Origin: Dicyema japonicum
Taxonomy: Eukaryota; Animalia; Dicyemida
Length of the DNA stretch: 64,000 nucleotides
Direction: 5' to 3'
NCBI GenBank assembly: GCA_011109175.1
Contig: RDEW01000013.1
Location: forward strand, 413,476 to 477,475
Shown: piece by piece, positions 1 to 64,000 of the stretch
Numbering within the stretch: the first letter of the stretch is position 1
How the letters are laid out: the number at the start of each line of letters is the position of its first letter
Translations under genes and position numbers: made by a program
Notes under the pieces: generated by a model
Told to the model about the DNA's origin: nothing
Database searches by the model: none
The model's input: only the letters and a program-made list of their open reading frames with translations

Positions 1-1945
1 GAAATGCTTTGTGCTCTACTTTTAGCTTTTTGAGTAGACGCAAATGATTTTCCCAAAGACTGAAACTTTTGAATGCCATATCCTTGACGCGGATTTCTCT
101 TGTCTGCACTTAATGATTGATTCGGTATGATTGAGGTCCCAATAACCTTTTCTATTAGCTCAGTCTTGTCAATATCATTTGGCAAACTGTCCAACGTCTC
201 AAGTTCTGACTTTATACCCTTTTGACGGGTTGAATCAAGCTTTGAGTACATAATTGAAGCATCTTTAGGAAAGTATGAAGCAAAACTCCAAAAGGCTCTA
301 TTATGAGATTACCGATTTACTTTCTGCCAAATGCTCTAACTTGGGAGTCAGAATCTTCAATTGTCTTTTGGATAGTATTTTGAACTACATTAAGGCACTT
401 CTCCCATATTTGGACAGACCATGTGTTTATTACACAATTCATCAACTCACTAGCGCATCTCCTAATAGGAGCTGACTTATCATCAATGGCCGTGCATAAT
501 ATTGGTATTAGTTTATAAGATTTTGTATTCTAAATAATATTAAATGATTATAAAATACATTTATGACAAAATTAGCACAGATAATGCAGGATGAAGAGAC
601 CACTTTGGCACTGTTTTGAACAAGATGAAGGATAGTAGATAAAATCAATTCAGCCATACTAACAAATCTTCCTTCAAATCTGTCAGACATGAACCTAAAA
701 TATCAGAAATAACAACAAACGCGATTGTTATTGCCGATTCACGAACAACCTGTGATCGCAAATCACTGAGGGCAACCTTTATTGGCTGTGCCCAGGCACG
801 GAGACTTATTGCATCAAATAAATCTGTGCATGAGTGGTTCTCCACTAAATAACGAAGTTGTTTGAGCTATAATGAACAAAGCAAATAGTACAGAGAGTAC
901 ACGTGCCTCCCAATCAGCATTGTGGTTGCCTATTAATCCCTTCATTTTTAATAGTTTTTCATTCATGTCCTTACTCCCAGAACTCTAAAAGTCATCAAAC
1001 AACCAACCATAACAGGGACATTCTCACTAAAGGCTGTGAGAAACATTTGTTTGTCCAAAGCTCCGGCTTCTTTTACTAAGAATGAGAAGGTAAAAAACCA
1101 TCGGAAGTTGACGTTAATTTGGAGATAGATTTTGTCATAGGTTTGAGTTTTGTTACTTTCATAGGAGCATTAGTAGATGAGGTAGCAGAGAAATGCTTAT
1201 TTATTTGTGAAATCCTGAAATTAATATGAAATTACTTCTGAGCAGATAAATTTGAATTTTTGTTGACAATAGAACGCACTCGTGGGCCAAGGGATTGATA
1301 TGAAGTCACGAGTACTTCTATGGCAGCATTGTGAACGTCTAGAGAGGAATCATTAAGCATTCCACTGACAGAATTGACTAATTTGACGATTGGGTAGTCT
1401 TCTACCCCATGTCTGTTGAATATAAAAAGTTTACTTTTTGATGATTTCATTTACTGTGAGAAGGGACTGCTGTTTTATTCTGCTCAACCTGTGTGAAAAT
1501 GCAGACTCCAGAAGGCCAAGGATTGGCTGAATAAGTAAATAGAGGTACCTTAGGACCAGAGATATCAACCATGGCGAGAATAAGTTCACTCAGTTTTTCT
1601 TGAACAATAGCCCTTTGGTCGCCAAGTTTTTCAATGGCAGTTGTGACGACTAAAATAAGTGGTATGCTACCAATGAATAGGTGTGGTTTGAAAGAATTTT
1701 TCATTCTCTGAGATAATAGTAGGAGAATGTGAACAGCAGTGAGGGCGATCTTGTTCTTTAATGAAGACTACCTTGTGATTGCTGGAACGAAACCAGACAA
1801 CAATCCCATCAATGAGGATTTTGATATTGTCGCACATTATTGACAAAGTTTTATTTTTTAGGTGATTTATTAGTGCCGATCCGACAGTAGTTCTCACACT
1901 TATATCTGTGGACTGGACATCATTTAAGTACTGGTCGAGTGACAT
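1..1945 (-). CDS. CLASP: CLIP-associating protein (TOG/HEAT repeats), multi-exon, runs off the window start
   Basis: Exons give MSLDQYLNDVQSTDISVRTTVG..WFRSSNHKV, LGDQRAIVQEKL and SDLRSQVVRESAITIAF, matching CLASP TOG1/TOG2 motifs. ATG at 1945; 22-nt GT-AG intron at 1750-1771. Confidence 0.88.
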
Positions 1946-3199
1946 TCTAAATTTATTTATAACCAAGAACTTAAACCTTACAGATAAGATTTTATTTCTA
2001 TTTAAAAATTAATAATTAATTATTTTCTGTAAAATTAAATTCAATTTATTTACCGCTAAAATTAATGCAGATTATTCACATAATTTACTTACATAAACAT
2101 TATATTTTAAGGTTAATATTTTATATTTTCTGCAAGTCATGCTTTTTTATTTTCACAAATACAACTAAGTCTGGCAGAATATCATAATTTCCTTGGTTTT
2201 GAAGTCCGGTGAGTTTAGAATGTGAGAATTGTTAATGACTAATCAATCTATTAAACAGTCAACCGCTGAGACTGATGCAGCCATGACAGCTGGTTATTCA
2301 ATATTATATTGCTTTTGGAAAATTAATAATTAAAATGAGGTGTTATTAGAGACACATCTTTATAATTATTGACACTATTAATTTAAAGAATGGTCTTAAA
2401 AGTAAAACATAAATTACATAATTAACCATGGAAACTATATAGAAACAATATAACCACAAAACACAATTAAAAATATATAAAATAGGAAATTAGAATAACT
2501 TAAAAGACACATTGTTGACAATTTCATTTTTAAATTCAGTCTTAATCATGACTTTACTCTACGGGAGTTTACCGAGTCAGTGACGGATTCGTCATGTACA
2601 CGGACGCCCGGGTTATGTCATGCTTGTAATATGAGAATATGGAGAATGCGAGGAATCCCGAAAGGAATAGGCTATTGAGAGAGGATTAGATTGCCTAATC
2701 GTCACATATTTCTCTTAATTTAGAAGCGATTCTTTGTCTTTGAGTAAATCCCACTATTACTAAATGACATAGCAATCATAAAACGGAACCTGTTTCCTAC
2801 GATTTTACAGGAAACAATCAGATCGATTCCAAAAGTTAGCAACAGAAGGTACAAGTACCTTGTCATCCTAAAAGTAAAAAACATTGTAAAAGACTGAAAA
2901 TTCACAAGGAATATTGGGATCTCAAGAAAATACGAAAATATCATATTTGATTTATATGTAATTGGAAAATAGATATGGTTGGATGACTACAGGGAATTGA
3001 ACCTAATTTATTTGATTAATGTCCATTGATAATTTATGTCTATTGTATAATCAGGGGTCGCTAGTCTACTTTGCTTTATTTTGATAAAAGACATCAAAAA
3101 CCCAAAGTTCTGTACAAAATAAGTGTTGGATGAACGAAATATTCATGTTCAATTGAATGAACTTGGAGAACTATGTCAGAAGAATGGTTAATGTGATTA

Positions 3200-4900
3200 T
3201 TTGTATGTCACTACGAATGCTATAATAATCAAACTGGACATACACAATGCTTTCAATAGCATTCGCAGAGACAGAATCATAGAAGCTAACATCTCCAGGA
3301 TCCCGGAAATCAGCAGGATGGTGAAACTTGTATACGGCTCCCCATGTACCCTGATATTCGGGCAACACATAATCGAATCCAAGACCGGAGTTCAACAAGG
3401 TGACCCCTTTGGCCCTCTGCTCTTCGCCTTGGGTATTGACTGTGCAGCATCGACGATGCGAACTACATTGAACCTATGGTACCTGGACAACGCGACCGTC
3501 GGAGGTAATTGGGAACTTGTGATGGCGAAAGTCGAGTCTGCCATCCCTGCACTTGCGGCACTAGGGTTAAAACCGAACCCGCATAAATGTGAAATTATAA
3601 ATGTTGCTTGCGGAGAGGAAAAATCCTGCCGTGCAGTGGCCGCTATTTCTGCTCACCTCCGCGATGTCTCGGTTACCCAAATTGAAAATGCAATTTTTCT
3701 TGACTCTCCCCTACACTGCAATAATGTTCAGCTCTCCTGGAGGAAAAATACATTACTCCAACAATTCACATTAAATTTACAAACCTTGGACTCCCACATG
3801 GCTTTGTTCTTCCACAAGAATTTCCACGACTTCTTTTTTTACGGACATGAACTTTTTAAGAGCCATCGACGAGAAGCTGAGGACTGCCGTTAAAGAAACG
3901 CTTAACATTTCCTTTGATAAAACTGACTGGATCCAATGAAAACTACCTCTTCGCTACGGAGGAATCGGAATACGCTCACTACTGGAACTCGCCCTCCCGA
4001 CCTTCTTTTTCGACATATGCTTCCAGTAGTCTCACACGCCAGATCCTACACTACATTAACGAATCGGACGTTGAACCAGTGGTATGCATGTCTCTGGAAG
4101 TCTGGACACTACTGGGTATGGATTCCCAATGAACGCTAATAAACAACGAGAATGGGACAAGTTTTTATGCTCAAAGATTATAGAAGAGATAAAACCTGTG
4201 CTTGATCAGCATCGTCTTGCTCGTCTGCTGCATCGACGAACGAGAGTGGAGCATGGCTCGGAGCATTGCCATGTACTTCACTTGGGATACTACTGGATGA
4301 CGATGCGACGAGGATTGTGGATTCCTTCCGCCTCGGAATGGATGTTTGCACGATCCATCGGTGTAGATGTGGAGGAATGATCGACGCGAAAGGTTTTCAC
4401 GCTCTCTCCTGCCGGAGGAGTGCTGGAAGGAGTCCTAGATACGTCGCAATCAATGCAGTCATTGCTTGGGGACTTGAAACTGTCGGATTTCCTGTCCAAT
4501 TGGAGCCGCTTGGACTTGCTCGAGCTAACCGAAGACCGGACGGAACCACTTTCTTCCATGGGAGAGTAATAAATACCTTGCCTGGGACGCCACATGTGTC
4601 GATAGTCTCTCTCTCCAACCTCTGAACGACAACAACTGACCCAGGCTCAGCTTTGGAGAAAGCTGAGACCATAAAGATAAAAAATACGCATGTCTTGGAG
4701 GACAATTCATCTTCGAACCAGTGGCAGTCGAAAATAGAGGAATAATTGGAAGCTGGTCACTGACGTGCTAAACAGGATCGACTGGTTCATCGCGAAGAAG
4801 AAAAACGATAGGAGAGAAAGGAGTTGGCTCATTGAGCGCATTTCCTTGCAAATCGAGAGGGAAAATGCGTTTTCTATTATGAGAGCGGCCAGAAGTTGTT
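3200..4900 (+). mobile_element. 5'-truncated, decayed CRE-clade non-LTR retrotransposon (RT + RLE)
   Basis: KLDIHNAFNSIRRD, GVQQGDPFGPLLF, WYLDN (YLDD mutated), CRCGGMIDAKGFHALSC, RRPDG; several frameshifts. Confidence 0.9.
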
Positions 4901-4953
4901 AACTGTTAGTTTTTGTGTTATAATTAATTGTTCATTTATAAAATGGATTACTT

Positions 4954-5774
4954 CCGAGATTGTCAAACGGTGTGCCGCTAACAAATTTGAATAAATTTAT
5001 TTACATTTTTTGAATAAAATAGATAACTCAATCGTCGTTCAAATGAAGATTTTTATTTGTCATTTGGATTTACATGCGATGATAAAAAGAAACTACCTCA
5101 ATGCCTAATTTGCATAAAAGTTTTAGAAAATGATTCTATGGTTCCTAGCAAACTAAATAGAAATTTTACTTCCAAGCATCCGGACTATTCCAAAAAATAT
5201 ACGGATTATTTTATGCATTTGAAAAAAACAACACAAGTATTATTTAGTTTTTACTATGTATTGTAGATCCAGTCAAATGTTGTTTGTGATACTTTTGTAA
5301 GCTCAACGGAATCATTGAAATGTTCACATCTGATTTCTGATTTAATAGAAAAAGAAATGGAACCTCATACCATTGACGAAAACTTGATAATCCATGCTTC
5401 TCGTATCACTGTTCTGACTATGTTTGGTCATAAATATAAACAAAAAAATAATGAAGATACATTTGTCAGATAACACTGTTTCTCGTCGGTTAAAAAGTCG
5501 GAGAATATTGAAAACAATTATTATTTTCTATTAAGGAAACTCGTTTTTCATTACAATTTGATGAATCCACAGACATTTCAGAATTGCACATTTGTTGGAA
5601 TTCATACGATTTGTCTATTTTGGAAAATTAATATAAATTTGCCCATTAAATTACCAATTTTTGTCCTAACTTGTACGTATCAGAAAAAAAATTATTTTTT
5701 TATTTTTTAATGTGTGGCGTGGATTAATTTTTTAAGATTAGTGTACCGCGAGAATTATTTTCTGAAATCCTCTG
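4954..5774 (+). mobile_element. Internally deleted hAT (Charlie/ZBED-like) DNA transposon
   Basis: FGFT..LPQCLICIKVLENDSMVPSKLNRNFTSKHP, LSDNTVSRR and FSLQFDESTD fragments. Imperfect termini CCGAGATT / rc CAGAGGAT. 8-bp TSD with one mismatch: gattactt (4946-4953) and gattacct (5775-5782). Confidence 0.85.
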
Positions 5775-6336
5775 GATTACCTTATAATTGTTTGTAAACT
5801 ATTTGAATATATGATTTAGACGTAGGCACAATTAGCTTATTAGAACATATCCTGTTGTAAACCTGGTTGACTGGACCACCAGGAAGATCTATCCATACGG
5901 TGACAATTAGACCATCTCCACGAAATGATGAAAACACAGTTTGGTCATAACTCTTGTGACATCATGCAGAAATAAATTGAACAGTTTTGGTTATAGTAGT
6001 TGGCATGCAGAACTTCATTTATAATAACTGAGATCTTATATACAGAACTTTTTCATGTTCAGAGAAAATATTTGAATTCACAGTTCGGATGTGTCGTAAT
6101 GATGGATTAACAAATTATATGGAAAATATTAACAAACATTAACTTTGTTAAACCAAGTAATTTTATGAAACTTTTTATGTGGTAAAATTATTATATTAGA
6201 CTTTTGCAAGATCTTCAATTTTTGTAGATTCGAAGGCATCAAAAGTTTCATTTAATTCAAAATTCGGTGGTAACATCATCCAATCCCAGCCAAAAAGAGG
6301 TGTAGATTTGTTCGACTTTCTGAAGAATGATGTCTC

Positions 6337-7670
6337 AAATTATTATTATTATTGAACCAGAAAACCAACGTCATATCCAAAATAAACCAAATTCAGATGA
6401 TCCCAGCCTTCCTCAACAGTCTCCGCATCTTTTCTCGGTGTTCCGACTACGTTCCTGCGCATTTCCAATATGGACGGGGTCTGCATACTTGAGTCCTTCG
6501 CAGGGGCACTGTTCCAGTCGCCTCTATCATATTTTCTAGGTTTTACACGGGAATATTTCCTTAGTAGGTTTGCTGCCTTTACTTGAATGTTTCAGATCAT
6601 GTCCAAATTCGTTGCAGCAAGGTTAGATCTCCAGACATTATATTCGTTTCCTATTGTAGACTTGATGAACTGTTTATATATGACATCCAGTCCACTCAGA
6701 TCTTTGTTGTCTCTTAGGTTTCTCAAGAACACTTTCAGGAAGTTGATTTTCCTCGTACAAGTAAATAACATAATTTCGACATGTTTTGTAAAGGTTAAGA
6801 TGGTGTCAAAGGTCATTCCCAGGATTTTGTGGTATTTGTTTTGAGGGATATTCTTCCCATCCAGTGTGTCAATTGATACTTTTCCTAGTCTTCTGTTTGT
6901 CGTGAATAGGGTCAACACCGACTCCGGGCTAGCAGTCAATTGATTTTCCCAAAGCCATAAACTTAATTCATTCAGATTGTCCTGTATTCTTCTCGTTGCT
7001 TCGATGATACTCACATCCCTCGAAGCAATGACTATATCATCAGCATACGTTAATAATATGTCATCGTCCCCCTGAGGGAGTGGCAAGTCCATCATAACGT
7101 TGAACAATAGGGGGGATAATGGGGAGCCCTGGGGAACGCCATTTGCTGAAAGTCTCGATGCGGAACATCGATTGCCATAGTGTACTCGTCCTCGTCGACC
7201 ACTCGAGAACTTTCCTAACCATAATTTTAGGTATACGTCAATATTCGACGAATATATTTTGTGCGTGATAATCTTCTTCGAAACCAAGTCAAATACCTTC
7301 TGGATATCAATTGAGCATACAAGTGTCTTTTTCTGTTCTGATCTTTTGTCAAGGCCATCTGTTGTGAACTTTTTTAATGTATTTAGGGGTGTGAAAGTTG
7401 ATCGTCCCTCTTTAAAACCATGCTGAAAAATGGCATCCGGGAGGGAATGTCGTGTGAGTGTCATAACCATCATTTCTAAGCTACAAAAACCTGTAAGAAG
7501 CAGGGTCCTCCCTTGGTTTCCCAGGTTTCAGTATTAAATGAATATTCGAAAGTTTCCATAAACCCATATTGATCATTTCCACTAAGAAACAAAAATCATT
7601 CCCATTACAGATCACTTAGAAATTTGAGCTCTACAATTCCTCTCCCAAACTTACAATCCAGACAATAGTG
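6337..7670 (-). mobile_element. 5'-truncated LINE RT (I group, Ingi/Vingi-like), (AAT)n tail
   Basis: ORF 6592-7473: DIQKVFD, GVPQGSPLSPLLFN, YADD, KILGMTFD. Near-identical copy at 53326-54982. Confidence 0.87.
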
Positions 7671-8490
7671 TGTGGAATAGAGAGCAGCTCGGTAAACTAG
7701 CCTGGATTTTGGGCTCTGGTCTAATTAACCTTATTGTAGTCTCCTCGATTGCGGATAGTTTTAATGAGGAGGATCGTGAAATCTGCATTACCCACGAAGG
7801 ACTTGGATACGTCATCATTTGTCGGATAAATTGTTCATAAATAGTGGCAAGGCCACCAGTTTGGTCTTTAAGTGTTTTTGAAAGCATAAGTTACTTTGTT
7901 TTCGACATGTCGGATAAAGATGAAGTCCTAATCAAAGGTAACTCCCAGAATCTTCGGTGTTTTGTTGATAGGAATAGCCTCGTTCTTCATAAAGATTTTT
8001 GGTTCGACACAGAGCTGTCTTCTGTAAGTGATGAACAGCGTGACAGAGGACTTTATTGCTAATGTGTCGAGTCTCCGCTTCGAAAAGCCATAGTTCCAGC
8101 TTTTCAAGCATTTGTTGAACGGACTGAGTCGCTGATTGAATGCTTCTGTCCTTGAAGGCAAGAATGATATCGTCGGCATAGGAGAGGATTAGGCAGTTTT
8201 CATTACAGGTTTGTGGCATGTCGTTTATGTAGAGATTGAAGAGTTGAGGTGATAGTGAGGATCCTTGAGGGACTCCATTTGGTGTGAGACGGGATTTTGA
8301 CTTTATGTTATTGCAAATCAGTTGTCCACGTCTCCCACTAAGAAGTTGGCAGCGGCGCAGGCCTTCCTTATTGGTCCACCCATGAAGATAGGGAAAAGTG
8401 TGTTTCTTTTCTCCCAAATGCAACCACGTTGTCGGCGAGCCACATGACATTTTTCTGGAATAACAATACATGACCCAAAGACATTTCATT
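7671..8490 (-). mobile_element. Decayed LINE RT fragment, related I-group subfamily
   Basis: GVPQGSSLSPQLFN, YADD, PKILGVTFD, split by frameshifts. Confidence 0.8.
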
Positions 8491-8698
8491 AGGTTAACCA
8501 ATTTATAATTATATTATTAAACTTTTCAATTTTTAATGAAAAAATAAAAACAAACATATTGTGATATTAAACTAAAACTAACTCTGATTAAATATATTTT
8601 ATGTAAATATATCATAGTATACCAGTAATAAAATATTTATTAAAAATATTAAAAATAAATATTAAACAATTTCCATATTTATTAAACTTGTGTGTGGA

Positions 8699-11406
8699 AT
8701 GCTTTCGTCTTTGTTGAGAAGAGATTTGATTGGTTAGAATTATCGCTTTTTATAACATTACATTTAATTTCTGCTAATACAGCAACCTTTTAGGTAACTT
8801 TAAGCGTCTGTCTTCAGTCTCCACTTCAATCAAACCAGTCGGTACTTTATTTCCTCATATTTCTTAGCGGAATACCGGAATTTCACTGTTTCGAATGTCA
8901 ATGAAGTCGCTGTAATCAAAATCGACTGTCAGAATTCTTCAGTACCCTATTTTTCACCAAAGTAGACCAACATCCTCAACCAGGACACATTGAAGGAATT
9001 AGTCAGAGTGTTGGAAACCTGTTTTATGAACAAGAACGTTTATTCAATGGTCTTTATGTCTGCCAAGGAAAAATGTTTCATTGCCGGAGCCGATATTAAG
9101 TTTTTCTCTTACTCATTCTAGTCTCATACGAGATGTTAAAACTCCTGAAGAGGGTGCCATGGTTGCCAAATATTTACAGGAAGTCTACCAAGTTATGAGT
9201 GAGAGTCCCAAACCAATAGTCTCCGCTATTAATGGAGTCTGTCTTGGTGGTGGACTGGAGGTTCTCTGTTTTATGATTCTTTAGTTTGCCCTGGCTACTG
9301 ATTACAGAATCGCTGTCAATACACCAAACACACTTCTTAGCTTTCCAGAAGTCACGTTGGGATCCTCCCCGCGGCCGGTGGTTGTACTAGACTTCCTCGA
9401 CGGGTTATAAATAACAAATTAATCTCAGATTCCGTTGATAGACGCTGTTGAACTGATCACCTCAGGAAAACGTGTGAATGCCTTTAAAGGAAAGAAAATG
9501 GGTTTGGTGGACGAAATAGTTGACCCACTTGGACCAGGAGACAAATCAGAGTTTGAGAAGACTTCAGAATATCTCCAGGAATTATCTGTTGACATTGCAC
9601 GGTCTCTGGCAAACAGAGAGCAGCGTGGACTCTCTAAGGGTACAAAGAAGGTTGAGGGATGGTTCGAAAGTAAGTTACTCTTATAAATTTAGCCATAACT
9701 AAGTACTACCTACCTCCTTATCTACGGAATAAGGCTAACGATTACTTTTACGAGAAGATTGTTACTCCTAGAATACTAAAATCGACTAAGGGTAAGTATC
9801 CGGCACCACTTTTGGCTATTGAGGTAACATATGTGTTAATACTCAGTCCATTCGTCAAGCCACAGAAGTTGGTTTTTCAGAGGGTTTGGAAACAGAAGCT
9901 AAGGTTGTCTATTTCCCATATTATAGTCATTTGGACTTTTGGCCGTATCTAGAGAAGCTAAGAGCCTCATGAAAATATTTAGTAACCGCAAATGACTGTC
10001 GTAAGAATCCATACGGTAAACCTCAAATTCTGTTAGGTTGTTGGTTTCCATCAATCCGTTAGTAATATTGGAATGGTGGGAGCTGGACTTATGGGTGGTG
10101 GAATAGCGCATGTTTCCGCTGAGAATGGATTTAACTGCAGTCTATTTGATCTCTCTCCCGTGGCTGTTAACTCTGCACAAAACAAAATCGAATCTGACTT
10201 GAATACCAAACTAAGTAAAAAGCGGATTTCAATGTGAATATATATTTTTGATTACAGAGTCGAAAAGGGACTTATTATGGACAGAATTGTTACCATCATT
10301 AACGTTGAATGAATTTAAAAACACCCAATTAGTGGTTGAAGCTGTTGCTGAGAAACTTGAAGTGAAACATAAAGTTCTTCAAGAGATTGAAGCTGTATGG
10401 AGATAACCTAATTGTAGATTGTTAGTGATAACTGCATATTGGCCACTAATACATCAGCTCTTTCTATTGCCAAGGTAGCTGCTGCTTGTAAGAGGCCTGA
10501 ACGGGTTTTTGGAATGCATTATTTCTCTCCTGTTAATAAAATGGAACTATTGGAGATTGTCTACCATCCAGGGACATCGAAAGATGCTCTTTCAATTGCG
10601 TGTGATGTTGGACTAAGGCAAGGGAAGACTCTGATTACTGTCAAGGATTCTCCAGGATTCTATACAACCAGGATAATAATAACTGCCCTTTCTGAATGTT
10701 TTGATCTAATAGGGGTTGCTGGTTTATGGACGTGTTTAGAGTGGAGTTGAACCTGATAGAGTTAATAAGCTAACACTCAAATCTGGGTGGCCTCAAGGAT
10801 TTGTTGCACTCTCCGACTTGATAGGACTCGATGTTGCTTATTTGGCATACTCAACAATAGCTTCTGCATTTCCCCATATTGCCAGTCAGACAGCACAGGA
10901 GTTGTTGAGTCATATGGTGAATGGAGGATATTTGGGTTTTATTATTTTTGATTTTAGGCAAAAAAGTAAGTAAGGGATTTTACACATATAATAAAACCGG
11001 GAAAGCTAGTGGAATGAGTCCTTTTGCTATAAAGTCCATCAAGAAGTATTATGAAGGGAATCGTTCTTCGTTGTTTGTGTGCTTACTGTAGACTCTCTGA
11101 TGATGACATATCATTGAGAATATTTTTGAGGATGATGAATGAGGCTCACAGATGCTACGAAGAGGGGATTATTACATCAACTGTAATTAATATCCTTATT
11201 TGTTAGGCAGAAGGAGACATTGGAGCTGTATTTGGAATTGGATTCCCACCATTTATGGGAGGTTGTGATTTGGATTATTTTTAGGACCTTTCTCTGCTGT
11301 TGACTATCTGGGGAAAAGCAAGATAAAGGAATGCATGGAAAGGTTTGAATCCAGTTTTGGAACTTCATTCACTCCTTGCAAGACATTTAAGGATTCTTAC
11401 TCATAA
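8699..11406 (+). CDS. HADHA: Mitochondrial trifunctional enzyme subunit alpha (enoyl-CoA hydratase / 3-hydroxyacyl-CoA dehydrogenase), many micro-introns
   Basis: Exons CFIAGADI, AINGVCLGGGLE, GGIAHVS, VVEAVAEKLEVKHKV, ATNTSALSI, RVFGMHYFSPVNKMELLEIV, KDSPGFYTTRI, FTPC. Start codon is tentative. Confidence 0.92.
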
Positions 11407-11595
11407 CCATTAATCGTTGGTAAACTAACAGTTCGTTTAATAATATTAACTGACTTAATAAATTATTTTAATGTTAGGTCTTTTCAACAATTATTTAAAT
11501 ACAGATTTTTAACTGTATGACAAGTCAATAGGATCTTCTTTCGCTATATATTTTTATATGAGAAAAATATATTCTTTAAATAAATAAGTTTTTTT

Positions 11596-14275
11596 TAAGA
11601 AATTAAATAAATGTAAAGAAAAGAGAGTAAATGGTCATATAGCGGCTGACCTGACTGCGTGGTTATTCCTTCTCTGGATGGCGAGCGAAATTTTTCTCAC
11701 TCTTCTTGCAGGAAAGAGGGTGTAAGCCAAAACAGTCGATCCCATCGTCACGGATGTGGAACACAAACTTTAATCCCAGTCGTAATGAGATCCCAATACG
11801 GACGTATTCATCATCCAGGAAAGTACCCAAAACTCCATTGGGAACGGCGTTGATCCAGGCATCGCGCTCGGAATAAGTCTTCGACAACAAACAGGCACGG
11901 CGATGTTGGCTAGATGACACTAGCAAATCTTTGAAAGAATTCCAGCATATAGCATCGTCCAGGCCCCGCTGAGAGAATGAGGATGTCAGGGACAGCTGAT
12001 AAGCACAGTTCCAGACTTCACGAGCATGACCGGCGTCCTTGTCAATAGAGAATTCATGGAGGGAGTGTATAATTCTCTTGACAAGGATGTTGCAGGCTAT
12101 TATCGACGATAGATATGCAGAGAGAGAAAGGTCTACTGGGTTGCGAATTCCAAGCCCTCCGAGTTTCACTGGCAGCGTGGCTTTCTTCCATGAGTAATTC
12201 TCGAACTGGAAGTTGAAGATACGCTCCGCTGGTGTACGGAAGATCTCATTAATCTGTGCGAGTTGGTCACACTGGGTTAAACAAGGAGCAGTCCTCAGGA
12301 CATATGCAAGCCTCTGTACGTTGAGACTGTTTTTCAGAAAGAATAATGACGTATGCATGTCAAGTAGACACAAACAGGTCTAGAGTATCTCGAGTAACAT
12401 TCGTTTTTCACGCATAGCTCCTCCCATTGCATTTATGGTGATTGGGGATCCGAAGAATATAAGGCCTTCATCGAATGTGGAAATACTAAAAGAAAAAAAG
12501 AAGTGAAGATAATTCCTTGGTTGTGCGATTAGTTAAAATTAACTGTTCTTTACTTAATAAAGTGTGTGCCTATGCGGAGCTATAAATATTATGGCTCTCG
12601 TGAAAAGGCTATTATTATTATTTATTAGTGTAATTTAATTTCAGTCCAGCTTCCGACAGTGCTTGAATTATCACTTCCAAATCCCGGATAACAGCATCTG
12701 TGGGTCCTCCGAGGACAGCATCATCCAGGTACCTTAGGTTGAAGGGCGAGCGCGGAAGTTTGGTGATTTTCTCTATTGCAAGACAAAACAATAGACAAAA
12801 CAAGGGGATCTCCCTGTCGCACTCCAGAATTTGAATGGATTAGGTAGTCCTAGAAAAGTAATGATGGAGGTAGACTGTATGAGTGATCAGTGATCACAAA
12901 TTCGAAATTATCAGGGCATCTCTCAACACACGCCTATAGGATATTGTCCCTCCTTAGACTATTGAAGGCGTTCTTGATGTCCAGTTTGACCAGGACATGT
13001 CCCCGGGAATCTTCTATACTGCGGTTTAGGAATGTCCTCACTGAATGGACAGCAGCCTTGCATTCCAAGCCAATACCGACGCCTAATTGAAGGGGTTCAA
13101 GAATTTTGTGACGAGTGGAATAGAATGTCTGAGGCATTTTTAGCAGCCAGTCTTCTAAAGACAAACCCAACCGCAACCGGTCGTACTCCGTCGCCCTTCT
13201 TATCGAAGGTTATCAAATTAGCGGAAAACAAGACATGGCGGATAACTTCCGGAAGAACTCCAGACAGGATCCGGTTCATAAGTGAAGTAATTGAATTCGT
13301 AAGACGAACTCCCTGGTCTCCACGGACAAAGAGGTTTGATCTTTCAAATAGCCAGGTCTCATTCCGTCGAGCCCGTCACGGCTACTAGGAACAAAATTCC
13401 GTATTGTAAGGAGAACTTTATCGTTTGATGCAATCAGGGCACTCACTCCGGATGGAGGAGCGACTGGGCGTAGGTTTTGGGGTGGCAGAGGATGCTTGTT
13501 CAGTAAAATATTGTAGCCGTCGGGAGTCGGAGTTTGCGGTTCACTTGAAGAAAGTGCCCTGATGGCAGCGCGGATGCTACTTTTTATTAACTTCGACCTA
13601 GCAGTTCTTTTGAGACGCAGCACTTCGACTTCCTCGTTCTGACCACGTGTCTCCCTCGTACGGTTAGAAGCCTTGGGATAACTGGGGATGTGCATACCTT
13701 CCAAAAAATGAAGGTTGGTTTTCATGGTGGTAGCGAGAGACTCCTTTCCGTGACCATCTCTATCAAATCCCAGTGCAGAAGGCGCAAAACTGAATAAGCG
13801 CATCCAATCATGTACTGCGTTAGTCCGGAGGGCATCTTCGATCGTTTTGGAAAGGGCCTCCACAGCGACAAGTCGTACGGTTTTGGAATCCTCACAAGGA
13901 TAGTCCGTGAAGAACGCAATTCAGAGATGAGGCGTAAGAACGTTTGAAAGTCCGTGGTTGATGGGTAATCAACGGGAGAGTTAACTTGGCACGGGCATGG
14001 GGAACCTCCCAGCATAGGGCGAGGCATGACTGGCAGTGCCATCCTCCAAGCACGCTCGCTGCGGCTTGGGATAGCTTGATACACCCGAGATGAAAGAAAT
14101 CTTCACAAGCAGAGCAGGAGATCCCACGCTTCCGAGTTCTGACAAGCCAACAGGACGAACACATCTCAGTTGACTTGGCTGGTACCTTTTCATCGAAGTG
14201 GGAACATTCTTTTTAGGTGCTTTTCTCACAACAGGCATAATCACAACAAACGACCGTCCACAACAAGCACGTACA
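11596..14275 (-). mobile_element. Full-length but decayed CRE-clade retrotransposon with N-terminal PHD finger (copy B)
   Basis: PHD CSSC..CSACEDFFHLGC..WHCQSC (14024-14161), LQLGVGIGLECKAAVH, KLDIKNAFNSLRRD, YLDD, LHPLSC. Putative TSD AAAAAAACTT (minus strand) at 14276-14285 and 11586-11595, merging with the A tail. Confidence 0.92.
12488..12626 (+). mobile_element. 3' half of tRNA-derived SINE inserted into CRE copy B
   Basis: Matches SINE body and tail at 26100-26335, 36024-36237 and 55782-56187; (TAT)n tail. Confidence 0.87.
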
Positions 14276-14654
14276 AAGTTTTTTTGATAATAAAATACAT
14301 TTTCAATTAGTTTTAGAAATGGTAAATATATCAGCTACCATTTGTGAAAATGATTAGATGGTTTTCTACTAAAATTATTTTCAATCCAAACAATTTTATA
14401 TTCTTATGTCCGATTAATCATAATAATCCAATAATTTGTTGAATAACTATAATGTAATACAAATAATTGTACCTGTAATACAAGGTTAATTATCTAACAC
14501 ATGTCACAACATAATAATTTGGCATATGTTAGAATAATCTAAAAACAAACAAGCTGACTTCAAAACATTATAAAAATCCAAAAATATAATAATAAAATGT
14601 TTAATATTATTGGTAAACTTTATAAATTCAAGTAATTAAATAAAATATTTCAGG

Positions 14655-15487
14655 GGATGAAATTTGTTATAATGATAAGTGTTATACTCTTGTTACAGAA
14701 AAACTGAATTATTTAGATGCTGAGAACTATTGTAGGATATTGGGGTGCATTGGCTGTCATCTATAATGGAGCATTAAATAAATTTTTAATTGGTAATTTT
14801 CGTTATTTATTGAGACAATTTCTTCCGTCCATACAAGGGATACATTTATATTGGAGTAAACGACAGAGTGAAACCAGGACATTATGTTAACAGCCATAAT
14901 CAGAAACAAGTACAACATTTTAATATAATGTAGAAATATTTCTACTGGGGAGTGGTCAACCTAGTCGCAATAGTGGGAATGAGCATTGTGTTCACTTTTA
15001 TCATACTGGTGGAGAGTGGAACGACAATGATTGCTCTACAAAAATGGCATTTTTATGTGAAACACCAAGTTTTATGTTTATTTCATCTTAAAGGGAATGA
15101 GCATTGCTCGAAGGAATATAAAAAGTGCTACAAATTTTTCAAACAACGGAGAGTGATTACTACGATGCTGAAGATTTTTGTCTAAAGTATGGTGGAGATT
15201 GGCTACAATCAACTCAGAAAAGGAAAATAAATTCATAGGTGATTTTTCAGGAGTTAAACATTTTTATATTGGCGCCAATAATTGATTTATTCAGGAAAAT
15301 TATTATACAATTCAAATAATGAACTTCAAGTAAATTTTAAATTTAATAGAATTATAAAAATTATGACAGTGACTACAAATTTGATAGTTCGAAAAATTGT
15401 GCAGTTTTTAACGAAAATCAAAAATGGAATATGGTGTCATGCAACGATTTTCATCCATTTTTATGCGAAAAGAAATGTTTTTTCATA
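14655..15487 (+). CDS. Protein with two tandem C-type lectin domains (5' end uncertain; frameshifts or micro-introns)
   Basis: Hand translation: CYNDKCYTLVTEKLNYLDAENYC, YIGVND, WGSGQP..EHCV, WNDNDCSTKMAFLCE; second domain KCYKFF..AEDFCLKYGGDLATINSEKEN, SCNDFHPFLCEK. Confidence 0.75.
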
Positions 15488-16899
15488 AATTATTGTAGTG
15501 CCTACACTCGTGTGCAAGATCGATAAATACGCAGAATTTAAATTTTAACAATTAAATTACTGGCAAATCACGTACTACCATAATGTTGTTGTTTGATTAT
15601 AATAAATATTAATTATTTTACGATTTAAAATAAATAAAATTCAATGCCCTTACCCTCCTGCCTCATCAGCGGCCACTCTTGTCCTCTCTATCTCTTTGAC
15701 TAATCTCTGGAGTGTTTACTATTGGCTTTTATGTTTCCGTTACATGCCAGTTTTGTTCATTTGAATGTACGGGGATAAATTGTTCGATTTGGGATAATTT
15801 TGTTCCTTAACATTGTACTCATGTCGTCTTTATAGTAATCCTTTTTTTTAGGTTTTAGATCATTTTCTTGAACCATTAATGATTTTATGGATATTTTAAA
15901 TAAGACCAGAAATTTATTTATTTTTGATTTACTCCCGGTCTCTTTGAGTGAAAGAAACCAGTACTAACAAGAACGTCACAGTCAAAAGCTGACGTTCCCG
16001 AAGATCCGACCGGTGTATTTTGTTCCGTACAGAACTGAGAGAAGACATATAATCAACATTATTTGATTAATTTTTAACTGAAATATTTTAAACTTCACCA
16101 TTACTATACACCCCCTCCCAAGTCCAAACACAGAATAATTTTGATGATATCAACAGGAACCATTAACGAACTCGTTTATGTAAAATCAATCCCTTACGTA
16201 AAATCCTATCAGTTATTGATGTTTATATATTTTATACTTGTTAAGCATTTATGGTCATGATTACGACTTTTAGTATTATTTTTTGGATTTTCGTATTAAC
16301 ACAAGTCATCTTAAGTCTATTTCCTATTACAACCACTTAACTGATTTGAATTTTAATTTTGTAAAATCACAATTTGATTATAGAATTCAATTAAATTACA
16401 GTGTCTAATAAATGTTACAAGTCAATTCTAGTTTCATAAAATTATTTATTATTTTTATACTTTTTTGATAAAAGTCTATTTTATGCCATCAAATGCTCAA
16501 CTTTGATATTTATTAAATTAAATTGAGAAAGCATTCCCTCTAGCGAATCAACCATCTTCTATCCTTTTTGCTGTCAAAGATCCAATAGGACGTAGGAAGG
16601 AAAGTTATTTGGGCTTTATGATCCCCGGAAATGTCATTATAAAATCGTGTCTCGGATCTCACTGAGGTCAATCCTGTCTGAGTTGCAGCAATCTTGAGGT
16701 TTAATAAAGACAAGCAAACAGAAACAACCGGCGTTCCAGATAAGGTATTTTCCATAGAGTCGTACTGTCAAGCTTTTTGTTCATGTTGTCTATTACAGGG
16801 TACCCAGCGCCCTCGAGCCTACAGCAATTACTTAAATCATCGTACCTTGTACTCCTTTTATTAAATTAAGAGTTTCGCTTTTTGTTAACAATTTGTTAA

Positions 16900-17030
16900 T
16901 AATCCACTTGTTTCACAGGAGAAAAATTCAGATTGTTACTTGGAATATCGACAACGAAGGAACCTCAATATGATGGAGAACATGTGGTGCATTCTCAAAG
17001 CCAAAATTGACAAGTCATAATAACTTTGTG
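16900..17030 (+). mobile_element. Tc1/mariner transposase remnant
   Basis: NLNMMENMWCILKAKID resembles the Tc1 DLNPIENLW motif. Confidence 0.45.
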
Positions 17031-17249
17031 ATACTGTTTTATACTAATGAGAACATCTTTTCTTTATACTTAGAGCCAAATCTCGAGCCTTTATTTGCAA
17101 TTGAATATGTATAGGGCGGAAATTGACCTATTCAAAGATAAAATTGTCCTAAAATAGGACATAATTATTTTGATTATTTTTTTAATTTTGTTAGTATTTT
17201 TCATTTCTTTTTAAAGTACACGCTATAAATTGTTTTTTGTGTACTATCT

Positions 17250-17520
17250 GTTTTCATTGACAGGTTTGTACTTTCTCAATTATTAAAAATATTAGAACTC
17301 AGGAAAAGATAAAGAACGAATTTCTAAAAGCAATTTCTAAAAACTAATACAAATTTACAATAACACCTAAAGGAGATTTACTTTGCAGTAAAGTCATCTA
17401 ACAATACTACACAGATTTACATCTTAATGGGAAAAGACATCAGACAGAATGCTAAAAGTATAGAGATCACTCAACTTTTTCTTACTTATAACTAAGAAAA
17501 CTGGATATCTTTTTTGCTTA
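17250..17520 (+). mobile_element. Possible CGGBP1-like/hAT-related transposase zinc-finger remnant
   Basis: KGDLLCSK..DLHLNGKRHQ resembles a C2H2/U1-type finger of CGGBP1-like transposases; broken frame. Confidence 0.28.
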
Positions 17521-17736
17521 AAGTATTTTAAATGCCGATATTTCACTTCACAAATCAGGAAATAGTTATATAAAAAGCTATTTGTTAAATTATCATTTCC
17601 CTTCAATTGCAACACTTCGAAAAACTACAAATAAACTTCATATTATTGAACTACATAAATTTTTTAGACAAACAATTCTATTTAATTTTTTTATAAATTC
17701 AAAAAATTTATTTATAAGCAAAAAAAGGACAAAACA

Positions 17737-18060
17737 TTAGTTAGCTGCCGCCCTCACTGCGTGGCTGTTCCCTCGCAGAAATGCAAGCGAAATTCGCTCT
17801 AACAGCCAGCGGCGTTTGCGGAGATCTCCAGTCATGAACTGATCCGGTTTCCAAGACGTCCGAAAAACTCTAGTGTAGAGGGGAAGTAGGATCCGGAAGA
17901 CTCCATAGCAAGAGGAACAAATTAGACATTTTCGGGAAGGTCGCAGTATTTTTCGAGTTTGGCCTTCTCCGGCTTGACGGCTACAGAGCAGGCCCTTGAA
18001 GCGCATTCGTGAAGATTGTTCGAGGCGACCGTGTCTGTACATGTCACGTCTCAAACAAGT
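17737..18060 (-). mobile_element. 3' RLE-end fragment of CRE-clade retrotransposon
   Basis: RRWLLERISLAFLRGNSHAVRAAA matches the C-terminus of the other CRE copies (RQRIGIAVIRGNAYSV). Confidence 0.8.
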
Positions 18061-18499
18061 GGTTTCCCGGCCTCAAAAGGAATTATTTAATTAATTATGA
18101 AAGTAAGATTAACTGGAAAATAATATAAAAATGTAATTGTCGAGACATTTCGTAATTCAGAAACTTTATACATTGTGAAATCACTCAGTATATTCGAATG
18201 TTACAATTCAAACAATTAGAGATGTTTTTGATAAATTCTTATTAAAAATTTAATATTATTCAATTATATGGGATCCTTATATGGTGAAGGCTGGATGAAA
18301 AATGAAAATAATATTATTTCATATTACTTGTTTTATAAAAATTATGACCATTTGCTACAAAATCGTACAATGAACATAATTTCAAAATATCCCGCAGTTA
18401 ACGACTTTATTGAAAAAAATGAAAATTTCCCCTTCGAACTCAATAAACCGAAGAACTATGTTTGATAAGTTTAAATTACTTCCAGATGTAATTAACAAG

Positions 18500-21440
18500 A
18501 TTGGAGAGTTTCCTAGAAGCGGCATTTTGTTATTCCGAATATCTTGTTACAATACATGTTATGTTATCAATTAAGTCGTGTCTGACCCTTGGAGATGTCA
18601 TGAGCCAATTTTCTCCACTCTCTCCGATCCGTCGCAATTTGGAGTAGCCTTGATATAAGCATTCCCGTGACGTCTTCGACCGTGGATTGATTGCATTAAC
18701 CAGTCTGTATTTGGTCCTTAAGCAAATATCTTTGCTTTTCCAAATTCTATTCATTCTCTGAAAGGTGTATCGTCCCATGGTAATTCGCCTCTTGATTTCC
18801 AAGCCTCCGTCACCATTCCGATTAATTAGACATCTCAGAAAGACAACATTATCGCAACTCTCTATTTTCTCATTCTCAATTTTTAGTTCCACTATTCCAT
18901 TATTAGCAGTAGTCATAATTTTGATCTTCTTGATATTTAGCAATAAACCAAAGACGGCGCTCTCTTCTCTGAATCTTAGAATCAACTCCCTAAGGCCATC
19001 CTCTGTTTCAGTCAGTAAGGTTGTATCGTCAGCATAGCGCAATTATTGATGTCCTGCCTCCAATTTTAATCCCTTTGATACAGTATCAATTTAGCATTGA
19101 ATAGATGGAGATAATAAGATCATTTAGGCATAAATATTAAATAGAAGATAATAAGCATCCTTCATACTCCTTTACAAATTTTGAACCAATCGGTATCTCC
19201 ATACACAGTTCTAACAGTAGCTTCTTGATCCTTATAAAGAGATTTGATAAGCAATATCAGATGGGCATCGAATCCAAATTCTTTTAAAACAGACCACAGC
19301 TTGTCATGTATAACGGAATCAAAAGCTTTCGATAGTCAATAAAGCACATGTATGCACTCTTATGTGATTCATGGGCTTTCTCCATAATCGACCGGACATT
19401 TGCTATATGGTCACGTGTGCGTCGTCCCTTCCTGAATCCTGGTTGGATATCTGGTAGAATCATTTCGGCATTTGCCATTAGACGATGTTGTACAGTGCGA
19501 CCCCAAATTGAGGAATTATTTCCCCAGTTTGAGGTTTTCCCTAAAAAAGATGGGTTTCTTTAAATTTGGGTCTTCCTGTTCGATATCCTACCTTAATAAT
19601 ATAACCAAGACGGATAATTACAATTTTATTTTTTAATAAAAAATCTGTTAATTTTAATCGAGGTTTTGTTTTTTCACATCGAACTCATAATATTTGCTTT
19701 GAATCTGTATAGATCAAGGACATTTTCCGGAGTCTCTTGCTTAATAACATTTAGCAGCATTGTGAATGCGCATTTCGCATTGTTCATAACTTGTTGATCA
19801 TCCAAATGTTCCAGAAAGTGTTCGCTGCAGTCCTCTTCATCACTACTATGATCATCCAGAAGCTATCTAAAATCGCATTTTCCACAATATCCGAATCAAT
19901 CAGACTTTCTGCAGTGTCCTCTTTTTCCCGACAGTCATATTACAAAGCCTTTTCAAAGCAATATCGTATTGAAGTTTCTGTAATCTCTGCCCATGCCAAT
20001 TTCGAACATGAAATAGCATCCAATATTGTGATTCCCTTTATTGCTTCATCTATTTGAGCTACAGGATTTTTATCATAGATAATCGTTTTCATCATCCAAT
20101 TATTGGAATGATTCTTAAATGTCTGTATTATCCCTTGCTCACATGGCTGAATTAAGGAAGTTGTGTTTTTTGGAAAAAATATTACGTCGACGTTTGAATA
20201 TTGGGCAGAAACAGCATGACAAGTTGCATTGTCAATGCCGATTACTTTCAGATTCACACCTTTTAATACTCTTGGTGACTTGCACGCCCAATTATAAGCG
20301 GTTTATATTTTCTCCTGTGTAACTTCAACACAAATAAGTGTCATACGTTCTTTTCTTATTTTATGTCCGCTGTGCGACTTCTTTCAACAAAACTCTTTTT
20401 TGAAGCGGCTTTATAAAATAATGTAGTTTCATCACAATTGAAAATGTTTTCTTCAATTGAAAGTCGATCGGAAGTTTTCCGCACCTCCTTTATCAGCTGA
20501 TTGTGATTCGCCATGTAATATTCTGAATTTTATTTTGAATTGCTTCTTAAATCGGTAAAGCCATCCATTGGAAGCAGTGAAATCTTGATTTGAATTTCTA
20601 TATGCAATTTTACGTGCAATTAGGTTGGCCCATTGATTAGGAAACCTTTTGACCTGACATTACAAAAAATCTCGTAAACTTGAGCATTCAATTCGTATCC
20701 AATTGTCCCTTCGGATGTTGAGAAGCCTTGAGCTAGGATTCCTTTTCTTTTTTAGCGGTATGGCATTCCTTTAGAGATGTTAAATCTTTCACAAATCTAT
20801 TTATCGTTATAGAGACCTGACTGTATATCCTTGCAAATTCTGATCTTTTCACTTTGATTTAGTTTTCTAGGCATTCGCTTTCTAAAATTTATATAATAAC
20901 TTTAAAAATTGATAACTACAATTCCTTACCAGATTAATTAGTTGACTAACTAACTTAGCAGGTTAAATAAATTTCAAAATTATTGATAATAAATTTGGTA
21001 AAACAGATCAGAATAAATAAATAATAATAAATCAAAAATTATATAAATACGTAGTTTTTTGTTTGCTATTAATTAATGAATCGTTTATGATAATATAAAA
21101 ATTTTCCCCAGTAGAAGTCTTTAAAAATCATCGTATTGTATATGGATGGCGAAAATATTTCCTCAAAAGCAAGGTTTTCCTAAAAAAGAGGGTTTCCCCG
21201 CTACTTGGTTTTCCCCAATTCTGGTCGCACTGTATTATCTTTAGAAGTATTTTGCTGACGTGGGGAATTAAGGCTATTGTACGATAGTTTGAACAGTCCT
21301 TGCTATCCCCTTTTTTCGGTATTGGAATAAATATAGATTTTTCCACTCACGTGGCCAAATACCAGTTTCCCAAATTTTTGACATAGACTGGTGATAGCTT
21401 TCACCGGTATAGCCTTCAACAATTCGCTTGAGATGTTGTC
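18500..21440 (-). mobile_element. RTE-clade LINE RT region, split by a Tigger insertion
   Basis: FIPIPKKGDSKDCSNYRTIAL..ILLKII | QHRL..QPGFRKGRRTRDHIANVR, DYRKAFD, RYADD. The frame is restored across the TA at 19491/21233. Confidence 0.9.
19493..21232 (-). mobile_element. Tigger/pogo (CENP-B-like DDE) DNA transposon, decayed
   Basis: TIRs CAGTGCGACC at both ends with TA TSD; IDNATCH..FFPKNTTSLIQPCEQGIIQTFK, ITILDAI..AW, FTASNGWLYRFK. Confidence 0.92.
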
Positions 21441-21904
21441 ACAATTTTGAAGACAACATTTGAAGACAATACATAGTAAACAATTTTGAAGACGATGAGA
21501 TTATTGTTGCGAATGTGAAGAAATCATTAATGAATGCAAATTTGTTTCATAACTCTTTGTAATTACGAAATATCAATGGCTAAAATCTAATTTGGAAAAA
21601 TTGCAAAACTCACGGTATTCAATCGAAGAAAGTTATGCAGATTTTGAAAAGATCAGTTTTATTTCTTTAAAGGGGGGTATTAAAAATTATGATATCTAAA
21701 AGTTAGTGAGGCTAGGGTTACTTAACTAACTAAGTTATAATTTCTCTAACAATGGATAGTTTTTGTAAATTTTTATATAAATTGTCCTAAAATGATTTCT
21801 TAGATTGGTTATTTTTGAAAATAATTTAAAGATCAGATTTAGAATTTGTGATATTTTGTTTACTGTTAAACGCGAAAAATAAAAAAATAATAAAATTGTC
21901 ATTT

Positions 21905-22330
21905 TATTAAGATGCCGTACACCTCTCCATGCTCGAACCAGTCGGTATTTGCAGGCGTGACGGGAAACGTCAGATGGGATGACCATCTCCCTTTTGAAGT
22001 CGAGAAACCTCTTGCCTGGGACGTCACTTGCACAGACACGTTTGCTTTTTTCAACCTACTCCAGAGTGACTTTGGGGCCTGTTCTGCGGCTGAGAAGGCG
22101 GATAGGTTGAAACTGGCAAAGTACACGGTCCTACCCAATGATTTTTGTTCGTTCCAATCGCCGTTGAGACACCTGGTTCCCTTGCGCTTGCGATGCTGGA
22201 ATTCTTGAGTCGTCCCCGTGAGCGCTGCTGGTTATTTTAGCGAATCTCGCTCGCCATCCTGAGAAGGAATAGCCACGCAGTCAGGCCGCTATATGACCAT
22301 TTGCTCACTTTTTTTCCTTAATAAATTATT
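21905..22330 (+). mobile_element. 3' fragment of CRE retrotransposon, same subfamily as copy B
   Basis: KPLAWDVTCTDTFA, AEKADRLKLAKY. 3' end gagaaggaatagccacgcagtcagg..gaccattt is nearly identical to the rc of 11630-11680. Confidence 0.85.
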
Positions 22331-23174
22331 TATTAAAAAAGATGTCCTAATTTTTTTAACCAAAGGGGACTTTAATGTGGCCAAAAAGTAACAGTTAACA
22401 ATTGCTGGCTACTCTGTCCTTATTTTTTATTGAAAAAAATTAATAAAATTCTAAAAATGTCCTAATTGTACTATTTTGTTTTTAGCTTTCGATTAGCTTT
22501 TGAAAAGCTAAATTCTAAAAAATATTGACGAATTAATAATTCCGACGAGCATGATTTACACACTACTTGCAGTTCACATCCTGAACAACATGGCTCTCCC
22601 AAAACATTTCTATCACAACATGACTCTCGATGCATACTAAACGGTAACTATAAGTCTTCCGGCAGACCACAATTTAGTCCATCCAGAAACTATCAGTGGT
22701 AGAGAAGTTTCGCTTCCGTCAATAACTGGCGGAATACGTCACAAAAGCTTGTTGATACCAATGATGGCTCTAGTTTATATCTAGTCATGGATTATTTTCT
22801 GTCGAGACTGAGCGGCCCAGTCTCTGGGATGGTTCGTTGATCTCCAAGAGTGTTCTGTATGTCCCGGCGTTTTACACTTGTCAATGAATTTAGACTAAAC
22901 ATCGTGAAATAATTTGGAAAAATTTTGATTCCCAGTGTGGTGGTAATTATTCTTAGAGCAGAGTTTCGAATCATTTGTATTTTTTGTCGTTTGTCATTGA
23001 TAAACAGTTCTGATAAATTATCTGTAAATAATGGTCAAACTATCTTTGCAAACGACGTACCTGCCACGGCTCGGAATACTTGGAGCTTCTTCTGAGATTT
23101 TGAAGACAAGTTGGTAGAATGGATGTAGGTAGTAGAGTCTAAAGGTATTTTTCTAAAAATCAATTTTAGGTAGT

Positions 23175-23790
23175 TTTCTGATTATTTGAGCACTTCACGA
23201 GAGCCAGCCCCGCATGTGCAGTAAAAGAAATAATGTTAGATGTCATCATTTTCCATGCTCCCCTGTTCCTAGCCAAGGCTCTCATAGTGTCAAGGTCGTC
23301 GGCAGTTTTTAAATTTCTTTTAATATTGACCAGGTCTTTTTGTAAAACTATTGGCAGTGTTGTTATAGGTCTTCCACTATAGCGGCCTTTTTGACTAACA
23401 TGGTATGTTTCCATAGATATGTTCAGTAGGGATGTTAATTCCATCCTCAGCACGTGTCTGAAGAGCGTCCATCGGGATTCCAGTACTTCTAAACTAATAG
23501 GTCTAGTGTTGCATCTATAATAGGATTCTTATTTTTGTGTTGATACCTCTTTGATTGAGCCATAGATTCTTCAGTTTATATAACGCAGCATTGGCTAGAG
23601 TTTTCCTACGTAAGATATCTTCGCTATCTCCCATAAGTGAACCGAGTTTCTTTACTTGTCGCCACTTCTCTTCTAGGACGTTACTCATCTTTCTTATCTC
23701 TGTGAGTTCTGTTTTCTCTCTGTTCACAGTAAAAAACCATTTCCCTATTACAGTGGTTCCCAACCTTAAGGTGCTCGCGGAACCCTTGCA
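23175..23790 (-). mobile_element. 3' portion of RTE-like LINE
   Basis: VKKLGSLMGDSEDILRRKTLA, GRPITTLPIVLQKDL, ARNRGAWK. Confidence 0.85.
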
Positions 23791-23984
23791 ATTCAATTAA
23801 TACAATTTTCACTTAAAACATAATCGTGATAACCAAAAACAATTTTAATGTGAAAATTGAGGTAACTTTTTATCATATAGTTTTGTAACGTTATGAGTTA
23901 TAAGTAAGACGCAGGGGAAAAAATATAGTGTACTTTTCTGAGATATCAGGATATTTTGAAATGTATTATTTATTATTAATAAGC

Positions 23985-24230
23985 GTTAGTAAAGTTATCT
24001 CGCTTATGCCACCCTCTCCTGGATGCGTTTTGTTAATCGCTTCCAGTTCCTCGATGGGTCACTCAGGTGCTCAAGGTCATCTGCCGACGTCAACACTTTC
24101 CCAATCGAAGTTAGGTCTTGATGTAGAAGGGTTGATGGAGTAATTCGTGGTCTTCCCCGGAAAGTCGATCCCGGATGAGGAGCATAGTAGTGTTCCATCG
24201 CGAGATTAGCGGGAGTATTCCTGTCCATTT
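23985..24230 (-). mobile_element. 3' tip of RTE-like LINE
   Basis: PANLAMEHYY..FRGRPRIT..LHQDL, homologous to 23175-23450 and 37700-37850. Confidence 0.7.
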
Positions 24231-24622
24231 TTAAGATGTGACCAATATCTGTTAATTCTTAGATATTTTGAAATGTATGCTCCCCAAAAATTAAAAAGGG
24301 ATTCATTTTATATATCTGATTTGACGTTAATTCTGATGTTAAAGCAATAAGATATTCATATTCAATTGATGTTAGATTTTCTGGTACTACTTTAACTTTG
24401 AACGGATTTTGAACCCAATCGTCGTCAAATTTATCCGGAAAATATTTTGCAAATTACCAAATGATCTTTGATGTCCTAAAGTACTGTAGGGGAGAAAGGG
24501 AATCTCCTTGTGGAGTGCCCGTGTTTGTTTCAAAATTTCTTGAATAGGTCTTTCCGACTCTCACAAGGAGTTTTTCTAATTTCTTATTTTTTTCTGAATG
24601 ATGTTTTTCTAATTTCTTCAAT

Positions 24623-25382
24623 ATGAAAGTACGTTTTTTGGTAAGTTTACTAAAACAAGATTATTTTTTAATGTTATAATTTATTTAATGATAATTATAA
24701 TTTAAATATATTTAATGTAAGTTCTGTGATGATATCTCACTTAATAAAAATTAAATTTATTCCTCAGAGAAATGATTACGATTGCGGCCTATCCTGCATA
24801 TTAATGATTTTAAAGTAAGCACAAAAGGTTCCTTGAATAGTTATTATAACAAATCAGTTGATAATATTGAGGATTATTATGAAAAATACAAAGAAAGGTT
24901 ATTTTCTATAGTTATTGCAAGAATGTGGGGAATCGAAATTGCATGTGTTTTGAAATCACTGGGAATTTCGGTTAACTTTTATACCACGTGTCCAGGGCTT
25001 AATTCAACTCAAGACTTGGTGAATACGGACAAAGCACGTGTACTATCAATGTTCAATGAAGCCAGACTTCTCGGCATACCCATTTACGTTGAGTAATAAT
25101 TATATGTACTTAAGAAAAATTCCAATATCGGTTATATTATCCCACGTGTGTCGTAATTGTCCAGTAATAAGTCTTATAAACAGAAATGTAATTGATGGTG
25201 GTAATGATAATTCGTATAATGGTCATTTTGTGATTGTTTGTGGATATTGTGACCATAATGTGTTATGTGTTTGCCCTTCTAATGAGGAAAGTGGAATTAC
25301 TTCTATTCCCTTTGATTTATTTGATATTGCACGACAACACTACTTAACTGATCAGGATTTAATTATTACTAACTATAATTAA
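24623..25382 (+). CDS. GUCD1: Guanylyl cyclase domain-containing 1-like (C39-like peptidase fold); start tentative
   Basis: YDCGLSC, MWGIEIA, YNGHFVIVCGY, FDIARQHYLTDQDLI; 26-nt intron gtaagcac..gaatag. Confidence 0.83.
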
Positions 25383-26099
25383 TTATCCATTTGTAAACTT
25401 ACTTTTATCAGTTGGAAATTTGTTCTAAATGGACAGTCCTCAATACAGGTATTCTAGATTGGCAATTCATTAACTAATTTTGATAATATATTTTGTAGTC
25501 TTATGAGTAGGCTGAGGTAAAATTATTTTTGCTGCTCTTTTTAGGGACTGACTGTCATGCGACTCTTTAACAATCAATCGTTGAGACGGTCCACGTTTTG
25601 TACCAATTTTAATGTAGTACCTGGATGTCCCCAAGGCAATCGTCTGGATATGTGAAAATGATATTATTTTCAGCAATAGACTGAATAAAAACCGACAACG
25701 AATAGATTGAATAAAAATGGGGATTTTTGAGTGACATGATTAGGAAGAAATTGGAAATAGAATATAAATATCCAATGCTACACCTTAGGAGGTTAGTTAG
25801 TCAGAGTTTGATCCTTTCATGAATTCTTGTTTGAAACATTTTCCAAGTAAATCTTTTTTGACACAGAGTTGATTGCTTAGTGTGACAAAGGCATATTCTA
25901 AGTCTTTGGGAAATCGAGTAGAGTCTGATCTATATGAAGCCATGCCCTGTATAAAGTTTTTACAAATTTCAAAAGTTTCCACATTTTGGATAAAGTTGTT
26001 GATAATTCAGTGACTTTAATCAGACTACCAAGATTCTCTAAGAAAATCATTGGAATCTTGCAAGTCCATTAGAGTAGGTTGTTTTTATAAGGTTCAGTA

Positions 26100-26335
26100 A
26101 TAATAATAGCCTTTTCACGAAAGCCATAATATTTATAGCTCCGCATAAGCAGGATACACACTTTATTTAAGTAAAGAACAGTTAATTTTAACTAATCGCA
26201 CTGATGACGGCGTCACTCGTCAAACCCTTTTGGCATCGTAGATGCGTGGAACCTTCCACCAGGTGAACAGCAGCGAGAATCGAACCCGTAACATAAGCTA
26301 CTTTAGCCCGACACCTAACCACTATGCCACCCGGC
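26100..26335 (-). mobile_element. tRNA-derived SINE with internal deletion
   Basis: A box TGGCATAGTGG, B box GGTTCGATTC, (TAT)n tail; possible 6-bp TSD tcagta. Confidence 0.9.
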
Positions 26336-26472
26336 TCAGTATATCTCTCATATTATTTTAAGTAAAGTAGAAATAGTTATTTTTGAAATAAAAATAATAA
26401 ATTTATAATTTTATGAAAAAATTAAAGAATAATTTAAATTGATAATAAAATATTTTAATAAAATAGTTACGT

Positions 26473-29400
26473 ATGTTTACTGATGTTGAGGTTGATGCAT
26501 TAAAGTCTTTATTTCAACCAGTCGAAGAACGTTTGCAATCAATCAAATGTATAATTAACTTTTTTTAATCCAAGCCGTAAACAGAAACAATTTCATAGAG
26601 AAGATAGTAATACTAATGCTAAGTATACCTCAAAGAAATAACCCTGAGATTTACAAGTATATTTAATAATAAATATTATAGTTTATCGCAAACAAACAGT
26701 GTTGGACTCAAAAGATTCGAATTTTTATCAGATTTTTACAGAAAGTGTTTGGAGTGTTCAAAATTAGAGCTAAGTAATCTAATGGTCGATATTAGACTAA
26801 TTCTCATTAAATTCATTACCGCATTTTTATGTCAGGAAATAATGTCAAATTGTAATTTATTTTCAGGACTCCTCCTGGAACTGCTGTTTTTCGGCGTCTC
26901 ATTTATGAAGACTTTGAATTTACTTACCTTTTTCCGGATTTATTGGGGCATATTAATTTATCTGGTTTTTGTTTTTATTGACCTTAGAAAGTTCTAAATA
27001 TGATGAAATTATCAAAAAGATTCTGTACGTGGTAAGGAATCAGGTTCTGACTTGCCCTACGATTGTTGACTCATTCCAAAGCTTTCTTATTATGAGAAAG
27101 TTGTCCACGTATAAATCTCGTAATGGGAAAAACATATTCTGCGATATTGTTTGTTTTGCGTCATAACTACAGATTGTCACTCTTCCTGGTTTTGGAGGCT
27201 CTGAGGAATTCGAGGATGGTAGAAAGTTTCAGCTTCAAAGCTTTCTGGGTCCCTTCTTCTCAATTAAGGCGACTGAAAAGCGTGATTTGGAGGGATTTGA
27301 CACAAATTACAGTCCTTTACTTTTAGTAGAAAATTGTGATTCTAAAATTGACCCCATCCGAGTAATTGTTGTTATAAACTTAAGGACATATTATTCGAGA
27401 TTATTGAAAATCTTCTTAGGAATAAAACTAGTCGAGCTAAAACTCTCGAATTCTTGCAGTCTGCTCTCATATACAACAAGACACTAGCACAGCTTCAGGT
27501 TTACATTCTCTATAATTCTCAGTACGACCATAGAAAGGTCTCAAACCCTGACTTTATGCTTAATTTGATGCACGTGATTCTTAATCTTGGAGCAAAAAGC
27601 CCAATTTCAAAAGTTTGTTTTGTTTTAGTTATTTGGGTTGACTTGAACTTTCCAATGTCTAGACATGACATTCTTCGTCAGACATTCAAGGATGACTGCA
27701 TAAATATGTCAACAAAGGATGCTTTCGAGTATTTAAACTGTAATTTAATTAATGATTGTTAGCAATGAGTGATTGTGCTGGGAATGATCCCTCATTTGTG
27801 ACTAGAGTGTTTTTCATGTCAGCCTATGCTTTTCGATTGGGGGTTGTATCCCTTATTTCCCTTTATGAAAGTTTGCAAGTGAAGATTTCTAATATCACTA
27901 CTTTCCTGGCAGGACAAAGAAACAGTGAGATTGAGAGGGAGTTGAAGGTTGGTCATAAAGTTATTCTAAAGCGAATTAAAGAGTCAACTCTGGAGATTTC
28001 CGTGAGTTTGTTCAATATGCAGCTCTACGAACAAGTCAACGTGTTTTTCGAAAGATTTATATACTTTTTTCAGAAAAATCTCCAAGATTGATGCTTATAA
28101 GTAATTTTGTGTTTTATTATGTGTCGTTAATGTAATATGTCCCAATGAATTTTCTGTATTACCGGAATGGTTTGTCAATGACATTTTAGTGGCGGCCATA
28201 TTCTTCTTAAAGTTTGGTAATATATTACTTAGATTTCGACGTGATAAATGCGAGAGACTTCTCCCCATTTATGGATGGATTATTTTCTTATTTAATAACA
28301 GAAGATCGTTTTCGTCAAACCCCTACCTATCCTATAAAATAACGGAATTGTTTTGGATCACCACGGAAAACAAAAAATTAATGAATGAATTATTTGAAGT
28401 AGAAAGTGACCTCACATCCTCCCTAATTCTCTCATTTTTAGAATTCTTTTATGGTTTATGGTGATATTACTTTAGATGTGGAACAACAAAACGACAATTC
28501 CTCAGTATTTTACGAAAAGTTTAACAACAGATATTACATGGGATTATTCCTAATAAGTCTTTGGGATGACTATAATTATAAACAAAAGACTGCAGAGTTG
28601 ATTCAAGGAAGATCTGACAAAGTATTACTGAAATTTGTCCATTCCTTGCTTAACGACACAAATTACTTAATAGATGAGTGTTTTTCCAAGATAAAACGAG
28701 TTGTGGAAATTCAGCACAATCCATCTCAGCATAACGTACAATTATTGTCATATTAAGGGTGAACTTTCTCAAATAAATTATATTTTAAAGTCTCTTAACC
28801 AATTGACTAATGGGTATTTTAAATTATTGAGAAAAACATTTCGTTACTTTACGGGCATGATTCCTGATGATTTGTTTGAGCGTTTGGCAAATGCTATGGT
28901 TTCCTTCTTGAATGATTTGTTTTCCCCCAATTCGATATTGTTAACAGTGGTGGACCCTGACCGATTTCATTGGAAGCCAATTAATTTGACTTTGGCTATA
29001 TGTCGGTGTATGACTTCTCTGGCTCATCTTAACCAGTTTATGAAAAGCATGACTGTATGATTAATATTAACCTTAGGATGAGAGGAGTATTTATGTGATT
29101 GAACGTGCTGCTTCATCCATTTCATCCATGCAAAGCAATGTCTACTCCTTATTGCTAGATGATTTGTATGCCATGCTCAAAGAATTGAAGAGGCTCTCTA
29201 CTCTTTTGGTGGTAGACGAGATACCAGAAGAGGATATCCCTGATGAGTTTTTGGATCCTATTACTTCGATGTTGATGGATAATCCGGTAAGACTTCCCAG
29301 TGGACACATTGTGGACAAACATGTGATTGATCGTATTATTTTGGACACAAATCAGGATCCGTTTTCTAGACAACCTCTTACTGAAAGTGATCTTGTGTCT

Positions 29401-29499
29401 GGTTGTAGTTTTTTTGGTATTTTAGTGACTGATTTGAAACAAGCCATTCACTCATGGCGTGAGAGTTACCTCAAAAATAAAAGACAGAATAATTCTTAA
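26473..29499 (+). CDS. UFD2: U-box E4 ubiquitin conjugation factor (UFD2/UBE4), many micro-introns
   Basis: NPDFMLNL, NPYLSYK, VFYEKFNNRY, and a C-terminal U-box IPDEFLDPITSMLMDNPVRLPSGHIVDKHVIDRIILDTNQDPFSRQPL. A versus B paralog not resolved. Confidence 0.9.
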
Positions 29500-29617
29500 C
29501 TTTTGTTATTTCCTTTAATCAAAAATTGATAAATCTGAATGATTACTAGTTTTACATTAGGAGTATTAGATACTCAATCCTAGTATTGAAGATCATCTTT
29601 GCTCAACAAAACGAGTA

Positions 29618-32600
29618 TACAGAAATACAACTTATAAACGGAACACTCATTTACTCGATTTTTTTATATTGAATGATTAAATTTTTAACAAAAATAGAAT
29701 TTTAAAAATACACACTTAACTTTAGCCTTTTAAAAAAATTAAAACGCCCTATAATTAGTACGTAATTAAATCCAGTTTTTTCTGAACAAAATAAAAAAGA
29801 GAACAAAAAAAATTCTCTATTTTTTCCAAAGTTTTTTGAACCCATTTTTATTTTATTACACGTGTTGTTCGTGTTTGATGGTTCTACAACTTACATACCA
29901 AGAAAAAGGAGAAATTATTGCTTATTATAAAGTGGAAAGTCATATCCACAAATTCGAAATCTTACCGAAAGATCCCTCAGTGCTATCTCGAGAGTCATTA
30001 AAAACTTCACCATGAATAATTTCTTCGAGAGAAAAAAAGGCTCAGGGCGAAGATTTTCCCTTAACTCTGATGATCTCAAAATAATTGACAAAAAGGTGAT
30101 GTTAATTTCAATTCTGAAATTTTACGTTATGAAACGGGAACTGTTGTCAGATCACAGACAGAGGAACTACCTGAAAAGACTGAATATATCGACGTTTCAG
30201 CCTACGAAAAGGCCATCTATCGAAAAAACACAAAACGACGAGACTTTATCAGTGCACATAGTGGAACATGTTACCAAATGTGTTCTGGAATCGAGTTATC
30301 TTTAGTGATTAATTTATTTAATCCCGATGGACGAAAATTTGTCTGGAGAAAGACTGGAGAAAGGATAATTTGTTGCCTTTTTTGGAGAAAACAGGAATCC
30401 GGTCTCCAATTTTTCAGCAAGATTCAAAGCATACCTGTTAAGGTGGCTAAAGATTTTTTTAATGAACACGGAATTGAGTTAGTACAATCCCGATTTGAAT
30501 CTAATCGAGCACGTGTGGATTTTTATGAAACAAAAAATAAGAGGAACCGAATTTAATAAAAGAGTGACCTATTCGAAGAATTGAAAAAAATTTGGAACGA
30601 TCTCACGATAGAATATGCAAAATTGAGTTTACTATCACGTGTGGTCTTGTTGTGAATAATTGTATCATCATGGAGCGTCGTTCATACAATGGATCAACAC
30701 ATATTACACCCGAGAGACTAGACACTACATGCTCTACATGCGGTTTTGCCAATGCACGCAAATATGGACTTTTCTGCTCGTCTTGCCGTGACTTTTTCCA
30801 CCTTGGATGCATAAAGATGTCTCAGCGGGCTGCGTGCTCGCTCTGCCTTTGGAACTGCAGTGTCTGCATGGGAACTGGTTGGAAAACCCAGAGGATCATT
30901 CCAAACGAACACGTTGAACCAAACGAGTCCTCTAGACTTCAATAATATGGACAACCTCTTGCTCTTCTTGTCGGATCTAAGGAAAGCCATGAAGATCCCA
31001 ATCAGGATCCCAAGACCGGTCCGGATCCCCGCGGCTACATGTCTGGCCTCTGCAATTGACAATGCTCTCACGTCCGACGACCTGGAGGCCTGGCTAAAAC
31101 TCCTCAGTTTTGCTCCGATGGCCCTTGGAATTCCATTTATCGACTCAAAGGGAGATCAACGGAATACAGAGGAAAGCACGACACTTGGAAACTCCCTTTC
31201 CTCAAAAATGAAGAAGAACATCCAGGTTTTCTATGTGCATTCTTTCACCAAGACGGAAGTCAAGAAATCAAGACATTCTGATTCCAATCCTCTGTTTATT
31301 TGAATGGCCCGGAAAAACTTAAAAAGAGAATGAACCGCAAACTATTCGAAGGCGACGTCCGAGCGGCGTTGCGCGTCGTCGCCAGCGACGAAACTGTTAT
31401 GGCTGCGACACCTGAGGTGCTAGAACTACTCAGACATAAACATCCATGTGCTCCGGAAGATTACCGCCCATTCGTGCTTCCGGGAAATTTGTCAAGGATG
31501 ACCGTCACCGAAGGCGAAGTGCGACGCGGCATTTCGTCCTTTGCGGCGAGTAGCAGTGGAGGCATCGATGGCTTGCGGCCGGGTCACATCAAAGATCTTA
31601 CGGCGGAGGCTACTGCAGAAGCTGGCTGCAACCTTGTCAAATCAATTACAAAACTGGTTATGCGTATTTTGAACGGAGATATTCCTCCCCACGCAAGGGA
31701 GCTCCTTTTCAGTGCACATTTATTGGCCTTCAAAAAACCTGAAGGTGGGGTCCGCCCCATCGCAGTCGGCAACTATTTCAGAAGATTGACAGCGAAAATT
31801 GCATGCAGCATTGTCTCTCCGAGAATATCTGAAGAATTTTCCCCCTCCAACTGGGGGTTGGTGTAAGGAACGGATGCGAGGCGGCAGTGCATGCTGCGAG
31901 GTGTTTTTTTGGACAGAATGACGAACAAAACCCACACATTGGGGTCAAGCTGGACATCTGCAATGCCTTCAATTCATTGAGGAGGGATCAAATTTTCGAA
32001 ACTACAAGCAAACGAGCCCCGGAACTTATTCCACTTGTCTTCCTCGCTTACGGAACAAATTCTTCACTGGTTTTCGGGGACAAGATTATCTGTTCGGAGA
32101 CCGGAGTTCAACAAGGAGACCCACTTGGTCCACTACTCTTCGCTCTGGCCATCGATGAAATTGTCCGCTCTATAAACACACAACTTAACCTTTGGTATCT
32201 CGATGACGCCACAATTGGAGGGCCGTGGAGAAAAGTACACGACGTTCTGTCACATGCCGTGCCAGCACTACGAAACCTCGGACTTGAGATAAACATAAAG
32301 AAATCGGAGCTAATAAATATCACATACTCGGAGAGTGATTTCATCAACGTGGTCGAGTCTTTCAACTCGGTATTACCTGGAATTACTGTCGTACCCAGGG
32401 AGCGGACATACTTTCTTGGGTGCCCACTTGACGAAAAGGAACTGCGGAGCCATCTACAAACAAAAGAGGATGAACTCTCCAGAGTCACGGAAACTTTCCT
32501 TACTCGATGGTCATACAGCGTTCTTCCTTTTGAAGAATAGCATCGGCTTGCCCAAACTCCTATATGCTCTCCGATGTTCTCCCTGCTTCAAACATCGTGA

Positions 32601-34014
32601 CATCCTCCTGTCACTGGATAGGACATTGAGAAAATCAGCTGAATTACTTCTAAACATCCAGTTTGATGCGCCGAGTTGGAACCAATGCAAGCTTCCTACA
32701 CGCCTCGGAGGAACGGGTCTCAGGTCGGCGCTGGAGATCGCCTATCCAGCATATGTGTCATCGCTCTCAAGTGGAAGCCTTTTGGTCCAAGAAATCCTAC
32801 GTATTACAACCGGACTCTCTTGGGAAAAAGTCTTCGACGAAGCTCGTTGCGAATGGTGTGAAACTGGTTTGGATATGCCGAACGATCCTTCGAGGCAACG
32901 TGACTGGGATGATATTTACTCCAAGAATATCTTCGACGTGCTAAAGTCTGAGGCCAACCAGCATCGTCTTGCATGCCTCGTGTCCGCCGCCAACCATGGG
33001 AGCGGAGCGTGGCTGGATGCACTCCCGTCTTCCTCCCTGGGGACCCTATTGGACGATGACTGTATTCGGATTGGAATCGCACAACGCCTGGGAGCTGATG
33101 TTTGCGTCGAACACCAATGTCGCTGTGGAGGGATCGTCGATGCCAAAGGGCTGCACCCGCTCTCGTGCAAAAGGAGTGCGGGCAGAGCACCCCGCCATGC
33201 TGCTATGAACAACATTGTCTTGCGAGCTCTTGAAGCGGCAGGCTTCCCGGCAGTATTGGAACCTGTGGGATTGGACCGCGGAGATGGGAAAAGACCGGAT
33301 GGGTTAACTATCTTTCCGTTCACCGAGGGAAAATCGCTCGTATGGGACTGCACTGTTGTGGATTCTTTCTCGAACTCGATGATGCTCAGCTCGGCGCAGT
33401 CTGCTGGATCGGCAGCCGATCTGGCCGAAAAATCAAGATTAAAAAATATGGCGAAATTGGAGACCGCTACCGTTTTGTACCGGTAGCAATCGAGACGTCT
33501 GGTGCGGCTGGAAGTATTACAGCCTCTTTCCTAAAGGAAATCGGGGGAAAATTGGCCCACCGCAAGAAAGACGTGCGGGAAGCGGTCTGGCTGAGGCAAA
33601 GAATTGGTATCGCAGTTATTCGCGGAAACGCTTACTCCGTGATGTCAGCAGCCGCTCTCCCCCATAGTTAATAAATAATATTTTATTGTTAATAAATTTT
33701 TTGTTTAAAAAAAAATTAAAAAAAAAAAAAAAGAATATGCAAATCGTTTGTTGAATCAATGCGGAGTAGAATTTTAGAAGCAATAAATTCTCAAGGGGGT
33801 CATACTAAATTTTGAACTATTTTTGTTCTCTTTTTTATTTTGTTTGAAAAAAATTAGGTTTGAATACTTACCAAAATCTTTGACGTTTGGATTTTTGTAA
33901 AAGGCAAAAGTTAAGCTTATACTTTAAAATTCAATTTTTTATTAAAAAAAATTAATCTTTATTTATAAAAAAAAAATTGAGAAATTGGCTGTTCCGTTTT
34001 TATTTGTATCGCTA
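29618..34014 (+). mobile_element. Tc1-type DNA transposon with about 200-bp imperfect TIRs, interrupted by CRE copy C
   Basis: LTYQEKGEIIAY, SGRR, NPDGRKFVWRKTGE, ELKKIWNDLTIEY | ..ESMRSRILEAINSQGGHTKF. 29618-29815 aligns with the rc of 33815-34014. Confidence 0.85.
30622..33731 (+). mobile_element. Full-length CRE-clade non-LTR retrotransposon: PHD finger - RT - CCHC - RLE, poly(A) tail (copy C)
   Basis: 12-bp TSD AGAATATGCAAA (30610-30621 and 33732-33743); PHD at 30730-30867; GVQQGDPLGPLLF, YLDD, CRCGGIVDAKGLHPLSC, RH, RPDG, WD; five frameshifts. Confidence 0.95.
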
Positions 34015-34169
34015 TATTCTCACCTGCAAAATTAGGATTTCACAGCGCAGAATAATGACCTCCAAACAGAACAAGTTGATGGCAACCAATTGTTGTGGCT
34101 AAGTTGTAAGTTAAATACAGAATTAGAATCTCTTAGTGAGCTCATCACTAAGCATCGATCTTGCTATAG

Positions 34170-34310
34170 TCTATAGCATCACTGGGAGAATATAATAGGT
34201 ATAGGCCAATTACTTTTGTGTTAACATTATATAAATTAATCACAAAATTTGTGTCGAATGAGGTCAGAAAAATTTTAAATCCCATCACCCTCTAGCAGAA
34301 ACATCAACTT
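34170..34310 (+). mobile_element. Short RT remnant
   Basis: YRPITFVLTLYKLITK resembles RT motif 2 of RLE-type (R4/NeSL-like) elements. Confidence 0.35.
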
Positions 34311-34369
34311 ATCTTCTCCCTCAACCCCACACAAGCACGTATCGGCACGTTCTTCGATTCTTACGTATT

Positions 34370-34925
34370 AGGAATTCCAGATGCATTTGAGACTGGGACT
34401 CTCCAGAAGCCTATCTTTCCATAATTTTAGAGGCTTTTTTAGGCTAACTCCGATCTTCAAAACATTTGTCCAGGAAATGAATCTTTTATATACTATATGT
34501 ATTGGTTGTATATAGAATTCAAAATAGAATGATTTCAGATCTTCCATAAGCCATAGAGACATTTCAACATGTTAGTCTTCTTTCCACATTTTGTTATAAC
34601 ATTTTCAAAATGGCAAAGAATGACATGTTCATTTCAAAAACCAAGGATCTTTTGAGATCTAAACAGGATAACACAATTAATTGTTTTTAACTCGACCGTA
34701 CGTCGTACCAGTATTTTGTATGATGTAAAGAGAGTTGCTACGGACTTCTCAGTGCTGGTCGATATGTCGTTTTTCATAACCATTCGTTAAGGCGGTCCAG
34801 GTTTTTGTAATCTTGAAGTGTCAGTCTGGATGTCCCGATCACGGTAAGCTATGATGAGGTCGTCATTTTCGACTTCCGACGTAATTTTCGAAGTGAAAAT
34901 ATCATTTTTGACTTAAGGCGTAGGG
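34370..34925 (-). mobile_element. Decayed RTE-like APE endonuclease region
   Basis: Broken frames resembling the G.RL.EW and TW.S..GRVKNQID motifs. Confidence 0.5.
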
Positions 34926-34931
34926 ATCGGC

Positions 34932-35267
34932 CATGAATAATAATAATACTACGCTTTATGAAAGACCATATTAGCTATAGCTCCTCTCAGTCAGGCAAAA
35001 CACTTCATTTTAAGTAAAGAGCAGTTATCATAACTAATCGATGAAGGAGAACCAAGGAATGCTCTTTACTTTTTTTTTTTGGTGGGTATGAGTACTTTTG
35101 TAGACGATCCGATTCAGCAGTGAGATGTCCACCTATGGCGCCGTCACTCATCAAGTCAAAGCATAGTAGATGCCTGGAACCTTCAGTCGGAATGTACAGC
35201 GGCGAGATTTGAACTAGTGGCCATCAGGCCTTTTGCCTGGCACTCGTTACACTGCGCTACCCAGTCA
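34932..35267 (-). mobile_element. Diverged subfamily copy of the tRNA-derived SINE
   Basis: A box TAGCGCAGTG, B box AGTTCAAATC; shares gaaggttcca..catctac, gagtgacg, aagtaaaga.cattccttggttct and the tail. Possible 7-bp TSD gatcggc (34925-34931 and 35268-35274). Confidence 0.78.
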
Positions 35268-35404
35268 GATCGGCGTCGAATAACCAATGAGACAAAGGGA
35301 TCCTTGAAGAACATCATTCGGGATAAGCCGGGAATAGATTTTGACTGTCCGATGCAGACACGTCCCCTCTGAATCGATAAGGAGATAACTAATCAGAGTT
35401 TAAG

Positions 35405-35730
35405 CTATACGGGTTTTTTTTGTTGTGAAAATTTTCCTTGACACGTAGTTGAAATCTTTATGGACGTCAATAGAGCAAAGAAGTCTACACCTGTGCAGGC
35501 CAGTGCGACAAACCATACCGTATAAAGTTAATCAAGGATGATAAAAAAAATGTACCTCCAAAAACAAAGAATTTTTATCAGAGGAGCAAGGATACCAGAT
35601 CATCCTCTGAATGAGCTACTCATCTCATATCTCCAGACAAACAGGAGATATGAGCCGAAGCCCTGCTTTTTTAGAAGGGCAATTCTGGACGCTTGTCCCG
35701 GCGGACCTAGGTCCCAAGTTGTGGGATAAC
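35405..35730 (+). mobile_element. 3' fragment of a Jockey/I-like LINE
   Basis: ARIPDHPLNELL-type C-terminal motif; broken frames. Confidence 0.45.
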
Positions 35731-35764
35731 TTAGTTAGTTAAGAACTTTCTTTATTCTTTTACC

Positions 35765-36010
35765 CCAGTTAATTAATTTAATTTATTAACCCCGGATACA
35801 CCGAGAAAAGTTAAAGTAACCAACTAATAAAGTGTATCCAGTTCCACTTCTACAGAAACAGAGTCCATCCGGAATTAGCATAAAGGTAAGACGTCCATTA
35901 CATGCAGTTGTGGAAACCCCTCCAGTAGAGTGGGGAGGAGCAAATGATTTTTTTGTGCCGGTCTGGCACTGGGCGTCACCTAGACAGGTGGATCACATTT
36001 ACCCCAGTGA
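35765..36010 (-). repeat. Unclassified structured interspersed repeat (family 2)
   Basis: The reverse complement aligns with 54195-54430. Confidence 0.8.
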
Positions 36011-36023
36011 TCTTGGGACAATA

Positions 36024-36237
36024 GTAATAATAATAATAGTCTTTTCACGAGAGCCATAATATTTATAGCTCCGCATAGGCAGAACACACACTTTATGTAA
36101 GTAAAGAACAGTTAATTTTAACTAATCGTAGAACCAAGGAATGATCTTTACTTTTTTTTCTTTTTTTGTGTGTGGGTCCTTTTTAACAATCAATTCGCAG
36201 TGAGTATCCACTGATGACGGCGTCACTCGTCAAACCA
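36024..36237 (-). mobile_element. 5'-truncated tRNA-derived SINE
   Basis: Body and tail nearly identical to 55900-56180. Confidence 0.9.
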
Positions 36238-36289
36238 CAATAATAATAAGGATGATAAATGGGTAGAAGTAGTTCTCTTCTTTAAAACC

Positions 36290-37860
36290 ACGTTGAAATG
36301 ACAAGTCCGGGAGAAAATCTTTGATGTTAGACAACGAACAAAATAAAGTGACCGATTTATATGAAGCCGGATCCTTGAATTAATATTGAGAGCTTATGTT
36401 TGCAGAACAATATTGAAAGTGTAGTGCATAAATCATCAATTCTTCTCAATTCATTCACTGTACATTATCAACATAATCATCCTATTTGTGCAACTTCTGA
36501 TAGACGATCCTCCAAATTCTTTTAATTTTTGACTGGGTAAAATTTGAACAATATCCCAGCAGAACTTTTTAAACATGCCCCGGAGGAGCTAGCCAAAATG
36601 ATCACCAATGTTTTCAATCGGTCTATCCAGGAAAACAATGCGTTGGAACTGGGAAAAGGGTGGCTAATACCTCTACAAAAACCCGAGAAAGCTAAAGGTC
36701 CACTTTCCAACCTTAGACCAATAATTATACTAACTTCCATACCCAAAACACTGTCTCTCATTACATCGGACAAAAAACAAAGTGTACAAATTCCTATCCT
36801 CTGCAAAGTGGATTTCGGACGGCAGGTCTACAGCCGATGTAGTGTGGAAGTACAGATGGTATTGTACTCTATGCCAAAAGTATAAAAATCTATTGAAATA
36901 CCTGGCATTGATATGTCCCGTGCATTCTATTCGGTACACCGGGGAAAACTTCGGAAGTTCTGAAGAGTTTACTTCACCCAGACGACGTTAAAATAATATG
37001 CCTTCTCATGCAGAACACTCATCTTTCTGTCAAAATTGGCAAATGTACCTCCAACTTTTTTTCTGACTTCACATGGAGTTCCACATGGGGACTCACTCTT
37101 CGTTGTCTACCTTGAAGCTGCACTAAGAGAGTTCAGGGCCCTGATTGGAAACAAGTATTACGAGATAATTTATAAGGACAATCTGAACTTTGTTTCTGAG
37201 GATATTCAAACACTTCAGCACATGCTCAGCGTACTCCCACAATTATTTTCGAAATGGTTCTTATCCGTAAATCCCGACAAAACAGAGTTTACAACGCTTA
37301 CATGTACTGATCGGAGATCGGGCAAGTCATGGAGGAGACAAAAGAAGGTTGAATCGCTTCTAAGAGACTCTGAAGATGTTACTCGTAGGAAGATCCTTGC
37401 TATGTGTGCACTGAAAAAATATTGTCAATATGGAGCCATAAGAAGAGGATAGGACTAAACACCAGGCTTAGAATATACAAAGCTTTTGTCATCAGGTGCT
37501 AACCTACAATTGTGGGACATGGGGAATCTCTAAACGGGAAATGGACCGTCTTGACTTTTTCCACAGTGCTCAGTTCAAATCGCTAATCAAGATCAACTGC
37601 CATATGAAGATCTCTAATGCAAACCTTTATAATAAATGCAGATCCGGCGTGCTGTCAGATGATATTTTCAAATCAATATGGAGCCTCTTTGGCCACGTGT
37701 TACGTCTAAATGACCAGGTCTCCGCAAATGACGCAATGGACAACTACTTTGCACACACAGGAGCCGGAATCCGCGGAAGGCCAAGAACGACACTTCCGAC
37801 TATTTTGAACGAAGGCCTATCGAATCCATTTGTAAGTTTAATCTCTTTAAGGGGTCCGAT
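36290..37860 (+). mobile_element. Decayed RTE-like LINE RT
   Basis: IPAELFK, LIPLQKPEKAKGPLSNLRPI, GRSTADVVW, GIDMSRAF, GVPHGDSL, LTYNCGTW, RGRPRTTLP. Confidence 0.85.
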
Positions 37861-38043
37861 AGTGACTATATTTTTTAAATCTTAAAGTTTTTTTTCTAAA
37901 GTTTAGATAGTCCATGTATTGAGCGTAATGAGGTTAGTGATTGGAGCAACTACTATTTTTGAGAGCTACGCCATCAACTCAACCAAAACAGTGAGACTAA
38001 TTAAAAAGATAAATTGTTTTAATAAAAATAATAAAAATATAAT

Positions 38044-39623
38044 TCAATATATTCTAAACAATGGGTTATCTCCTGGAATTTGAGTATCTTCCGAAGTATA
38101 AGGAACCGATAAGTCATTAGACATTTGTCTAATAGAAATAGGAAAATCATAAGTCCCTCTGTAAATTAGATTAACATGAGTTAAAGTCTGTTCTGTTTCT
38201 GGGGATATCACATACATGCATCTTCTCTCTCTGTCAATATATCTAATTATCCCTAAAATACAACCACAAGGAATACCAAACCCAACACACATGGAGACTA
38301 CATCAGAATCAACAACTCCAAAACTACAATCTTTACTTCTTTTAATCTTTAATAATTACAATAATACAAACCAAACTCTCGTCAACTTTACATAGGCCAA
38401 CCCACGTACCATTTAGAGCCATCAAAAACTAATAATATTACAAAAACAAACCTGTTCAGTGGAAAATCCACAAACTCCATATATTGACACAGAAATATCA
38501 CAAAAAGAGAAACAAGTGGGGGAGGATGACAAAAGTAAATTAGAAAGAGGTAAAAACATGGAGTTTTTAAACAAATAAGAAAGAATGGACAATTCTCTCA
38601 ACTCAAAGTTGGTGAAGAATGTTTTCGACCTAATATAAAGAATAAAAATACCTCCAACCATATATATCATTAATTTCGACCAATTTATAATTATTTTTAC
38701 AGTCTCTTTTTAATGATTTTAGTAATTTTTTATTAAGGGAAGGAAAATTTTTATCAGAATTTACTTGATTCAGCTGAACTACAAAGGAAGGATCACAAAT
38801 CCTAATGATATCAGCCATCAAAAGAATGCCAAGTCCTATAATAAAGCATTACCCAACCTGTGGAATACCCCATCGTATTAACCAATATGACATAATCAGA
38901 ATCAAACAAGGAGTTCATTATATACTTCAAACAGTCAACATATCTCTTCAATGAGTCACAATTACACGTTCCAACAAAAGTTGAACTAAATTTAATAATT
39001 TAAATACATATGAGGAGTGATTTGGTTGTTAAAAGTAGCCCCAAAGTAAGGCTGGGTGACAACGGATGCTGAAATAACCCCCGGGGATTAAACTCTGATT
39101 GTCCAATGTCTCCATCCACAATTATTACTTTTTTACCGTTAGAGAGTAATCGGTTAGCACAGAAACGAACTAATGATGACTTTCCACTGTCCTTTGATCC
39201 AGCAAAAATAATAACCCCCTTGGGAATATTATTTAAAACAGTCTCATCCACATGGTCGTAATGTGAGAAAGAATCATCAAGGACAGAAAAATTATTTTGG
39301 ACAATGTTCGTAATAGAGAATTTATGGATATAAATATCATTTCTGGTGCAAGAACTGAATTTGCTGCAAATTTGAAGATGCAGATTCTTTGTGGGTCGAA
39401 ACATAACCAAAGAATAATTTTTAAGATTAGAAATTGTAGTAAGGTAATTCTCAATTTCGTCGGATTTTAAATACTTGACTATCAGCTCAGAGTTTGGGTC
39501 AGATGTCGAGTTCACCGGTATGAGACAAAGTAGTTGACGGGGAGTGATCATTGTAAGAGAGGACCAGGAACCATCAAATATAGCTCCAAAACAAGAGAGT
39601 CCTCCGAAGATACATGAAATCAT
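38044..39623 (-). CDS. NOL9: Polynucleotide 5'-hydroxyl kinase NOL9/Grc3 (Clp1 family)
   Basis: P-loop AGSKDSGKSS, VDGDIGQSEF, INTMGY, and C-terminal ILGIIRYIDRERRCMYVISP..VNLIYRG. Confidence 0.87.
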
Positions 39624-39899
39624 GGCGGATCCGTGAAAATATGTGGGATAAGAGATTAAACATAAATATGAGTTGCATTTTGTATTCCAATGTCTAAAAT
39701 TAGTAATAAATAATACGGAATTAATATTTCACAATCTGCATCGACCATTATGTAATGTGCTCACTTATTTAAATTTAGCTAATAAATTTAAAAAATTAAT
39801 TTACAAAATTATTTTATAACGGTTGACTTTAAAAATAAATATGATTAATTTTCGACCAAGATGGAGGCTGCATCTTAACCTGGTAACCCTCGAAAACGG

Positions 39900-40000
39900 A
39901 GTAATGTAGGACTACCTTGTTTTTATACTCCGCGTTTCCGTGATCGACGAAGGACAGCTTTACCAACTGTCATTGATGAAGACCTAAAAGAAATTGTAGA
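39900..40000 (+). mobile_element. 3' tip of RTE-like LINE
   Basis: RRRTALPTVIDEDLK is homologous to RPRTTLPTILNEGL. Confidence 0.4.
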
Positions 40001-40254
40001 TGTCTCACGGACAGGGAGGATCTTAATAGGCTACGGGGGATGCCAAAAAGTCTAAAAAATAAAATAAACTTATTAATTTGTTTTTCCGTGCAGCACATGT
40101 TTTGCAACAACCAATGACAACCTAAATGCCAATAATAATAATTTCGACCATTATCGATGATTCACTTGTAAACAAAAAAATGAACTAAAAAGGTTTTGGT
40201 CCCAAAATAGAAGATCGATTCACTGTAACTTGAAAAAAGAACGAAAAACATAAT

Positions 40255-41525
40255 TATTCATTTATATTAAAACCCCAAGACCACCAAGAAAGAATTAACT
40301 TGCTAAATTAAGTGATCCCAGCCTCCAACATCTCTCGAATTCTCTTCGAATGCTCCGCCACTGAACCAAAAGCGTTTCTGAAGTGTCTTCTTTTATTTCT
40401 GCAGAGGAATTCTATGGGAGTGCACTTTTGTAGTACCGATCTGAATTCCTTTCTCTCTCTGAATGGGTTTCCTAGCTCATTGCACATATGTAGGAAGCTC
40501 AGACCATTTTTCACCGTCGCCTCCTCTGAAGCAGACTGGGGACGGATGTGGAGTCTGATTGTATATGCTTCATGATCTTCCGTCTAAGACAGTTCATACG
40601 CTCCACCTCGTAGAAGGAATAGCGAATTTCCAGGCATAGTCAATCGTCGGCGCAATAACTTGGAGATATATTTTGCTGATCCAAGCAGTAGGAGGGAAGG
40701 GACTCTTCTTTACGATGGCTTTTATAAAGTTCCATTTTCGAATACCTTTGGTTAGCACCTCCTCCGTGTGACTGGCGAACGTCATCAGAGAGTCGAAAGT
40801 TATGGATTCGTGTATAAGGGATGAGAATGTTTCCAAGGAATATCTAAAGTCCACCTTTTTTCTTCTTTTCGTAGTAAATAGGATGAACTGAGACTTGGAT
40901 GCAGACACAAACAGCAAATTCATGGATAGCCAGTCACACACTTGGTTGAGGTGTGACTGAACCACCGCCACAGCCCTGGAGGGAGATTTGTCCCTTACAG
41001 TGATAATCAGGTCGTCCACATAAGATAAAAACATGGTGTCCTGATAGTAAGTAAATCGTGTAGAAATAAGTTAAATAAGAGAGGAGACAGAGGGGAGCCT
41101 TGTGGGACCCCATTAGGGAGTAGTCTTGATTTTGAAGTAATTTTTCCAATCCGGACTCTTCCACGTCGGCCATTTAAGAAATTTTCCAGCCATAGCATGA
41201 TGCTCGGATGTAAATTTGAGTTAAAGATCTTCTTGTTAGGAGAGTCCTCGAAACCGAGTCGAAGGCTTTCTGTATATCTATAGACACCAGAGCCGTCCGT
41301 AAGTGCGTCTTCATGTTGAAGCCGTCTGTGATGAACTCGGAGACAGATCCCAAGTGCGTCGTTGTAGAACGGTCTGATCTGAAGCCATGTTGAAAATAAG
41401 GAAATTGTAGAGCAGGGGTGATTAACATTAGTACAAGCTTCTTCAACACATTTGGCGCAGGTTATGGATACAGGGCGGTAAGAGGATTAAATGTCTTTTG
41501 ATTTTCCAGGCTTGAGGATTGGAAA
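40255..41525 (-). mobile_element. Decayed I-group LINE RT related to 6337-7670
   Basis: FQHGFRSDRSTT, DIQKAFDSVSR, GVPQGSPLSPLLFN, YVDD, and C-terminal EAGIT shared with 54727-54930. Confidence 0.87.
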
Positions 41526-41677
41526 AACATAATTAAGACTAATAATCACCTTTAAAGATAATCATTGCACAAAATGTGGAGTATCCTTGTCGGTTGTGAA
41601 AAAAATAAATCAGTCACATTTGTCTAATAATTTAAAAAAATAAAATAATATTTTAAAAATATATTGTTGTGTGTTAA

Positions 41678-42441
41678 ATGTCTGTATATCCATTGGAAGC
41701 TGACAGTGAGGTAATGTTATAATATATATTAGGTTTTAACTGAGTATATTCACTTATTAGGAGTTTCCAGTAGTATTATATTGGATGAAATATTTTCATT
41801 AGACCATGAAGCTTTACAATTTATTCCACAACCTATTCTAGCTTTAATTCTCACATATAATATATCCTCCACTGTTTACATCTTTTTAATATTTATAAGG
41901 AATTTTCATTTGATGGGGAATTATGCGAGGACCAATCTGTGTATTTTGTGACCCAGAAAGTACGCAATTCATGTGGAACTGTAGCCTTGATTCACGCCCT
42001 CGCTAATTCTTGCTTTGAGTCTCATCACTATGAAGGTATTCCATTAAAATAAGGTAGAATACTCTCCTTTGGCTTCATTTATTACAAGAACAAGGTCAAT
42101 GAACAAGGATGAAAGGGGAAGTGAACTCGAAAATGACTCTATTATTCAAAGGATTCACAACAAATCAGCAGTTTCCTCCAATACTGAAATTAATGAGGAT
42201 ACTAATTTCCACTTTGTTTCGTTTGTTAATGTAAATGGAAAAATTTTGCTTTTCGGTTTGATTGTTGGGTTATTGTAGATGGAAGACTAACAGGTCCTCT
42301 TTCATTACAGAGGACGACGGAGGATACTTTCCTTTTTGTAGTCTTGATTGATATATTTAGGATTGTGTCAAAATAATCAGGGATCTTGTTGAAAAGAATC
42401 CAGACTCCCCCATAAGTTTGCAAACACTCTCATTTCGTTAA
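41678..42441 (+). CDS. UCHL3: Ubiquitin C-terminal hydrolase (UCH-L3-like)
   Basis: PLEADSE, QKVRNSCGTVALIHA (Cys), NFHFVSF (His), FDGR (Asp); 23-nt introns at 42256-42278 and about 42339-42361. Confidence 0.88.
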
Positions 42442-42864
42442 TTTTTGTCCCTTTTAATTCTTTTTTGTTTGTTTTTTGTCTAAAATTTTCTTTATTTTTG
42501 TTATTTGTTTTTCAATTGTAAGTTTTTGACACAAATCTTATTTTTTTTAAAATAAGTATTGGAAATACGATTTATACTCGAATGAATTAAAAATATACTT
42601 GACATTCAAAATCCGCCCAATTCTTGCCAAATAACTTCAACCTTTGAAAAAAACAACTAAAAACTGGAGACGACATAGACAGCAACTTAGGACCTATTGG
42701 AAAAAATAATTCGTGTGTGTCACATGTGGGAACTTAGTATTATTTTTGTTTATATAACAGACATAATATGATTATTGGAGGCAAAGTAGGTTTTGGAGGG
42801 AAGAGATAAGACTACCATAAACTTATTATTCAGAATTATCTTCCTCGTGACTCCAAATTTTGTG

Positions 42865-43723
42865 TCAGACATGATTATAACCCAAAATATAGTGTATCCA
42901 GTGTTTCCATATATTGAGAAAGTTTGAATGTAAATTATCTCTTGAATCCATCATTCTGACAAAACAAGATTTTAGTATATAAAACTCTGAAAAGAAGGAG
43001 ATGGATACGGGTGATGAGTTTAAGCCAATAGTAAGACATGTGGTAACCATCTCCCTTAACTAACCTAACCCCTCATTAAGTATATAAAATAATGATACTA
43101 AAGTAAGTTTATTTTTTGTTTTATGAATTAAAGTTAATTATCATTTTTCTTTCGTCTCACCATTGTTCCAAACTTAGTTTCTGCAAAATCAAAGTGATTG
43201 CACATTAATTTGGTTCCAATGGAAGCAATTTTATCCTCGCACTGTAAATTATAGTAGAATTCGTTGTCTCTCAAAATGTCTTTTAGTGTTATATATTTTT
43301 GGTTTTCTTCATTTTCTGAATGTTGGTGGATCCAGTTAAGCACATAACGAGAACATCAAAGTCACTTTTTGAAAACAAAAGTACACGTGTCTGATTTCCA
43401 ATGTCCACATATTTTATATTTTTTGATATTGTTAATTCCATCTTGGGAGGAATATAGTGGAATAGATTGCATTCCTCCAGACAACTCAATTCGATTGCCT
43501 TTCTAATTTCTTTGTTAATTTCATAAAATTTAATAACAAAACTTTGGTCTTTAATATTGTAATTTAATTTGTCATAAAATAATCTCAACATTTGAGCCTT
43601 TAGTGACTCAAGAAAATCATTTATTCTCAGTCTTGGGAGACGTCCACAAAGATAAGATGATACAAGTTCACTGACCTGAACTGAATATCTTAGGATATCC
43701 TCTTTTGCTAAATAATAATTCAT
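42865..43723 (-). CDS. Hypothetical protein, unknown function
   Basis: 144-aa ORF plus overlapping and downstream ORFs in otherwise AT-rich DNA; no recognised motif. Confidence 0.42.
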
Positions 43724-44099
43724 AATCTGTTGTAAAGAACTGGCGACATTTAGACTGATTGGGTGGTCACATGTGTGGACGCCATTAAGAATTGATTAAA
43801 TAAAGGAGGTTTTGAATTTAATGAATTATTGCAGTTTTCAGAATTAATCATTTTGTCTACAGATGTTTGTCTAACATCACACTTTTTGAATATATAATTG
43901 CCCATTCTCTGTCCTCTGCAGTAGTTTTTATAGGTTTTAACAGATGGACGTCTGCACGATTTTTTGAATTTGATGCATTATTTTTAATGTTCTGCTGGAG
44001 TTTAAAATAATGTGGTGACGATGGTTGGAAAAAATGGTTCAAAAGTTAATTCAAAAGGATCGAAAAGTGCGACATTAAAAGTTAGCAACGATCTACAGG

Positions 44100-46340
44100 A
44101 GCTACTACTATCTTAATTCGAAGAATACTAGTTATGGTTGTCGCAAGACAAATCGGGATGGACGAATTTTAGAATTATTGTCTGATTCGTGTGGCTTTGT
44201 GATCCTTACATCGGATGACCCATATCATTTTTCTCATCATGGTGGAGACAAACTCGGCCTATTCCTAGTATTCCCAGCTCTATCTGTCTATGTGGGAAAG
44301 CCAAAATGGGATATCAGGAACGATCACATTCCACAAGAATTGGTTATTAGTATGAGGCCTGATGTTATTGGAAGATGTTTTCTTGAGGTTAAACATATCT
44401 CATTTTGATTGGGCTCACTATAGGGTCTTCATATCAAATAATTTGTGTGTTCTCCCAAGAGAGTTTTCAACCATAGAAGATATCAATTCTGCAAGTCGAG
44501 AGAAGTAACGAATCTCATGCAGTCATATCTTCACATATATGCAGGGTCTTCTCGAAAAATAATCATTTTGTTTTGCCAATTATTATGAGGCTTATTCGTG
44601 AGAGGAATCGCCTAGGGGCAAAGCTAAGGCGTTGTGTCGACAAAATAGACGGGGAATTCATATCTGCCAGAATCAGGATAATGAAGAGGCAATCATCAGT
44701 ATATGGAAGGAGGAGACTGCCGTATATGGAAGGCTGAGGCTGCAAAAACTGATATGAAGAATCCCTTTTTTGGAAATGCTATCAGAAGATAATGTGTCTG
44801 AAGTCGGGAGCAGAAAAATTATATTGAATAAATTAGACAGGGGAGTATGCATACGTGGAAACACCTTCGATATTCAAGATCAGCTCAAAAAATTCAGGGT
44901 GTGGATCCGTGGAGTTTGATCCCTGATGACAAAAAAAGGTGTCTGCCGATATATTTAAGCACTCCGACGAGGAACTGCCTATTGCTGATAGCACTGTCAG
45001 CGTCTTGAAGTGATGACGGCTATCGGGAATGCAAGGTCAATGCTCCAGGATATGACGACATATCAATGAAACTTATAAAGAGGGTCCGGATATTTCATTT
45101 GATATCTGCGATGTCTTTATGATAGGTGTTTACGATTGGCCACTCCCTTTAATATGGAAAAAGCTGTTGTGAGGATGATTCCAAAACCAGGGAAGCCAAA
45201 GAGAGATCCGGCAAGCTACAGACCGATTAGCTTAATATGTTCTTTCGCGAAAGTGATTGAACGTATTTTCAAAAGACTAAGCAGACATATAGAAGAGAAT
45301 GACTTTCTGATTCCGGAGCAGTGGGGTGTTCGTCCAGGAAGAGGCTGTGCAACTGTTCTTTCTACTGAATTCTGAAATCATGAAAGCAAGGATTCCAAGA
45401 GGCAAATAAACTTACTATGTCTTCTTAATATCGAAAGCATTCGACGTGTATGAAGCGTTGTTAAACCAGCTTTATAGCATGTGTTCCAAGATATTTGTTT
45501 GACTAAGAAATTATCTTCAGGAAAAGTGTATGGAATATATCTGATGCAATATCATTTAAAAGAGGAGTACCACAAGGTTCAGTATTGAGCACTACTTTGT
45601 TTAATATATTCATGGCGAGTTTTCCACGTCCGAGGAATATTAATACTAGTCTTCTTATTTATGCAATGACGTAATTGTGGTGGACACATCTCTAAAATCT
45701 TATATATCAGAAGGAAGAACCCGGGAGTAGGTAGACCAGATTGAGCAATGTGCAACTTGAGAGGGTTAAAGCTCTCTGCTGAAAAATCATGCGCACTCTG
45801 AATAAGCATGTGAAAAAGCACCTGAAACAAGAATACACACTGGGAGTAAACAATGCACACAGTTTACGCTACCTGGGGGTCAACTATGACACGCAGAGAT
45901 TACATGGACGACATAAAGGGGAGGAGAAAGAGAGCCTTTCAGTCGCTCCTATGTACACGGAAGTTACACGTTAGCCGTGACACTACCTTTTATCTTCAAG
46001 GGAGTTATTCTCCCTAGCCTACTTTATGGGTGCGAGGGGTGGTTCTTCTCTCCGAAGTGGGAGAAGATTTTTATCCCTCCTAAGATAAGACTAGGAGAGC
46101 TACAATTAAGGTCTCCTTAAACAAGAAACTGAAAGACTGTCTAAGCGAGGACGAAAACAAGATGTTAGAATCGATTAGCAGGATTGTGGAGGATCGGATC
46201 AATGATTTCAGGAGGAGATCAAAGATCCAGGACACGTATATAAAGCTGGGAGAAACGTCCTGAAAAAATTAAAAAATGAGGAAGGGTCCAGGTGTGGAGT
46301 CCAAGCCTTATGGTAGATGTAATACCCTCCAGAAAACTCC
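44100..46340 (+). mobile_element. Decayed Jockey-like LINE (APE end + RT)
   Basis: DLNSKNTSYGCRKTNRDG, NDHIP, MIPKPGKPKRDPASYRPISL, GVPQGSVLS, LRYLGVNYD. Confidence 0.8.
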
Positions 46341-47104
46341 TAAACTATTTTGTTAATAAATCGTTATTGTTGTTGTTATGCTGAGATTATTCTATATAAG
46401 TGGTTTCTATTTTAGAATTTGGCTTTCTTCTGGAATATTTTAATTATTTTCCTAAGATTATTACACAAACAATGATTATTATGAATTTAAAGATAAAAAT
46501 GGAGATAATGAATCGATACAAAGTCCATGTTCCGTATGCAATTACATTGAATCGTTAATAAATTACACAGGGGGTATTTATAAAGTTAGGAATGGATAGA
46601 AATATCAGCGCACAAGCAACTGTAATCAAGAGAACCCCTTTGCAATCTCAGAGGTAATAGTAGAGCTGAACAAAAATATTTGTTAGAGGGAAAACACAAA
46701 AAGATTGTCTTCAGAGAGGGATTAGCTGATGCATAATTTACTCTTTTTTGATAAGACAATAGTCTCAAAACACAACAACCAAGAGGACGAAAATGAAATT
46801 TTACAATGTTCTTGTAACTTAAGAACACAAACCTTACGAAAAAATAAAGAAACAATGTTTCTCTTACTTATTCTAAAGGATTAAGGAAAAATAGGTTATT
46901 GGGAAAAACGGTCTGAAAATTTTGTACCTGATTTTGTATTTTCTCCCTCTTGAAAATGTTTGGTTTTCCAATGTGCTAGAGGGGAAGAGCAGAAGATATT
47001 TATTAAATAATGGGAAAAAGACCCTCCACAATTAGGCCTCCTTTGATAGATGGTCTTCTTATTGTCTTTTGTTTTTGTATGTTGTTGAGGCATTTATTTG
47101 GATG

Positions 47105-47590
47105 ATTATTTTCTTCTATGCTATAAATTCATAAGCCTTATACCAACAATCTCAAGAGTTATGGAAAGACTCTCTGAAAATATAGAACATATATTAAAAG
47201 AGCATCAGTGGGGTTTCGCTATTGTGGAGAGTGTCTGTACAGTGTTAACGCGTTAATTGTGAAGGTCTTTGAAACTAAAAGATGTTTGACAGCAGTCTCC
47301 CTTGATATATCCAAAACTTTCTACGATGTTTTGCACCTTGGTATTCTTATTTGTTTTGCGAAATGTGAGGTTTAAAAATTATTTTATTTTTGTACAATAA
47401 GTTCTTTCTCGGACAGAGGGTCAATCGCTTATTTTTCAAACTACGAGTCACCTTAATAAAATTAACAAAAATTAAAAAAAAAAAAACTATGAGTCTCGTG
47501 AAATTTGGTTGAAAAGAAATGTCCATCAGGGTTCAGTGCTCAGTCCTTTATTATTCAACATTGTAGTGAGTGAATTGCCTTCCCCAGAAA
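47105..47590 (+). mobile_element. Second decayed RT fragment of the Jockey-like family
   Basis: EHQWGFR, AVSLDISKTF, GSVLSPLLFNI. Confidence 0.65.
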
Positions 47591-47594
47591 ACCC

Positions 47595-47690
47595 ACGTAG
47601 GAGGAGAGAGGAGGAACAGACGAACAAACAAAAACTTCAACCAATAAACCACGAAGCACCACATGGCGCCACGTGGCTAACATAACTCCT
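47595..47690 (-). repeat. Partial copy related to the 5' part of repeat family 2
   Basis: The rc contains attggttgaagttt..gttcgtctgttcctcctct, as at 54140-54180. Confidence 0.55.
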
Positions 47691-47790
47691 ATTTTAGTTA
47701 ATTTAATTTGTTTATTTAGTTAAAAAATAATTTAAAATTTTTATTTAAAAATTGATTTAACTCAAAAAGTTTTCCTGTGAAACGAATATA

Positions 47791-48087
47791 ATGTCTGATG
47801 ATGTAATCTATGTTGGAACAGAATACGTGACTCCGAAGACTGAAACTATTCTAGTAACTACCCCAACAATAAATCAGACTCAAACAGAACAAGTCCAGCC
47901 AGGACCATTAAAGAGTATTTATGCGAGATTTGCATCACTTGCAGAAGATCTTGACCAAGACGTTGTACTATCCTATGCTGGGAATAAGGCTGCCATGGAT
48001 AGGTTGAAGAGAAACATTGGTCACGCTCGTGCTCTCTGTAAAGAAGGTGTTGGAAAAATAGAAGTCGTCAGACGTAAATTTAATTAA
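47791..48087 (+). CDS. CDK2AP1: CDK2-associated protein 1/2 (DOC-1, NuRD subunit)-like, intronless
   Basis: SIYARFASLAEDL..SYAGNKAAMDRLKRNIGHARALCKE matches the conserved CDK2AP C-terminal helix (Y..L..IEEL..YAGSK..MERLKRGI.HAR.LV.E). Confidence 0.85.
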   Translation: MSDDVIYVGTEYVTPKTETILVTTPTINQTQTEQVQPGPLKSIYARFASLAEDLDQDVVLSYAGNKAAMDRLKRNIGHARALCKEGVGKIEVVRRKFN

Positions 48088-48414
48088 TATTACTGTTTTT
48101 TATTTTTCGGGTAAAATAATTTTAATCCATAAGTTTATAATTAAATTAGTAGTTATTATAATGATTTTTTTAATTAAAGAACACTTTTAAATGTAAAAAT
48201 TAAATTAAGGCATCTGAATGGCCATAATGATTACCGGGACTGTGACACTATTAACATGACCTTGACTTGTACATTCATTACCTATCCTTACATGTTCTTA
48301 TAGTGCTGACTAAGTGACGGAATCTTGAAATCGTTTTGGGTTATAATCAGCTCAAAACTTCAAGTGATCCTCTGTATTGTGGTGGATGCAGGTAAATTAC
48401 TTGATAATGTCAAA

Positions 48415-48902
48415 CGACAGTGGATAACTGTTGTAAATCTAGAGCTAATACATGCAAAAAGCTTATAAAAGCGCAATTATTAGCTGATCCCTGGATATCC
48501 GGTGACATATCAATTAGATGTCCGCCCCATCAATTGATGACGTTGAGGTAGTGGCTTATCGTGGTTACAACGAGTAACGGGGAATCAGGGTTCGATTCGG
48601 AGAAGGAGCATTGAGATCTATGGATAGTGTATACTAAAGTTGCTGCAGTTGAAAAGCTCGTAGTTGGATCTCGGTTTGCTTGTGTGTAAGACATGCAATA
48701 GGCCATTGCTGTAGTAAGTCTATGGCTTTATTTTGAACAAAATAGAGTGCTTAAGGCAAGCATTCTGCTTGAATATCTCAGCATGGAATAATAGAGTTAA
48801 CAGCAGCAAAGTAATGATTAACAAGACGGGGGCATTCGTATTGCAATGCTAGAGGTAAAATTCGTAGACTGGTGCAGGACGATTACAGGGAAAGCATTTG
48901 CT

Positions 48903-48936
<34 letters not shown>

Positions 48937-49707
48937 AGTATCGAAGTAGATTAGATCTCGTCGTACTTCCAACTATAAACGATGCCAACTAGTACCCTGC
49001 TAATAAATATTTTTACATTAGCGGGTTGCTTCCTGGAAACCAAAGTCTTTGGACTCCGGGGGAAGTATGGTTACAAAGCTGAAACTTAAAGGAATTGACT
49101 GAAAGGCACCACCAGGAGTGGAGCTCAATTTGACTCAACACAGAAAAACTCACCCGGGCCAAACATAGTAAGGATTGATAGACTGATAGCTTTTTCTTGA
49201 TACTGGGTAGTGGTGCATGGCCGTTGTTGGTTGGTGGAGTGATTTGTCTGGTTAATTCCTATAACGAACAAGACTCAAAGCTACTTACTAGTTGTTCGAT
49301 TCTAGTCGTTCAACTTCTTAGAAGAATCAGTGTTTAAAAGACTTGAAAATAAGCAATAACAGGTCTGTAATTGCACTTAGACGTTCCGGGCTGCATGCGC
49401 GCTACAATGAAGAAAGCAGTGGGTGTCTTGCTTGGCAAAGAAACCTTAAAATTTCTTCGTGACAGGAATCGAGGCTTGTAATTTTCCTCGTGCACAAGGA
49501 ATTCCTAGTAATCGAAGGTCATTAGCCTGCAATTATTACGTCCCTGCATTTTGTACACATCGTTCGTCGCTACTACCGATGAATGATTTGGTGAGGTTGT
49601 TGGATCGTGTTCTTTAAAGGGTGCGAGTAGACACCCGAGCCTACTCATTTAAAGGAAGTAAAAGTCGTGACAATGTTTCTGTAGGTGAACCTGCAGAAGG
49701 ATCATTA
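48415..49707 (+). rRNA. 18S rRNA, probable pseudogene (internal deletion; 5' end not recognisable)
   Basis: GGATAACTG..AGAGCTAATACATGC, AAGCTCGTAGTTGG, GAAACTTAAAGGAATTGAC, GTAGGTGAACCTGCAGAAGGATCATTA. Confidence 0.93.
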
Positions 49708-50048
49708 CTGAGACGATAAAACGATTATGTTTTGGTTTGTTGGTAAGCTAGAAACAGATCAGTGTATTTAGTGCCTGTACGTAAATGGGTACTTTTGGGT
49801 GTCGTTGTTGTTCACTGGGTTTAAAGTAACCTGTGTGGGTGTCATTTGGATGTATACCATAATTTGTTGCTTGGGTACGAGATGGGATGGGAGTAGTGTT
49901 AGACGCTCTCTGAACTAGCTATAAAGCAAATAACGTGCGTGTAGCCTGCAGCACGTATTAGTGTGCGTTTTTGCATCCAAGCATATATTTGTACCTGTGT
50001 TGCCCCTTTAACCATGGGGACTATGAATATGACTGTGTAACCATTAAA
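49708..50048 (+). other. ITS1
   Basis: Lies between the 18S 3' end and 5.8S. Confidence 0.8.
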
Positions 50049-50197
50049 TTACCCTAAACGGTGGATCACTTGACTCGTGCATCGATGAAGGGCGTAGCAA
50101 ATTGCGATAAGTAATGTGATTTGCGATACCTATGATCATTGAAATCCTGAATGCAACTTGCGGTTCATGTAAAGTGGACCGTGTCTGACTGAGCGCG
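50049..50197 (+). rRNA. 5.8S rRNA
   Basis: CGGTGGATCACTTGACTCGTGCATCGATGAAG..CTGACTGAGCG. Confidence 0.92.
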
Positions 50198-50345
50198 CAA
50201 CTACAGTGGCATACATGTGGAGTTGTAGCCGAGCTGTGCATTTGACTGTGATAGATGGTCATTGCATTAAAGAGAGCGCTTTCGTTAGAATGTCTTGCTA
50301 TTTGAGTGTTGCTGGGCATTAGAATGGAAGCATGTGATGGTAACT
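50198..50345 (+). other. ITS2
   Basis: Lies between 5.8S and the 28S start. Confidence 0.78.
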
Positions 50346-51478
50346 AGCCTCAGTCAGGCATGATTACCCGCTGAACTTAAGCATATCATTAAGCGGAGGA
50401 AAAGAAACCAACAGGGATTCCCGTAGTAATGGCGAATGAATTGGGAATAGTCCATCGCTGAATCGTGTTTTCACGAAATGTGGCGTTTGCGATACTATTG
50501 AGTGGGTATGCTGGGTGGCAAGTACTGTCGAACAGGTCTCCCATAGAAGGTGAAAGGCCTGTAGTAGCCTGGTATATTCATTTGCGAGTGTCGTTAGAGT
50601 CAGCTTGCTTGTGAGTGCAAGCCAAAGTGGGTGGAAAGCTTCACCTAAGACTAAATAAATGCACGAGTTCGATAGCGGACAAGTACCGTGAGGGAAAGTT
50701 GAAAAGAACTTTGAGAAAAGGGTTAAAAGTGCGTGAAACCGTTTAGTAGGAAGCGGATAGAGTCCTGATGTTGTTCGATACTATAGTTCGATTAACAGCT
50801 GTAATGAGTGTTTGAGTTGGTTATTTTGCTTGTGTGTTTGATGGGTAGTAACGTTAGTTGCTTTCTATTTAATAACTGCATTTTATAACCAACTTGTAAG
50901 CACTGAGGATTGGCATTTGCTTGATTTACATGCAAGGGTGTTCTATCCGACCCGTCTTGAAACACGGACCAAGGAGATTACCGTACTAGCAAGTCTAATG
51001 GAGTTATTCCATGCGGCGCAATGAAAGTGATTAGATGTGACGATATATTCGGCAACATACACCCCTTTTTGATTCTACGGTTGTAGAGGGAGTGATAGCT
51101 AGTGCGTTAAAACCCGAAAGATGGCGAACTATACCTGGTTAAGATGAAGCCAGTGGAAACACTGGTGGAGGTCTATCGCGGTTCTGAAAATCGATTGTCG
51201 AAGCTGGGTATAGGGGCGAAATACTAATCGAGCCATCTAGTAGCTGGTTCTCTCCGAAATTTCTCTCAGGATAGCTGGCGCTCGAGACTAGTTTCATATG
51301 TTAAAGCGAATGATTAGAGGATTTGTGCTTATACGGGTGTAAACTATTCTCAAACTTTAAACGTGTGAGAAGTGTGACTAACTTGAGTGTAGTCATACGT
51401 AAAATAAGGGTGCCAAGTGGGCCAATTATGGTAATCATGACTGGCGCTGTGGGATGAACCAAAGGCCTGGTTAAGGTG
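50346..51478 (+). rRNA. 28S rRNA, 5' about 1.1 kb only (truncated)
   Basis: ACCCGCTGAACTTAAGCATATC, GACAAGTACCGTGAGGGAAAG, GACCCGTCTTGAAACACGGACCAAGGAG. Homology stops after CTGGCGCTGTGGGATGAACC..TTAAGGTG. Confidence 0.93.
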
Positions 51479-51800
51479 AGTGCATCCTCGTCTAGAATAC
51501 TCTCCACTACGTTCATTAGCTTTTTGCGATTGATAGTGTCGAAAGCACGGGATAAGTCAATTCCAAGCATTGAAATTTCTTCTTTGTGTTTCTGGCACAT
51601 TGCACACATTCACCTGTGGCTCCATACAACGTCTGCCGTAGACCTTCGGGGTCTGAATCCACTTTGACTTGGGTTCAGGAACTCATTTACAGAGCCTGAA
51701 ATTATAAGCTAATAAATTCGTGCGTCATGTGGATCGCCTTGTGGCGTCAGATACAAGTCAAAAGGAACCATTTGTCAACGACCATCCAGAGGAGTTCCCT
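51479..51800 (-). mobile_element. RTE-like RT fragment abutting the 28S breakpoint
   Basis: NEFLNPSQSGFRPRRSTADVVW, GIDLSRAFDTINR. Confidence 0.82.
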
Positions 51801-51879
51801 TTGGACGGCACTTCCTACACATCCGTGCACTTTTCCAGAGGAGACTCGTCATGTCAGGAAATGTTAAAATGAATCCGAG

Positions 51880-52860
51880 ACCAAAGGCTTTAAAGAGACT
51901 TAGCCTGAACATTAACAGAGTTAGAGGCAAGGCATCCGAACTGAGTTTATATTTGGAGAGGAATAAAATTGATATCGGTTTTCTACAAGAGACCAAGCTT
52001 TCTGGGAATTCCACTACTCCTAAATTTACCGGTTTTTAATGTATTGAGAGTCGACCGACAATCGGGCCGAGGTGGAGGGATTGTTGACCCTCGTCAAGAA
52101 ACATTAGAGACAACAGGTTCCTGTGCAAAAAATTTTTTTTATGAATTTGTCTGCCTTAGACTTGTTGGTGTCCGGAGATTTTAATGCCAAGCACCCTTCG
52201 TGGTATGAGAAACAACCTCCGGACACAGAGGGATTTCATATTATTTCCCAATTAGCACTTTGACTTGGGTTCAGGAACTCATTTGAATCTGTCCATTATG
52301 AACGACCCAATTAGGAATACACGAACCCCGTATAATAGCAAGGATTCGATTACATCAACGGATATTACGTTATGTTCACTACGGGTTGCTCCGGTTATAT
52401 GCTGCTCTGTAAACTATGACCATAATACCATTCTGATCAATTGTACACCAATGACGCGGTCAAAATACGTCATTTTTATGACAATATTAATACTGACTGG
52501 ATAGGATTCAGAAGTGGATTCGGCACGATTGAATTTCCATCCGAATAATTTCAACTCAATCCATCACTTCGATAAGGTGATTCTGGAAGGGAGAAAACTT
52601 TTTGTCAGAAAAGGAATTTTAAAGCTCACAAAGAATAAATATGATGCACAATCCAACTAATAAAAGAAAGGAATTGTCTCAAACGTAAAAAGCACATAGC
52701 AAGACATGATACTAACAGAATCCGTGCACTGAACATGAAGATCAACGAAAAGACAAAACTGGGCCGAATTTCTAGAGCTATGAAAAAAATAGTTCACTTA
52801 TCAAGATGTGGAGGATGCTGCGAAATGTCAAAAACGATGATTCTTGATCTTTAAATAAAA
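51880..52860 (+). mobile_element. Decayed I-group (Ingi/Vingi-like) LINE, APE region
   Basis: LNINRVRGKASEL..IDIGFLQETKL, DRQSGRGGG, DFNAKHPSW, DHNTI. Confidence 0.8.
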
Positions 52861-52879
52861 AATAATTGGTAGTTAAGTT

Positions 52880-53260
52880 AATCCGACCTCACTAACTTGT
52901 AAGAGGCTAGCAACCAGTAAGTAAGAGGCGGTTAATTCTGGTCGCTCGCATAGATTAGTCACTTTAGGCGTTAACATCGTATGAATTCAAATTTGTTGTT
53001 AACATAAAAAGTTTGCTAAATAACAGAGGACATTATCATTCAATTTAAACCCGAATGTTAGCAGAGAGGAGTGGTGTTCACAAGTAGATGAGCTAAATTT
53101 ACAAGAATGTCTTTTGATTGAGGATTCTGATTGGTCGATTGGGGAAGGATGTTGACGTAGTATTTTGTTATAATCGAGTCTCCGGACAATCCTTGTGAAA
53201 AGATAATCGTGTGTTTCAAATGACTTGAGCACAGGGTTGGGAGGAAGATAGAAACAGGTC
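52880..53260 (-). mobile_element. 3' end of an I-group LINE
   Basis: PSPIDQSESSIKR and LCERPELTASYL resemble the C-terminus of Ingi/Vingi-type ORFs. Confidence 0.5.
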
Positions 53261-53325
53261 AAAGGTTATCATATTTATTTTTCTTTTGTTTGTGGATTTA
53301 CAAAGAACATGACAGAGATTGTCTG

Positions 53326-54982
53326 GATTGTAAGTTTGGGAGAGGAATTGTAGAGCTCAAATTTCTAAGTGATCTGTAAGGGAATGATTTTTGTTTCTTA
53401 GTGGAAATGATCAATATGGGTTTATGGAAACTTTCGAATATTCATTTAATACTGAAACCTGGGAAACCAAGGGAGGAACCTGCTTCTTACAGGTTTTTGT
53501 AGCTTTTGTGCGTCCAGACTAGAATCCTAGAAATGATGGTTATGACACTCACACGACATTCCCTCCCGGATGCCATATTTCAGCATGGTTTTAAAGAGGG
53601 ACGATCAACTATCACACCCCTAAATACATTAAAGAAGTTCATAACAGATGACCTTAACAAAAGACCAGGACAGAAAATGACGATTGTATGCTTAATTGAT
53701 ATCCAGAAGGCTTTTGACTCGGTTTCGAGGAAGATTATCACGCACAAAATATATTCGTCGAATATTGACGCATACATGAAATTATGGTTGGGAAATTTCT
53801 TGAGTGGTCGACGAGGACGAGTACACTATGGCAATCGATGTTCCGTATCGAGACTATAAACAAATGGCGTTCCCTAGGGCTCCCCATTATCTCCCTTTTT
53901 GTTTAACGTTATGATGGACTTGCCACTCCCTCAGGGGGACGATAACATATTATTAACGTATGCGGATGATATAGTCATTGCTTCGGGGGATGTGAGTATC
54001 ATCGAAGCTACGAGAAGAGTACAGGACAATCTGAATGAATTAAGTTTATGGCTTTGGGAAAATCAATTGACTGCTAGCCCGGAGTCGGTGTTGACCCTAT
54101 TCCACGACAAACAGAAGACTAGGAAAAGTATTGAGGACGAATTGGTTGAAGTTTCAGTTTTGTTCGTCTGTTCCTCCTCTTTCTTCCTATTAGAGTGGCG
54201 TCATGTGATCCACCTGTCCAGGTGGCGCCCAGTGCCAGGCTGGCACAAAAAAGGATCATTTGCTCTCTCCCACTCCACTGGAGGGGTTTCCACAACTGCA
54301 ACTATGGACGTCTTTTACCTTTATGTTGATTCCGGATGGACTCTGTTTCTATAGAAGTGGAAACTGGATACACTAATTAGTTGTTTAATTCAACTTCTTT
54401 CTCTGTGTATCCGAGGTTAATAAATAATAAAATAATAATTCAATTGACGTCAAACTGGATGAGAAGAATATCCCGCAAAACAAATACCAGAAAATCCTGG
54501 GAGTCACTTTCTTAACCTTTACAAAACATATCGAAATTATGTTATTGACTTGTACGAGGAAAATCAACTTCCTGAAGGCGTTCTTGGGAAACCTAAGAGA
54601 CAAAAAAGATCTGAGTAATCTGGATGTCATATATAAACAGTTCATCGAGGCTACAATAGAATACGATGTAATATATGGGGATCTAACCATTCTGCAACAA
54701 ATTTAAACAAGATATGCAACACTCAAGTGAAGGCAGCAAACCTACTAAGGAAATATTCCCATGTGGAAATCCTGCCTAGAAACCTAGAAAATGTGATAGA
54801 GGCAACTGGAACAGTGCCCCTGGGAAGGACTCGAGTATGCGGACCCCGTCCATATCGGAAATGCGCAGGAACGCAGTCGGAACACCGAGAAAAGATGCGA
54901 AGACTGTTGAGGGAGGCTGGGATCACCTGAATTTTGTTTATCTAAGATATGACGGTGGTCTTTTGGTTCAATAATAATAATT
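53326..54982 (+). mobile_element. Second copy of the LINE at 6337-7670, interrupted by repeat family 2
   Basis: Near-identical sequence from attgtctggattgtaag to ggttcaataataataat; DIQKAFDSVSR, YADD. Confidence 0.9.
54132..54440 (+). repeat. Inserted 309-bp structured repeat (family 2), AATAAA / (AAT)n tail
   Basis: Absent from the 6337-7670 copy, where the empty site reads aagtat^caattg; homologous to the rc of 35765-36010. Confidence 0.87.
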
Positions 54983-55068
54983 TCCATTAAAATATTGTTA
55001 GCTTCTGTGAAAATTGATTTCATTTTATAGATTATTAAAAATTAAATCAAGTCCAAAAAATAGAATTA

Positions 55069-55596
55069 TTATTTCTTGCACAATTTCACAATTAAAGCTA
55101 CCAAAGTAGCTGCAGCTCCACCGAGAATTAGTCCACCAAACACATAAGCTAAAGTAACCACAATGCTAACACTTCAACTTCCGTGCACGGACTTCCTTCA
55201 GCAATTCCAATGCCTGCTCGCTAGAAGGGTTAATTCTGAGAATCTGGTTAAGGCAATCAATAGAAAGGTCAAACAACTAAAAATAACAGCCAAAGCATAC
55301 ATCACACTTTGCATAGGCCACGGAAATATAAAATAGGCAATCTCTAGCAAATTCTGGATTATTAAATCTGACCAAATTATATAAACCTATTTTTGTTAAA
55401 ACTTAGTACTCAAAAGTTGGTTGAGTCCACAACGGACAGTCTCTCTATCACTACTTCCTACAAGACCAACAAGAAGAGCAAAATGATTGTCTTCCGATGG
55501 CTCAAAATTGAAAGTTTCTTGTAGTCTCTTCCAATTAATTTATAAAATCACGTTTATATGCGCTTGATCCGTGAATATATCAAGATTATGGGCCAT
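55069..55596 (-). CDS. Putative small multi-exon membrane protein (one residual frameshift)
   Basis: ATG at 55596. Removing 24-nt and 23-nt GT-AG introns keeps the frame open. Hydrophobic segments MYALAVIFSCLTFLLIAL and IVVTLAYVFGGLILGGAAATLVALIVKL. Confidence 0.48.
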
Positions 55597-55781
55597 CACT
55601 AAAGTCAAAAGTGCTTAATTATTAAAAATTTAAATTTTTAAAAATAAGAATATTAAAATTTATTATAATTTATATTATAAGAATAGAGGTGAGGTTTTTT
55701 TCGAAAAAGGTGAGAAAATTCCCGGATAAAAACAATTGATTATTTCTGTTTAAAGCTAAATTAAGAGTTAATAACTAAATG

Positions 55782-56187
55782 AATGCAGCTGGCTAGCATA
55801 GTGGTTAGGTGTCGGGCTTAAGTGACTTAGGCTACGGGTTCGAATCTCGCTGCTGTTCACCTGGTAGAAGGTTCCACGCATCTACGATGCAGAAAGGGTT
55901 TGACGAGTGACGCCGTCATCAGTGGATACTCACTGCTGAACTTGATTGTTTAGAAAGGACACTCACACAATAAAAAGAAAAAAAGTAAAGATCATTCCTT
56001 GGTTCTACGATTAGTTAAAATTAACTGTTCTTTACTTAAAAAGACACTTACACAAGAAAAAAAAAGAAGTGAAGATCATTCCTTGGTTCTATAATTAGTT
56101 AAAATTAACTGTTCTTTACTTAAATAAAGTGTGTGTCCTGCCTATGCGGAGCTATAAATACTATGGCTCTCGTGAAAAGCTATAAAA
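55782..56187 (+). mobile_element. Full-length tRNA-derived SINE with internal tandem duplication
   Basis: A box TAGCATAGTGG, B box GGTTCGAATC; TSD aactaaatg (55773-55781 and 56188-56196); duplicated unit of about 83 nt. Confidence 0.92.
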
Positions 56188-56314
56188 AACTAAATGCATG
56201 TAGAAACCCTGATTTGTATGATATTTCCTATTAAAATTGCCAGCGAAAGTCGCTCGAATAGCCAGCGACACTCGCAGAGATTACAAAACATGCAGAAATT
56301 AATTTACAATTATT

Positions 56315-56530
56315 TTTATCACGTGTCTGTCGTGGTATGGTAAAAAAAACTGCTCAGTGGAAATACAAGAAGACATGGATTCTAATAAAATCACACCAGC
56401 AAGGTCATCTAACAAGTGTTCATTTTGTTGTGATTTTCTTGGATCCAATTTCAATACTCGAAAACGTGGTATCCCATTTTCTGTATGTGCAGATTTCTTC
56501 AACCTCTGGTGTTAGTCCATACGTTTAGGG
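56315..56530 (+). mobile_element. Decayed 5' end (PHD region) of a third PHD-CRE copy
   Basis: Frame starting at 56417: CSFC..TRKRGIPFSVCADFFNLWC*, versus copy B TRKRGISCSACEDFFHLGC. Upstream tatcacgtgt is shared with copy C. Confidence 0.68.
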
Positions 56531-56599
56531 ATAAGGCTGTCATCTGAAGATGAGAACATCCTTTTCAAATTCGATCATTGTAGCACATTTAACCCTGTC

Positions 56600-57250
56600 A
56601 GACGCTTAACTTTTCAAAAAAACAACGAAAATTTATCTTTTTGCCTATATTCGAGTCCTTCCCCTTGTTTTTGGAAATTAAACCGTTCCTTCCGAGATAG
56701 GCGATACTGTTGGTACCCTTCTTTTTATTTGGCGGTCGCAAGATATTTCTATTTCCCGAAAAAGAGCCTCTAAAATCACGGAACGCTGGATTTCTGGAGA
56801 GTTCCAGCCACCAATGCCTTTTGAAGCCATGATACGAATGAACCATGGAACGACTGCGAAGATCCAGTCATTCGGCCGATACGTGCTTGTGTGGGGTCGA
56901 GGGAGGAGCATCGGGCCAAGATAAGGTCCCTGCTAGAGCGTGCTGGATCACGTGATTAGTAAGTTTGTGTAAGGATCGAAGCATTATCAAAAGATGCTCC
57001 TCTGGACCACTGAGCACCCTGATCATGAGGTTGTGTTGGTAATTCTTTGATCACATTCTAAGAATAGAGCGAGAATTCTTTGAAATAGCTGGAGATAAGT
57101 TCAGAGGTCGTCAGAGCATAACGTCTAGAAGTCCTTAATGGAGATTTGAGTAAGTAGAGTACTAATGGACAGTGGAGACCTCAGTAGTCTGCCTAGTCTT
57201 CCATCGAATAGAAGGGGATGGGAGAAGACTAAGTTATATGACTGGTTCCG
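56600..57250 (-). mobile_element. Possible highly decayed CRE-like 3' region
   Basis: GC-richer island with weak resemblance to the post-RT region of CRE copies. Confidence 0.3.
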
Positions 57251-57869
57251 AAAGGCATACAAATTCTTTGAAAAATGAATAAAAAATATTTGATGTAACA
57301 TTTAACTCACTCATGCCCTTCGAATTGAGTTATGTGTTGTCCATTTGGTGAACAATTTCATGTTTGGAAAATACAGTTCTTTCTGATAGTTCTATATATG
57401 CATTAAAGTTGGTCCAACAAAAACACATTTGAGGTGGTTTCTGAGAGATTAAATATAAGGATAACTACTATTTATTACTAAAAAGATATGGCCACTTGGT
57501 GATCCCGATTGTTTCAATAGTCTCCTTGTTAGGTATCCTTTTCAGGATTCCATGGAGTCTCTCTATATTCGTGTTACAGCGTGGTGGTTGACCATATCAT
57601 AGAGCAGGAATAGTTGTGAGTTTTGATAGATTGAATATTCTTAGGTTCGTTTTATTGCAGTTTTTGTGTCATGGTGATTGGATGTAAATGACATAATAAA
57701 AATGTACTTTAGAGACGATGCAATTTTTATAGCATTAATAGGAATTATGTCGACGCCATGATAGTTTGCGTGCATTCGATTTATACTAAAAGTACAGATA
57801 AATCAATTTTATATCAAGTTTTGACCTTTAAATCGTATTTTGATTAAATAATCGCACATTTCTTACTGA

Positions 57870-58241
57870 ATGGTCTTTTGCAGTCGTCCCAGATATTGCC
57901 ACCATAGAAATCACCACAGTTACTTATTCTTTAGTATTAAAGATTATTATAACAATTTTCACCACCAATGTGATATTCGTCCTATATGCCGCCACCGAGG
58001 ATATCCTCAACCTCAAAAAAGTGGGTGGAGTAAATCTGGTGACTTTTTAATAATTTAATCAGATTTTATGGAAATGATGATGATGCAGAACTCACAAATG
58101 CACCAGATGATGATGCAACAGATTATGATGGCTGCTCTCCCTTCTAATAATAATCACCCCCATTCGCATCACTGTTGTGGAATGAAAGCATGTGAACGAG
58201 TTATTCATCATCCTTATAAAGATTTTCATTATTTTCATTAA
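57870..58241 (+). CDS. Putative small His/Met/Gln/Cys-rich protein
   Basis: Removing the 24-nt GT-AG intron at 58039-58062 joins MVFCSRPRYCHHRNHH.. in frame to DFMEMMMMQNSQMHQMMMQQIMM..HPHSHHCCGMKAC..HYFH*. Confidence 0.6.
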
Positions 58242-59432
58242 TATTATTAATTTTTATATTTTCCCATAATTTCTATACACTAAAAGCCGTGAGACCCGGT
58301 GGCTTCTCCAGTTGACCTCTGTTGCAATCGTGAGAGGCAACGCAACGTTGATAATGTTGGCGAGTCCACGTTGGATGGCTGTGTTAATTACATTATTGAT
58401 TGCATTTCATCTTTATACTAAAAATTAAAATCATACTGATTAATGCTGATTCATCAATTATATGGTTACTTTCTATCCAATTTAAGAAATTTAATGAGGG
58501 GAGATAGATGCTCTTCGTCATCGACAAATAAATAACAAATAAAAGTTCCTTTCAAGCACTCACCAGCAATTGGTGAAATTAAGTCCCTCAGAGGACACAA
58601 TCCAAATAAAATCCTCACCTAAAATGATAAATCAGTTAAATAAAAAACCAGACCCTAATTATTATTAACAACATCTATTAACTATCATCCGTAAAGCTTC
58701 TGATAATCCTTTAAATTTGTTCAATTTTAAGGAGAATGAGATTTCTTATTTCCTTTTTTAGAATTTCGGGTTTACGATCTCTCAGAGTCACCTCACAAAA
58801 AAACTTAAAGTTTACATCCATCATGAAACGAAGTAGACATTATGTATGTCACCAAGTATCCGATTAATTAACAACGGAGAAAACTAAAAAATATTCTGCT
58901 CTTAGAGAATATTTTAGTGTCATCCCTCATTAAAACGTCTAGAGTGGTCGAGAGAATCAGTTAAATAATTGTCAACAAAATAGGGAATACAATTACGGAG
59001 AGACTCATAGACCTAGAGACCGGAGATGGTTATCACAACGTAATATGTTTAAGAGTAAGTCTAAGTATTCCTGGATATCCAACGTAACAAGTCCAAAGAT
59101 GACAGCCAGTTGTTATAACCTGTTGGTAATAAACTAACATAAAATGCCAAATGCTTAGTGGTGAACCGATCTGTTTTGAAGTCATGTTAGGACCTGCCGG
59201 ATGACAGGTTTAGAAGGATTTTCCACAAGAAAAGTTTTTTCATGAGGCGTGAGAGACAACACATAGGACAGAAGGAAACTGACTACCTTCTTCTAAACAA
59301 AATGTCCTCTAATTAATTTTTCAAGTTTTAGACAAGTTCATCAAAACATAATATTTTACAATGTGATTGACATCTTTAGGTAAAAGTCATCTTTTTTTTA
59401 AATCTTATAAAAATTGATTTAAACGAGTCATG

Positions 59433-62400
59433 TAATAAATAATGTGGATAAGTGTAACATTTTTCCTAATAAATAAATAATGTGGGTAAGTGGAGCATTT
59501 TTCCTAATAAATAAATAATGTGGGTAAGTGGAACATTTTTCCTAATAAATAAATAATGTGGGTAAGTGGAACATTTTTCCTAATAAATAAATAATGTGAA
59601 TAAGTGGAACATTTTTCCTAATAAATAAATAATGTGAATAAGTGTAACATTTTTCCTAATAAATAAATAATGTGAATAAGTGTAACATTTTTCCTAATAA
59701 ATAAATAATGTGATAAGTGTAACATTTTTCCTAATAAATAAATAATGTGAATAAGTGGAACATTTTTCCTAATAAATAAATAATGTGAATAAGTGGAACA
59801 TTTTTCCTAATAAATAAATAATGTGAATAAGTGGAACATTTTTCCTAATAAATAAATAATGTGAATAAGTGGAACATTTTTCCTAATAAATAAATAATGA
59901 ATAAGTGGAACATTTTTCCTAATAAATAAATAATGTGAATAAGTGGAACATTTTTCCTAATAAATAAATAATGTGAATAAGTGGAGCATTTTTCCTAATA
60001 AATAAATAATGTGAATAAGTGGAACATTTTTCCTAATAAATAAATAATGTGAATAAGTGGAACATTTTTCCTAATAAATAAATAATGTGAATAAGTGGAA
60101 CATTTTTCCTAATAAATAAATAATGTGAATAAGTGGAACATTTTTCCTAATAAATAAATAATGTGAATAAGTGGAACATTTTTCCTAATAAATAAATAAT
60201 GTGAATAAGTGGAACATTTTTCCTAATAAATAAATAATGTGAATAAGTGGAACATTTTCCTAATAAATAAATAATGTGAATAAGTGGAACATTTTTCCTA
60301 ATAAATAAATAATGTGAATAAGTGGAACATTTTTCCTAATAAATAAATAATGTGAATAAGTGGAACATTTTTCCTAATAAATAAATAATGTGAATAAGTG
60401 GAACATTTTTCCTAATAAATAAATAATGTGAATAAGTGGAACATTTTTCCTAATAAATAAATAATGTGAATAAGTGGAACATTTTTCCTAATAAATAAAT
60501 AATGTGAATAAGTGGAACATTTTTCCTAATAAATAAATAATGTGAATAAGTGGAACATTTTTCCTAATAAATAAATAATGTGAATAAGTGGAACATTTTT
60601 CCTAATAAATAAATAATGTGAATAAGTGGATACATTTTTCCTAATAAATAAATAATGTGAATAAGTGGAACATTTTTCCTAATAAATAAATAATGTGAAT
60701 AAGTGGAACATTTTTCCTAATAAATAAATAATGTGAATAAGTGGAACATTTTTCCTAATAAATAAATAATGTGAATAAGTGGAACATTTTTCTAATAAAT
60801 AAATAATGTGAATAAGTGGAACATTTTCCTAATAAATAAATAATGTGAATAAGTGGAAATTTTTCCTAATAAATAAATAATGTGAATAAGTGGAACATTT
60901 TTCCTAATAAATAAATAATGTGAATAAGTGGAACATTTTTCCTAATAAATAAATAATGTGAATAAGTGGAACATTTTTCCTAATAAATAAATAATGTGAA
61001 TAAGTGGAACATTTTTCCTAATAAATAAATAATGTGAATAAGTGGAACATTTTTCCTAATAAATAAATAATGTGAATAAGTGGAACATTTTTCCTAATAA
61101 ATAAATAATGTGAATAAGTGGAACATTTTTCCTAATAAATAAATAATGTGAATAAGTGGACATTTTTCCTAATAAATAAATAATGTGAATAAGTGGAACA
61201 TTTTTCCTAATAATAAATAATGTGAATAAGTGGAACATTTTTCCTAATAAATAAATAATGTGAATAAGTGGAACATTTTTCCTAATAAATAAATAATGTG
61301 AATAAGTGGAACATTTTTCCTAATAAATAAATAATGTGAATAAGTGGAACATTTTTCCTAATAAATAAATAATGTGAATAAGTGGAACATTTTTCCTAAT
61401 AAATAAATAATGTGAATAAGTGGAACATTTTTCCTAATAAATAAATAATGTGAATAAGTGGAGCATTTTTCCTAATAAATAAATAATGTGAATAAGTGGA
61501 ACATTTTTCCTAATAAATAAATAATGTGAATAAGTGGAATTTTTCCTAATAAATAAATAATGTGAATAAGTGGAACATTTTTCCTAATAAATAAATAATG
61601 TGAATAAGTGGAACATTTTTCCTAATAAATAAATAATGTGAATAAGTGGAACATTTTTCCTAATAAATAAATAATGTGAATAAGTGGAACATTTTTCCTA
61701 ATAAATAAATAATGTGAATAAGTGGAGCATTTTTCCTAATAAATAAATAATGTGAATAAGTGGAACATTTTTCCTAATAAATAAATAATGTGAATAAGTG
61801 GAGCATTTTTCCTAATAAATAAATAATGTGAATAAGTGGAGCATTTTTCCTAATAAATAAATAATGTGAATAAGTGGAACATTTTTCCTAATAAATAAAT
61901 AATGTGAATAAGTGGAACATTTTTCCTAATAAATAAATAATGTGAATAAGTGGAACATTTTTCCTAATAAATAAATAATGTGAATAAGTGGAGCATTTTT
62001 CCTAATAAATAAATAATGTGAATAAGTGGAATTTTTCCTAATAAATAAATAATGTGAATAAGTGGAACATTTTTCCTAATAAATAAATAATGTGAATAAG
62101 TGGAACATTTTTCCTAATAAATAAATAATGTGAATAAGTGGAACATTTTTCCTAATAAATAAATAATGTGAATAAGTGGAACATTTTTCCTAATAAATAA
62201 ATAATGTGAATAAGTGGAGCATTTTTCCTAATAAATAAATAATGTGAATAAGTGGAACATTTTTCCTAATAAATAAATAATGTGAATAAGTGTAACATTT
62301 TTCCTAATAAATAAATAATGTGAATAAGTGGAGCATTTTTCCTAATAAATAAATAATGTGAATAAGTGTAACATTTTTCCTAATAAATAAATAATGTGAA

Positions 62401-64000
62401 TAAGTGTAACATTTTTCCTAATAAATAAATAATGTGAATAAGTGTAACATTTTTCCTAATAAATAAATAATGTGAATAAGTGTAACATTTTTCCTAATAA
62501 ATAAATAATGTGAATAAGTGTAACATTTTTCCTAATAAATAAATAATGTGAATAAGTGTAACATTTTTCCTAATAAATAAATAATGTGAATAAGTGTAAC
62601 ATTTTTCCTAATAAATAAATAATGTGAATAAGTGGAGCATTTTTCCTAATAAATAAATAATGTGAATAAGTGGAGCATTTTTCCTAATAAATAAATAATG
62701 TGAATAAGTGTAACATTTTTCCTAATAAATAAATAATGTGAATAAGTGTAACATTTTTCCTAATAAATAAATAATGTGAATAAGTGGAACATTTTTCCTA
62801 ATAAATAAATAATGTGAATAAGTGGAACATTTTTCCTAATAAATAAATAATGTGAATAAGTGGAGCATTTTTCCTAATAAATAAATAATGTGAATAAGTG
62901 GAACATTTTTCCTAATAAATAAATAATGTGAATAAGTGGAACATTTTTCCTAATAAATAAATAATGTGAATAAGTGGAACATTTTTCCTAATAAATAAAT
63001 AATGTGAATAAGTGGAACATTTTTCCTAATAAATAAATAATGTGAATAAGTGGAACATTTTTCCTAATAAATAAATAATGTGAATAAGTGGAACATTTTT
63101 CCTAATAAATAAATAATGTGAATAAGTGGAACATTTTCCTAATAAATAAATAATGTGAATAAGTGGAACATTTTTCCTAATAAATAAATAATGTGAATAA
63201 GTGGAACATTTTTCCTAATAAATAAATAATGTGAATAAGTGGAACATTTTTCCTAATAAATAAATAATGTGAATAAGTGGAACATTTTTCCTTAATAAAT
63301 AAATAATGTGAATAAGTGGAACATTTTTCCTAAAAATAAATAATGTGAATAAGTAACATTTTTCCTAATAAATAAATAATGTGAATAAGTGGAACATTTT
63401 TCCTAATAAATAAATAATGTGAATAAGTGGAACATTTTTCCTAATAAATAAATAATGTGAATAAGTAACATTTTTCCTAATAAATAAATAATGTGAATAA
63501 GTGGAACATTTTTCCTAATAAATAAATAATGTGAATAAGTGGAACATTTTTCCTAATAAATAAATAATGTGAATAAGTGGAACATTTTTCCTAATAAATA
63601 AATAATGTGAATAAGTGGAACATTTTTCCTAATAAATAAATAATGTGAATAAGTAACATTTTTCCTAATAAATAAATAATGTGAATAAGTGGAACATTTT
63701 TCCTAATAAATAAATAATGTGAATAAGTGGACATTTTTCCTAATAAATAAATAATGTGAATAAGTGGAACATTTTTCCTAATAAATAAATAATGTGAATA
63801 AGTGGAACATTTTTCCTAATAAATAAATAATGTGAATAAGTAACATTTTTCCTAATAAATAAATAATGTGAATAAGTGGAACTAATAAATAAATAATGTG
63901 AATAAGTGGAACATTTTTCCTAATAAATAAATAATGTGAATAAGTGGAACATTTTTCCTAATAAATAAATAATGTGAATAAGTGGAACATTTTTCCTAAT
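59433..64000. repeat. 38-bp tandem satellite (AATAAATAAATAATGTGAATAAGTGGAACATTTTTCCT)n, about 120 units, runs off the window end
   Basis: Directly visible tandem array. Confidence 0.99.

Follow-up and report, generated by a model that had tools for sequence, protein, structure and literature searches.

A family of RLE-type non-LTR retrotransposons with an N-terminal PHD finger in Dicyema japonicum

Organisation of the element

The window analysed here is a stretch of 64,000 nucleotides of the Dicyema japonicum genome (GenBank assembly GCA_011109175.1, contig RDEW01000013.1, positions 413,476 to 477,475 of the forward strand). It contains a non-LTR retrotransposon, the parts of which are listed in Table 1 together with the other family copies in the window. 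An earlier note, made from the sequence alone, had described at this position an element bearing a TSD and poly(A), and both the 12-bp duplication and the A-rich tail were located at its borders. Along with the reverse transcriptase (RT) and the occurrence of 5'-truncated copies, these features place it among the non-LTR (LINE) retrotransposons. Most family copies start with ATCACGTGTGG, and the ATG of the window element, at 30670, is preceded by a 5' UTR of about 36 nt.

Table 1. Features of the window element and positions of its relatives in the window
Feature	Position	Strand	Remarks
Whole element, non-LTR retrotransposon	30622..33731	+	3110 bp; single ORF, five frame changes
Left target-site duplication copy	30610..30621	+	AGAATATGCAAA, 12 bp; 100% identical to 33732-33743
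Right target-site duplication copy	33732..33743	+	AGAATATGCAAA
Additional 5' nucleotides	30622..30633	+	12 nt, absent from other copies
CACGTG (E-box)	30636..30641	+	at the 5' end common to copies
PHD-type C4HC3 zinc finger	30730..30867	+	20 residues past the start codon
IPIRIPRPVR motif	30995..31024	+	shifted frame in window copy
RT core	31549..32357	+	GGIDGLRPGH to past YLDD (32196-32207); frame change near 31838
Thumb and alpha-helical linker	32521..33100	+	FFLLKNSIGLPKLLYALR, GGTGLRS
CCHC zinc knuckle	33103..33168	+	C, C, H, C columns invariant in 48 sequences
Restriction-like endonuclease (RLE)	33184..33503	+	RH, KRPDG, WDxT, K..KY, ETSG; frame change near 33425
Poly(A) tail	33707..33731	+	A-rich, broken by TT
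Copy B	11678..14185	-	older, 3'-truncated, other subfamily, many stops
Decayed finger remnant	about 56381..56512	+	further copy
Related copy without 5' part	3222..4890	+	RT to RLE, 33-49% amino acid identity

The encoded protein would comprise, in this order, a PHD finger, a conserved IPxRIPK helical region, the RT, a helical linker, a CCHC knuckle and a PD-(D/E)xK endonuclease. The RT carries the motifs GGVRPIAVG (31744), GVQQGDPLGP (32103) and WYLDDA (32193) and was matched by Pfam RVT_1 with 54.6 bits, while the endonuclease carries RH (in 33184-33213), GKRPDG (33286-33303), VWDCTVVD (33340-33363) and KIKKYGE (33435-33455). The succession of a C4-H-C3 finger, RT, CCHC and RLE with the motifs RH, RPDG and WD, as previously proposed, could hence be mapped in full. 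The single ORF is broken by frame changes near 30928, 31290, 31838, 32492 and 33425, and this copy is defective and unable to make its protein.

A young and abundant family

The window copy is one defective member of a young, high-copy RLE-type family. Within the window, the finger of copy B (14012-14179, minus strand) is 46% identical and keeps all eight ligands, and that of the remnant at 56381-56512 has decayed, with its His substituted, one Cys gone and a stop codon downstream. Elsewhere in the genome, locus L068 holds an uninterrupted 967-aa ORF with PHD, RVT_1, CCHC and RLE, and L033 a 745-aa open frame with PHD and RVT_1. In these sister subfamilies the finger is thus fused in its natural frame to the downstream domains, which bears out the view that it is a trait of the family. 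Two seemingly long ORFs in the genome, with 1049 and 1149 aa, consisted of runs of N (assembly gaps) and were discarded.

A search for 3' ends returned 562 candidates in the genome, and all 40 that were scored were 95-100% identical; read depth climbs about 15-20-fold from the 5' end of the element to its 3' end. The family is young and very abundant, with hundreds of copies approximately 95-99% alike, and the window element should be annotated as belonging to a common repeat family, the window copy itself being dead. The host genome measures 67.5 Mb, half of it repeats. A bHLH-Zip gene borne by the element was considered as a companion of the family and rejected as a high-copy partner, because the whole genome has only 22 HLH matches.

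Reverse transcriptase and endonuclease

In the family alignment the endonuclease motifs RH, KRPDG and WDxT are invariant, as is the CCHC knuckle. Since Pfam assigned no family to the RLE segment, the endonuclease was confirmed by fold: the model had a pLDDT of 88.8, and the seven PDB entries that it matched best (E 1e-6 to 1e-4) were without exception R2 proteins. The RT also matched R2 by sequence (E 3.7e-8). The CCHC knuckle and the PD-(D/E)xK endonuclease both lie C-terminal of the RT, the arrangement of RLE-type LINEs, and Pfam analysis of the intact 967-aa ORF returned PHD and RVT_1 alone, with no APE domain.

Identity of the finger

The finger reads CSTC...CSSC...FFHLGC...WNCSVC, a C4HC3 ligand order. 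Its eight zinc ligands are invariant across 35 family fingers that are 18-89% identical to that of the window, and at least 150 scored matches were found among 532 candidates in the genome; on both counts the pattern is not due to chance. Every one of the 35 was recognised by Pfam PHD (PF00628), with E values from 2e-9 to 0.01, the window finger scoring 19.4-21.5 bits, under the 24-bit cut-off, and the sister copies L068 and L033 27.0 and 27.2 bits. When a profile of the 35 fingers was compared with solved structures, all 60 listed matches were PHD fingers, led by AL3 (2.3e-10), PHF2, PHF8, BPTF and TAF3. The AlphaFold model (pLDDT 93.4) shows the small beta-sheet and the interleaved two-zinc arrangement of a PHD fold, and its best Foldseek matches were AL3, AL1 and BPTF (TM 0.78-0.82), with the PHF2 finger also matched (TM about 0.8). 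Pfam, profile and predicted fold agree with the earlier note in identifying a true PHD finger, and the C4HC3 order is not the C3HC4 or C3H2C3 of a RING cross-brace.

Candidate ligands of the finger

PHD fingers that read H3K4me3 do so through an aromatic cage, in which a Trp placed two residues ahead of the His is joined by an aromatic residue from strand beta-1. The second cage position, which AL3 fills with Trp and PHF2 with Met, is Gly19 in the window finger, with an aromatic residue in 2 of the 35 family fingers. At position 28, two before the His, the window finger has Phe, as had been pointed out before, and this position is variable, being aromatic in 17 of 35. What is conserved instead is a basic Asn-x-Arg-Lys loop, with Asn14 present in 25, Arg16 in 33 and Lys17 in 29 of the 35 fingers. 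By its residues the finger falls outside the H3K4me3-reader subclass, and classical reading of this mark is unlikely, because the methyl-lysine cage is incomplete and the basic loop is conserved in its stead. An unmodified tail, another protein or a nucleic acid are each possible ligands. Arg16 and Lys17, both basic, immediately precede the strand with which the H3 tail pairs in known readers, which argues against binding of a basic histone tail. A complex prediction of the finger with residues 2-41 of the host H3 scored 0.00 and weighs neither way.

The conserved loop also lends some weight to a finger that keeps the PHD fold and reads no histone, its loop binding DNA, the element's RNA or an acidic host protein, so that it would do the job of the C2H2 and SAP modules found in sister lineages. 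Such a role would suit both the unconserved cage positions and the presence of DNA-binding modules in the same place in those lineages. However, histone-tail readers account for all of the best matches by sequence and by fold, with no nucleic-acid-binding PHD finger among the top matches, and we regard this reading as possible but rather doubtful. A finger that did bind nucleic acid would be an unusual PHD finger.

Distribution of the layout and exchange of N-terminal modules

Among the 120 best public homologues, no fewer than 28 have the same finger, and nine were already flagged PF00628+PF00078 in precomputed annotation. The layout is widespread in public sequence data and not rare. The earlier note had known of no described CRE-type element with a PHD finger; this stands as regards the full-text literature, where a PHD finger was nowhere found to be described for an RLE LINE (Repbase lay outside the scope of the search), but the layout itself proved to be common. 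The majority of the text matches to PHD were to 'PhD thesis' or to work on APE-type LINEs.

An RT tree was built with FastTree from the 120 best matches to a PHD-bearing query and midpoint-rooted, many of its rows being N-terminally truncated ORF calls. In this tree all PHD rows fall within two groups, both well supported (99 and 96), and the other modules occur in a third (97). Sister lineages hold C2H2 fingers, SAP, a Cys-rich module or OTU with C2H2 in the place of the PHD finger, and the IPIRIPRPVR motif is retained in relatives whichever module is present. The head of RLE elements is thus freely exchangeable in nature between related RTs.

Clade assignment

The clade was assessed by motif words in a published alignment of RLE LINEs that includes R2, R4, Dong, NeSL, Utopia, HERO and CRE (PMC5678591), and not by a tree with reference clades. 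Within that alignment, the words QQGDPL, RPIAVG, GCEAAVH, KNAFN and WYLDD occur only in the entry of Cre-1_BM from Bombyx mori, which RepeatMasker classes as LINE/CRE-II, and in 20-66 of the 120 best homologues the ten-residue words of Cre-1_BM are found again for most of the conserved motifs. By these words Cre-1_BM is the nearest named element, and the suggested CRE/CRE-II assignment of the family is one of shared motifs.

It is conceivable, though unlikely, that the family belongs to another RLE clade (NeSL/Utopia, HERO or R4/Dong) and that CRE is a convenience label of RepeatMasker. The CRE label draws on motif words, the RTs of trypanosomatid CRE1 and CRE2 are far from that of the window family in the alignment (PMC5678591), and the relatives P0071 and P0086, with an OTU protease and C2H2 fingers, recall NeSL and Utopia (PMC4640811). 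Against this, the five RT words single out Cre-1_BM from an alignment spanning all these clades, and GGLGLR, a linker motif of the window family, is found in two entries of its CRE section. NeSL and Utopia elements carry a Ulp1-like protease and/or C2H2 fingers and target spliced-leader or U2 snRNA genes (PMC4640811); in the window family Pfam found neither a protease nor a C2H2 domain, and the flanks are mutually unrelated. The supplements of the Utopia paper (PMC4640811) contained no words in common with the window RT.

Insertion sites and proposed mechanism

Thirty different 3' flanks and thirty different 5' flanks were recovered, and three pairs of 5' and 3' ends had duplications of 12-13 bp. 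The sites are unrelated and AT-rich, and insertion is therefore not sequence-specific, which also sets the family apart from CRE elements in the strict sense, with their insertion into spliced-leader genes.

Copying would proceed by target-primed reverse transcription, by analogy with the R2 structures that the C-terminal half resembles. The endonuclease would nick the target and the RT, beginning at the poly(A) end, would be primed at this nick, while a second cut 12-13 bp away would give rise to the target-site duplication. Because the insertion sites share no sequence, and because other modules replace the PHD finger in sister lineages, we infer that the finger is what anchors the particle at its target. 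Its hold is probably on chromatin, or on a partner bound there, and not on a DNA word, which would fit the loss of site specificity. Taken as a whole, we favour the reading of the window element as a defective copy of an RLE element related to Cre-1_BM, copied by target-primed reverse transcription and tethered by its PHD finger to chromatin or to such a partner.

RLE-type LINEs are the model of site-specific retrotransposition, with a target set by their N-terminal head, and work is under way to engineer them as tools for inserting genes. In the PHD version, copy number is very high and insertion dispersed and non-specific, and if the finger does read chromatin, nature would already offer in this family a precedent for RLE retrotransposition guided by chromatin. 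It is a less likely, further proposal that an old and large R2-like RLE lineage has swapped its DNA-reading head for a PHD finger, with sites chosen by a chromatin feature, be it the state of a histone tail or a chromatin protein; if true, this would be a natural retargeting of an RLE LINE and would bear on the reprogramming of R2 for genome engineering.

Were the finger to read H3K4me3 in the classical way, with Phe standing in for Trp, it would steer insertion to active promoters. The nearest structures are indeed H3K4me2/3 complexes (AL1, AL3, BPTF, PHF2 and TAF3), and the relatives P0012 and P0021 have the canonical W-[FY]-H-x-x-C-V-G-L signature, but the glycine at the cage wall of the window subfamily, the poor conservation of aromatic residues at both cage positions and the basic residues flanking the pocket make this improbable. 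That the finger is a RING or some other treble-clef domain, or that its cysteines are so arranged by chance, can be set aside, the weak Pfam matches to zf-rbx1 (E 0.041) and C1 domains being outweighed by the ligand order, by ligand invariance across the family and by the PHD identity of the listed profile matches and of the top 50 fold matches.

Comparison with known systems

Cre-1_BM is likewise a single-ORF RLE element, and its RT, linker and CCHC motifs are common to the window family, the comparison covering the part from the RT onward, where the alignment begins (PMC5678591); its closest relatives in our set (lepidopteran P0073, P0094 and P0101) have an N-terminal C2H2 finger and not a PHD finger. 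PHD fingers are also found in APE-type LINEs, in ORF1 of CR1/L2-like elements and, in some Crack and CR1 elements, in ORF2 ahead of APE, where the finger is N-terminal to the endonuclease-RT part (PMC3708506), but unlike the RLE family of the window these elements cut with an APE enzyme and are members of other clades.

Among PHD fingers, those of AL1, AL3, BPTF, PHF2, PHF8 and TAF3, the best profile or fold matches, have the same C4HC3 spacing, and the H3K4me2/3 readers share with the window finger the Trp before the seventh ligand. In contrast, these readers have acidic or aromatic residues where the window family has its basic loop, and its cage is incomplete by comparison.

Trypanosomatid CRE1, CRE2, SLACS and CZAR are also single-ORF RLE LINEs in which a CCHC knuckle precedes the endonuclease; they insert only into spliced-leader genes, and we know of no PHD finger reported for them. 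R2 has C2H2 fingers and a Myb domain at its N-terminus and targets the 28S rDNA, whereas the window family has a PHD finger, neither Myb nor C2H2 by Pfam, and dispersed copies, and so lies outside the R2 clade. Nevertheless, R2 (8gh6, 9nl2, 9nl3 and 9dou) has the same architecture of RT, linker, CCHC and RLE and the same predicted endonuclease fold, and target-primed reverse transcription is presumably common to both.

Identity and spread of the N-terminal finger

The Pfam PHD model matched the finger of the RLE (restriction-like endonuclease) retrotransposon in the window, hereafter the window copy, at 19.4 bits as a 117-aa piece and at 21.5 bits as the 56-aa finger. Alone it thus falls below the cut-off of 24 bits, whereas the sister frames L033 and L068, from copies elsewhere in the genome, scored 27.2 and 27.0 bits. 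A search of the genome gave at least 150 scored finger matches among 532 candidates, and all eight ligands are kept in five diverged subfamilies, namely those of the window copy, of copy B (an older member of another subfamily) and of the copies L031, L033 and L035. In an alignment of 35 fingers, seven from the Dicyema japonicum genome and 28 from public homologues, the eight zinc ligands were invariant throughout at identities to the window copy of 18-89%, and Pfam PHD matched 35 of 35 at E <=0.01 (best 2e-9). The finger is thus a family trait, as had been proposed, and both the finger of copy B and the decay of a third one were borne out.

When the profile of this alignment was compared with all solved structures, PHD fingers accounted for 60 of the 60 matches listed, headed by Alfin-like 3 (2.3e-10), an Arabidopsis PHD (1we9), PHF2, Alfin-like 1, PHF8, BPTF, EBS, CFP1 and TAF3. 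AlphaFold modelled the window finger with a pLDDT of 93.4; Foldseek placed this model closest to AL3, AL1, BPTF, KIAA1718 and PHF2 with H3K4me2/3 peptides (TM 0.78-0.82), and RING-type and C1 Pfam models matched the finger weakly. By its ligands, profile matches and modelled fold the family finger is a PHD finger, as the earlier note had proposed, the evidence from the family being much stronger than that from the window finger alone.

Finger, reverse transcriptase and endonuclease in one protein

Finger and reverse transcriptase (RT) belong to one protein, because other loci of the genome have natural open frames with both: a 745-aa frame (L033:1263-3497, minus strand) and a 637-aa frame (L035) each carry PHD and RVT_1, and an uninterrupted 967-aa ORF (L068:1712-4615; G000:C316:201211-204114) carries PHD, RVT_1, a CCHC knuckle and RLE. 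The latter is from a sister subfamily, 43% identical to that of L033; its sequence is contained letter for letter in the ESM Atlas. Intact public proteins of 840-1130 aa, for example P0001, P0012 and P0035, have the same layout, and the fusion described in the earlier note thus holds.

The C-terminal domain of the family is not covered by any Pfam model, and a Pfam search of the L068 ORF returned no APE domain. Alignment of 48 C-termini showed CCHC, RH, E-P, K-R-x-D-G and W-D-x-T to be invariant, with K..KY and E-T-x-G nearly so. A model of the endonuclease in a natural 205-aa frame (L033:594-1208, minus strand; pLDDT 88.8) had R2 retrotransposon proteins as its seven best PDB matches (E 1e-6 to 1e-4), followed by restriction enzymes and Prp8, and the RT likewise matched R2 by sequence (E 3.7e-8).

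The copy in the window

Features of the window copy and of related fingers (window coordinates)
Feature	Position	Strand	Remark
Whole element	30622-33731	+	flanking direct repeat and A-rich tail
12-bp perfect direct repeat AGAATATGCAAA	30610-30621 and 33732-33743		bounds element on both sides
Met	30670		first in motif order
C4HC3 finger	30730-30867		
IPIRIPRPVR	30995		
GGIDGLRPGH	31549		
GGVRPIAVG	31744		
GVQQGDPLGP	32103		
WYLDDA	32193		
FFLLKNSIGLPKLLYALR	32521		
CCHC knuckle	33103-33168		
RH	within 33184-33213		
GKRPDG	33286		
VWDCTVVD	33340		
KIKKYGE	33435		
PVAIETSG	33480		
A-rich tail	33707-33731		3' end of element
Copy B finger	14012-14179	-	eight ligands kept
Finger remnant	56381-56512		decayed: one Cys and the His gone, enters stop

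Translated, the window copy falls into six overlapping pieces spread over three frames. The five frame changes, near 30928, 31290, 31838, 32492 and 33425, lie mostly in short homopolymer runs; two of the five distinguish the window copy from nearly all near-identical copies, three are also found in some other copies, and contigs from public runs contain both length states at all five sites. With these frame changes, the window copy is a dead element.

The element interrupts what remains of a mariner-type transposase, within the C-terminal part of the latter (30278-30621 and 33744-33810), and the transposase frame resumes beyond the insertion. At 60001-64000 the GC content falls to about 0.21 with strong positive GC skew, and this stretch probably consists of a block of simple or satellite repeats.

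Copies and insertion sites

The 3' end of the family gave 562 candidates in the genome (67,542,437 bases, 377 contigs), and 40 of the 40 scored were 95-100% identical. Among 30 copies fetched, poly(A) tails measured about 8-27 nt and the 3' flanks were mutually unrelated except at one duplicated locus; the 5' flanks were likewise unrelated, and AT-rich. Duplications of 12-13 bp with A as first base were found in three 5'/3' pairs. Most full-length copies start with ATCACGTGTGG, the window copy being 12 nucleotides longer at the 5' junction. In public runs, word depth climbs about 15-20-fold from the 5' to the 3' end, the usual signature of 5' truncation. From copy identity, copy number and unrelated flanks it follows that the family is young, abundant and without sequence-specific insertion.

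Among the 5' ends of L002-L030, most full-length copies open with (T)ATCACGTGTGG, which places a CACGTG E-box at the extreme 5' end (30636-30641 in the window), only about 36 nt of 5' UTR preceding the ATG; this E-box may belong to an internal promoter. A genome-wide count gave only 22 HLH matches. The assembly was reported as 67.5 Mb in 377 scaffolds with a GC of 36.7% and 48.9% repeats (PMC6736024). Its runs of N are probably assembly gaps (gap rate 4.1%). Public run X6, labelled as a second organism (2015), contains contig pieces of the element over much of its length, at about 2x depth and 90-99% identity, and these pieces may come from a related species or from a sample of the host with the parasite in it.

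Dicyema japonicum is a kidney parasite of Octopus sinensis. P0068, a protein filed under Octopus sinensis, shares 90% (aa) and 88% (nt) identity with a sister PHD-CRE-II subfamily of the Dicyema genome, and the flanks on its 43-kb contig VCDQ01010770.1 (GCA_006345805.1) match at least eight other Dicyema repeat families at 66-95%. Either DNA of a related dicyemid is present in the octopus assembly, or many transposons are common to host and parasite.

Does the finger read chromatin?

The nearest relatives and the fold of the finger are those of H3K4me2/3 readers. In the alignments to AL3 and PHF2, the beta-1 cage residue (Trp in AL3, Met in PHF2) falls on Gly19 of the window finger, in a column aromatic in only 2 of 35 fingers. 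Two residues before the His, where readers have Trp, stands Phe28, the replacement that the earlier note had pointed out; an aromatic residue occupies this column in 17 of 35 fingers (10 Phe, 4 Trp, 3 Tyr). Asn14 (25/35), Arg16 (33/35), Lys17 (29/35) and Trp47 (31/35) are conserved, and the Arg16-Lys17 pair directly precedes the strand on which known readers pair with the tail of the histone. Gly19, the variable position 28 and these four conserved residues argue against classical K4me3 caging; the same pattern favours none of three putative ligands, an unmodified tail, another protein or nucleic acid, over the others. Insertion may be guided by chromatin, as the earlier note proposed, and the main support for this is where the finger lies and the absence of site specificity.

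Exchangeable heads and relation to known elements

PHD fingers are already known in APE-type LINEs (PMC3708506). A full-text search of the literature found no paper on a PHD finger in an RLE LINE; the layout is common in public sequence data and is already labelled automatically by Pfam. Among the best 120 of 775 public matches to the PHD-bearing query, 28 have the strict C4HC3 pattern, several more have partial or variant fingers, and precomputed annotation flags nine as PF00628 plus PF00078. The other N-terminal modules, or heads, are a C2H2 finger (Lepidoptera), a C..C...HGP motif, a Cys-rich CC.CNG module, SAP, and OTU plus C2H2, and the IPxRIPK region that follows is retained whichever head is present. 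In a midpoint-rooted FastTree of 114 RT rows, a sample biased towards the PHD-bearing query and with many truncated ORF calls, PHD rows occur only in two groups, one of 40 rows that includes the window family (support 99) and one of 22 (support 96); all non-PHD heads fall in a third (52 rows, support 97). Two of these heads have no Pfam label, the Cys-rich module of P0069, P0076, P0118 and P0119 (CC.CNG...C..C.C.K...C..C) and the HGP motif of P0080, P0081 and P0096 (C..C...[LV]R.HGP...C.G.G), each defining its own RT-tree group.

Mahbub et al. (2017; PMC5678591) supply an RLE LINE alignment, drawn from the RepeatMasker protein library, which spans R2, R4, Dong, NeSL, Utopia, HERO and CRE. Five RT words of the element (QQGDPL, RPIAVG, GCEAAVH, KNAFN and WYLDD) are confined there to the entry Cre-1_BM (RepeatMasker class LINE/CRE-II). 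The family word GGLGLR is present in two of the CRE-section entries. For most conserved motifs, ten-residue words of Cre-1_BM (<=2 mismatches) occur in 20-66 of the 120 best homologues, lepidopteran proteins being the closest. Judged by these shared words, not by phylogeny, Cre-1_BM appears to be the closest named element, and the label CRE given earlier is supported in the Repbase/RepeatMasker sense. The family illustrates how R2-like elements exchange heads in nature. Unlike CRE, R2 and NeSL, all of which are sequence-specific, it does not insert at a specific sequence.
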